From Eledone cirrhosa (lineage: Eukaryota), in assembly GCA_964016885.1 (NCBI GenBank), contig OZ024743.1:286130001-286194000 (forward strand): a stretch of DNA of 64,000 nt, read 5' to 3'. Positions 1 to 64,000 of this stretch are shown here, piece by piece. A model generated the notes under the pieces. The model did no database searches and was not told where the DNA came from. It saw only the letters and a program-made list of their open reading frames with translations. Each line of letters opens with the position of its first letter. Within the stretch, counting starts at the first letter, position 1. The translations under genes and the position numbers were made by a program.

Positions 1-1476
<1,476 letters not shown>

Positions 1477-1480
<4 letters not shown>

Positions 1481-2391
1481 CAGACCTACTGGCTGTTACC
1501 CAATGGGCAGAGAAGAACAACATGTTACTGAACGAAGACAAATTCGAACTGATCCACTTTGGAAAAGAGGATGCTCTGAAACTCCCGTACTCCCTTCCCT
1601 CCGGGGAAACTCTCGTGGCATCTAACAACATCAGAGACTTGGGAGTAACCGTGGACAGCAACATAAGCTGGACCACGCATATAAGCAGCAAAGTTGACAT
1701 GGCCCGCAGAATGTGTTCCTGGATCCTCAGAACCTTCCAGTCGAGAGATTCCCGCACCATTATCCTTCTCTTCTCTACTTTCGCCCGACCACACCTTGAA
1801 TACTGTTGTCCACTGTGGTCTCCCCACACGAAACAAAGTATCATGAAACTTGAAGCTCCTCAAAGGGCAATCACGAAAAAGATAGATGGCATGTCAGACC
1901 TTGACTACTGGGGTCGATTAGAAAACCTGAAACTTTACTCACTCCAACGTCGCCGTGAGCGTTATATTATCTGCATGATGTGGAAAATGTTCCATCATCA
2001 CTGCCCAAATGATGTTGGCATCGCCTTCAAGATACACCCAAGGCTTGGGCCTCGTGCTATCCGTCCCATTCAAAAATCTAAATCGCAACTCATAACAACA
2101 ATACGGCACAATTATTTCACCTCAATCGGCCCTGCTCTCTTCAACATCACACCAGGACACTTCAAAACAGAAACTGACCACACAAAATTCAAGAAGTCTT
2201 TGGACAAATTCCTCCAAGTAATCCCGGACAAACCACCCACACCCGGATATGTCTCCGCAAACAGTAATTCTCTTCTCGAATGGGCCATGGTGCCCAAATC
2301 CTGAATTGAAAGACTTCGCCAGGTGGTGCTATTAAGTTAGACATGGCCTGGGCCAATACTGGCCAAAACATTTCAAAGTTGTTCAAAGTTG
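1477..2391 (+). mobile_element. 5'-truncated CR1-group LINE: C-terminus of ORF2 (RT thumb region), 3' UTR and short tandem tail
   Basis: ORF 1477-2304 has [33 protein letters not shown] and FKKSLDKFL motifs typical of CR1/L2-group ORF2. Ends in (TTCAAAGTTG)x2. Flanked by (TA)n on both sides. Confidence 0.9.
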
Positions 2392-2462
2392 TATATATAT
2401 ATATATACATATATACATACATATATACATACATATATACATAATATATACACACACATATA

Positions 2463-2508
<46 letters not shown>

Positions 2509-2724
2509 TATACATACATATATATATATACACACACACACACGCACACATACACACACATACACACACACACATATATGCATATTCCATTTATCTTATG
2601 TTGTTTATCAATGGGTAGAACTGGTGATTCTAGTTAGTAACTGATGATGCAATAAATTAAACCACATGACGACGTTATACAGATCATCCACCGTAGATGT
2701 GGAAGAACGGGGTTAAATGTTCAA

Positions 2725-3136
2725 TAAAAACAACAGAAGGCTGGACTGGAAACTTTCTTTAAAAATTTTAATTCCGCTAAAACACTATACATATTTCAAT
2801 GGCCTAGTTTCATCACCCGATCATGATGCAAGACTTAGATGATTTCATCAGGTGTTGATTGCAGAATTAAGAAAATTGAATTAGGAAGAATAAAAATAAG
2901 AGAAGATAAATATTAATGTGTGACATTCGGCGATGGTTTGTCGTTACAATAACACCAAATTGATAAGCCATCCTCGAACCAAATCTATCCTCTATTTTCT
3001 ATTCTCATTGTTCGCCGTAGCTCTCTTGTCTTATATAACTAATTCTGCATTCAAAACTGGGCCATTGAAATATTTATAATGTTTTCGCGGAATTAAAATG
3101 TTAAAGAAAGTTTCCAGCCCGGCCTTCTGTTGTTTT

Positions 3137-3138
<2 letters not shown>
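2725..3138 (-). mobile_element. Non-coding fold-back element with a decayed hammerhead in the left arm
   Basis: Inverted arms 2725-2869 and 3040-3138. Minus strand of 2796-2858 reads CTGATGA-aatcatc...gggtgat-GAAA-ctag. Confidence 0.6.
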
Positions 3139-3189
<51 letters not shown>

Positions 3190-3190
<1 letters not shown>

Positions 3191-4800
3191 GGCGGGTAAA
3201 ATTCACGAGATCCACGGACGAGTTCTTCCCAGCGGTCTCTGTCCTTCATTATCGCTGCCATGTTCTGCGTCTCCCAGAGTCCAGTGTCTGCCCTTAGGGC
3301 ATCAATATATGTCAACCTCGGTCTCCCTCTTCTAGTGTGTCCGTGTAGGGGCTCCCACAGGAGCACTGAGTGCAGTGTCAATTCTGAATGTCAGTGAGCA
3401 TGTCCAGCTAACCCCAGTCTCTTCTGTGTTACTTTCGAGCTGACTCTTGGGAGGCTCCCGTACAGCTCTGAGTTTTTCATCCTCAGTATATACTGATTAA
3501 TGTTCAGAGCCATTCTCAGCCTTCTCGTGTAGCACCCATCCACCATCTGAGTGAGTTTCTTGGTCAGTGTCCAAGTCTCAGACCCGTACAGTAGTGCAGA
3601 TTCCACGGTAGCAACGAAGAGACGGATCTTCAGGTCTTTACGAAGGTCCTACTTCCACACCTATCTCAAACTGTGGCACGCCGCTTAGGCTTTGCTCTTC
3701 CTCTCAACCACATCATCCTCTGTGTTCCCAATCTTTGCTCCCAGGTACAAGAAGTCCTCAACCAACTCAACGGCTTCCCGCTTATATTCATAATCTTCTC
3801 TGGCTTCTTAATGTCCTCTACCAGATACTTCGTCTTAATCTCATTCATTCTCAACCTCACACTCATCGACACAGTCTCCACCCCCTGCATCAACTCCTCT
3901 GCCCCCTTCACTGTGTTTGTCACCAAAACTATGTCATCAGCAAATCCAATATCTGATATCTTATTCGCCTTAACTCTCCTGCTCTGAGCCAGTGCTACAG
4001 TAAAGCCAGAGTCCTGGTGTTTCTCTAGTGCAAGGCGCATACAACAGTTCACTACGATGATAAAAAGGTAGGGATCCAATGTATTTCCCTGGAGCACTCT
4101 AGCCAGTATCTCAAAGAACTCCGTCATCCCGTCAGGTGTAATTACTTGGGCTCTAGTGTTGGTGTAGAGCAGTGATATCAGGTCCACTATCTTCTTGGGG
4201 ATTCCATAAGCCTGTAAGATCTTCATCAGGCAGTGGCGGTCCACAGAATCAAAGGCCTTCCTAAAGTCAATGAAAACCATGACAGCAGGAAGGCTCTTTG
4301 CTCTAGCTCCCTCTAATATCCTCCTCAGCATCAGGATGTGACTGGTGGTTGATCTTCCCTCTCTGAAGACGTTCTGGTTGTCCCTCAGCTTCTTCTCTAT
4401 CTCGGACTGGATCCTGTTAAGAATCATCCTATTGAGGGTCTTTGCCACAAGTGACGTCAGTGAGATCCGCCTGTAGTTGTTGGTGTTAGAGAGATTTCCG
4501 TTATTTGGCATTGGGACGATGTTATTGATCCTCCACTGACTCCTTTTTCTAGTGCCTGGTTACAGAACTCCAGGATGATATCATCAAAATCACACCTCCT
4601 CATCTCCTCTGATGCCACTCCATCTTCTCCATGGGCCTTGCCCTCCTTGATCTTCTTGGCTCTCTGAAGCTCCTCTCTGGCGAAGAGTCCTGTCTTAATA
4701 TCCAGTTCCTCAAACAGCTGCCTGATCTCCCCAGTGTTCCGGGCTGTGGAAGGCGGCTCTCCTAGTAGGGTCTTAAAATGGTCCAGCCGTTTCCAAAACA
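3190..4800 (-). mobile_element. 5'-truncated, frameshifted RTE-type LINE (RT domain to 3' end)
   Basis: ORF pieces with NYRRISL, FIDFRKAFDSV, VLQGNTLDP, FADD, ALLYGSETWTL and RRGRPRLTY. The 3' end abuts a TA/CA microsatellite. Confidence 0.92.
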
Positions 4801-4841
4801 AAGGGAAATAACCGACGCGTTTCTCGTTGTTTAGCGGTAAT

Positions 4842-5030
4842 CAAAGCATGTTGTCCGGTAGAGCGTTGGACAACATGCTTTGCAGCATAGAGTTATGGCC
4901 CATTACATTCTGAGTTCAAATCCTGCCGAGGTTAAGTTTGCCTTTCATCCTTACGGGGTCGATAAAATAAAGCAGCAGTAATGCACTGGGTAATTGCTGG
5001 CCTTGTGCCAGAAGTAGTAACAATTATTAA
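4842..5030 (+). mobile_element. tRNA-derived SINE (octopus OR-like), 5'-truncated with a 15-bp snap-back hairpin
   Basis: B box GAGTTCAAATCC plus the shared body TTTGCCTTTCATCCTTACGGGGTCGATAAAATAAAG, repeated many times in the window. Confidence 0.85.
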
Positions 5031-5035
5031 ATATA

Positions 5036-5185
5036 CGCTATGAATTTAAGGTATGTAACTATAGTCACTACCTTAAATCCATAGCGAAAGGCCTTCCAAA
5101 TGTTTTAAAATAAACATACAGTATATTATTAAATATACAATACATGCATTCATATATAAATCACTATTTCAGAGCTCTAACACAA
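5036..5185 (+). mobile_element. Fragment of the 16.3-kb retrozyme-like family with a 5' fold-back
   Basis: Hairpin 5036-5086. The body resembles the 16.3-kb family (tagtcactac...aaggccttcc...atacagtatatt...atcactatttcagagc). Confidence 0.65.
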
Positions 5186-5363
5186 ATATATATATACCAC
5201 TCACCCTCTCAAAAGCGTGAACCTAATAAACTCACATTTGTACTGCCTCTCTGTTTTTGGTCCCGTCTAAGATTTAACTATATATATATATATATATAAA
5301 GTCTGTCTTAAGCCAGAAGGCTCATTTGGCCGGTGCTTATCCCGGTTTCTATATATATATCTA

Positions 5364-5444
<81 letters not shown>

Positions 5445-5606
5445 GGAGAGAGATTTGTGTGGTGTGTGTGCGCATACACAGCATGCACACACACTTATAT
5501 GCGTGAGTACAAAAACGTTCTTGACGTCAGCATGACATTCATTATAACAGAAAATAGGCTATTGATTTATTGATTTACAGAGTATGATTTCTAGCTACAT
5601 TTATAG

Positions 5607-5664
5607 GATGGTAAATTCCGAATATTTATCAGTGCCAAATTACAGTTTGCTGAGAAGTCATTTG
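5607..5664 (+). CDS. Candidate 58-nt internal host exon (DGKFRIFISAKLQFAEKSF in one frame)
   Basis: ttatAG acceptor and GTaaat donor; phase-compatible with the candidate at 7284. No homology evidence. Confidence 0.25.
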
Positions 5665-6324
5665 GTAAATATGGGGAATGACTATACAATACGAAGCCAT
5701 TCGGATTCTTGTTTTCCCATCGAATATTATACATGAGGCTATGAAATAAGTGAATCAAGGCAAACTCATAGTGGTGGTGGCGGTTGTCGTCGTCGTGTTG
5801 GGGACGGTTGTAGGTTTAGACGTTGGATATACCATCGAAAAGAAATATCAACCAGAAAAAAATACATTTTTTTAGAACAGTACGATATTTGAAATTCTCA
5901 TATTGACAATGGAATGTGAAGGTCAAGAACATTTTCTTACGCACGTATTCGACATGAATAGGCACACATACATATGTGCGTATTCGCGAACGCAATATTT
6001 TTGTAAGAGGAAAGCATTCTTTATGCATGTGCACGTCTGATATGGGAAAGCACCTAGCCTATATAACCCCGTTAAACATTAACTTAAAACGTTTTTTACT
6101 CGAATTTTGTGTTGAACAAAAGAGTGCTACCCTCACATCATTCTTATTTATGTCAATAGAAATGAAACTACTGTAGCTCGTATTGACACCATGTTCACTT
6201 TGCCTAGTACACTAACAGTTGAAACAGTTACTAATCCATACTAGGGCGTCGCAAGAGAGCCTATCATATAGACACAGACCAACGAAGGAAAATGAATGGT
6301 GAATTTACTAACAGTACTCAAATA

Positions 6325-6542
6325 ATTGTTTCTACTTTTGGCACAAAGCCAGCAATTCGAAGGGGAGGGGAAAGTCGATGAAATCGTCCCCAGTACTTAC
6401 TGGTGCTTCATTTTATCGACCCCGTAAGGATGAAAGGCAAAGCTGACGTCGGCGGGATTTGAACTCAGAACATAAAGGGCCATCACTCTATGTCGCGAAG
6501 TATTTTGTCCGACGCTCTCCCGATACTGTCAATCTGTTGCCC
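6325..6542 (-). mobile_element. OR-like tRNA-derived SINE
   Basis: Reverse complement of the shared SINE body (GGATTTGAACTC B box). Confidence 0.88.
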
Positions 6543-6630
6543 TCAACAGCACTCAAATAATGACAACACTTAAAATTTAATCTGGTTGTCGCAGTAGAGA
6601 ATAGCAACATAGACTCTGAAATGTCATGTA

Positions 6631-6813
6631 ATTGTTTCTACTTTAGGCACAAGGCCAGCAATTACCTAGTGCATTACTGGTGCTTTATTTTATCGACCCC
6701 GTAAGGATGAAAGGCAAAGTCAACCTCGGCGGGATTTGAACTCAGATCGTAAAGGGACGTAACTATGCTGGAAAGCATGGCGTCCGACCCTCTACCGATA
6801 CTGCCAATCCACC
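6631..6813 (-). mobile_element. OR-like tRNA-derived SINE
   Basis: Same family, reverse orientation. Confidence 0.88.
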
Positions 6814-7283
6814 GAATGTCATGTAATGTCGTGTGTTAGTCACAGGGAATAAAATTTGCACCACAATACTGAAGTGTTTATTTTTTAAGTGAATTAGCTA
6901 GTACATATAGAAAACAAATCAGATGAGAAACGCTATGCAAAATAACTTCAGTGACTATTCTAAACTTAAGGGTAGAATATGATAAAAAAATATATCAAAC
7001 TGTTATTTGAATCCCTCGGTCATATGCAGATTAGGATTAATCATTAAATAATATAAGCAAAAGTATCGGATTTACCATGGTATTACTGGTAAATTATAAC
7101 ATAAAAAAAAGATTAATGTTGGAAATTTGCATTTTTTATTTGCTCTATTTGGTTACTGCAATTTAGAGTTAAATAAAATAAAATAAAAACATTATATATA
7201 GTTGTAGGGTCAAGACAGGGAAGTAAAACGCATGAAAATTTACCTTTTAACTTATTTTCAGCACTTATTTTCTATTTTGTTAG

Positions 7284-7339
7284 ACAATGAAATTATCGAA
7301 GAGACACCATTGTTGGGTTACACTCAGAGAATAAGCTGA
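7284..7339 (+). CDS. Candidate terminal coding exon (xNEIIEETPLLGYTQRIS*)
   Basis: Strong acceptor tattttctattttgttAG. The open frame contains an EETPLL dileucine-type motif. Followed by AT-rich, UTR-like sequence. Confidence 0.35.
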
Positions 7340-7444
7340 CGTTAAACCGACCGTGGTTATATGAGAGCCACTTTGCAATGGCAACGTAAAATTCAGAGAC
7401 TCTTTAGAAGAGATTCAGAAAAATTCTGACCGCTTAATATTTTT

Positions 7445-8370
7445 GAACTCGTACCAGAAAAACCTACTTTCCAAAATATACAAAAACCGAGTGTTTGAAA
7501 AAATTGAATAACTACTCTGTTACACCTGGCCACAAAGACCAGAGCAGGCTAACCTCAGATATTTTACAAACCTAGTAATAAATTACCGGTGGGTTATTTT
7601 GATGCCTTTTTTAAAAATTATTTCGACGTCACAGAAGTTGATGTTCCTCAATGCAACTGGCTTCTGAAATGGGAGTTGATTGAGACCGCAAGTGATCATG
7701 GGAACGGCAGCAAACACATTAATTTGTCCTTGCTTTTTACAACATTCTCTACCATATATTTTATTGCTTTTTAATTTCTCATTCCCTATTCAGTAATTTA
7801 CCGGTTTATATCCACCTGGCTGAAGATAGTAATCTATCACAAGTCAGGTTGACGAAGAAAAACAGCAATTGACACGAACACGACGTTGGGTATCAAGAAA
7901 AAAAGAACATCAAATAAAAGCTTGTGTGTTAGTTGGTGTGCAACAAGGTGAGACGGAGAGTTATTGAGATTAAATGAAGCTTCACTGAACAATATTTACA
8001 CGCGACTGGAACGAATTGCTTTATTTATTATTCACTGTCCATTATCCTTGACTGTTTAGGTATTTATTTAATGAAATGGAACTATACGTCTTTGTTTGCT
8101 TATCTCGCCATATTAATATTGACAATCCTTGTTAAATGATTCTTTGTATTGTTATACGAATCTGATTTTTGTAATGCGAAAGTGATTTTCTTGTTTTATG
8201 TATTTTTATGTATTTGTTCGGGTTTTTAATTCAGAAAGATACATAGTATTTATTATTCAATTTCATGTAGGGCTATCGATTGTTTGTATCACATAAACGG
8301 CGTCTAGTGGTGTCTTTGGCAGAAGCAATTCATCACTCGACGAGTCAGTCAAACAACCCAAGCTGAAACA
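7445..8370 (+). repeat. Left copy of a diverged ~0.9-kb inverted duplication (partner 12435-13265)
   Basis: Long matching blocks, e.g. aaataaaagcttgtgtgttagttggtgtgcaac and its reverse complement near 12840-12870. Confidence 0.9.
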
Positions 8371-8681
8371 TAGCTTTATGTAGATGGTTCCATTGCTCAC
8401 GTTTCCTTATCAGGTGTCATCTACACATAAACTAGACATATTACGCCAAATTAGTGCAGTTTCTGTAGGTACAGACCTCAAAAATATCTTTGAATAAGAA
8501 CATGAAAATCTAGTATTTTTATAAACAGCCAGATATCAACAACACACCGATAAGACGCCAATGTGGTCACAAATGCTTGGACTTAACATTTCTGATGATC
8601 TTTTATAACGATCTCATAATTAAATTTGTTCAATTTTCCATTTCCATTCTTTTTTTTGTCGCTGCACTTTTAACTTCATAC

Positions 8682-8705
8682 CTTGACACGCGCAGATAGG
8701 TACCA
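8682..8705 (-). CDS. Candidate 24-nt micro-exon
   Basis: Minus strand reads aatttgtttttAG|TGGTACCTATCTGCGCGTGTCAAG|GTatga; frame-preserving length. Confidence 0.25.
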
Positions 8706-10369
8706 CTAAAAACAAATTAAACATTCTCCGCTAAAATAGCCCTATTGTCCTCAGTATGCAGCTCATCAATGTGACTTGTACTATATAAAATGTAATTCAA
8801 CAAGTACAAGAATCGAGTCTTTTTTCTTCCAACACTATCGCCTGCCTTTCGCCTGCTTCGTAACCAAACAGCGGCTCGTGGATCAATTTGGTGTCATCTT
8901 CAAAGACCGGTATAATTTTTGACGATATGCGCACTGTGCATTGGCCTCCGCGTGTGTTAGTCGAATGAATGTCTCTGTGGAGCTATTGTCGATAAGTTTG
9001 GACATAATCTACTTTTTTGTATCACTGCGGGGTGTTTCCCTCGCCACGCTGTTCTGAATGATGTCAATAAAAGGAGCTTCGACGCTGCCTGTTTACTGTC
9101 ATAACTCGAACATGTCCTCCTCGACTGCGGTGATGGCTGAAATAACCCTTTTCTCATTTGCCAAACTTATCATTGACCATATACATAGACATTGCCGCTC
9201 ACAAAGCAGTGGAGAGAAAGATGATTAAATATTAGTCATTAACGGAGACATACCATTTCATTCCTGTTTCTGTTGAAATCTACTGTGTTCTCAGTCCCTG
9301 AACTTCTGCATTCCTCTGCCAAATTGGGATGAGGGCATCGCACCTGGGAAAGGCTAATGCAGCGGATATCGCTGGCTGTTTATTGTTGGCGAGTGGTAGC
9401 TGAAATATGCTGTTCAACCGAGAGTGTAGAATTTCCCTTGCCTTTCTTTGTTCTCTTTTTTTTTTTGTTTGTTTTTGCAGTGTATATTTGAAAAATAAAG
9501 CAAATATTAAGGCTTCAATAAAAAAAAAAAAAAATCAACCACTGTGAATATACTGTTGAATTTCACCAGTGTATCTTCTCTTGCATCAGTACATAAGGAA
9601 TATGTATTTAGTCCTAGTCTAAAATGATTATTTTTGTGGTGGTAGTTGTAGTGGTTGAGAGAGAAGGCAGAGAATAATTGTGATAGCAGATGGGAGGGGG
9701 GGGGGGGGAGAAAACACAGAGAACAAACAATGAAGGAATGTGCATAAACGAAAAGAAAAAAAAATATAGAATAAAAAAGGGATGAAACGTGATGGGAATA
9801 AAGATAGAGGGAAAAACAGGAAATCATAGATAAAAAAATGGGATAGTTTGAAGAAAGCTGGCGAGAAAGGGGGAGAGAAAATATAGGAAGCTTGTGGAAA
9901 ATACGACGGGGAGAATAAGAGAATTAGTAGTTGGATAATAGGTAATCAATAGTTTAGAAATGTCAAAAGAAGCATTTATTAACTTCAGTAAATATATGTA
10001 TAAATATATGTATAAATGTTAAAGAAGTTTCCATATGTGAATGTATCGTAAATACACAGAGTAACGCTGCCACCACCAGCACAACCACCACCACTAAAAC
10101 TACCAACACTGCCACTACCACCACCACCGCAATGATAATCGCATAGACATACTGAAGAACTTCTCTGACAAGCAGAACCCCAACTGCATGCTGTTTCATG
10201 GTCCCATCGGATAACGAGGGAGACGCGTTGAAATAGTCATTCCAATTAACGTTGGTTAACTCCATCTCGATAGCAGCGAGTATTTTTGTTTTCTGGTCAA
10301 TTTCTAACGTTCTATGTTTTTCTTTTTCATTCCAGTGCACAAGTTGGAATTGGAATGGAATTCCGTTGG

Positions 10370-10690
10370 TTTCGACGGTGAATGTTCCAGTTGTTCGATC
10401 AACTGAACAGCCTGCAAATGAAACTAACGTGTAAATGGCTGCGTATTTCCCAGACAGGTGCACCCTAAATATAATTCTTAGGGAGATTCAGCGTGACACA
10501 GTGTATGACAAGGCAGACCCTTTGAAGTACAGGTACAGTCCATCCGATGGACTTCCAACAGTTTCCGTCTGTCCAATTTAACTCACAAGGCTTGAGTCGA
10601 TCCAAGACTATGGTAAATAACACATGGGCAAGATACCAGGCAGTAGTATCGAACCCAAGACATTATGGTTGCGAAGCGAGCTTCTCAACG
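10370..10690 (+). mobile_element. Abundant interspersed repeat (related copies near 11220-11450, 24000-24340 and 59930-60120)
   Basis: Shared string gagattcagcgtgacacagtgtatgacaaggc...ctttgaattacaggtaca...gtttccgtctatccaattt. Confidence 0.75.
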
Positions 10691-11554
10691 ATTCAGCCAT
10701 TCTTCGCCCGCATACATGTTAGAGCTCATACAATGTCTTTTATTTTAAAAAAATCTGTACTTTTGTTAATTCTTACCAAACCCACCCCTAACTTTTATCA
10801 CAGAATGGATACAGACAAGAGAGAAAAAATGGAAAGACGCAGACAAAATAGATGTAGCCAATTATATTTCGTAACTTTTTTTTCTTAGTCTTACGTTTTA
10901 TTTTTTCGCATTTTTTGCCAAGAATTTCATTCAACTTTTATTACTTTTCAGCGGCAGATTAATGAAAAGAAAGAGTGAATGTAAAAACTGTTCGTTGGAG
11001 AAGTTCAACAAGCTTCATTTCGTATTTGAATTTTATTCGCTTTATTATATTTTATACTTAACTATAAGCTACAGAAACAAATAGAAGAGCAAACTTCCAA
11101 GCAATTTTTCAGTCGAACTTCTAATTCTGTTGTTGAAAAGAGTACTTATTCTCTAGGGTATGTAGGGAAAACATTAAGATATAGAAAGAGGTAATAAAAA
11201 TGACGTCAATGGAAGAGCCTGCTTATGAAATTAACGTGTATGTGGCTGAGCATTTCACCGACATGTGTATTGTCAACGTAATATTCAGGGAGATGCAGTG
11301 TGACACAGTGTGTGACAAAGCTGGCTCTTCGTATTATAGATGTGGTTCATCGGACGAGTTTCCAAACAGTTTCCGTCTATCCAATTTTCCTCGGATGAGG
11401 TGAATGGCACTTATCCAAGATGCCACGTTGTGGGATCGAACCCAAGTAGGAAATGGTGAAAGAAATTAAATGAGTTTGGTGTTGGTGAAGCAGAGCAGAT
11501 TGGTTAAAGTTATTTGTCAAAGTTGGTAAATATCTATGTTTGTATATTAGTTAC

Positions 11555-11850
11555 TGGGCGGGAAATTTGAACGTCCAATAGAATGCTTTGCTCTACTCGT
11601 TTCGACTATCTACTTTCTGAATTCAAATCCCGCTGAGGTCAACTTTGTCTTCAATCCATTTGAGGTCGATAAAAAAGTACCCGTCTAGTACTGGGGTTGA
11701 TTCTTCCTTTATATCTCTTTCTCACTTTCATTCTCTCACTCTTTATCCTTCTCTGGGAGAAATTTCCTGGAGAGGAGATAAATTTTAAAATAAAGCCATA
11801 GAAACGTCGTATGTCAATGTGGCGCCCCTACGACCCTCTCGGGAGTTACG
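11555..11850 (+). mobile_element. OR-like SINE variant with extended 3' tail (related copies ~26920-27145 minus, 31580-31890, 55105-55385, 57760-58030)
   Basis: SINE head plus shared tail ctggagaggagat...tagaaacgtcgtatgtcaat...cctacgac. Confidence 0.75.
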
Positions 11851-12434
11851 GCTTCATACATACATTAGTTACTGAGAGTTTGTGGGGGGGGGGGGAAGAT
11901 GCGCATTTTATTGCTAGTGTCATGTTCTCTACTGATTTAATAAATATAATATCATTTCATTGTTTCAAGTGGTCACTTGATAACTTGATAATGAAGTGGA
12001 TGAAAAATACATATTCATCACGTTGCCATTAATAAGTTATCTGTTACCTTCTTAACTAACTTGGTATATCCCTTAACACTTGCAGATACTTTTCTGGGAC
12101 TAAATTCGTCGTAACAGTTATTAGTTATCTGCTTAATGCAGACAATTTTAAATCATGTCTGCATTGAAACTAAGAAGAGCTAAGTAGATCGAAAACACGA
12201 TAATTTGGTTATCGAGTTCACACGATAACTTGTGTTTTTAATCCCTAAATTGCTTCAGATCAGGACTAACTAAATATCTTTATGAAAAATTAATTAACGT
12301 GCACACACATGGTAATTCAAGGCAGGTTATACTGGTGAGATTTCGCAACCTCTTTTCCACTTCTCCATGATTGAATTATATCTCAGCACGCAAGGTTAAT
12401 CAAATACTTGTTAGTTATAAAAGTACCTCATTGA

Positions 12435-13265
12435 TTTTATTCGGCTTGGATTGTTTGACTGATTCGTCGAGTGATGAATTGCTTTCACCAAAGACACCAC
12501 AAGACGCCGTTTATGTGATATAAACCGTCGATAGCCATACATGATATTGAATAATAAATACTATGTATCTTACTGACTTAAAAACCTGAACAAATACATA
12601 AAAAATACATAAAACAGGAAAATTAGTTACGATTGACATAACAAATATCAACAATACAAAGAATCATTTAACAATATTAAATATGGCGAGATAAGCAAGC
12701 AAAGACATATAGTTCCATTTCATTAAATAAATATCTAAATAGTCAAGGATAATGGACAGTGAATAATAAATAAAGCAATTCGTCCCAGTCTCGTGTAAAT
12801 ATTGTTCAGTGAATCTCAACAACTCCGTCTCACCTGGTTGCACACCAACTAACACACAAGCTTTTATTTGATGCTCTTTTTCTAAATGTATATTCATTGC
12901 CTTTTCTTTTCGTCAACCTGACTTGTGGCAGATCGCTATCTTTAGCCACGTGAATATAAGCCGGTTAATTATTATTTTAGTCAATGGGGAATGAGACATT
13001 AAAAAAGACCGTAACAGACTAGTCGTTTATTTCTCATTTTGCATTAACATATCTGTGTGTATTCCGAATACAACCACTGTCATATACGATCCCAACGGCA
13101 AATATCTCTTGTTCTGTATAGTTCTATACATAAGCATGATTCGATCTGAGTGTAATCATGGTTAGAAGATAAACTGATCAGGTGTAACACAAATAGTCCT
13201 TATCCAATGTATTAAGCTTTCGATTTTCGTACATTTCAGTAGATAGGCTTCTCCGGTGCGAGTTT
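12435..13265 (-). repeat. Right copy of the diverged inverted duplication
   Basis: Reverse complement of 7445-8370. AATAAA on the minus strand at the homology end (12436-12441). Confidence 0.9.
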
Positions 13266-13519
13266 TAAAAATATACAGTTGGCAGACATCTGAACCTTTT
13301 CCTAGTATCACGTTTCCGTGTTTAAGTAGGTCTTAATTATTCCTCCAACAGTTTGGTTTGCTTCTTGTCGTACTGCATATCTCTTGGCATCGTTTACCGG
13401 TAGCACGTAGGTATTAACAAGAAACTTCCTATATTGTATCTATATTCAGTAGCTTTATGTTTTTTACCACCAATAAATTCTCGAATAACTGTCAAGCACT
13501 GGAGACGGGCATTCGGGGG

Positions 13520-13696
13520 ATTGGCAGTATCGGTAGAGGGTCGGACACCATGCTTTGATGCACAGAGTTTCGGTCCTTGCTATTCTGAGTTCAAATCCCA
13601 CCGAAGTTAACTTTGCCTTTCATCCTTACGGGGTCGATAAAATAAAGTAATGCGCTGGAATAATTGCTGGCCTTGTACCAAAAGTAGAAACAATTA
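13520..13696 (+). mobile_element. OR-like tRNA-derived SINE
   Basis: A box TGGCAGTATCGG, B box GAGTTCAAATCC and shared body. Confidence 0.88.
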
Positions 13697-14247
13697 TCAT
13701 GAGGTGTACTATTTCACCACTCTCGTAATGTCTAGGCAATTAAAAAGGCAAACAATTACTTAGAAATAATGATAATCAACAGAAACCAATACAGACATCG
13801 ATGTTACCTTTCGTGAATCACTAATATTTCTGTCGCATAGAAACATGAAATCACCCTAGCTCGAGTAGATAAGTTATCCAGAGTCATAATTTACCTACAC
13901 TAAAGGAAATCGATGGAGAGCGGATCCCAGCCAACAAGGAGCAATCGATTTTAATGGGTTTAAGATGGATGTGGATCAGAATTTGTCATTTGAGGATGGC
14001 TTCTCTAAATCATCTGTGTTTATGTTTGTTTTCAATCACAGGAGACCAGATTTCTGAACTGATGAGTCAATGAACATTGTCATTTTTCTGATCATCCTAC
14101 CACAACGAGGAAGTTCTAGAAATAGCATCCAAACCTTTCTCAAATAACACCCTACAACCTTAAAAAAGGAGAAGAGCATACTGGGTAAAGCAGTCCGACA
14201 CAACACCCAAAGGTTTGAAGAGCCATGACTGAAAAACTATAGATGTA

Positions 14248-14350
14248 AGGCGCGTGGCCTAGTGGTTAGGGTGTTGGACTCATGATCATATAGTGGATTC
14301 CTGGATCCAACAGCACGTTGTGCTTTTGAGCAATTCGCTTCATTTCATAA
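14248..14350 (+). mobile_element. Second tRNA-derived SINE family, head only (related copies 18421-18545, 18655-18975, 44630-44790)
   Basis: GGCGCGTGGCCTAGTGGTTAGGG tRNA-like head, followed by gcgttgtg..ttgagcaa..tttatttcac. Confidence 0.75.
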
Positions 14351-15847
14351 TAATGGGCTCCTATCATTAAAATACTCGATAAACCTCCTATGAGAAGCCA
14401 TTTTGCAAGCAGGAGACCAGCTGAACTTACATAGGTGTGAGCTCTAAAGTTCATTTCTTTTTGACCTGGCGCAAAAAGTAACATCAACACACTGTATTCT
14501 AAATTGAGGACGTATATGGGGCGGAACTTATCAGCTGATTAATTCTCATTCTTAAGTACTTGTAACCACCTTCTAGCACCAACCTCTATCCCATTATCTC
14601 TTAACATATTCACTGCAACAACATTACCAATACATCATTGATTGTCTGGATATTTTTAGATCTTGCATGTTTACAAACTTTTTCTCAATGAGAAAACGAA
14701 AGGCAGATCGAATATCAGGTTGAATTAGCTCATTAGTGATTCGGTGATAGCAGACATTTTTGAAAGGATCCACGGAGAGAAGATTCATTGCATAATTTAC
14801 TTCTTCTTTGAATATGTTCACAGAATCAAATTTGTTAAGTCAATAGCTAGAATATCAGTCTCAAACGGTAAAATAAAGTTTCTAGGTTCAGGAATACCAT
14901 ATGTATTGTCAACGATACACCCACGATGAAAAATATAGTCAGACTATCAGACAACCGCCACGACGACGACGACGACCACCACCACCACCACCACCTCCTC
15001 AAAAAGATTTTTTTTTACAAATGTTCTTTTACCAATCATTCATATTCAACACAAGGAATAATGTTTTATTTCAACTTCTGATTCTAAAATGTTGCTCCTT
15101 GTTTGAGCTTTGAAATGATCGAACCTTATATATGCAGAACAGTTGAGGATAAGGACACCCCCTCCTAAATACTTTGTATCTAATCTGCAATGTGCTGTTA
15201 ACCCATGGACATATATGTGTCGTACGCATACTGAATTATCTGTTTCAATATTTCTCGCCAGTGTTGTTAGCTCACAGTATATCAAACACTTATCGTTAAT
15301 CGTGTTAGTAGACTAAATCGACTTCAAACGATTTGTTAACATATGTTCTTGTTGTTAAGCTGCTCTTAACGACTAGACACAAGCTAGATTGGAACTAATA
15401 TAAAGATTTGACTTATGTTAAAAGCATATAGTTAGGTCACACCACCTACAATAACGTACATATTTAATATACGACAATAATAATACGAAATAAATTTAGG
15501 CGATTTAATTAATATAAAAATCATATTGAAAATTAAGCAGACTAAGATTTATGTTCGAATCATCTTAGTTTTTAGAATTATGCTTACGAAACATGGTCTC
15601 GAGATGAAGTTACAACACTGATTCTTTTAACAATTGTTTCACTATTACCTAACTTATTGAGTTAGGTAATAGTGAAACAATTGATTCACTATTACCTAAC
15701 TTATTGAGTTCACTCTGAGGAGAAATTTTCTTAATTGCTTTATCATTGAATGCTTCGTGACAGTCTTCGAATTTCAATCGGATGTGAATCTGCTACTTCC
15801 AGCTGCAACTTCATTTATACTCATTACTGTTATATATATATATATAT

Positions 15848-16148
15848 AAAAGAAATAAGATTTCGCTTCAAGCATAGCTTTATACAATATGTATAGAAAT
15901 TTCGTATTTCTAAAGAAATACGGTTTTAGGAAGCCGTAGCTATGCAAACACCGGGGCTAACACCCTTTGGTGGTGTCCAGCAGAAGCAAGAGGGAGAACC
16001 GTCTATGAATTTCAGGCTTGACTGGCCTTCGTCAGGACGGTCCCTCCCACCGCTTGCTACTGCTGGACACCACCAAAGGGTGTTAGCCTCGGTGTTTGCA
16101 TAGCTACGGCTTCCTAAAACCGTATTTCTTTAGAAATACGAAATTTCT
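15848..16148 (-). mobile_element. Rod-like fold-back non-coding element with a hammerhead at the apex
   Basis: Near-perfect inverted arms ~15895-15990 and ~16050-16148, flanked by TA/TC microsatellites. Confidence 0.8.
15992..16048 (-). ncRNA. Minimal type I hammerhead ribozyme
   Basis: gggagggaccgtc-CTGACGA-aggc cagtcaa gcct-GAAA-ttca-TA-gacggttctccc: long stem I, intact core, 4-bp stem II, 1-bp stem III. Confidence 0.85.
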
Positions 16149-16175
16149 CTCTCTCTCTCTATATATATATACATA

Positions 16176-16254
16176 CAGGGTGTCACCAAAAATATATACA
16201 CACTTCAACAGAATTCTAATCAAAGTGAGTATACATTTTTGGTGGGAAACCTTG
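16176..16254. mobile_element. Tiny Tc1/mariner-type MITE
   Basis: TA-CAGGGTGTCACCAAAAATATATACACACTT with an inverted partner ending at 16254. Confidence 0.6.
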
Positions 16255-16403
16255 TGTGTGTATATATATATATATATATATGAATATATGTATAGTATAT
16301 TTGGCAATATACTGTATGCTTAATTAAAAACATTTTGAAGACCTTGTGCTATTATTTTAAAGTAGTGACTATGTCACTTCTTTTTTCGACAAACAAAGGG
16401 GGA

Positions 16404-16449
16404 TAAGCTGACAGATCTGTTTCACACTGTTGGTGATCATCAGAGATTA
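16404..16449 (-). ncRNA. Type I hammerhead ribozyme (minus-arm copy)
   Basis: taatct-CTGATGA-tcaccaacagtgt-GAAA-cagatctg-TC-agctta. Confidence 0.8.
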
Positions 16450-16846
16450 ACACTTGCCCATGTTTGTTGAAAATTATAGATGCTGGATTCTTATAGAATT
16501 CCAGTAATAATCAGGAACTGATTATACAGAGCAGTTGCCGGTCCAGCAAACATTGAAAATTAGGATTGGTGCTCTGAAATAGCGATGTATACATGAATAT
16601 ATGTATAGTATATTTGGCAATATATTGTATGCTTAATTAAAAACTATACTATACATATATACTATACAAATATACTCTACAAATATACTATACATATATT
16701 CATGTATACATCACTATTTCAGAGCACCAATCCTAATTTTCAATGTTTGCTGGACCGGCAATCGCTCTGTATAATCAGTTCCTGATTATTACTGGAATTC
16801 TATAAGAATTCAGCATCTATAATTTTCAATAAACATCAGCGAGTGC

Positions 16847-16892
16847 TAAGCTCTGATGATCACCAACAGTGTGAAACAGATCTGTCAGCTTA
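16847..16892 (+). ncRNA. Type I hammerhead ribozyme, GUC site, palindromic stem III
   Basis: taagct-CTGATGA-tcaccaacagtgt-GAAA-cagatctg-TC-agctta; perfect 6-bp stem I; predicted cleavage after C16886. Confidence 0.9.
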
Positions 16893-16994
16893 TCTCCCTT
16901 TGTTTGTTGAAAAAAGAAGTAAGTGACATAGTCACTACTTTAAAATAATAGCGCAAGGTCTTCAACACAATTGGTAGAGTAGCAGGAAGAGGGA

Positions 16995-17028
16995 CTTAAT
17001 GTTTCAGACGCCAATCCTTCATCAGAAG
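16995..17028 (-). ncRNA. Ultra-minimal hammerhead-like motif (decayed)
   Basis: ctt-CTGATGA-a ggat tggc gtct-GAAA-caTT-aag; the usual ACGT stem III appears CpG-decayed. Confidence 0.55.
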
Positions 17029-19622
17029 AAAGAATGAGAAATTAGAAAGATTGAAGGGACGGGCGGGGTGGAATTTTGAAATTTTTTAGAGAAAATTTGA
17101 AAATGTTTAGAGAAAAGTTTGAAAATTCCATTTCTATTTTCATCTGGCACCCACCGCAAGAATTCTTGCCACATTACTTTTGTGAGTTTATTAAAATTTC
17201 ATAAACGGTCTCGTTTTTAACATTGGACTCAATGTCTGCGTTTTACAATAACCGTACTAACCGTACAACTAATGGGATTCCTGTAAGGTGAGAAATTTGA
17301 ACTCAAACAAATATTGCAAAGAATTCCGTTTCATATTGTAACAATTTCACGAAATCCATCGTGCTCAACGGCTGATTTATTTATCAATCCCGAAGAAAAA
17401 AGTTGATCTAAGTGAGATTTGAACTCAAAGCGCAGAAATAAATAGTGAGCCATTTTCAATCCAATGCTCTAACCGACCTTGCTAATTTGTCGCATTATAG
17501 CTGGAAGTAATCATACTAAAACTTGCTACGTATAACAAAAGTAACTGTAAATTAGGTTTCCGTCAGCTTGGAGTTAATTAAATCAGTTCAGTGCTGGGGT
17601 TCTTCACCCTTCTCTCTCGCTCTCTGGACCCAATCGGCTGTTTTGACCTTGAGAAGAACAGGTTCCTCCAGGTTTCAAATGCCCAAGACACACTGTGTGT
17701 CATGGCGGCGCTCATACCACACCATTAGGAGATAAGAAGCTTTCCTACTTCTATCATAGCTGTGTGTGGCTTTGAAGGTATTAACACACTGCCAAGGCAA
17801 TTCATAGTTTAACATTTTTATACCCATACTTAATCATTTTAAGTGAGTTGACAGCAATTATGGAGTCAAATTGTTAAGTTTGTATCTTGAATAACGGTAT
17901 AAATGAGTTAGTACGTATTGATAAGAAGCTCGTTTCAGCTAAACTCATGATGATTATAGAGAGAGAAACGAAAAATATACTTACTCATAACAGATAAATT
18001 TTTTAATGACACGCTAAACCATATCCATTCAACAGATAAAGGATTTGAGAGTTGACAATAGCCAGTTAATTATTTAAACTTCCTGTTATATTTTAAAAAA
18101 AATTATTTCTTGTTTTTAGCCACTCTTGCGGAAGTTTGGCAGAATAGTTGGAGAGTTGGATGAAAAGCATTGCAGTTCATCATTATGCCCTTCTGGTTTC
18201 AAACCACGTCAAGGTCAACTTTTCATTTTACCCTTCCGAAGTCGATAAAATATAGTACCAGTTAAGTACTATCGATATACTAATCGATCCCCCCCTAAAA
18301 TTACTGGCCTTGTGCCTAAAGTAAAAATCCTTATTATGGATAACATTTCAATAGACTTCTAGTTCCATAAAATTCCTGGCAAAATCCCCGACTATGGAGA
18401 ATCTATGATATACATGTGACGGCGTGTAGCTTGGTAGTTAGAGTGTTCGGCTTTCGACCATAAGATCATGAGTTCGATTCCCGATCACGCGTTGTCTCTT
18501 TAAGCAAGACATTGTATTTCATGTTGAACGAGTGCCTTCAACTGAAAAAAGTTTTATCTGTGATTCAAGGAGCCAGCCTTGTCACACACAATGTCATATT
18601 GAATGTCCTTACGAATTGCAAAATGTACACAAATACACCACATATATATATGAAGGCGCATGGCTTAGTGGTTAGAGCATTGGGCTTGCAATCGGAAGAT
18701 TATGAGTTCGATTCTCGGACCGGGTGATGCGTTGTGTCCTTTATTTCACGTTGCTCCAGTTTACTCGCTCAAGAAATGAGTTGCGACGTCACTGGTTTCA
18801 ACCTGTATTGGCCATTGCTTTTCCCTTGAACGTCATCGGTGGTGTAGAGAGGGGAGGCTGGTATGCATGGGCGACTGCTGGTCTTCCACAAACCTTGCTC
18901 GGACTTTTGCCTCGGAGGGAATTTTTCTAGGTGCAAATCCCATGGTCATTCGTGACCGAAGGAGATCTTTACCCTTATACATATACAACGGGCTTCTGTA
19001 GTTTCCATTTACCAAATTCCACTCACAAAGTATTGGTCAACTTGAGACTATGGCTATTAGGGTGGGTGTGAGCAGTAAAATGCTTACCCGTGTCAACTGA
19101 TGTTGCGTCCTTATATGTAACACAATGGTAACTTAACCTTTCGATAACTAGAGATCGATAAAATATGTACAAAGTTTAAATAGTAATTGGGTCAATATGA
19201 TCGACTTTAAGACCCTTGAGCTTGATGCTTAGAATTTTTCTTGTTCGATTCTTCTCTTGCACATCTTTCCACAAACTTCAGAATCACCTGGGAGCAGATG
19301 ATTAATTCCAATTTCTAAAGTAGCTGACTTTCACAGAGGAGTTTCCAATGAAAGTTAAAATCGCAGTCCTCTGGCTGATTGGTTATAGAGTCCACTTCCT
19401 CCAAGCGTGAACCTAATATAACTGTAATTTTGCTTCCCGTGTTTTGTTTATTTCATTGATTAGCTATATATATATATAACAAAGAAAGTGTGGTAAGGAA
19501 CCAGGTGGACCATAACGCACCAGAGTACTCGATACTTTGGGTAGTAGAGTGGGAAATAGGAAAAGAGTCAGGACTCCGGCGGCTGAGCTCTGGCCGTTTC
19601 GACAGCTAGATCCGACTCTTTT

Positions 19623-19664
<42 letters not shown>

Positions 19665-19703
19665 AAAAGGGTCGGATATATATATATATCATTATCTATA
19701 AAA

Positions 19704-19895
19704 GGCGGTGGATTGGCAGTATCGGTAGAGGTTCGGACGCCATGCTTTGACGCATAGAGTTACGGCCCTTGCCATTCTGAGTTCAAATCCCGCCGAGGTT
19801 AACTTTGCCTTTCATCCTTACGGGGTCGATAAAATAAAGTACCAGTAATGTACTGGGTAATTTTCTGGCCTTGTGCCAATAGTAGAAACAATTAT
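19704..19895 (+). mobile_element. Full-length OR-like tRNA-derived SINE
   Basis: GGCGGTGGATTGGCAGTATCGG A box, B box and shared body. Confidence 0.9.
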
Positions 19896-19921
19896 CTATA
19901 AAAGGCAGATTGTTGTTGTTG

Positions 19922-20000
<79 letters not shown>

Positions 20001-20323
20001 TGTGCATGTGTGTGTGTGTGTGTGTGTGTGCGTGTGCGTGTGCATGTTTCATGTTTATACATTTGCACAATTTCAAACCGATTCGACTCAACGTCTGTAA
20101 ATGGTCTAACTTAGGTCAAGGACTATTTAATTTTTTCAACTCACCCACAATTACGGAAATAATCAATAAACCTAAATACATGACGCTTTACCCCTCTAAT
20201 CCAATCTGATACCTCTCTCTACTCCCCTTAAAATTCGATAAAACTACATACATGCTGCAACTTTCTCTTATATACGCTTAAACCACTCCTTACAAACTTC
20301 CTTTAGGAATTTAAAAGAATTGA

Positions 20324-20387
<64 letters not shown>

Positions 20388-20575
20388 AGTGAGAGAGAGA
20401 ACGTTTGTTTTTGAGTGTGGAACGGTCAAACATTTATTTACTTCAATGACAACAATTATTCAAAAGCAGCAGAAACATTTATTCAACAACAAAAAAAATA
20501 CCGATAAATCTGTTTTAAAATATCTCTCAACGAATGGTGGAAGAAAGAAGTATCAGTTTATTTACAATACACAAT

Positions 20576-20966
20576 AATATCCTCTATGAGGTCACTAAAC
20601 CTGCTAGAAACAGCAGCTAACTCTCCCCCATATCACACCCCTCCCTACTGTCTTAAATTTAGAAAACACACATTAGACAACCATGCAGAACAACTCCATC
20701 GCAGCTCTGTTGTTCGGCTGGCATCGTCTACGCGCGTGTTGCGCAAGTACTGTGAAACAATAAATTTCAACACTTCTTTGCACAGAGATAATATCCATAG
20801 GCGAAACTACAATTGCCACTGCTGGCGCAGCTCCTGCTTCGGCAGTTCAGGTCTGCAATTCATTCACCCAGTGCCTGGCAGACAAAAAAGTGCTGCCATA
20901 AATTGGGTGGTGCAACCTAACTTTGGTAACTTACTGACCCCGAGCAACGCCGGGCTTTAATGCTAG
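20576..20966 (+). mobile_element. Non-autonomous Helitron-like element (near-identical copy at 53745-54124)
   Basis: Ends CCCG-agcaacgc-CGGG-ctttaatg-CTAG|T, the hairpin plus CTAG 3' signature of Helitrons. Confidence 0.75.
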
Positions 20967-21119
20967 TATATATATATATATATCGACAGTCGATCGACAA
21001 TATCCCAGACTTCATTCGCTTAACGAGTGGGGTGGAGTTCCACCTAATGGAGTTTTTCTTCATAAATTATATCACTGATTTAAAATCAATCATCATTTTC
21101 TTACAAGAAAAAAAAAACG

Positions 21120-21154
21120 TGTGAAACGCAGCAAGGCGCGGGTAATTCGGCTAG
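21120..21154 (+). mobile_element. Second Helitron-like 3' terminus
   Basis: cgcagcaaggcgcggg-taattcgg-CTAG|T. Confidence 0.55.
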
Positions 21155-22060
21155 TATATAAATAATTCTTTCGTGAGTTTTGTTATAGTACGAAACTACG
21201 GCGTATTTAATATTCGCCATTTTCGACGAAAATTTACCAAAGACAGCTGGAGATCATTCTCGATTATAAAGGGCAAACAAGATAACGGCCGTCCCCTTAG
21301 TTCTCATTTCACTATGTGTTCGGAACAGGTTTATACAAAGTGGTTATCACTTGATCTTGAGTTTAACAATGATCACCTAGCAACTGCCCAACTTTGGTAA
21401 GAGAGACGGAAAGCCTGTTATGTCTCTATCCACTTGCTCACTCCTATTCCCTCTACATACATCTGTAGCTTGTTTCTCTCTCATGTTTACGGGCACAAAA
21501 CATCATAATTCACATAGTTTATTCTGAACAACTCTTCACATCACGTTATTTACAAACTTTTCCTCGTTATGATTATATTTTTGGAACACAACCGCTTTGT
21601 AGTTACATATATTGCTGATTCAACTTTTATTTATTCTTCACAAATCTACGTCGTTTTATAACGCAGATGATTGACGAATAAATAACTTTATTTTCACTCA
21701 ATATATGGTTTCATTTTTCTGTTTACTTTTCGTCAATATCAAAATTAAGTGGGTATGTATGACATTTTGCCGAAGACTTAGAACGTTCTAACTCCGTGTT
21801 CTTTGGTATACTTCAACTTTAACTTAAAACACTTCAACCTAAAAAGAAAAAAAAAAAAAAAAAAAAACGATCAAGTCCTCACAGCAATACATATTGAATA
21901 TATTCAACCTAACATTCATACATTTCTTCGCCTCACTTCATACCCGTTTTATATACACACACGCGCGCCTGCGTGCACACGCACATCTGATACACACACG
22001 CGCACCCACGCGCGCATACACACACACACACGCACACACGCACACTCACACACATATATA

Positions 22061-22280
22061 CAGTGGCGGACTGGGTCTAAAAATATCGGTTGCCAGAAGA
22101 TGAAGGGGGCCCACCTACATATAGAGTGGTATCATTTAATTTTTATAATGAATAAATAACATTTTCAAAAAATACATAAGTGGAAACAAAACAGTGCAAT
22201 CAAATTTTTGCGGAAAAATATCTTACCTTCTGCAATAAAAAATATGTATTTTGCGAAATCCAGAGACTTTCAGTAATGAC
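22061..22280 (+). mobile_element. hAT-like element end, directly repeated at ~22970-23180
   Basis: Both copies start TA-CAGTG(G/A)CGGA and share ~200 bp. Confidence 0.65.
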
Positions 22281-22740
22281 TAAAAGTCGACCTTAAATAT
22301 TACTAATAGCTCTAGGAAAGCCATGAAAGACGCCACATCTTTTTAACTTTGATTTTGAAAGTAGGTTTATAATATCCAATTTTCATTATACTTTTGTAGC
22401 TGTCTCGGTGGCCTAGTTGGAGGAATCATAGCCGGTGGTGACCCTGGTCTGAAGTTCGATCCTGGTCGGTAGTAGGGTTCCCAATAAGCCTTTTCAGTTT
22501 TTTTCTATGGGTTGTAAAATAAAAACTGAAAGAGGTTACATGTACCTCTTGACCAGGATTGAACCCAAGGCCAGGGTCTCCACCATCTCTAGTACCTACA
22601 GCTAGGCTACAGAGAAAACTACGAGAATCTTATGAAAATACAAACTTATGAACCTACTTTCAAAATTTTCAAAACAAAGTGTTGTGGTGTCGTTCATGTC
22701 TTTCTTAATGTTGCTGTTCCTACTTAAGGTCGAATTCTAA
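22281..22740. repeat. ~460-bp palindrome carrying two convergent tRNA-like modules
   Basis: Arms tcgacctta...ttttgaaagtagg and cctactttcaaaa...taaggtcga. A/B-box-like motifs at 22409-22462 (+) and 22550-22620 (-). Confidence 0.7.
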
Positions 22741-24444
22741 ATCATTTGGGTGTTCCATAACCTACATCCTCATTTTGTTTCGCATCTATCTAGACTACAT
22801 TTTAACCTGTAATCCATGTTTCATTTCTGTTGCACCTCACCCCCCTCTCTTTCTCTCTAAGATATTTGAATCTACTATGATTGGGGCTTACTTTATTCAT
22901 ATATATATATATGTTTTTGCATGTCAGATTCAAACTTACAATGATTGGCATTATATATATATATATATACAGTGACGGATTAGGTCTAAAAATATTGGTT
23001 GCCAGATGAAGGGGGCCCACTTATATATAGAATGCTCTCATTTAATTTTTATAATGAATAAATAACATTTAAAAAAAATACATAAGTGGAAACAAAACAG
23101 TGCAATCAAATTTTTGCGGGAAAATATCTTACCTTCTCCAATAAAAAATATCTATTTTGCGAAATCTTTTCAATAATGACCTTTGGTATTTCACACTCAC
23201 TCACTCTAATATATATATATACAGTGAATTTTCGCTTATCCGGACGGTCAAAACCAAACAGTTAGAGAAAGATCCGGTTAAGTGAAATATCCTGATCAGT
23301 GAATTCTAAAATCCCATTGTTACATAATGCTAGTGGTTTCTAATGTTTTGGCTTCTTTTAGTCAAAATAAAAGACAAATGCTAAGTAAAGAAAGTTTATT
23401 AGAATAACAAAAGAACAGCTAGAATTTATAAGAAAATTAATTAAACAAACATAAGAATAACTAAAAACTTGGTAAAACTGAATTGAGTCAAACCATAAAA
23501 AGTTAGTACTTTTATAAAAGTGAATAAATAGAGATTGTTTTTTTATGATTAAGCTATAATTGAGATTTATAAACATTTATAGCCTCTCTATAAGCATAAT
23601 AAAAAAAAAGAAACATAACTTCTATATAATTAATTGACAGCACTTGATTTAAGAAAAAAAATTATTCACCGAAATATTTTCTGATTGAATACAACATATT
23701 TTACCCTAAAGAGAGTTCTGATATTAAAATGTTATAAGAAGACAAGTTTTTAGTGGAAAGTAATGAACACACAAGGATTGCAGTCAGACGTAATTGTGAT
23801 GAGACAAACATTGTGTGCAGCAGAAGATTGTGAACAGATGAAAGGTATGAACTAATGAAAGCTATGAAGTGATGACATAATCTGCTACAATTGTCAAATA
23901 ACTCATTTATTTCACACATTATCAGGTGTGTGGGTGGCCATAAAAGAACTATCAAACTATCGCTATTTATCTGTCGCTCATATTTTCTCCATAGTCCTGG
24001 ATGGACCTCCGTCGATTCGACGATGAGTGTTCCAGTTGTTAGATTAGCGGAACTGTCTGTTCGTGGAATTAACGTGCAAGTGGTTGAGCATCCCAGATAC
24101 ATGTACCTTTAAATTAATTCATAGTGAGATTAAGCGTGACACGATGAGTGACAAGACCGCCTCTTTGAATTACAGGTACAGTCCACCCGAGGGCTTCTAA
24201 ACAGCGTCCGTCTATCCAATTTCACTCACAAGACATGAGTCAATCCGAAGCTATGGTACATGATACATGCTCAAGATGCCACGCAGTGTGCTCGAACTTG
24301 AAACCTTATGAATGTGAAGTGAACATCTTAAGCATTCGGCCAAGCTGCATCCACCTTCCCATAGTCATACAGCTACAAGGAAGGTCTCTATTTACGTCAA
24401 ATGAGTTTAACACCCCCCCCCCCCCCAAAAAAAAAAAACAATGA

Positions 24445-24642
24445 TTTCTATTTAGACAAGTCCAACAATTTTGGAGGATGGGAAAGTCGATTGAATCAAC
24501 CCCAGTGCGTTACTGGTACTTTATTTTATCAACCCTGTAAGGATGAAGGCAAAGCTATCCTCGACGGGATTTGAAATAAGAACGTAAAGGGTCGTAACTC
24601 TATGCCACAAAGTATGTTGTCCGACACTCTACCGATACTGCT
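24445..24642 (-). mobile_element. OR-like SINE
   Basis: Shared SINE body, reverse strand. Confidence 0.82.
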
Positions 24643-25084
24643 AACAACAAAAAAAAACAAAAAAAAAAACAATGATAATCTTCTGTTTATGCAAGGTAAG
24701 TAACTATTGAGGATAGTTACCCGTTTATCCCATTCGTTTGGGTTTCACTTCTGGCGAATAAATTCTATCTTCTACTGGCATTCCTTTACCTGTAGCAAAT
24801 ACCAACATTTCTCACTGTAACCAGTTCTCTACCACGCTATTGTCAAATAATACGCTAAGTGTCAAAACATACGATTGAATTGGAATACATTTGGGCGATT
24901 CCTACTATGTTGACATCCAGTAAACGAATCTCCTAGGGCATCGGACAGTCTTTATGTTCAACTATATAAAAATATAAAATATGGTTCGGAAGTCTACATT
25001 AGCAAAACAAAAACAAAAACAAACAAACAAAAACACTTGGAATACATTTTAATACTGCTTCTCATTTCCTTTCAACGGAAGTGT

Positions 25085-25263
25085 AATTGTTTCTACTTTT
25101 GGCACAAGGCCAGCAATTACCCAGTGTATTACTGGTACTTTATTTTATCGACCCCGTAAGGATGAAAGACAAAGTTAACCTCGGCGGGATTTGAACTCAG
25201 ACCGTAAAGGGACGTAACTCTAAGCTTCAAAGCATGGTGTCCGACTCTCTACCGATACTGCCA
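25085..25263 (-). mobile_element. OR-like SINE
   Basis: Shared SINE body, reverse strand. Confidence 0.88.
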
Positions 25264-25466
25264 GTCCAACGGAAGTGTAAATAATATACCATACAATGTG
25301 CAAACTATATATTTAACATGTATGTATGTATGTATGTATGTGTGTATGTGTGTATGTGTGTGTGTGTGTGTATGTATGCAGGTATGTGTATATCTTTCAC
25401 CGAAGCATATCGGCAAGGAAGCTGAAAAGCTGGTGCTATTCGAGCAAAATAATATGCGATACTTAC

Positions 25467-25524
25467 TCTGCACCGAGTATAAAGACTCCATTGTCACTCT
25501 CGTCTTCAGAGAAACTTAGTGAAC
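25467..25524 (-). CDS. Candidate 58-nt host exon (xSLSFSEDESDNGVFILGAx)
   Basis: cacAG acceptor with upstream CTAAT branch-like motif, perfect GTAAGT donor, open protein-like frame. Confidence 0.4.
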
Positions 25525-25577
25525 CTGTGATTTACCGTTACAAATTAGTAACAAATGCAGCCATTTTTCATCAATTG

Positions 25578-25645
<68 letters not shown>

Positions 25646-25651
<6 letters not shown>

Positions 25652-26016
25652 AGGTATAGGATTATCCTAGATGCAGTAATGGTTAATTACTACACTGGAT
25701 ATGGTTGACGTACGGTGAGAGGTTACTCAACGAGTTATGGAAGAATTGTTGAAGAAACTTAGTTCCTGATTCTTCTGTATTCCGGAGTGTAGATAAAGAA
25801 TGAATAATAACAGGTAGACATCATAAAAAGGTAATTTATTCCGTGTGCTTACAAATGTTTCCACGGTGGTAATACAGCCTAGTTATGCTATGTGCAAATT
25901 TACAACTATTTGCAGAACTCAAATATTAAATGCTGTGACCACTGTATCATCAGAGCAGAATGGTTAAAATGTACAATGTAAATGTACAAATATTTACATT
26001 GTACATTCTTAAACAT

Positions 26017-26020
<4 letters not shown>
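25646..26020 (-). mobile_element. Non-coding retrozyme-like element between (TA)n tracts with a terminal snap-back hairpin
   Basis: ~375 bp; HHR at 25846-25957; hairpin at 25959-26018. Confidence 0.7.
25846..25957 (-). ncRNA. Type I hammerhead with greatly extended stem II
   Basis: tgct-CTGATGA-tacagtggt...(long insert)...accaccgtg-GAAA-catttg-TA-agca. Confidence 0.75.
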
Positions 26021-26064
<44 letters not shown>

Positions 26065-26267
26065 TTTCTGTTGCTTAAACCATTTTGTTTGTTTACCCTA
26101 GCGTCCCCTTTATTTACGTGTCCCAACGACTTTTTTTAGCCGTTGCTCGCACCAACCTGAGGTATATGGCCTTTAATGCGACGAAATGCCTACGACGGTT
26201 GGAAGGCTACTGATGAGGACAAACTTTTTCATATGTAACCCATTTGCAGCGCCGCAGCTACATTATT

Positions 26268-26322
<55 letters not shown>

Positions 26323-26553
26323 CGCAAGTTTAATAAATATTCATGCGTTAGTAATTTAATGTGTACAATTGTTGTATTTCTAAATCTGTGATAAACATCT
26401 ATTATAGAATGGGTAAGAAAAAAAACTAGTTCAAATAGAGTTTGAAAAAATGCACATATCTTTATCTTTTATTTATTTATGTGCTTATATCTTACTTTGC
26501 TCCATTATATCTTGCGGAATTTGTTAATTATCTTACCGTATTGGGTTTCTTCC

Positions 26554-26622
<69 letters not shown>

Positions 26623-27332
26623 TGCTGTCCTTGATTAGTTAAATTCTTTCATCTTGCATCATTTCAATGCTTCTAATGACCACACGAGCCAAAGAGAGTC
26701 CACACGAGCTAATAAGAAATAGCAATCAAATCTCCCTCAAATCACACCCTAAAAGTTGAGGGCCTCATGTTACATAAACAAAACTTAAACTTATGGATTT
26801 AATGTTACATAAACAACACCTAAACCTACTTGATTTAATTAGTAAAAAATACATAATTTATCTTAATACAGAGAAGACGTAACAGAGAAGACTTTATCAA
26901 TTGGATAATTCATGCACGGCCTTAAGGGCGTCGTAGGGTTGTTGTATTTACATACGGCGTTTCTTGGGTATTTCAAAACCTGTTGGAGTCTATCTCTTCT
27001 CCAGATCTGAATACAACCGGTTTCTTCTCGAGAAGGATGGAGAATGAGAGAATGTAAAGGAGAAAGATATATAAAGGAAGAATTGACTCCAGTACTAGAC
27101 TGGTACTTTTATCGACCTCGAATGGGTGAAAGGCAAAGTTGACCGCACAGTTGGATAATACGCTATTATAAAGAAAACAATATTTTTATACAGTTTTCTA
27201 CAGCCAGATATCATTCCTGACCAACCCATATTTTATTTCTAAGTATGGCATTACGTCGCTCAATTTTGTCAAAACATTCTTTATGCAGGACATAAATGTT
27301 ATTGCTTTCTTCAACAGAATCACAATGAAGGC

Positions 27333-27450
<118 letters not shown>

Positions 27451-29410
27451 TTATATAAACATATATACATACATACATTTATATAAACATATATACATAC
27501 ACACGCACGCACCCCCATATATGCAGTATATACAAATGCATATAAACGTACATACACACGCATGCACACACATACACATATTTATACATGATCTTGTTTC
27601 CTAAATTCTTGTTTTCTAAATTCACTCCCAAGGCATTAGTTGTCCTGATGTTATATTAAAAGATATCTGTCCAGGATGTCACACAGTGGGATCTAACCCA
27701 AAACAACAAACACGGTTGTGAAACGAACTTCTTGAAAAATAATTATTTTATTATTTTCTCATTTGTTTCAATCATTAAATACAACTGAAATCCTCGTGTT
27801 TTTGTTGTTGTTGTTACCTTTTTTTTGTTTTTTTTTGCATATCACTATTCACCATTGGAAGAAATTAGATATGATAAATGTTGAACTTTATCTTCTGTTC
27901 CTTTTCGTTGTTTCATTGTTTTCATACCACTGGCGATTTTGATGCTCTAGTCAGCGAGGAGTTAAAGTATTGTTTCATACAATCAAGTATTGGTCTAATC
28001 TTCCAGCTTTTAGTAGATTACTTCACTTATTTAGTGAAGAATTTTAATTCGACATTTAGATAGCAGACATTAAGAATATTGAGCGAGAGTTTTGCATGAA
28101 CCGCAACATTTTTTTAACAATTTCTGTGTTCTGCCTCATTCGAGAATCTTCCACTCGATGTTAAATGTAATGGCCTGTTCAGTAAAATACCAGATTCAAT
28201 TGGATAGTTTTGTTGCATTCTTCTTCTGAAAGAAGAAATATAACCAAAGTAGCGTTGTTTAACGTTATCTGCATAGAATCGACATAGATGTTTAGGTTTC
28301 GTGAAGGGGATTGGTAATTCGTAGACAATTGCTTCAGCGTTGCATGATTGATTAAGAGTGCATGCATATGTATCGAGACTGCTCATTCTCTTTACTTTTT
28401 CTCAATGACTACTGTTCCATTATCCATTTAGAATAATATTGATATCATTAATTAATTGAATAATTTAGTGATAATGAAGCCACTCAACCCATCCCCAACA
28501 CAGCAAGGTACAACAGGAACGTTCTAAATGATATGATACACTCACACCCTCTCGAGTACATAAATCTTTAACTGCAAGTCAAATTATAACCGCACGCCTT
28601 CACACACATGCATAAATATCCTCTCAGTAACAATTTTAAAATGTGTTCCCTTACTTATTTTTTTAGCACTACACCATTAGTTGTATTGTTTCAATTCTTG
28701 GTTGTTTGTAGTCGTTTTATCTCAGAAGCATAGCTAATGCTGCACAATGAGCGTTATAATTTCCATTCCATCTTGACCTTCATATCTTCTTTAAAGAAGC
28801 GACAGGAATTACTGTATTCTCCTTAAATACGCCACAAACGTGCCATAATAAGCTACGTTCCACATTGAATATACTACTAAAATACATGAGTGTTCCATTA
28901 CCAGCACTTTTATGTATACATATTCTCAATGTATGGATTGTTAGAGTTTGATGAGTTAAAGCTTGTGGTAAGCTTTAAAATATGCTTTATATAATTATTT
29001 TTTTACTAATCATTAATATTAAATATGTATAAGTGACTGTTGCATTTGGAGGGTTAGTGCTGTTCCAATATACATCCCACGCAAAAAACCACCACAACAG
29101 GAAAAGGTGTAAAAAAGTGTACATGCATATATGGAACAAGTATAAAGCTATCAATTTCTGTTGTCTTTAAATGATGTTCGTTACCATTCCATTTTGGTTC
29201 CAATCCATTTAGAAGTCTAGATTGAACCAGAGATTTTGCAACTTTATTTCAGCCATCTTCGGTCCACTGACAAACTCCTAACTTGCATTGACCACTTTTC
29301 CACATGCCAAACTGCAAGCTCACCGAATTTTCTCGGTTAATCTTTATTTATGCCTCCATTACAGTTGCTTGGTTGTATTCATTTAAATTTACGATCACAC
29401 TTATGTTCAG

Positions 29411-29539
<129 letters not shown>

Positions 29540-30113
29540 CGCGTGCCTTTGTTAGATATAGCCACTGTCTTCAAAATAGTTGACACGTCTTCCACAGTAA
29601 AAGCTCAATAGCTAACAAGTATATGAGCCACGAAAAGGAGAAATTTTATGAATTTCAATTAACATAGTTAATGTTAATTTACCATTGACAGACGGACTAA
29701 AACCGTATCAAGTGTCGATAGAAAGAAATCCAATACCGACGGCTGTGAACGTTGTTAAAACTGATAACAGATGGATCAGAACCTCATCAATGGTTGGTCG
29801 TGATTTAGTCATTTTTATGATGCATTTATAAATGTTATGAGAACTCACAACAGAACATTGATTATTCTATAGCAACTTCTACAAACAACCATCTTGATAA
29901 AACAACTAAATAAATGAAAATATATATTTATCCGACATATGACCAATAATCTCTCTTGAAGTTATACAGCTTCATCTCTTCTGAGGTACTTTCACACTAA
30001 TTTTAATCAATTATTATAATACTTTTAATCTATTGTTATAATCCTCTTAATTGTATACAACTATCCACTTTGTTGGAAACTATACTGTATATCTCTTCCC
30101 CATATCAGGCACA

Positions 30114-30226
<113 letters not shown>

Positions 30227-31399
30227 GGGGCGGTAATAGGCTTTCTGGAACAACAAGGATTAACAACCTCAAAATACTAGCTGAATTAGGACATATGCGA
30301 GATGAAAGAATGTGAATAGTGCAAATTTACATTTGAGGTCTGCTCGAGTAAGCATGATAGGAACTAGCATGATTATAATTAGCAATAATGATTTTTCACT
30401 TAGGTGTAAGGTCACACATAGTGGAGAATAGGAAGAGTCGATTAAATCAGCTCAAGTATTAGACTGGTATTTATTTTGTCGGTCACAGAAAGACGAGAAA
30501 TAAAGTGAACTCAACATAAAGTGACCTAACTAAATAGCGCTGATTACTAGGTTTGCTACAGATCCACCATCTTTTTAATAATAATATTAGTATTAGTTAG
30601 TCCAGAATGACTGTTTTATTACTCCTCGTTATTAGTGTCAACGTTTTACCTCTTATTTCCTCTACAAAATATTCTTTTTGATATTGATATTTCTCTGTAC
30701 TGTTCTGTTTAACTGTCTTCTGTTACCATGGTGAGTACTAGTCGGATCAAATTCCCTTTCTGCTTAAATGTCAGTACCAAACAAGTACCGGTATTATAGC
30801 AGGATAGGTTACATTTAGACACTACCTACAGTATCAGCTGTCTAACGCGTTAACTAAAAGGTTTGCATACTTTCGCGAGAACACACACACGCATATCTGA
30901 GCATAAGTATGATCGTAAACTTAAATGAATACAATCAAGCAAATACAGACAAGAAAGCAGGCATATGTTCCCATTCACCCATATAGACCTGCATATAACT
31001 AACTATACATGCAAACGTGCGGTATGTGATCGTGTAAATGTATAAATTGGTAGCAAGTCTTCTTTGAGGCATAGAGATCACAAATACGATTTCAATTCCC
31101 AGTGGAACTTCGTTAGTAGGAGTGGATATAATGAAATAGTAGCCAAATCTTCAAATCGCACTCTACTATAGTAAAATATGTTCAATATAAAACGATATAG
31201 TCATCATGGTTGAACTATTAATCTGTTGGATTAAGGCAGACCTGGGTATAATCAACAACACACAAATTACACATTTTATTTCTCTCCGAGATATAAATCT
31301 CTTATTTCTATGTTAATTTCTATCTGCAGTACAAGTTACACTCTATATCGTAACTACCACCACCACCACTCTCTTCAAATTGATTTTACCATTGTTCAA

Positions 31400-32300
31400 C
31401 CATTTCTCATCCTGGATTACATATATCTGACCCATTTCATCTGAAGTCATCATCCTCAGTGACCGCAGTGTGTACAACACTTCTTGGCTCTTTTATTTCT
31501 CTTGTACTGACACCTGCCGTTAGCACCATGATACTAAAGTGTTTGATATCTTTAACTGCCTGTACAATATCCTCGAGTCGGCGAATTGGCAGAGTCGTTA
31601 GAACGTGGGATAGAATGCTTTGTAGTATTCATTTCGGCTCTCTGCTCGCTGAGTTCAAATCCTGCCGAAGTCAACTATGCCTTTCATCAATTCATGGTCA
31701 ATAAAAAAGTACCAGCCACGTACCAGGGTCGATTCTTCCTCAATATCTCTTTATCACTTCCTTTTTCTCACCCACTCTATCCTTCTCTGGAAGAAATCTA
31801 CTGTATTCAGACCTGGAGAGGAGATGGGCCCCGCCTGATTTTTAAAATGCCCTAGAAACGTCGTATGTCAATATGGCGTCTCGGGAGTGATGTGTCCATA
31901 CCATATAATATCCCTGACCGACACTTCGTTTCCACAAACACTTTTTTTATCTTTCTTACTTCCAAAACCAACATTTATCCCACCATCACTTATTTTATTT
32001 CCATGGATATGCTCGATAATTGTTCCATCGTAGACCAATGAAAAGATAGTTTAATGGCAACATGACAGCCTAGTTTCATTTACCAGAACAGTGCTAATAC
32101 ATATCAAGGAAGTGTGTATAAATACTCCGCACCTTCCTTATTTATAAATATCGCAGATAAGACCTGTTCAAACTTTACAAATACTAAGCTAAGTTGCATT
32201 TTACGATGACCCTTCATATCGATCACACATCCAACAGATGAAAAAATACTCTTGAAAAGTTTTTTTTTTTTCTTTTTTAAGACCAGAAAATAATTTAGCA
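31400..32300 (-). pseudogene. Possible decayed hAT-type transposase remnant, interrupted by a SINE
   Basis: Minus frame DIVQAVKDIKHFSIMVLTAGVSTRE resembles the FSIMxDETxDVS motif. Weak similarity only. Confidence 0.3.
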
Positions 32301-32929
32301 CCTAACAGTTGCTGACCATCTTCAAGGCATAAATACAACATACTTTAAAGTACTGTTCATATATCTGAGAAAGAGATGTTATTCCTTCAAACATTTTAGA
32401 TCACACCTGAAAATAAAAGACGTGGTTGATTAGCAAATCTTCATTCAAGCAGTTAACTCCTGACCTGCTATATCCACTCTCTTCTTTTACCGTTACTACA
32501 GCCGTTCCTGATTCTTTGAACTAGCAAGATGTGAGTCCCCATTACACTCAAACTTACTTGATACATCCGCCTCTCCTTCTTTCCCTACCATTGTGCTAAA
32601 TACTTTACTAAATTTTCCCCACCAAAACTGAAACTCTCTGAAATTCTCCTTTCGGCATTCATACATTCCCTTCACACACCAACATACATGTGTTCAAGTT
32701 AAAGATAAACTGTGCCCACCTTACTAGTCTGAGAAGATAAACTAGTTTACAAAGGCAGTGGCTACTGACCTTCGCATTTAGGCAAATATAATAAAAAATA
32801 TTAAATCAGATCATTTATATCCAACCAATTGTCTTCCTTTATCAACTAGTGAGATATGATAGATTACTCTATCTGACTCTTCATAACAACTAATCTATTA
32901 GCATATATTCTTATCTAATTAATTTATTA

Positions 32930-33790
32930 AACATCATTGGTTTCTGTAGTGATAATGTGACTATTTCTTGATTTTGTCATGTGAAAGGTGATCTTAGGAA
33001 ACCAGACAATTATCGTTGAATAATTCTCACACGTGGCTGTCAAAATTTATAATCGCCTTATCTTGAACATGCTTCGACCAGAAATCGAAAAAATCTTGCG
33101 CCCAAACCAAAATGGATTCAGATCATCTAGATTATCGCCCTCTGCCGTCTAATCGAAAAAGTAAGAAATCATCAAAAAGAGGCCGTAATAACCTTTATAG
33201 ACTTTGGAAAAGCATTTGATAGCATTAACCGCGAAGTTTTACTTGCCTATAGTAGTTCTCTCGAACTCGTCACTGGAATCATGTACGAAAACAAACTCCG
33301 GCAGCGGAAGTAGAATCTGATTTCTTTCAGGTAGTCACATGTGTACTTCAAGACGATCTCTATTTATTTATCATTGTACTTGATTATGCATTACGTGTTG
33401 CTATTGATGATTTTGATGGCTTTATCCTTCAAGAGGGTAGAAGCACGAGTCATCCGTCACAGCACCTAGCAGATATGAAATTCGCTGATGATATTTTCTT
33501 ATGTGCAGATTCACTAAGTAATGCAGAACATCTCTTACACAAGCTAGAAGTTTCTACTCAAGCTTAAATGCTAGCAAAACCAAATACATGAACATCAACA
33601 CAGATCAAGCAACAAACATCCGATCATTAAGCAATATTGTTCTAAAAAAAAAGTAGATGATTTTAAACACCTTGGTGCATACACCAACTCATCAAATGAT
33701 ATAAGCATGGTCTGCAGTGAACTCATTAGATAAGGTGTGAAAATCTAACATAATTACAAAAACACGTTTGAAGACATGTTGGTATGGTTT
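32930..33790 (+). mobile_element. Decayed RTE-type LINE RT fragment
   Basis: Broken frames with KGDLRKPDNYR, RPEIEKILRPNQNGFR, FIDFGKAFDSINR and FADD. Confidence 0.85.
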
Positions 33791-34599
33791 CTCAATAGAA
33801 GTTCAATTCTACAATACGAGTTCAGAATGCAATTCGTATTCCATTCGGGATATGTTTCCATCTCGAAAATATAGTTCTTTAATTATTTGGCCAATCGAGA
33901 TTGTGCTGAAATTAGAATGCCGCAATAGATAAAAATTAAATAACAAAAGAATAAATATGTATTTATCTCACGTACATGTGCGATAAATACAGTGAATTGT
34001 TTGACATTTTGTGATAAGAGCAGATCCGTGCAAAGCTGATAAGCCCAAGCCAAATGTAAAATGTAGGTCTCCAAAAACTTCCTCAAGAGGTTTTTAATAT
34101 TTATTTTAGATTTTAAACACATCTAGAGGCAATTTTTGTCTATTCTTTATACAGATAAACTTAGTAAATTGAAATTTTAAAACTAATTCTATTACATATG
34201 TGAAACACTACCGTGTGTTTATTTTGTACGTAGAACACTTGGTCGGGTATTTTCCCTGAGCCATAATGTTCATATATAACACGTGATTCTTATATTTTTC
34301 CAGCAGTAAATTACTGAGAAGCGAATAGACTCCAATTAGGATTTGAGCCCGCATTGTAGACGTAATTCACAAATGACTTACTATCGTCCTATCATCCTCC
34401 CGGTAAAACCAAGTTACATGATATCTAAACGAACTGATATATTAACATACCTCCCTAAACTAAACAGTAACCCAATCAAATTCACACAACCCTAGGTGCG
34501 GAATACGTTATCTAAACTATAATAAAGAAGCGCGGGACTGCGTACGGTTTATAATTTTTATCCCATTACTAAAATAAGTTGGATTACTTTGAATAAATA

Positions 34600-34779
34600 A
34601 TTATTTCTACTTCTGGCACAAGGCCAGCAATTATCCCAGTGTATTACTGGTACTTTATTTTATCGACCCCGTAAGGATGAAAGGAAAAGTTAGCCTCGGC
34701 GGGATTTGAACTCAGACCATAAAGGACCGTAACTCTTTGCGGAAAAGCATGGCGTCCGACCCTCTACTGATACTGCCAA
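34600..34779 (-). mobile_element. OR-like SINE
   Basis: Shared SINE body, reverse strand. Confidence 0.88.
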
Positions 34780-35054
34780 TTAATGAATGAATATTACATA
34801 ATTTATCTACTAAATTTCGTGGCTGTTCATTAAATATATTTTATTATTTATTTAAAGATTCACTTCTTTAAAATTTCAATATCTGGAAAAATGACAGTGC
34901 CCATGACCATCCGGAGTACATAAGTAACCTATGTCTTAAGTTTGGTGAAAATACTGTAGAAATGCATAAAATTTATACATACGCGCGTGCGTTCGTGTGT
35001 GTGTGTGTGTGTGTGTTTGTGTGTGTGTGTGGGGAGGTATGTATTTGTGTGTGC

Positions 35055-35136
<82 letters not shown>

Positions 35137-35138
35137 GT

Positions 35139-35174
<36 letters not shown>

Positions 35175-36049
35175 GTATGTGCGTATGTATGTGTATGTCC
35201 GTCGGGGCATACGTATGTACTGGCCTAAATCTTCACTATTTACTTTTACTATTTTAATAACCTCTGTCATTTTCGTTTTTAATTTTATTTACATCATTCT
35301 TAAACTCCGGGGCTGGAAATCATTCTGTTATTTTAAATAGAATATTAGTCTAACGACTCCATTTATACCATAAACTTGGTCTTGTCTTTGCATGAAATTG
35401 TTCTTCACGTTCCACATAACGACGTATTATCCTCGCTTTTTTCCGTTCATTGCTAGGGAACGTCTTCACGAACCAAAATATCGTCTTCCTGTTTTCGCTC
35501 GGTTGCAACGTTTCTCGAAATATTTACTTCTGCGTTCACAGATTACTCTCAGTTCAATTTGAATAGGAAATTCCTGTTTCATCGATTTTCTCCGTAACCA
35601 TGGAAGCTTGTAGTAGCCAAAAGTTTATTAACAGCGAAATAACGTTGTCTTTGATATGTTATTTTAAATAAGACAATGATTTGAAAAATACTACTTACTG
35701 TTAGTGGTGGTTAACATGTATTAGAAATAAAATGAAAATGATATCTGAAAAAACGTACTTGAGAACATGACTCCCTTCTTCGCAATTAAAGGGTTTTATT
35801 TCTTTTGATGGAAAACAGTGACTGTTTTCGGTTTGGCATTTCGTAAAATGGTAAGATTGGGACAAATACAAAGGGGGGAGTTTACATACATTTAAAAATA
35901 CGTGTAAAAAAACATATAACAAATTAAATTTAACAATCGATGTCCTCAATAGGGAGGGGCGTTGACATGGGTCGCACACACCCCCGAAAAAATGTGCAAC
36001 CCTCCTCTTCAGGAGCACAAAGAGCGGGTGCTTCCTTCCTCTTCTCATT

Positions 36050-39000
36050 CTTCTCCTCTCTCACCTACAGGCTGATATAGAGAGAAGGCCCATTCACTCG
36101 GGCCATTCTCGCTACTTTCACCCACCTTTCATAAAACTTGCTGGGGTAGAGCACCTCTCTCTCCATTCTGATCCTTCTTCTAAAGTGGTACTTGAAAAAA
36201 AAGACCAGTTGTTGGCCGGAGAGAAAGGTGCGACGGTTTCCTCGTCACGCACGCATCTCGGACAGATCTTCTTCGAGGGGTCCCTACCCGGGCGACCGTG
36301 TCTGTAGAGCTTGTCCCGAACGGGTAGAGCTCCTCGGTAACATTGCCAAGCCAGGGACTTTTGGAAGTTGTCCATCGGTCCCGGGCCAAACGTCCGACCG
36401 AACAGACTGGCCAGCTCATCTTCCTCCATGCCCCAGAGCCTCTCCGAGAGCGTCGTCGCACTTACTGCGCACCAACCCTCTATAGAATGTTGAGGTTGAG
36501 TCTCCACTGATTGCCGGATCCGCTTGCCAGAAGGCCGTGAGCGCCTGAGCACATTCAATGTGCCAGTCGCCCACTTTTCTCGGTCTTTGCTTGACCCAGG
36601 ATTGCAGCTCGGTGAGTGAGACGAGTCTCGGAAAGGCTCGCCTCACAAACAGGGCCCACACCGGCTGACCGGTGAGGAATACCTGGAGGTGCCGTAGCCT
36701 TAATGCGTGTCTACGCATCGTCAGCCACGACATCCCCAGCCCTCCGTTCGAAGGGTGTTGACAGCAGATGGATCTTCTCACCAAAGGAGCCCGCTTCTTC
36801 CAAAGAAATCGGAAGAGCGCGCGCTCCATTTTGGCGAGTGTTTTCTCTGGGCCAGGCACGGCGGTCAAGCGGTAGTAGATGACGGACGCTATATAAGCGT
36901 TCGCCACCTCCGCTCGACCTTTCAGGGATAGTTTGCACTCGGCCCACTTCTGGGCGAGTGCAAAGACCTTGCCCGTTACCTCGTCCCAGTTTTTCTCCAC
37001 CTGGAGGTCCGGTCCGAACCAGAACCCGAGCAGCTTCACCGGTCCCTCCGTCCAGCGTCCGACGATGCCGTCGGAGGGCATCGTTTTTCCCCTCCACGTC
37101 CCGAGTTGTAAACCGACGGACTTGTCCCGGTTCAGCTTGGCTCCTGTGAACCTTTCATATTCCTCCAGTAAGGTGTCGATCTGCCCGATTTCCGAGGCGC
37201 ACGACACCATTACCGTCACGTCATCGGCGTAGGCCGACACCGCTTTCCGCAATCCCGGTTCCAAGAGGATGCCCTGCAACAGCTCCAGCTTCCGCAGTAG
37301 TGGCTCGAGAGCCAGCACATACAGGAGGGAGGAGAGAGGGCATCCCTGTCGAATGGATCGCGTGATTTGAAACGGCTCCGAGAGGTAGCCGTTCACCTTG
37401 ACCCTCGAGCAGGTGTTGCTGCTGTGCATTGCAGCAATCCAGCCCCTGAAAACAGGTCCGAAGCCTGCCGCCGCGAGCACCGCATCCAGGTACCGATGGT
37501 CAACCCTATCGAACGCCTTAGATTGATCCAAGTTGATCAGGGCCCCACCAAAGCCGGGTTCGTTCCCTACCCTCTCTACGATGTATCGCATGAGGTGGAG
37601 GTTGTCGTGTATGGACCTGGACGGGATTGCGCATGTCTGCGCTTCTCCCACCAGGTTCCCGACGACAAGCGCCAACCTCTTCGCTAACACCTTGGCCAAC
37701 ATCTTTAACTCTGTGTTTAGCAGAGTTATGGGCCTGAAGTTATCTATGTCATCCCCCTTGTTCTCGTCCTTCCTCACCAGCGTGATACGCCCTTGCTCAC
37801 AGAACTGGGAATTCTCCCGTTCTGTTGCCAGTTGCAGTAGACCGCCTCGAGGAGACCGGAGAACAAGCCCGGCATCGCTACATAAAGTTCGTATGGTAGA
37901 CCATCGAGACCCGGAGATTTGCGTTTGCCGCATTGGCTCAGAGCTTCCCCTATTTCAGCGGCTGAAATCGGCCTCTCGCAGCACTTCGCCTCCCCGTCCG
38001 AGAGCCGCTCCAGACCGTCGAGGTATGGACCGAAATCCATGGCCCCACCCGGCCCGCCGTCCCTCCCGAACAGTCGTGCAAAGCGCCGTTGAAAGGCCGC
38101 GCTCATCCGCTCAGGTTCAAGGATCACGCGTCCACCCTGGTCCTTCAAAGACCGAATCGTGGACTTGTTTCCACTTTTTGCCTCTGTCACTCGGGCCCAG
38201 CTAACAGCTTTGGCTCCCTCGTTACCCAGAGCACGTATTTTACTCCTGACAACGCAGCCCTCGTGCTTCGCATCAAAGAACTGGTCTAGGGCCGTTCTTG
38301 ACGCCAGCACGCCGGCCACGTTGCCACTCCTAATCGCCTCTTCTACTCTATTTGTTAATTCCCTTTCAGTTCTATTACTATCTGATGCTAATTCCCGACT
38401 AAAACCTATCGATTCTATTCTAATTTCTCTCTTGAGAGAGCCCCACCACCTGTTGTTGACAATTTCCCCCGTCAAACGCTGCTTAACTAGTGTGCTAATC
38501 CGCTTACTGTAAGCTTTGTTTGTCGGTAAAGATAAGTTTAGCTTCCAGTAACCGGGTCCCTGTCTATGAGTTCTATCAAGGTTGACCACTCCGGTCACCA
38601 ACTTGTGATCCGAATAGTCAACCATGAACATTCGTGGACAGCTTAATATGTCCCTATCCTTATTTCTAACTAGGAACCTATCTAGGAACGACCTAGATGT
38701 TTCGCTGCGATTACTCCACGTCCACCGTGGCACAGTCGGAAAATCTAGTCGATATCTATCGGCCAGATCAAATCGGCCGATTAATCGTTTGAGGCTGTTA
38801 CACCCCGCTCTATCGGGACATGCCCCTACATAGTCCCAACGTGCATCCAGGATACCATTCCAGTCCCCCACTAAAAGCAAGGAGCGAGACGTTCCCAGGA
38901 AATTCTCCAGGCGTCGGAAGAAGTCCGGTCGCGGTGTCCCAGTTGGGGCATACGCTGCCACCAGCCTGAAAGCTCCACCTTCACCACTGCCGACGTCTAA

Positions 39001-39285
39001 AACCACCAGTCGACCCTCCGGGTCCAGGTGTACTTTCTGTGTGGCAAGACCCAGGTATTTACGCAGCAGAACGACAACCCCACCCCCACCCCTCGGCTGA
39101 CAGAGAGATGCGTAGATCTCAAAGTCGTCGAAGATGGGGGCCAGTTGGCGCTCGCTGCTGATCCTGGACTCGCAAATAACCATTACATCCACTCTGTGCG
39201 ACCTGAGGTCATTTAAGAGTTTGCCCTGTTTCCAGGACATCCCCAAGCCGCGTGCATTCACACATCCAACTCTTATATTGGCCAT
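36050..39285 (-). pseudogene. LINE ORF2: APE endonuclease + reverse transcriptase + C-terminal CxxC, with frameshifts near 37790 and 36430
   Basis: NARGL, GDWNG, SFLDRF, SDHK, KSPGLDGLP, NFRPITLLN, DQSKAFDRVDH, IRQGCPLS, AYADD, CPRC. Confidence 0.93.
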
Positions 39286-39327
39286 GTTGGTGCTGAAGAG
39301 TTAAAAAGGAAGAGGAAAGGAAATTAC

Positions 39328-41130
39328 TTACCTCTTCGTCTCCTGGGGACCAGACTGCACAATTTCCATGGGGGTGTTGGAAGGGTTGTTTGGTGGGGTG
39401 GTGGTTTGTGGTGGGGTGAGGACATCAGTGTGTGGTGGGATTAGGGTGTTTGGTGGGGTGTGGGTGTCTGATGTGGTTGTGGGGAAACATCTCAATAGGA
39501 CACTGTTATGTGGTTTGGTGCAATTGGTCCCCACATGCATTGGATGGTTCTTTTTCAAAGTTACATAGGTTTCCGTTGGGACCCTAATCATCATTAGGTG
39601 CGGTTTGTTCGCTGCGTAGGTGAAAGTGATCCCTTCGGTTTCCACCGAAGGGTTATTTTCTATCGCTTTCATCAACGTTTTATTGTTCTTGTTAATGTAT
39701 GTATAGAGTTTTTGTTGTGTTGTGTTTGTTTTTGTTTGTTGTTCTTGTGCGTGTTTGCGTTTTGTAGTACGTGTTATGTTTTGGGGAGGGGTGGGTTTTT
39801 TATTTGTGATGTTTGTTCTGTTTGTGCTGGTGGTTGTGTGATTGTGGCATTTTTGTTAATGTGGTGCCTTTTTTTTTCCTTTTCACCTGTTGAAAGGGTT
39901 CTCCCTCGCCGTCACTGGGTGACGTTGATACGGAGTCCTCTTCCGTGTTGTTGGGGAGGGGTATATTTTGGGGTTTTGTTGTGGTTGCCTTTGTATTTGT
40001 TTTAGGTGGGGAGGGGTTGGGTGGAACAGTGTTTTGTGTAGTTATTTTTCCGTGTTGTTGTGGTTGTTGTTGTTGTTGTGGTGGTGGTGGTGGTTGTGTT
40101 GTTGTGTCGGGGTTGGCAGAAGAGCCTTTTTTTTTTGACTCGTTAATTGAGGACAGGCAGCCCTCAGGTGACCTCTGCTTAAGCAGTGGTAACATGACAG
40201 CCGCCTTCCCTCCACTGAAATGTTTATATAAGTTAGCCCGTCCAGAGGCACGCGTTGTGGGATATTCGCTATTCGTTCTGGGCTCATTTGCACCAGAACT
40301 TCTACGCTGGTCCCACCAAATACACATCCGGAGGACTTTCCTATTGAAATTATCTTGTCTTCGTCAAAGTCAATGATTCCACATAGTATCCACCAAATAT
40401 TTACATTTGGTGTGATACTCATTATTTTTATTCTTTGTGTCCTTTTCCCCTGTATGTGGGGAAAAGGGTGAAGCGGGGGGACACAATGGGTGATACCGAG
40501 TACTTTTGTGCTGTTGACTGGTTGTTCATTAGCACCGAAATGCTACCAAACAGTTTACCTTTTTGTATGAACGTTAAGTCCTTCATTGCATCTTTTAGAA
40601 CCAGCTCAATTTCATTTTGTGATAATTGAGCTGGTTTTCTTGTTTCGTTCGATATTGTCCTGAAAACCACAGTTTTCAGGACAGCCTCTCTACGTAATTC
40701 CTGTGGAGAATTGATGCTAAAAGCACCGTTTTCGCCAAAAGTCACGAATTGTTTTGCGTCTTGTAATAGTTGTTTAGCATTTGTTATGTCTATTGGCGTG
40801 TATAGTTCGTTTTTTTTTACAGTCTGTGCGAATGTTGTTTTGGTGTTGTTGTCTTTTTTGTTGCTGTCACTGTTGGTAATATTGTTCATGTTTTCCTTGG
40901 TGTTGCTATTGTTGCAGTTGTTGGTTGTGGTGTTATTGTCATTGTTCTTGTTGTTGGTGCTGGTATTATTAACCGGGTTTGGTTTCGGGGTTTCGATATT
41001 TTTAATGTTTTTCGATGATGCGAGGGGGGAAGGCCCTTTGTACTCCTACCTTCCCTCCACCACTTTTCTTAGTGGGCTGGCACTCACGACAGTGTGCGAG
41101 GTGGAAATGGCATCCATTGCCACCAAGTCT
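39328..41130 (-). pseudogene. LINE ORF1 (gag-like zinc knuckle), several frameshifts
   Basis: Consecutive minus-strand ORF pieces upstream of ORF2, with a CCHC motif and low-complexity N/T/P/Q tracts. Confidence 0.75.
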
Positions 41131-41467
41131 ACAGTTTTGAGATGAAAATTGAAAATTTCGCCTCAGAAAGGGGCGAAAATTAGTTGACTCAACGTCTGAC
41201 GGCCCAGGCAAGGGGTTAAACTAAACAATGTTATTAAATTGAGCAATAAACTCATTTTTTTTGACAATAATCCGTAAAAATCCGGAGCGAAGTAAATCAC
41301 GTTTATATCAAGTGGTAATTGATATAGAGAGGAAGGTTGGGAGAGTGTGGGGGTGGGGGTCTGACAAATTAAAAAGCGGAGGATGGGGACGATTATTCCA
41401 GACCTGAGTCCACGGGGATTATTGATGGACGTAAGAATGAAAACTCAATACTGAAGTAGAGTTTAAA

Positions 41468-41609
41468 TATTCATTTATGGCTAATCCTTGTTACTCTGGA
41501 GTCTCACCTGTGTACTCATAGGATCATCAGATAAGACAGGTGATCCTGTGAGTGCGCAGATGAAACTTTAGAGTAACAAAGCTCACCAATAGCCATAATA
41601 AATGAATGT
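41468..41609. ncRNA. Fold-back of two decayed hammerhead copies
   Basis: Minus 41487-41535: cttat-CTGATGA-tcct...aggt-GAGA-ctccagag-TA-acaag. Plus arm: ...GAAA-ctttagag-TA-acaaa. Consensus stem III is the palindrome ctctagag. Confidence 0.65.
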
Positions 41610-41634
41610 ATATATATATTCATCACACACACAC

Positions 41635-41683
<49 letters not shown>

Positions 41684-41843
41684 ATACTTTGGAAGGGTCA
41701 TGTTGCCAATAAGAAACACATGCACCAGTTGCTTTCACTTCAATTTATTATATATTTATAAATTTATAAATTTACAAATTTACAAACTTATAAATTTCTG
41801 GTTGGTTGGTTGGTTCCACAACCAGATAGTTGTTTATATATAT

Positions 41844-41888
41844 AGTCATAGTCCTTTCGTCACACACTCTGTGACCTCTTCAGTGACT
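41844..41888 (-). ncRNA. Minimal type I hammerhead (PLE left arm)
   Basis: Reverse complement of the 43174-43218 motif. Confidence 0.82.
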
Positions 41889-43173
41889 GGGGATTCCTTT
41901 CTTTGTTTCTGTGCCTTTCCTTTCTTCTATCCTACGCTATTTTGTTTCTGTGTGTGTGTTGTGTGTTCAGTTTGCGCATGCGCCACATCCGGGTGTCTGT
42001 GTGTGTTTGTGTTCATTTATCTATTTGTTTATTTATTTATTTATTTATTGTTGGTTGGTTGTTTGTTCTATGTGTGTGTGTGTTTTCATTTTGTCCTGTG
42101 TGTGTTTTCATTTTGTCCTTAATTGTAAGTTGTTTGTTCTATGTGTGTGTGTGTTTTCATTTTGTCCTGTGTGTGTTTTCATTTTGTCCTTAATTGTAAG
42201 TTGTGATGTTGCTGTTCCACTCATATTTTCTATTTAATTTTGGTTTTAATTCTTTTATGCTTACTGCCTCTGTAATTTGCCTAAACATTGCGTCTTTTCT
42301 GTGTGTGGATTCTATTTTTATTTCTATGTTCTCTAATCTACCCCTGTGTTCTATCTTAGCATGTTGGTAGAGCACAGATGATTCTTTATTATCTTGGAGG
42401 TCTCGCCAGTGTTCATTTATTCGTTCTCCTATACTACGAGCTGTCTCACCTATGTACACTATATTTTTGTTTCTACATTGTCCTTCAGTACATCTTATGC
42501 TATACACTACATTTCTAGTTTTACAGTTAATATGGGGGCTTATTTTACAGGTTATACATTTCTTATCTATACATGAGGGTCTTTGGAACGGGTATGTCTT
42601 GCTAATAAGTGTTTTTACGGAGGTACGTAGTATAGGAGAACGAATAAATGAACACTGGCGAGACCTCCAAGATAATAAAGAATCATCTGTGCTCTACCAA
42701 CATGCTAAGATAGAACACAGGGGTAGATTAGAGAACATAGAAATAAAAATAGAATCCACACACAGAAAAGACGCAATGTTTAGGCAAATTACAGAGGCAG
42801 TAAGCATAAAAGAATTAAAACCAAAATTAAATAGAAAATATGAGTGGAACAGCAACATCACAACTTACAATTAAGGACAAAATGAAAACACACACAGGAC
42901 AAAATGAAAACACACACACACAGAACAAACAACTTACAATTAAGGACAAAATGAAAACACACACAGGACAAAATGAAAACACACACACACATAGAACAAA
43001 CAACCAACCAACAATAAATAAATAAATAAATAAACAAATAGATAAATGAACACAAACACACACAGACACCCGGATGTGGCGCATGCGCAAACTGAACACA
43101 CAACACACACACAGAAACAAAATGGCGTAGGATAGAAGAAAGGAAAGGCACAGAAACAAAGAAAGGAATCCCC

Positions 43174-43218
43174 AGTCACTGAAGAGGTCACAGAGTGTGT
43201 GACGAAAGGACTATGACT
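43174..43218 (+). ncRNA. Minimal type I hammerhead (PLE right arm)
   Basis: agtca-CTGAAGA-g gtcaca gagtg tgtgac-GAAA-ggac-TA-tgact. Confidence 0.82.
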
Positions 43219-43442
43219 ATATATATAAACAACTATCTGGTTGTGGAACCAACCAACCAACCAACCAGAAATTTATAAGTTTGTAAATTTGTAAATTTAT
43301 AAATTTATAAATATATAATAAATTGAAGTGAAAGCAACTGGTGCGTGTGTTTCTTATTGGCAACATGACCCTCCCAAAGTATAACAATATCGGTTTCAAC
43401 ACACGATTTCAGATAAAAAATCTTGCTAAACAAATTCAGAAA

Positions 43443-43477
<35 letters not shown>

Positions 43478-43588
43478 TGATGAATAAATTGGGTATAATA
43501 TCAGTTTCTTACCAAATGCAAAGAAGCTCGATATATTAACTTCTTAGGAAAGGGCACAGAGCATAATTTTTAAAAAATTATATATATA

Positions 43589-43825
43589 CAGTAGCGGTGG
43601 TACTGGATAGGGGCATGCCACCCTCCAAAAATTATATTTTCTCCGAATACTACCAAAACACACATCTATTTGGATATGCACTACAGTTTATGTACATGTT
43701 ATGTTTACCACATATTGAAGTTTTCTGACCATTTTAGAGTGCAAAGAGCTAAGCTAATCACTACAACTAAATACGCCAAATTTGCCCCTCCCCCTCCCAA
43801 TTCAGAAATGCTTCCACCGCCCCTG
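43589..43825. mobile_element. hAT-like MITE
   Basis: TIRs CAGTAGCGGTGG and CCACCGCCCCTG. Confidence 0.65.
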
Positions 43826-43848
43826 ATATTTATATATATACACACAGA

Positions 43849-44023
43849 CAGTGAAATTCCATTATAACGAAATTCACGGGGTATACAAAAAATTCGTTGT
43901 AACGAAAAATTCTTTATTACGAGATTGACCTAACACATCAAGCGTGTGGCCGGTGATTGAAAAAAATCTTGATATACTGAAAAATTCGTTAAAATGATAT
44001 TCGTTATAACGGAATTTTACGTG
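43849..44023. mobile_element. Tigger/pogo-like MITE
   Basis: TIRs cagtgaaattccattataacgaa and ttcgttataacggaattttacgtg. Confidence 0.7.
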
Positions 44024-44051
44024 CATATATATATATTAGTAAAAAAAGTAA

Positions 44052-44419
44052 GTTTCGTTTACATGTATAAGATTGTTATGGTGTATCGAACTGTTACGTG
44101 CATTTCGCAGAGGAATGCCTCAAGGTCACCCATAAGAGTTATGGACCCGACTCCATTATCGATCTTATCTTCAGACTGGTGACGTGACAAAATCTATTCA
44201 TTTTTGTCACATTGCCAGTCAGAAGAGCAGATCGATAATGGACTCGGGTCAACAACTCCCATGGGTGACTTTGAGCCAATCCTCTGCGAAATGCGCGTAA
44301 CAGGTCGATACACAATAAAAATCTTATACATGTAAACGAAACCTCCTCGTTTTTTAAAAAATATATACACTTTGCCTGTGCATAGAGAGCTCGTTTTTGT
44401 ACCACCACTAAATCACCTA

Positions 44420-44421
<2 letters not shown>
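44052..44421 (+). mobile_element. Non-coding fold-back element with a hammerhead in each arm
   Basis: Hairpin 44052-44342. Plus 44215-44304: ccagt-CAGAAGA-gcaga...tctgc-GAAA-tgcgcg-TA-acagg. The minus copy has CTGAAGA. Confidence 0.75.
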
Positions 44422-44474
<53 letters not shown>

Positions 44475-44483
44475 CATATAAAT

Positions 44484-44514
<31 letters not shown>

Positions 44515-44549
44515 CATACATATATATATATATATATAAATATATATAT

Positions 44550-44580
<31 letters not shown>

Positions 44581-44929
44581 AATATATATATATACATACA
44601 TATATATATATATATATATGTATGTTGTGGAGGCGTGTGGCTGAGTGGTTAGAGAACTGGATTGACAATGGTGAGGTTGTGAGTTCGATTTCCGAACTGC
44701 GCGATGCGTTATGTCTTTGAGCAAGACACTTTATTTCACGTTGCTTCTTCTACCTGGAGTTGCGACCGATAGATAGTATTAGCAATTGGAAAGACCAATG
44801 GAAACATCGTTTCCTCGGTCCGATTTGACGAAAGTCGATCGACTGTCGATATATATATATATATATATATAAATATATATATATACATACATATATATAT
44901 AAATAAATATATATATACATACATATACA

Positions 44930-45878
44930 TCTTTAAGTCGTTTGGAAGCCTCGACAATGCAAATGGGTAAATCTCCGGGTAACAAGGTCCGGTGGTGGAG
45001 AGAGAGATGTAAGTGGGTGTACGTTGAGATGCGTGGTGTGTATAAGATGTGTGAGATGTGTAAAATGAAGGGTATAGTATAAAGGATAAAATAAAAATAA
45101 CAACACAAGAGAGTTAATAGTCCCTATATATTTCGGATTCACATCCATCAACTGGGTTTTTTTTCCGTGGTGGGGGAAAAGGTTGTCTGTCGGACAAGTC
45201 CGGAACGCGTCCTTCGCTGTTTGTTGTTTTGAATATCTGAGGTATTCGGCAGAGCGCGCGTGCGCGTGAAATGGGGTCGGTCGTACAGAGGTCAGCGGCC
45301 GAATGAGGGAGTGGGATGGCGCTAGCTGTCAGTCCATTCTCTGACTGTTTGTTAAATGTTACTGTGTGTGTGTGTGCGTGTGTTGTTGTCTCGCTTGAGT
45401 GTGTGTGTGTGTGTGTGCGTGTGTTGTTGCCTTGTTCCTCTGTATTGGCAGTGTAGTATGTTCGTATGGTGGAATGCTACTGTGTGTGTGTGCGTGTGTG
45501 TGTGTAGTTGTCTCGTTTGCGTGTGTGTGTGTGCGTGTGTTGTGTGTTGTTGCATCGCTTGTTAACTTAAACCAGCCATCTCATTTTGCTTCTCTCTGAT
45601 CGGTTGTTTATTTGCGGTTGCAGTCGTTTGATAAAAAGCGCTTCCTTGATACGTAACGTGCCGACGTTTCTTTCAGTCGCTAGAATTGTGACAATGGGCC
45701 TTACGTCTCTGTTTCCGCATTTGTCTATGTGTTTCCGGAAAGACGAGGCCCTGGTTTTAATGTGTTCCTTGATCCGGATGTGCAAAGGTCGAATTGTGCT
45801 ATCTATGTAGTATTGGTTGCACCTGTCACATTCTATCTTATACACGACGTATGTGCGTAGGCAACAGTTCGCATGGCG
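44930..45878 (-). mobile_element. Penelope-like element 3' fragment (GIY-YIG C-terminus + 3' UTR with decayed HHR at 45121-45156)
   Basis: 45567-45878 encodes [29 protein letters not shown]...[17 protein letters not shown]. Confidence 0.88.
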
Positions 45879-47571
<1,693 letters not shown>

Positions 47572-47796
47572 CAGTATTTACGTATCGAGAAAGAGAAAGA
47601 GAAAAAAAAGGGGAGGATAGGTGATACATATAGTTATTTGCCAAGTAGCGTATGCCAAAGGTGCTCGATACTAGTGCCGGCAGTATTAAATATTCGAAGT
47701 GTTAATATTTAGTGGGCTAGAGAGTTAGCAGAGCGTAAGCACGTGGGAAAGTAAAAAATTGGAGAATAGACCGTTAAAACATGTTTATTTAAAACA

Positions 47797-47836
47797 GCAC
47801 CTACGTACGTTTCGCCCAGTTGGGCTTCTCAAGGGC
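47797..47836 (-). ncRNA. Type I hammerhead, U3-A8 core variant (left arm)
   Basis: Reverse complement of 51680-51719. Confidence 0.85.
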
Positions 47837-50459
47837 ATAAATAATCACAAGTGTTCCTTATATTGCCCGGAAAGAGTTTTTGGGGTTAAATCCACATCAA
47901 GGTTCATTGCTCGCAAAAATATCTTGTTTTGATTTTGCAGCAGGTCAAGGGAGGTAACTCTGGCCGGTGTTAGGGCAGTCTTTCCCGGACAACTTTTTTT
48001 TTTTTTTTTTTTTCCTTGCCGCATCTGTTTATCTGAGGCTGGGGCTGGTACGCAAGGATTGTTTCCTGGGTGTTATTTTGCAGCGCCTGCCCGCCGGGGT
48101 GTTAAGACTTGTTGCAGGGAGATCCGGTGTACGGTTTCACTCCTCATCCTTAACCCATCTGAAGAAGGATATTTTTAAGCGATGTGTAAACTTATCGCTG
48201 TTTCAGCTCTGCTGTTGATGAGCTCGTGGGGTGCAGTTATGATGTGGTAGAGCTCCATGAGGCAAAGATCGCATTTCCTCTTGAAGTTGTACGGTGCAGC
48301 CCTGCCGACAATCTCCCAGTGCGTGGAGAAGCTGATGTTTAAGTCCTTTAGTGATGTGATGTAGTCCGCGAGCGAAGTGGAGGGCCTTAGTTTTCTATTT
48401 GTGACAGAGTGGAGATGTGTTCGAAACCTAATTTTGAACGGGCCGGAGGTAGCCCCTATATAATGTTTAACGCTATTGTGGCTGGTAATAGTGCATCTAT
48501 ATATAACCCTATCAGTCAAGCAGTATCCTCTAAGGTGGCAGCGTCCTCTGTCGCGGCAGTTGCAATTTCTGTCGCGGTTCGTCTATTTCCCACGGTAAGG
48601 CTATCATTGTTGCTGCCTACGTTGTTACCTACGCTACCGCAGCTGTCTTTAGCACCATTACAACCCACAGCATGCGGGGTGGTGTGATTGTTATTCCGCA
48701 CGTCATGTCCTGCATGTTCCCCAGTCATTTCGCGGTTATGCTGGTTGCGTCTGCGGATGCCGTTGCCAACACTATTGGATGCTGCCAAGGAGTTGTTAAG
48801 GCCGATATAGTTATTGTCAGGTGTAGGTGCGTCTGTGTCGAGGTGCTGTGTCTTGGTGATCTTACTGTGGTTCGTTGTTCCTATGATGTCTGCTAGGTTA
48901 GGAGTAGTAGAGAAGGATATTTTTATATTGTTCCTATTAAGAATTTTTCTATACCTATGGTTGGGCGGGAAGTTCTTCTCTAAGGCTTCGAAGAACATCC
49001 GGGGTATGTTGGAGGCCACACTCCGAGAGTAGGGGGGTGGGGTGGGTGGTGGAACCATAGGACGTTACGGTGGCGATTACGTGTCCTTGTACTTTTGCTA
49101 TGGGTGGTTCCATCTAGGTGACCGCTCTTATGTGTGTTAATGCGCAGTCGCCCGTTCGGTGCCCCTTTCACTTTATGCTCGGGTGCACTCTTCCTACCTC
49201 TTCCATGTTTATGTACACGAAGATGTTGGTTGGAAGGCGTTGGTAGTAGGCCGTCGCCTTTGTTGGTTTTGTAATAGGGGAATAGTTCGAGTAATCTACA
49301 GTGTTCACCGTCCCGGGGTCGTGATCTTTGGTGCGGTTATCTATTCTATTATATCCGACTTCAACGAGGTCGCCGCGTGATCGGTTATAGGTATGGCTTA
49401 CTATAACGTTTGTTTTATGAGGAGGGTGGTTTCTAGAGCTAGCGTTAGGGATGTAGGAAATTCTTCGGTTAAAGCCGGCGCTTATCAGGGCCCTATTGTA
49501 GTAATCTGCCGCTTAGTTGAAGATATCCTCATTGGCGGATAGCCTCGAGATTCTATGTGAGATACTATAGACTATCCAGTTCGAAGGCTCCCACTGGACC
49601 AGAACCAACCGTCCTGATAACTTCGATGTCACGATGGGGTCCAGTGACTCAGCGCAAGCAACTGACCTGGTCGGGATATACCTCCTACATAAGCTTAGGG
49701 AAGAGATACCGGCCCTACAAGGAACCATAGCCCCCGATTGATAGAGAACCTTAACAAACATATACACAGGTTCTTCAAGTCATACGGCCTATCCGTAACT
49801 ATGGACCTCAACCACAGGGTTGTCAACTTCCTGGACGTGACCCTGGAGTTGAGTACGGGCTTATACAAGCCATACCATAAGCCTGGAGAGTGCCTCTCTT
49901 ATATTAATTATGCCTCCAACCACCCTAAGCAGACTCTCAACTCCATAGTCTATAGTATCTCACATAGAATCTCGAGGCTATCCGCCAATGAGGATATCTT
50001 CAACCAAGCGGCAGATTACTACAATAGGGCCCTGATAAGCGCCGGCTTTAACCGAGGAATTTCCTACATCCCTAACGCTAGCTCTAGAACCCCCCCCTCA
50101 TAAAACAAATATTATAGTAAGCCATACCTATAACCGATCACGCGGCGACCTCGTTGAAGTCGGATATAATAGAATAGATAACCGCACCAAAGATCACGAC
50201 CCCGGGACGGTGAACACTGTAGATTACTCGAACTATTCCCCTATTACAAAACCAACAAAGGCGACGGCCTACTACCAACGCCTTCCAACCAACATCTTCG
50301 TGTACATAAACATGGAAGAGGTAGGAAGAGTGCACCCGAGCATAAAGTGAAAGGGGCACCGAACGGGCGACTGCGCATTAACACACATAAGAGCGGTCAC
50401 CTAGATGGAACCACCCGTAGCAAAAGTACAAGGACACGTAATCGCCACCGTAACGTCCT

Positions 50460-51344
50460 ATGGTTCCACCACCCACCCCACCCCCCTACTCTCGGAGTGT
50501 GGCCTCCAACATACCCCGGATGTTCTTCGAAGTCTTAGAGAAGAACTTCCCGCCCAACCATAGGTATAGAAAAATTCTTAATAGGAACAATATAAAAATA
50601 TCCTTCTCTACTACTCCTAACCTAGCAGACATCATAGGAACAACGAACCACAGTAAGATCACCAAGACACAGCACCTCGACACAGACGCACCTACACCTG
50701 ACAATAACTATATCGGCCTTAACAACTCCTTGGCAGCATCCAATAGTGTTGGCAACGGCATCCGCAGACGCAACCAGCATAACCGCGAAATGACTGGGGA
50801 ACATGCAGGACATGACGTGCGGAATAACAATCGCACCACCCCGCGTGCTGTGGGTTGTAATGGTGCTAACGACACCTGCGGTAGCGTAGGTAACAACGTA
50901 GGCAGCAACAATGATAGCCTTACCGTGGGAAATAGACGGAACCGCGACAGAAATTGCAACTGCCGTGACAGAGGACTCTGCCCCCTTAGAGGATACTGCT
51001 TGACTGATAGGGTTATATATAGATGCACTATTACCAGCCACAATAGCGTTAAACATTATATAGGGGCTACCTCCGGCCCGTTCAAAATTAGGTTTCGAAC
51101 ACATCTCCACTCTTTCACAAATAGAAAACTAAGGCCCTCCACTTCGCTCGCGGACTACATCACATCACTAAAGGACTTAAACATCAGCTTCTCCACGCAC
51201 TGGGAGATTGTCGGCAGGGCTGCACCGTACAACTTCAAGAGGAAATGCGATCTTTGCCTCATGGAGCTCTACCACATCATAACTGCACCCCACGAGCTCA
51301 TCAACAGCAGAGCTGAAACAGCGATAAGTTTACACATCGCTTAA
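50460..51344 (+). pseudogene. PLE linker + GIY-YIG endonuclease domain
   Basis: ORF track 50460-51344; joined by frameshifts to the RT fragment at 49575-50103. Confidence 0.85.
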
Positions 51345-51679
51345 AAATATCCTTCTTCAGATGGGTTAAGGATGAGGAGTGAAACCGTACACCGGATCTC
51401 CCTGCAACCAGTCTTAATACCCCGGCGGGCAGGCGCTGCAAAATAACACCCAGGAAACAATCCTTGCGTACCAGACCCAGCCTCAGACAAACAGATGCGG
51501 CAAGGAAAAAAAAAAAAAAAAAGTTGTCCGGGAAAGACTGCCCTAACACCGGCCAGAGTTACCTCCCTTGACCTGCTGCAAAATCAAAACAAGATATTTT
51601 TGCGAGCAATGAACCTTGATGTGGATTTAACCCCAAAAACTCTTTCCGAGCAATATAAGGAACACTTGTGATTATTTAT

Positions 51680-51719
51680 GCCCTTGAGAAGCCCAACTGG
51701 GCGAAACGTACGTAGGTGC
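51680..51719 (+). ncRNA. Type I hammerhead, U3-A8 core variant (right arm)
   Basis: gccc-TTGAGAA-gccc aact gggc-GAAA-cgtacg-TA-ggtgc. Confidence 0.85.
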
Positions 51720-51773
51720 TGTTTTAAATAAACATGTTTTAACGGTCTATTCTCCGATTTTTTACTTTCCCAC

Positions 51774-51928
<155 letters not shown>

Positions 51929-52509
51929 AGTGCAGAATAAAGTTGAACATAGATTATATGTTATTACTTTCTTTAAAAAAATATTCCTGTAACCTATTTT
52001 ATTTTCAGTCAATGAAATCTATTTACTACTCTGATAAAATCAATACTGCTCAAGTACTGACGGATCAATCAACTATACTTTCCCACTTTGTGGAATTATT
52101 CCAAAGTTAGAATCATTATAGTAAAATTTAGGTTGTTGCAGTGCCAGAAATGTTGAAAGGACCGACTAAATAGCTACAACTATCATTTGCCTTTCATCTT
52201 TCCACCGATACTTAAATAACATTCGTATACTGGAATCGATTTTAATAAACATTACCCTCCTTCTTTTACAAATTTGTGGTATTGAACCAATATGAAAAAT
52301 AATTATTACGAAATGTTTGTGTATTATTTACACCAGCCAATATTGGATCTCTATGACCTCACTAGAAATAGCAGACAAATCTCAATCAAATCACAACACA
52401 GTCTTTCAAACAGATGGGGTGATATAGTAATGACTGAAACTCAAAACTAAGGATTTGTCTGATACTCGAATAACTCTGCAAATCCAACACAATGAGAAAT
52501 CAAGATTAA

Positions 52510-52918
52510 TAATTGTTTCTAATTTCACAAGGACAGCAATTAGAAGGGAAGGGAAAAGTGATTAAACAGACCCCACTGTGTTACTGGTGCATAATTTCAT
52601 CGACCCCTTAAGGAAAAATGCAAAGCTAACCTCGTTGGGATTTGAACTCAGAGTGTAAAGAGCCTCAACTATATGCCACAAATCATGATGTCTGAAACTC
52701 AACTGAAACTGCGAATCCACTGACCTGCCAAAGTTAATAATTGATTCTACTTTTGGCAGAAGGACTGCAATTACCCCAGTGCATTACTGGTGCTTTATTT
52801 TATCGACCCCGTAAGGATGAACGGAAAAATTAACCTCAGCAGGATTTGAACTCAGAACGTTAAGGGACATAACTCTATGCTGAAAAGCTTGGTGTCTGAC
52901 GTTCTACCGATACTGCCA
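52510..52918 (-). mobile_element. Two tandem OR-like SINEs
   Basis: Two GGATTTGAACTCAG B boxes with shared bodies. Confidence 0.85.
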
Positions 52919-53038
52919 AGTAAACATGAATAAGTTAAAAAGTAAATGAGTAAGAGGGATATGGGAAAAGGTGGCGGCAAGAAGAGAGCTGGATGAGTGA
53001 GAGAGAGAGAGAGCGCGAGAGAGAGGTATAGAGAGAGC

Positions 53039-53085
<47 letters not shown>

Positions 53086-53619
53086 GAGAGGGAGAGAGAG
53101 AGAGGAAGCGAGAGAGATAAGTTAACAAGAATAGAGAAAGTGTGAGAGAAAGGGGGAGTATTATACATTGAGAGAGTGAGAAAGAAGACAATGGTAAGTC
53201 TAACAGCGTGACTATCGGAAATGAAGCAAAGGGTAATGAACAAACTAATGTACAGAATTGCAGTAAATATCCGCCCATCTTTATACACTGGTACGACACT
53301 ACATACATACATATGATCATCATAATCTATAAAGCTCAGTGTGTGGTCATGCTCCTTCGTTATAGAAATCTACGATATAGAATTTCTTCAATTGAAATTT
53401 ACAATTCAGTATTCGAAACAGCTTCAATTGCGTCTTGACGCAGATAATTTTTTCAATTTCACCCACAATTACGCAAAAAAATAGATAAAACTCAATATTT
53501 TACGATTTTTCTCTCTCATTTAAACTGCTGAACTCTTTCTACTACCATTCAAAATCTATACAACTTCATACTTTCTGCTACTTTCTCTTTCCAAGCTTGA
53601 TGGTGATACTGTCCGTTCA

Positions 53620-54124
53620 CACCACTCCCTACTGTCTTAAATTTAGAAAACATATCTTCTATGAGGTCACTAAACCTGCTAGAAACAGCAGCTAACTCTC
53701 CCCCATATCACACCACTCCCTACTGTCTTAAATTTAGAAAACATATATCCTCTATGAGGTCACTAAACCTGCTAGAAACAACAGCTAACTCTCCCTCATA
53801 TCACAACCCTCCTTACTGTCTTAAATTTAGAAAACACACAGACAACCACGCAGAACAACTCCATCGCAGCTCTGTTGTTCGGCTGGCATCGTCTACGCGC
53901 GTGTTGCGCAAGTACTGTGAAACAATAAATTTCAACACTTTTTTGCACAGAGATAATATCCATAGGCGAAACTACAATTGTCACTGCTGGCGCAGCTCAT
54001 GCTTCCAGGTCTGCAATTCATTCACCCAGTGCCTGGCAGACAAAAAAGTGCTGCCATAAAATGGGTGGTGCAACCTAACTTTGGTAACTTAATGACCCCG
54101 AGCAACGCCGGGCTTTAATGCTAG
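53620..54124 (+). mobile_element. Helitron-like element with tandemly repeated ~90-bp 5' unit
   Basis: Matches 20576-20966; ctccctactgtcttaaatttagaaaaca occurs three times; hairpin + CTAG end. Confidence 0.75.
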
Positions 54125-55402
54125 TACTACATAAAGGTATATTCAGTAAGTGATGGTCTGTTGCTAAACAACACTAAAGTTAGTTATTGTCTATGTACTA
54201 GCAATACATACATACATACACACATACATACATACACACATACATACATGATGGCTGCCCCCTCGTTATCGAGTATGGTCATTGCATGATATACCATTAT
54301 TAATAATTATTAATTAATTCTATCGTGCAATGCCTGTGCGTGAAGATATTTCTTAAAGTGAGGAAAGACTGTGCACTGAGCCAATCCCACTTTCTGAGAG
54401 ACAGTAGCTATAACCCGAAAAGAAGAAAATATCAACATCATCGGTAACTACTGAGCCGCAGGTTTTATATCGGAGTTATCCCAGTTTCCTGAATTGCCTT
54501 CTCCTAGAAGAATGCCCTGACAAAGGCTAGTGGTCCGTCACTCCCAATGGTTTAACTGCGCGATACATGTGTACATATATACATACATACATGCGTACGT
54601 ACATACATACCTACACACATACGTGCGTACATAATGGCTGCATCTCGGTTTCGAGAATTGCCATCCCTTGACCTTTTTCTTATACATGGGTAACACGAAC
54701 ATGACTTTTTAGTCATGCCAAGGACTTAGATTCCTTTCTGCATATGTTGCAGCGAAAGAAAAAAGAAAAGGTCATGCTCATTAAACACACGTGAAAGGCG
54801 TTAAGATAAATTAATGCCTGTGCTTGAAGCTTTTTTAAGTGAAGAAAAGCCCTGCACTGGACAACGATGACAGTTATCCAAAAAGAACTTAATTTTACGT
54901 TAACTTTTTGTCGAGCTTCAAACAAGGACAGCTTGGATGTGTTAAATACTCCTGACTCAGGTTTTTGTATTTTAATCTTAAAGAGAATTAATTGCAAGTC
55001 CCAAATAATTTTTCGTTAATTTTGTTCGATTCATATCTCGATCCCTTCGAAACGCTGGCCAGTCAAAGTCCACGCTATATTTATGAGGTAGTATCAAACA
55101 AGTATAAGCGGATAGAATGCTTTGCAGCATTAATTCCAGTTCAAATCACGCCGAGTTCAATTTAACCTTTCATCCTTTCGAGGTCGATTAAAAGGACTAG
55201 TCCAGTACTGGGGTAAGTTCTTTCTCTATATCTCTTTCTCACTTCCTCTCTATCATTTTCTCTCTCCCTTTCTGGAAGAAATCAATGGTGTTCAAACATT
55301 GAGAGGAGATAGGTCCCGCCAGGTTTTAAATGTCCAAAAAACGCCGTATGTCATTACGGTGACCTTACGACTCCACCAGGAGCTACGTGTACATACATAC
55401 AT

Positions 55403-55483
<81 letters not shown>

Positions 55484-55999
55484 TACATACATACATACAT
55501 ACATACATACATACATACATACATACATACATCATGCACTGACTGATGGAGAGAGTTCGGTTTGCGTGTATGTATGCGTGTATATGTCTATGTATGTAAA
55601 TATATCTATGTAAACGAAAATCCACTGAGAAACAATTGGCTAGCTCACACTACACTGCCAACTCTTCTGTCTACCCTCTTTCATACCACACCATCCATAA
55701 GTCTTACGATACTCCTCCCAGACTTCAAGGAACGTTATACGAAAGAAACAGAAAAAGTAAATAAAATAGTGTGAGGGGACGTGTTAAATAAGGGTGAGGC
55801 GAGTAATGGAGTGAATGAATGAAATATAAATCGCTAGAGCGAACGAATGGATGAAATAAACAGTATAAGAGATAGAGAGAGAGAAGGAGATAGAGTGAGA
55901 CAGAGAGGTGGATAGATTGATCAATCGATAGATAGATAGAGAGATATATATAGACAGATATAGGATGAATGATTGAATAAAACAAAGTGTTAGAGAGAA

Positions 56000-56690
56000 A
56001 GACAGAGTTGTTTCAACATTGGTCTTGTTGGTTTGAAGCAACAGGAGGCACTTTCGCATATGACGTGCATGTATGCAAGGGGGTGAGTCTGGTGAGATAG
56101 AAGAGGATAGATTTGGAGATTTGCCAACAGCATGCACTGTAGAATTGGATGCAAAGCAGACAGCGAATGTGGGAGTTTTCTCCCACGAATGTACTCTCAC
56201 AGAACCATCGTAGTGGAGGTTGAAAGATTCGGCAAGAGATTAGAAGGCTCGACTGAAATTTGAGAAGTGGAAGAACTTGAGAGTTGTGTCACACATAGAG
56301 GCATCTTGTAAAAATTTTGGAGGCAGGGTGAATTTTTCCAGGCTTTATTGTTTGAGCGAATTTGGGCTATGAGTTTTTGTTGGGTGTAGATTGTAAGGAC
56401 ATGTCTATGGGGTTGGTTTCAGTCACACACCTAGCTACTTCTGATGGGTCAGAAGTGAAGCACATGTGATACAATGGAGAGTTTAGATGAAAATAAAAAC
56501 CACAAAAGAATAGACAAAAAACAAACCCCAAAAATTGGTGGTGTTTCGACGAGTCGGCTGAAGTGGTGCGTCATAGGGCCCAGGAGTGGGGCGTTAAGTA
56601 GATGTGTATTAGGAAGTCGTGATAAGGCAGCAGTCGGACGACCCGATAGACAGTTATGATCAGTTAGAGAAGAAATAAGATTTAAGAAAT
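56000..56690 (-). mobile_element. Decayed Jockey-group LINE ORF2 fragment
   Basis: Broken frames with CFTSDPSEVARCVTE and EKTPTFAVCFASNSTV, resembling the APE-RT linker. Confidence 0.45.
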
Positions 56691-56728
56691 GACTTTGATG
56701 TGAGTGTTGATAATAAGAATTTCTTCAA

Positions 56729-56913
56729 TAATTGTTTCTACTTTTGGCACAAAGCCAGCAATTAACCAGTACATTACTGGTACTTTATTTTATCGACCCC
56801 GTAAGGATGAAAGGCAAAGTTGACATCAGCGGGATTTGAACTCAGAATGGAAAGGGCCGTAATTCTATGTGTCAAAGCATGACGTCCGACCCTCTACCGA
56901 TACTGCCAATCCA
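56729..56913 (-). mobile_element. OR-like SINE with apparent target-site duplication (gaatttcttcaataat)
   Basis: Shared SINE body; the same ~16-mer flanks both sides. Confidence 0.9.
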
Positions 56914-57156
56914 CGAATTTCTTCAATAATGCAAGTCTACTCTATCGACTTGTGATGTCCAGTTTTTATGTCCACTTAATATAATAAAACAAGAAAAGGG
57001 AATACATTTTTCGGTAGTGATTATCATGTTTTTTTTTTTAAAGAGAGGGAGACGGGCTGTTAAGGCATGCTTCTCAAACAGCAATAGGACCTACTATGAA
57101 CGTGCAAACAAAGGAAAGATAAACATGAATTTATTTTGTGTCCATTCAAGGAGTAG

Positions 57157-57199
<43 letters not shown>

Positions 57200-58619
57200 C
57201 AGGAGAAAGGAGAGAGACAGAAGGAGAATGAGAGAGAGCAAACAGTTGGAATGTTTTACCGACAGGCGTTAAAACAACATATAAAACGAGGAATTCTATA
57301 GCTTTCAAGTAATCCAGCTCGCATCATTCTGTTTTGTGTGCGTGGGAAGAGGAAGAGGTCAATAAAAATATGATGTCATGATACTTGTGTCAGTGCAGTA
57401 AGGTTGTGTTAAGGTTAGAATGAACGGAACTTTTGACATAGATTCGATGTTCTGTTAGTTAAATATTTCATTGTACTTATACTTACGATTTCCGTCATAA
57501 CCAATAAAATCGTGAAGAATGGTCACAACAGGGCTGACACGTTTTCGACACATTGGAGTAGCGATCTTGCAACGTATTAATCGTTACGACGTTTTCATTC
57601 GGTAATACTCATCAAAAATATTTCAAATAAGCGCAAGTATACTTCGCAACCACATGGTTCCAGGGTTCAATCTCACTACGTAACATTCTGCGGAAGTTTC
57701 TTCTACGTAGCCTCGGGTTGACCAATGTATCCTGAGTATAGTTTAGTAGTACTGATATAGGCGGCGATTTGGCAGAGTCGCTAGAACGTCGGATATAATG
57801 CTTTATGGTATTCCGGCTCTCTGCTCTCTGAGTTCAAATCCCAGCAAGGCCAACTTTATCTTTCATCCTTTCGAGATCGATAAAAAGATACCAGTCTAGT
57901 ACTGGAGTCGTTCTTCCTCTCTCTGGAAGAAATTTGCTGTACTCAGGCCTGGAGAAGGATGGGCTACGCCAGGCTTAAAAATTCCTAAGAAACGCTGTAT
58001 GTCAATACGGCGACCCTACGACTCTATCAGGAATTACAGCCCCCCCCCCCCAAAAAAAAACGATATAGACTCTCTCGCACTTCTAATAAACTTCCCAATA
58101 TCAGAAGCATCCGTCTGCGTAGTTATTCTAACATTTTATAGAAATAAGGTGCTCACTTGTGCAAAAGATAATACTTTCGAAAAAGTTGAGAGCCTGTTAG
58201 CAATATATTTAACTATTTTTTCAGTATTCTGTATCGAATTGTAGTGGCCACTATTTTTAAAGAGTAGTCAGAAGCAGAAGAACAACAATTATAACCTTAT
58301 TTATAACCGCTAAAAGTGTGGGTATTCTAGCTGGTCAAATATTTTACTCTTTTAATTGGTAGTGTCTCGTAATCTCAGTTATTACTATAGGTTGTGAGGA
58401 TTCTGAGTGTCGTGCTTGGCAGGTTCTGGCTAACAGTAACTTGAATGGGTTTTTATTCAGAGTATGGATTTCGTTGTCGGTATCGTAAATCCGGGCAAGT
58501 GTATTGAGAAAGGAGTGGGGTGGGTGATGGACTGCGAAGCCAGTAACTTTGCCTTCAGTAATCAAATTACTAGATAAATGATAAATAGATTCAACCATCC
58601 ATTAACAGGGCCGCAAGAA

Positions 58620-59870
58620 GACAACACATCTACTGATGCATATTTGAGGGCTCGGTTTAGTGTCGAAAAGAAGTTTGGGTTTTAACAATTCAGATCTTCA
58701 ATGCCAAGAACGCCAAGAGAGTGGCCACTTGGAATTCTGTACATTATACCAAAGTAGACAGCTGGAACAGGTGAGAGATGGCCACCTATCGCAGAGACAT
58801 TTTAGGCATAAGTCAGACACATCGTATGCGGGGATTGATAAGGAGCGAGGAACAATCAGTCAGTTGGGTGGAACATTTCCAAGAAGTGGTAAATCGACTG
58901 GACACAGTTGACAGCTTGGACATCACTTCAGAGATATTTTCACTGGATCATCTGAATGTAATAGATGAAAATATCTCAACGAAAGAATTCGCCAAAACCA
59001 TTTGTCAACTGAAAAAAGAAGGTGACCTGGCTAGACGTGGTAACTGCGGAAGCATAGATGCAATGTCATTGTAAAAGGGTTGGGACATATTTGCAACCTA
59101 ATATGATGCGTAAAGGAAATCGTCGGGGGCTGGGGTAATTGTGTGAAATTGCCCAAGAAAGGAGCGGTTAAGTGACTGCAACAATTGATGCTGAAAAACC
59201 CTGCTATCTGTCTAAAGCAAAATGTTCTGAAGTGTCCTCCTTACAGCCCGAAGAAGACGGTTGATGAATATTTATGAGAGGAGTAGGCTGAGCGGTCGTG
59301 CAGTGAATAAATTCCCACGTTACGCAACATCATCCAGTTGAGTCGTGGATTCCAACAGCCGCTTCTGGGTAATTTCATCGCTTCAAAAAAACCTTTGACA
59401 ACATATACAGAAAGTCTCTATGAAAGATCAACGCATGTTCCAACTCTTCCATCAACATACCCCACTTCCTGTATACATCAGTCGTCACCGACAGCGACTT
59501 ATACTTACGAGACGTTGAAAAAGACTATCAAAATCTCTAGAACTGCAAATGCCTTTCCCAGCCGTTGTCTCAGGACCATATTAAGAATTAATTTGTTCGA
59601 TTACATCAAGTCATGAAAAGGTCTGGGTTGAGAAACGTATGAGATACTATTGCAGTAAGACGGCAGAAGATGCTCGGCAATGTACTACGCAAGTCCACGA
59701 AGAGGGCATGCGTAATGAGGGCCTATCACTTGGAAGTTAGGGGGATTGGTGGAGGGTGAGGCAGACAATGTAAGACCTAGTTAAGAACCTGGCTGACATG
59801 CGTCTGGTATGAGAGTAGGCACGTGAAAAGGCTTGCGACCGTGCTGGCTGGTGATCTCTAATCACCCGAT
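58620..59870 (+). mobile_element. Heavily decayed, internally deleted RTE-like LINE
   Basis: MATYRRDILGISQTHR (APE start) fused to WVEHFQEVVNR, followed by KLPKKG..SDCNN and CLRTILRI remnants. Confidence 0.7.
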
Positions 59871-60664
59871 ACTCTATAAGGAAATATAACTTTCCTAGTG
59901 GTTTCAGCCAACGAATATCTACGTAAATGATTGGTTAACGTTATTATGAAGCTGAATAAGTGTAACACAATATGTGATAAGGCCGAACCTTTGAATTACA
60001 GGTACAATCTGACGGGCTTTAACAGTTTATGTCAACCCAATTTCACTCACATGGTTTAGATCGGCTTGAAGACATAGCAAGACATGGCGTTCAAGATGCC
60101 ATGTAGAGGAATTGAACCCAGGATTTAGAAGCGGATTGGGCACATAGCCAATTGAAAATTTTCTATCGGGTCGCTGAAATTAATGAACAATGGGCCGTTT
60201 TAAGACCCAGTCAATTTCTACAGACACCTCGTGATTGTAAAATTGCTAAACAAATTTCTTAACCACTAAAAAAAAAATCACGCTGAGTGTGCTTGCGCGT
60301 TTGAGCGCGTGTGCTTTGTATTTAAGGAAATGAGAATTCTGAACCAATCATAATTACGTCCGGCACATTTTGTTTTCGCTAATTGTTTATTTAAAATATA
60401 TTTCATGCAACGTTACACCAAGTATCAATTTATAACTCAGTGATTTTACAGAGAAGCATGCGGCGACTATTTAAACATTACATATAAATGTAGCTTATAA
60501 GAGTATTAATATGGCATTAATATTATGGTAGCTATTAATGTTTCATTTTAAATGATAACTTTCTTCTTATTCCATCTTTTCTTTTGAAATCTACCTCAGT
60601 TTTCAATTATGTTTTTCATGTCTCACCAGCACCTACAGTCTCTAGCGTTTTACACATACACACA

Positions 60665-60801
<137 letters not shown>

Positions 60802-60834
60802 ACCTACCCTCCTATATATATATATTTATATACA

Positions 60835-61401
60835 CAGTAATCCTCCGTTTCTCGCGGGGGATACGTTCCAGAACCAACCGCGATAAATGAAAATACGCGA
60901 TTAAAGACAACCGCTGTTTTCATAGTTTAAGCCTTAAAATACCTCTTCTACAGGCATTAAGTACACATAAACTTATTAAAACACACTTTTGTATTTAAAC
61001 ACCAAAAACAGTCACTAACGATCGTATAGAAACTACCACCAACGATCGTACCACTAGTTACCAATGACAACCATTACCAGCCATGTTAGTCGCTTGGTAA
61101 TATACTGCACATCCCCCGTCAATCTACGAAGGGTTTGTAGTAGATTAAAGAAAAACACAATCAGTAAAACAGTAATGGAATGAAAAATAAAAATATCTTT
61201 TCATAGTTCAAGCCATTATGCCCCTTCCTTACGCTATACAATTCAATCACATCGAAACTTATTTAATAAGTTTAAATTTTAAACACTTTTTATTCAGGCG
61301 TACGTACCGCGATAAGAAAGTAGATATGTTCTAACGAAAAATCCGTAATGTAGTGGGACAGCGAAAAGTGAACCACGATATAGCGGGGGATTACTTTACT
61401 G
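60835..61401. mobile_element. Tigger/pogo-like MITE
   Basis: TIRs cagtaatcctccgtttctcgcgg and ccacgatatagcgggggattact(ttact)g; TA-rich flanks. Confidence 0.75.
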
Positions 61402-61785
61402 TATATATATATATATATATTGGTAAACGGAATAGAAAATGCTGACAAATTGTTCACAGTGAAAAATAGTTTAATTAGGAATAAGTGAGAATTAGTAATA
61501 GTATTGGTTAGTATTGAGTTTTGGTTTTTACCGGTTGCGCATTTCTAATGCTTTTCAAAAATAATTTTGAGATAGAGCGTCCGTGATGTTTGCTCTGATC
61601 TGATTAGTTTTGGGAATTCTACCTGTTTTTATGTTAAAAAAGTGGCTCCAGCGGTATTAAAATAAGTTTTGCGCCAATTCGTGTTGCAAAAATTCTTGTG
61701 GTCAAAACAATTTTGATTGGTCGGTAGAGATCATGTGAATGTAAAAAATTGATTTTGCATAAAGAGCAAAAGACAATCTAAGTCA

Positions 61786-62250
61786 ATGAAAAACATCCTA
61801 ACACATGCCAAAGTACTGCCAACCACAACAACGAAACCCACAGTAAAAAAATGCGATAGACCCAACTGTGGCATTTGCATCAACCTAATAGAGGGTTCGG
61901 AATTCTATTTCAAAGAAGGACAACGTTTTATAGTAAAACACAATTTCACATGCGCATCAAAAAATCTAATATATGTATTAACTTGCTCAGGTTGTCGAGA
62001 ACAATACATAGGCCAGACCAAAAACAGCATCCGCCAACGCATGACTGTCCATAGATCCCAAATTAAAATACGGGAATACAGGAAAATACCACTGAGTGAA
62101 CACATTGATACCTGTGCCGCCCAAAATCATCCCAACTTCAGAATATTTCCCCTCTACAAATTTAAAGATAATGCCACCCACACCGAGCGCATCAGCAAGG
62201 AATCTTACTTTATTAACAAATACGGACCCCGTCTAAACACTTCTCCCTAA
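61786..62250 (+). CDS. PLE GIY-YIG endonuclease domain (5'-truncated ORF)
   Basis: CDRPNCGIC..FTCASKNLIYVLTCSGCREQYIGQT..RQRMTVH..RISKESYFI..LN. Confidence 0.85.
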   Translation: MKNILTHAKVLPTTTTKPTVKKCDRPNCGICINLIEGSEFYFKEGQRFIVKHNFTCASKNLIYVLTCSGCREQYIGQTKNSIRQRMTVHRSQIKIREYRKIPLSEHIDTCAAQNHPNFRIFPLYKFKDNATHTERISKESYFINKYGPRLNTSP

Positions 62251-62459
62251 GACGAACCCACAACATACACACGTCAACATACATACCTACATCAGCATAC
62301 ATCTCTACCTACATATAAACACAATGACATACGTAAACACACATGTTCTATGGTGCAACACAAATATACACAAATTTGCATACCTTTTGATGTCTATAGA
62401 TATAAACGTGCCGACACACACACATACATAAACGCACACATGCATTGCACACTGATGGG

Positions 62460-62737
62460 CACATACATATTTGTGCACAGGTATTCCAATACGGCAAGGC
62501 CTAATGAATTCCCCTTGCAGTACGTACAATCTGGACACACTCCAGATACATATTTGTGCACAGGTATACAATTTCTGGACACACTCCAGAAACATGTGTA
62601 CAATTTGTGCACAGGTATACAATTTGTGCACAGGTATACAATTTCTGGACACACTCCAGATACATATTTGTGCACAGGTATTCCAATACGGCAAGGCCTA
62701 ATGGATCCCCCTTGCAGTACGTACAATCTGGACACAC
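62460..62737 (+). repeat. Complex minisatellite in the PLE 3' UTR
   Basis: Repeated atttgtgcacaggtat and ctggacacactcc subunits. Confidence 0.9.
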
Positions 62738-63088
62738 TCACACACACCTTTTATACTATATATCATTTCACACCTTTTATTATTAAGGTTTTTGATGTTC
62801 TATTGAGAGAATCGATTTTACTGAAAATATCGAATAATGTACACCATTTTACCAGTAATAAATACTGGTTGACCCACACACACTCACACACACACACACA
62901 CACATACATATATATAGACACACACATACACACGTGTACATTAACATACAAAGAACCCCCCCCCCCACACACACACACTTCTCCGTATAAGACAAGAGGT
63001 GAAAAAATATCTTTTAACATGTTAAACTATCCCCCACACACTTACAGACACATTCGTACTGACCATCCCTCTACCACGAATTACTCTG

Positions 63089-63160
<72 letters not shown>

Positions 63161-63409
63161 TTGTTGTGAAAGACTTATTTCTCAGTCAGCCGACACAAAC
63201 CTACATTTGGCGCAAAATCAATTTTTTACATTCACATGATCTCTACCGACCAATCAAAATTATTTTGACCACAAGAATTTTTGCAACACGAATTGACGCA
63301 AAACTTATTTTAATACCGCTGGAGCCACTTTTTTTAACATAAAAACAGGTAGAATTCCCAAAACTAATCAGATCAGAGCAAACATCACGGACGCTCTATC
63401 TCAAAATTA

Positions 63410-63445
63410 TTTTTGAAAAGCATTAGAAATGCGCAACCGGTAAAA
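63410..63445 (+). ncRNA. Hammerhead-like motif, U3-A8 variant with GCAA in place of GAAA (inverted copy 61526-61561)
   Basis: ttt-TTGAAAA-gcatt aga aatgc-GCAA-ccgg-TA-aaa. Confidence 0.6.
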
Positions 63446-63763
63446 ACCAAAACTCAATACTAACCAATACTATTACTAATTCTCACTTATTCCTAATTAA
63501 ACTATTTTTCACCGTGAACAATTTGTCAGCATTTTCTATTCCGTTTACCAATATATCATAACTTGTGTGTTACACCTCTATTCTTTTAAATATATATATA
63601 TTAGTAAGTAAGTTAATTTTTAATTTTTAAAATTTTCTTATTTTACGTCTTTCATATAATTGTTCTGCATCCCCCTGCATTGAACCACCTAGGTACTTTG
63701 ACATAACTTATATATTTACTAGTATTAGTGTACATCTGTACGCATATGTTGGTAGATGTATTA

Positions 63764-63867
<104 letters not shown>

Positions 63868-64000
63868 TATATACATACCAGTGGCGAAGGGTAACCTGGA
63901 AAGCAGGGCATGCAGTCCAATCGCCATGGCGGAGAGTGGGGCTGTGCAGCCTTACCTCCCCCTACATGCGGTCAAAGCCGCATGTAGTGTTATCTAGTGT

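What the first reader, a model, noticed from the sequence alone, without database searches (positions are those of the whole stretch)
15848..16148. Rod-like element whose apex is exactly a hammerhead: ribozyme stem I runs into a ~95-bp duplex
Seen: on the minus strand an intact CUGACGA/GAAA core sits in the loop, and its stem I (gggagggaccgtc/gacggttctccc) continues into near-perfect inverted arms. Inference: either a viroid-like rod RNA, or a snapshot of cDNA snapping back through stem I complementarity and self-priming the inverted arm.
Basis: partly seen in the sequence, partly recalled or inferred. Interest (0 to 1): 0.75.

Follow-up and report, generated by a model that had tools for sequence, protein, structure and literature searches.

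The report
Retrozyme insertion joined at ribozyme stem
This hairpin is one of thousands of copies of a 320-base jumping repeat that carries a predicted self-cutting RNA motif, and its mirror-image arms likely arose when two separate DNA copies were joined on landing, here at the ribozyme's own stem, which is a rare joining site rather than the design of a viroid-like rod RNA.

Summary
The hairpin is real: 99-nt arms, 97% complementary, a hammerhead core in the loop. It is not a rod element. It is one insertion of a 320-bp non-coding tandem repeat with a type I hammerhead motif (non-LTR retrozyme; roughly 3,400 loci estimated), sitting in (TA)n. Of 145 loci sampled by short exact motifs, 79 are head-to-head inversions. 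Their junctions are spread evenly over the monomer, and 0 of 79 lie in the stem I register. Outer ends fall at two fixed sites about 40 nt apart, one per arm in 37 of 41 pairs, the Penelope 'tail' signature. In 23 of 37 pairs neither arm contains the other, which snap-back cannot make. Two cDNAs primed from both target strands and joined at microhomology fit best. Stem I offers one of the monomer's two longest microhomologies (9 nt) and is a weak hotspot: 7 clear genome-wide cases against about 0.6 expected, roughly 0.5% of inversions. This copy has lost the loop III palindrome and is probably inactive. No autonomous partner or RNA data were found. The scan already reached the two-ended-priming reading for other families in this and other genomes.

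The parts
15848..16068 (-). Hammerhead-bearing arm: monomer positions 32-251 of the 320-bp family, 5'-truncated, ending at outer site E2
   Evidence: 95.7% to the family majority sequence; architecture
16004..16035 (-). Predicted type I hammerhead: CUGACGA, 4-bp stem II, GAAA, minimal stem III, UA; predicted cut between 16004 and 16003; loop III palindrome broken by one change at 16008
   Evidence: self-duplex of the stem III 9-mer -6.7 (family) vs +2.0 kcal/mol (this copy)
16036..16068 (-). 5' arm of the family's natural, extended stem I (monomer 32-64)
   Evidence: present in ordinary tandem monomers; fold of the majority sequence
15975..16003 (-). 3' arm of the natural extended stem I (monomer 97-125)
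16060..16068 (.). Inversion junction: 9-nt microhomology, monomer 32-40 equals the reverse complement of 117-125
   Evidence: read from the sequence; one search gives 16 nt if one mismatch is allowed; joint-longest perfect match in the monomer
16069..16148 (+). Inverted, 5'-truncated second arm (monomer 126-204), ending at about outer site E1
15848..15886 (-). One-sided tail of about 39 nt (monomer 213-251), on this arm only
   Evidence: matches the PLE tail described in PMC8557442 and PMC11167929
15831..15847 (.). (TA)n target microsatellite, left flank
   Evidence: family flanks
16149..16177 (.). (CT)n(TA)n right flank; blurs the E1 end; no target-site duplication can be read

Best explanation
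This is one 5'-truncated, head-to-head insertion of a 320-bp non-coding repeat with a predicted type I hammerhead, likely written into a (TA)n tract by a Penelope-like RT/GIY-YIG enzyme acting in trans, which likely primed one cDNA from each cut DNA strand, and the two cDNAs were likely joined at a 9-nt match supplied by the ribozyme's stem I. Shown: family, monomer, tandem and inverted layouts, two fixed outer ends, uniform junctions, short microhomologies. Inferred: (1) monomer RNA, multimeric or circular, is bound by a PLE protein; (2) both target strands are nicked; (3) RT starts at monomer position ~212 on one strand and ~250-259 on the other; (4) each cDNA stops at a random point, usually past the ribozyme cut site; (5) the two antisense cDNAs anneal at any short inverted match and are filled in. 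Here the E2 cDNA ended at position 32-40 and paired with 117-125 of the E1 cDNA, leaving one hammerhead in the loop. The copy has since decayed.
For: 386 exact core 22-mers, 1,390 exact arm 22-mers, 828 core-pattern matches, reversed controls 0. 320-bp monomer. 79 of 145 motif-sampled loci inverted. 115 of 158 outer ends at E1 or E2, windows that cover 16% of the monomer; one of each in 37 of 41 pairs, p=4e-8. 23 of 37 E1/E2 pairs non-nested. Breakpoints uniform: 17 of 158 in the stem I 5' arm vs 16.3 expected. Microhomology >=4 nt in 12 of 60 insertion-free junctions vs 2% null, p=2e-9. A GIY-YIG-coding PLE in this window has the same head-to-head layout, with hammerhead motifs near its outer ends. 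In vitro a Poseidon PLE cleaves and extends both strands and starts RT at two sites bounding the tail (PMC11167929).
Against: No autonomous partner: three PLE-like endonuclease families (70 loci) share no significant sequence with the monomer. The window copy itself is nested, so fold-back is not excluded for it. Target-site duplications are weak: 4 of 56 at >=10 nt vs null mean 0.8, maximum 3, none here. 38 of 79 inversions have at least one end outside E1/E2, which I did not resolve (decay or deletion is possible). Arms of one locus are slightly more alike than arms of different loci (0.923 vs 0.906), which one template, later conversion or copying of one arm by the other would all give. Automated breakpoints can be off by a few bases. 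No cleavage or RNA data.
Confidence: 0.75

Rival explanations
1. Same family and enzyme, but this copy arose by cis snap-back: one cDNA primed at E2 crossed the hammerhead, folded through stem I and copied itself.
For: The inverted arm (117-204) lies inside the other arm (32-251). The junction is at the outer end of stem I. Arms are 97% complementary and share two departures from the majority sequence. In-register stem I junctions are enriched: 5 true hits by pattern vs about 0.3 expected at that recall, p=1.5e-5.
Against: A fold-back should run on to E2; this arm stops near E1, the family's independent end. Stem I cases L020 and probably L005 are non-nested; in L009 and L012 the short arm ends at E2 inside a longer array. 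The shared variants are not private: another locus has an identical arm over positions 130-200. Nested pairs are not more self-similar than background (0.903 vs 0.897, p=0.21, n=19).
Confidence: 0.17
2. A rod-shaped, viroid-like RNA replicon or a rod element that transposes as a unit.
For: Very stable hairpin; a few other loci have the same apex.
Against: Apex not conserved: 0 of 79. Same-apex loci differ in arm length, arm order and subfamily. One hammerhead only, on one strand, so no unit-length release; loop III palindrome broken. The repeating unit is the 320-bp monomer, whose circular fold is branched.
Confidence: 0.02
3. The palindrome formed after insertion (DNA repair or replication template switch at stem I), or is an assembly error.
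For: L193 shows a local swap that perfects stem I inside a sense copy, so DNA-level switches occur. No listed read or contig bridges the junction.
Against: The inverted arm ends near the family's fixed E1 site and carries no flanking DNA; the arms differ at 3 of 99 positions; over half of all sampled loci are inverted.
Confidence: 0.06

Closest known systems
Metazoan non-LTR retrozymes (PMC7229834, passages read; bioRxiv 10.64898/2026.07.22.740005, part 1 of 5 and passages)
   Same: Non-coding tandem monomer of about 300 bp, one type I hammerhead per unit, weak stem III with a palindromic loop that needs a dimer, dispersed in thousands of copies, linked to PLEs.
   Different: Here most loci are truncated head-to-head pairs with two fixed outer ends. 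The word 'inverted' has 0 hits in PMC7229834 and 1 (a reference title) in the preprint. Expression, cleavage and circles were not tested here.
EN+ Penelope-like element insertions (PMC8557442 passages; PMC3846280 passages; PMC4209133 part 1 of 4)
   Same: Partial tandems, an adjacent inverted 5'-truncated copy, a 30-40-bp tail on one end, (TA)n targets, hammerhead in the repeat.
   Different: No ORF and no identified parent. PMC3846280 explains head-to-head junctions by self-priming at palindromes; in this family most junctions have 0-4 nt of microhomology and most two-ended pairs are non-nested.
Poseidon PAc in vitro system (PMC11167929; passages and second half of main text)
   Same: Both strands cleaved and extended; two internal RT start sites downstream of the hammerhead that bound the tail; uncleaved RNA is the main template; AT-rich targets.
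   Different: PAc is autonomous with an ORF starting in stem II; the parts read do not address inverted junctions.
Hammerhead viroids and viroid-like rod RNAs (recalled, not read)
   Same: Hairpin-rich RNA with a hammerhead core.
   Different: Genomic DNA repeat; single ribozyme on one polarity in this copy; the rod is particular to this locus.

Membership tests
Non-LTR retrozyme | Tandem non-coding monomer of about 170-400 nt | tested here: met
   320-bp monomer, head-to-tail units, arms up to 737 nt; the window copy itself is less than one monomer
Non-LTR retrozyme | Type I hammerhead motif in each unit | tested here: met
   Motif in the majority sequence; 828 pattern matches, control 0; 66 of 100 arm-selected segments keep the exact GAAA-to-cut-site 11-mer. 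By motif only: Rfam gave no hammerhead hit and covariation was not tested
Non-LTR retrozyme | Dispersed high copy number | tested here: met
   about 3,400 loci estimated
Non-LTR retrozyme | Self-cleavage and circular RNA expression | not testable with these tools
   Needs an assay or RNA reads; the run list held no run on record as RNA
EN+ PLE-type insertion | Inverted 5'-truncated copy adjacent at the 5' end | tested here: met
   79 of 145 loci; this locus
EN+ PLE-type insertion | 30-40-bp tail on one end only | tested here: met
   Ends at ~212 and ~250-259, one each in 37 of 41
EN+ PLE-type insertion | AT-rich or (TA)n target; target-site duplication | tested here: inconclusive
   (TA)n flanks clear; duplication 4 of 56 vs null mean 0.8
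Autonomous PLE | RT plus GIY-YIG ORF | tested here: not met
   No ORF of 150 aa here; 5' flanks of non-inverted loci show no shared upstream extension adjoining the element; no similarity to three PLE families
Viroid-like rod RNA | Conserved unit-length rod with invariant apex | tested here: not met
   0 of 79 share the apex; same-apex loci differ in arms
Viroid-like rod RNA | Ribozymes able to release unit-length RNA | tested here: not met
   One core, minus strand only, loop III palindrome broken

The most novel reading that the evidence does not exclude
The family is a fossil record of a Penelope enzyme copying a small hammerhead RNA circle from both ends of a DNA break: two fixed starts, read-through of the ribozyme cut site (94 of 115 arms cross it, 43 exceed one monomer), no fixed 5' stop, and joining by microhomology in which the ribozyme's stem I is a 10-15-fold hotspot. 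That would replace self-priming as the source of head-to-head PLE inversions and place retrozyme circles directly in the PLE cycle.
Probability: 0.45. Interest if true: 0.55.

Novelty: new member of a known kind. Interest (0 to 1): 0.3.

Why it matters
How PLEs make their inverted copies is described as undefined (PMC8557442), and self-priming at palindromes has been proposed (PMC3846280). This locus looks like the ideal snap-back case, yet the family shows it is a roughly 0.5% by-product and that most inversions need two cDNAs. It warns against reading rod RNAs from single hairpins in PLE-rich genomes and offers a 320-nt substrate for an in vitro test. The element class is known, and the scan has noted the two-ended pattern many times.

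Tried and rejected
Rfam at gathering and at E<=10: no hammerhead family. Autonomous partner: 5' flanks of non-inverted loci and 70 loci of three GIY-YIG-type families (best E 0.18, no hit to those loci): none found; other PLE families were not screened. Pile-up of 5' ends at the cut site: 2 of 158 vs 3.5 expected; densest 10-nt window p=0.43. Tandem units of one arm are only marginally more alike than background (0.912 vs 0.904, 32 of 57, p=0.025), so a single circular template is not shown. Target-site duplication: weak. Sequencing runs: no RNA holder listed; DNA contigs and RAD reads confirm high copy number and continuation of other copies into the normal upstream monomer at 16068, but no listed piece bridges this junction. 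The junction pattern had its degenerate base one place off, which costs one subfamily a mismatch; recall with the pattern as used was estimated at 0.48. One of its 6 hits (L193) is an internal swap, not an inversion. My hand-drawn hammerhead energies are rough and not used. Literature: 'retrozyme inverted head-to-head hammerhead' 0 papers; 'Penelope twin priming' 3 papers, none on PLE mechanism by listing; two searches gave no paper on this either beyond PMC11167929. PMC522041 and PMC5850863 were not held; subscription papers and all supplements were unseen and may describe this.

Full report
Observation. The hairpin is there: arms 15895-15993 and 16050-16148, 99 nt, 97% complementary, fold z -27.9. 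The minus strand of the loop holds a type I hammerhead motif: CTGACGA, a 4-bp stem II, GAAA, a minimal stem III and TA before the predicted cut at 16004/16003. Rfam gave no hammerhead match, so the call rests on the motif.

What it belongs to. A DNA search of the own genome (3.0 Gb) gave 2,407 candidates, 40 scored. Exact 22-mers of the core and of the arm occur 386 and 1,390 times, and a core pattern 828 times, with 0 in reversed controls. Fetched loci define a 320-bp non-coding monomer in head-to-tail units, with at least two subfamilies. A rough estimate is 3,400 loci, about 1,860 inverted. In the ordinary monomer stem I is already extended from position 32 to 125, and loop III is the palindrome ATGCAT, as in dimer-dependent animal hammerheads (PMC4209133; PMC7229834). 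The window copy is 95.7% identical to the majority sequence, positions 32-251 on the minus strand plus 126-204 on the plus strand. Its loop III reads ATTCAT; the stem III self-duplex goes from -6.7 to +2.0 kcal/mol, so it is probably inactive.

Samples. Set A is the 29 best hits to the hairpin and is biased towards its shape. Set B comes from the first 100 listed of 386 core matches (79 loci fetched) and set C from the first 100 listed of 1,390 arm matches (81 fetched; about five listed loci already in B were not fetched again, and the last listed core matches on C2 were not fetched). I dropped 15 overlapping or segmentally duplicated loci, leaving 70 and 75. These come from contigs C1 and C2 only.

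79 of 145 B and C loci are head-to-head inversions. Their 158 inner breakpoints are uniform over the monomer (KS p=0.71); 17 fall in the stem I 5' arm against 16.3 expected; 1 locus has both breakpoints in the stem I arms against 1.9 expected; 0 are in register. So there is neither an invariant apex nor a fixed junction. Junctions do favour microhomology: 12 of 60 insertion-free junctions have 4 nt or more against a 2% null; 19 of 79 carry inserted bases.

Stem I as a minor hotspot. Stem I gives one of the two 9-nt perfect inverted matches in the monomer. A genome-wide pattern for the in-register join found 6 places, 5 true inversions including this one. L009 and L012 add two clear cases, L005 and L015 two probable ones. 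Uniform joining predicts about 0.6 in all. With recall near 0.5 that is about 10 cases, a 10-15-fold excess and about 0.5% of inversions. The excess depends on my estimate of locus number. These loci differ in arm length, arm order and subfamily, so they formed independently.

Mechanism. Outer ends cluster at about 212 (E1) and 250-259 (E2): 115 of 158. Where both ends are at these sites, 37 of 41 pairs have one of each (p=4e-8). This is the one-sided PLE tail (PMC8557442), shown in vitro to lie between two RT start sites, with both target strands cleaved and extended (PMC11167929). A fold-back can only copy what the first cDNA already holds, so arms must be nested. 23 of 37 E1/E2 pairs in B and C are not, nor are 11 of 19 in A, including stem I case L020. 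I infer two cDNAs, one per target strand, joined at short inverted matches. The window copy has E2 at 15848 and about E1 at 16148. It is nested, so snap-back is not excluded for it, but a fold-back has no reason to stop at E1. 94 of 115 arms with fixed ends cross the predicted cut site, 9 of them twice, and 43 exceed one monomer (53 of 69 cross it in set C, which was not chosen for the core). Templates were therefore uncut multimers or circles; I could not tell which.

Against and open. No autonomous partner among three endonuclease families. Target duplications are weak. 38 of 79 inversions have an end outside E1/E2. Paired arms are slightly more alike than background. No read evidence bridges the junction. 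Cleavage and expression are untested.

In-window control. A GIY-YIG-coding PLE at about 41676-43390 (Pfam E 4e-5) has the same head-to-head layout with hammerhead motifs near both outer ends and coding sequence at the apex. The apex holds whatever the truncation left.

Comparison and novelty. It fits non-LTR retrozymes on the three sequence features tested, and PLE-type insertion on layout and tail. It fails the tests for an autonomous PLE and for a viroid-like rod. Self-priming at palindromes was already proposed for PLE inversions (PMC3846280). My searches found no paper in the held library on two-ended priming for PLEs or retrozymes, but subscription papers and supplements were unseen. Earlier scan notes reached the same reading for other families here and elsewhere; none matched this sequence. 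I had the two-end, nestedness and junction results before reading them; they prompted the duplication test, the reading of PMC3846280 and the read-through test.

Verdict. New member of a known kind. The striking apex is a rare joining event. Interest 0.3.

Noticed in passing
window 16376-16920 and 16993-17025: A second head-to-head pair (241-nt arms, 95%) of an unrelated repeat with hammerhead-like motifs at 16410-16443 (-) and 16853-16886 (+), and a third motif at 16993-17025 (-); very high summed depth in DNA contigs.
   Followed up: no
window 41676-43390: Young GIY-YIG-coding PLE, head-to-head, hammerhead motif near each outer end, tail on the right end; 35,913 candidates in the genome, many 99-100% identical.
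   Followed up: partly
window 48000-51519: Long inverted pair (99%) with an endonuclease-like C-terminal frame at 50454-51344; no Pfam hit.
   Followed up: no
window 45570-45848 (-) and 61753-62250 (+): Two more PLE-like endonuclease families (8,903 and 20,867 candidates; the second matches GIY-YIG, many 784-aa open frames); no shared canonical CUGANGA motif downstream in the 25 and 20 loci scanned.
   Followed up: partly
window 36416-39300 (-): Non-LTR retrotransposon with endonuclease/exonuclease/phosphatase and RVT_1 domains in two frames.
   Followed up: no
L193 (G000:C1, about 29419700): Inside a sense copy, part of the stem I 3' arm is replaced by the reverse complement of the 5' arm: a local template switch that perfects the hairpin.
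   Followed up: partly
L045-L051 (G000:C1 143.35-143.80 Mb): Seven copies with the same layout about 60-100 kb apart: likely a large segmental tandem duplication.
   Followed up: no
L090, L106, L118, L156: Junctions at or near other natural hairpins of the monomer (positions 177-196 and 257-275), so hairpin-guided joining is not special to the ribozyme.
   Followed up: partly
window 15629-15710 and 16160-16270: A small inverted triplication (35-nt unit) and a 42-bp imperfect hairpin flank the element.
   Followed up: no
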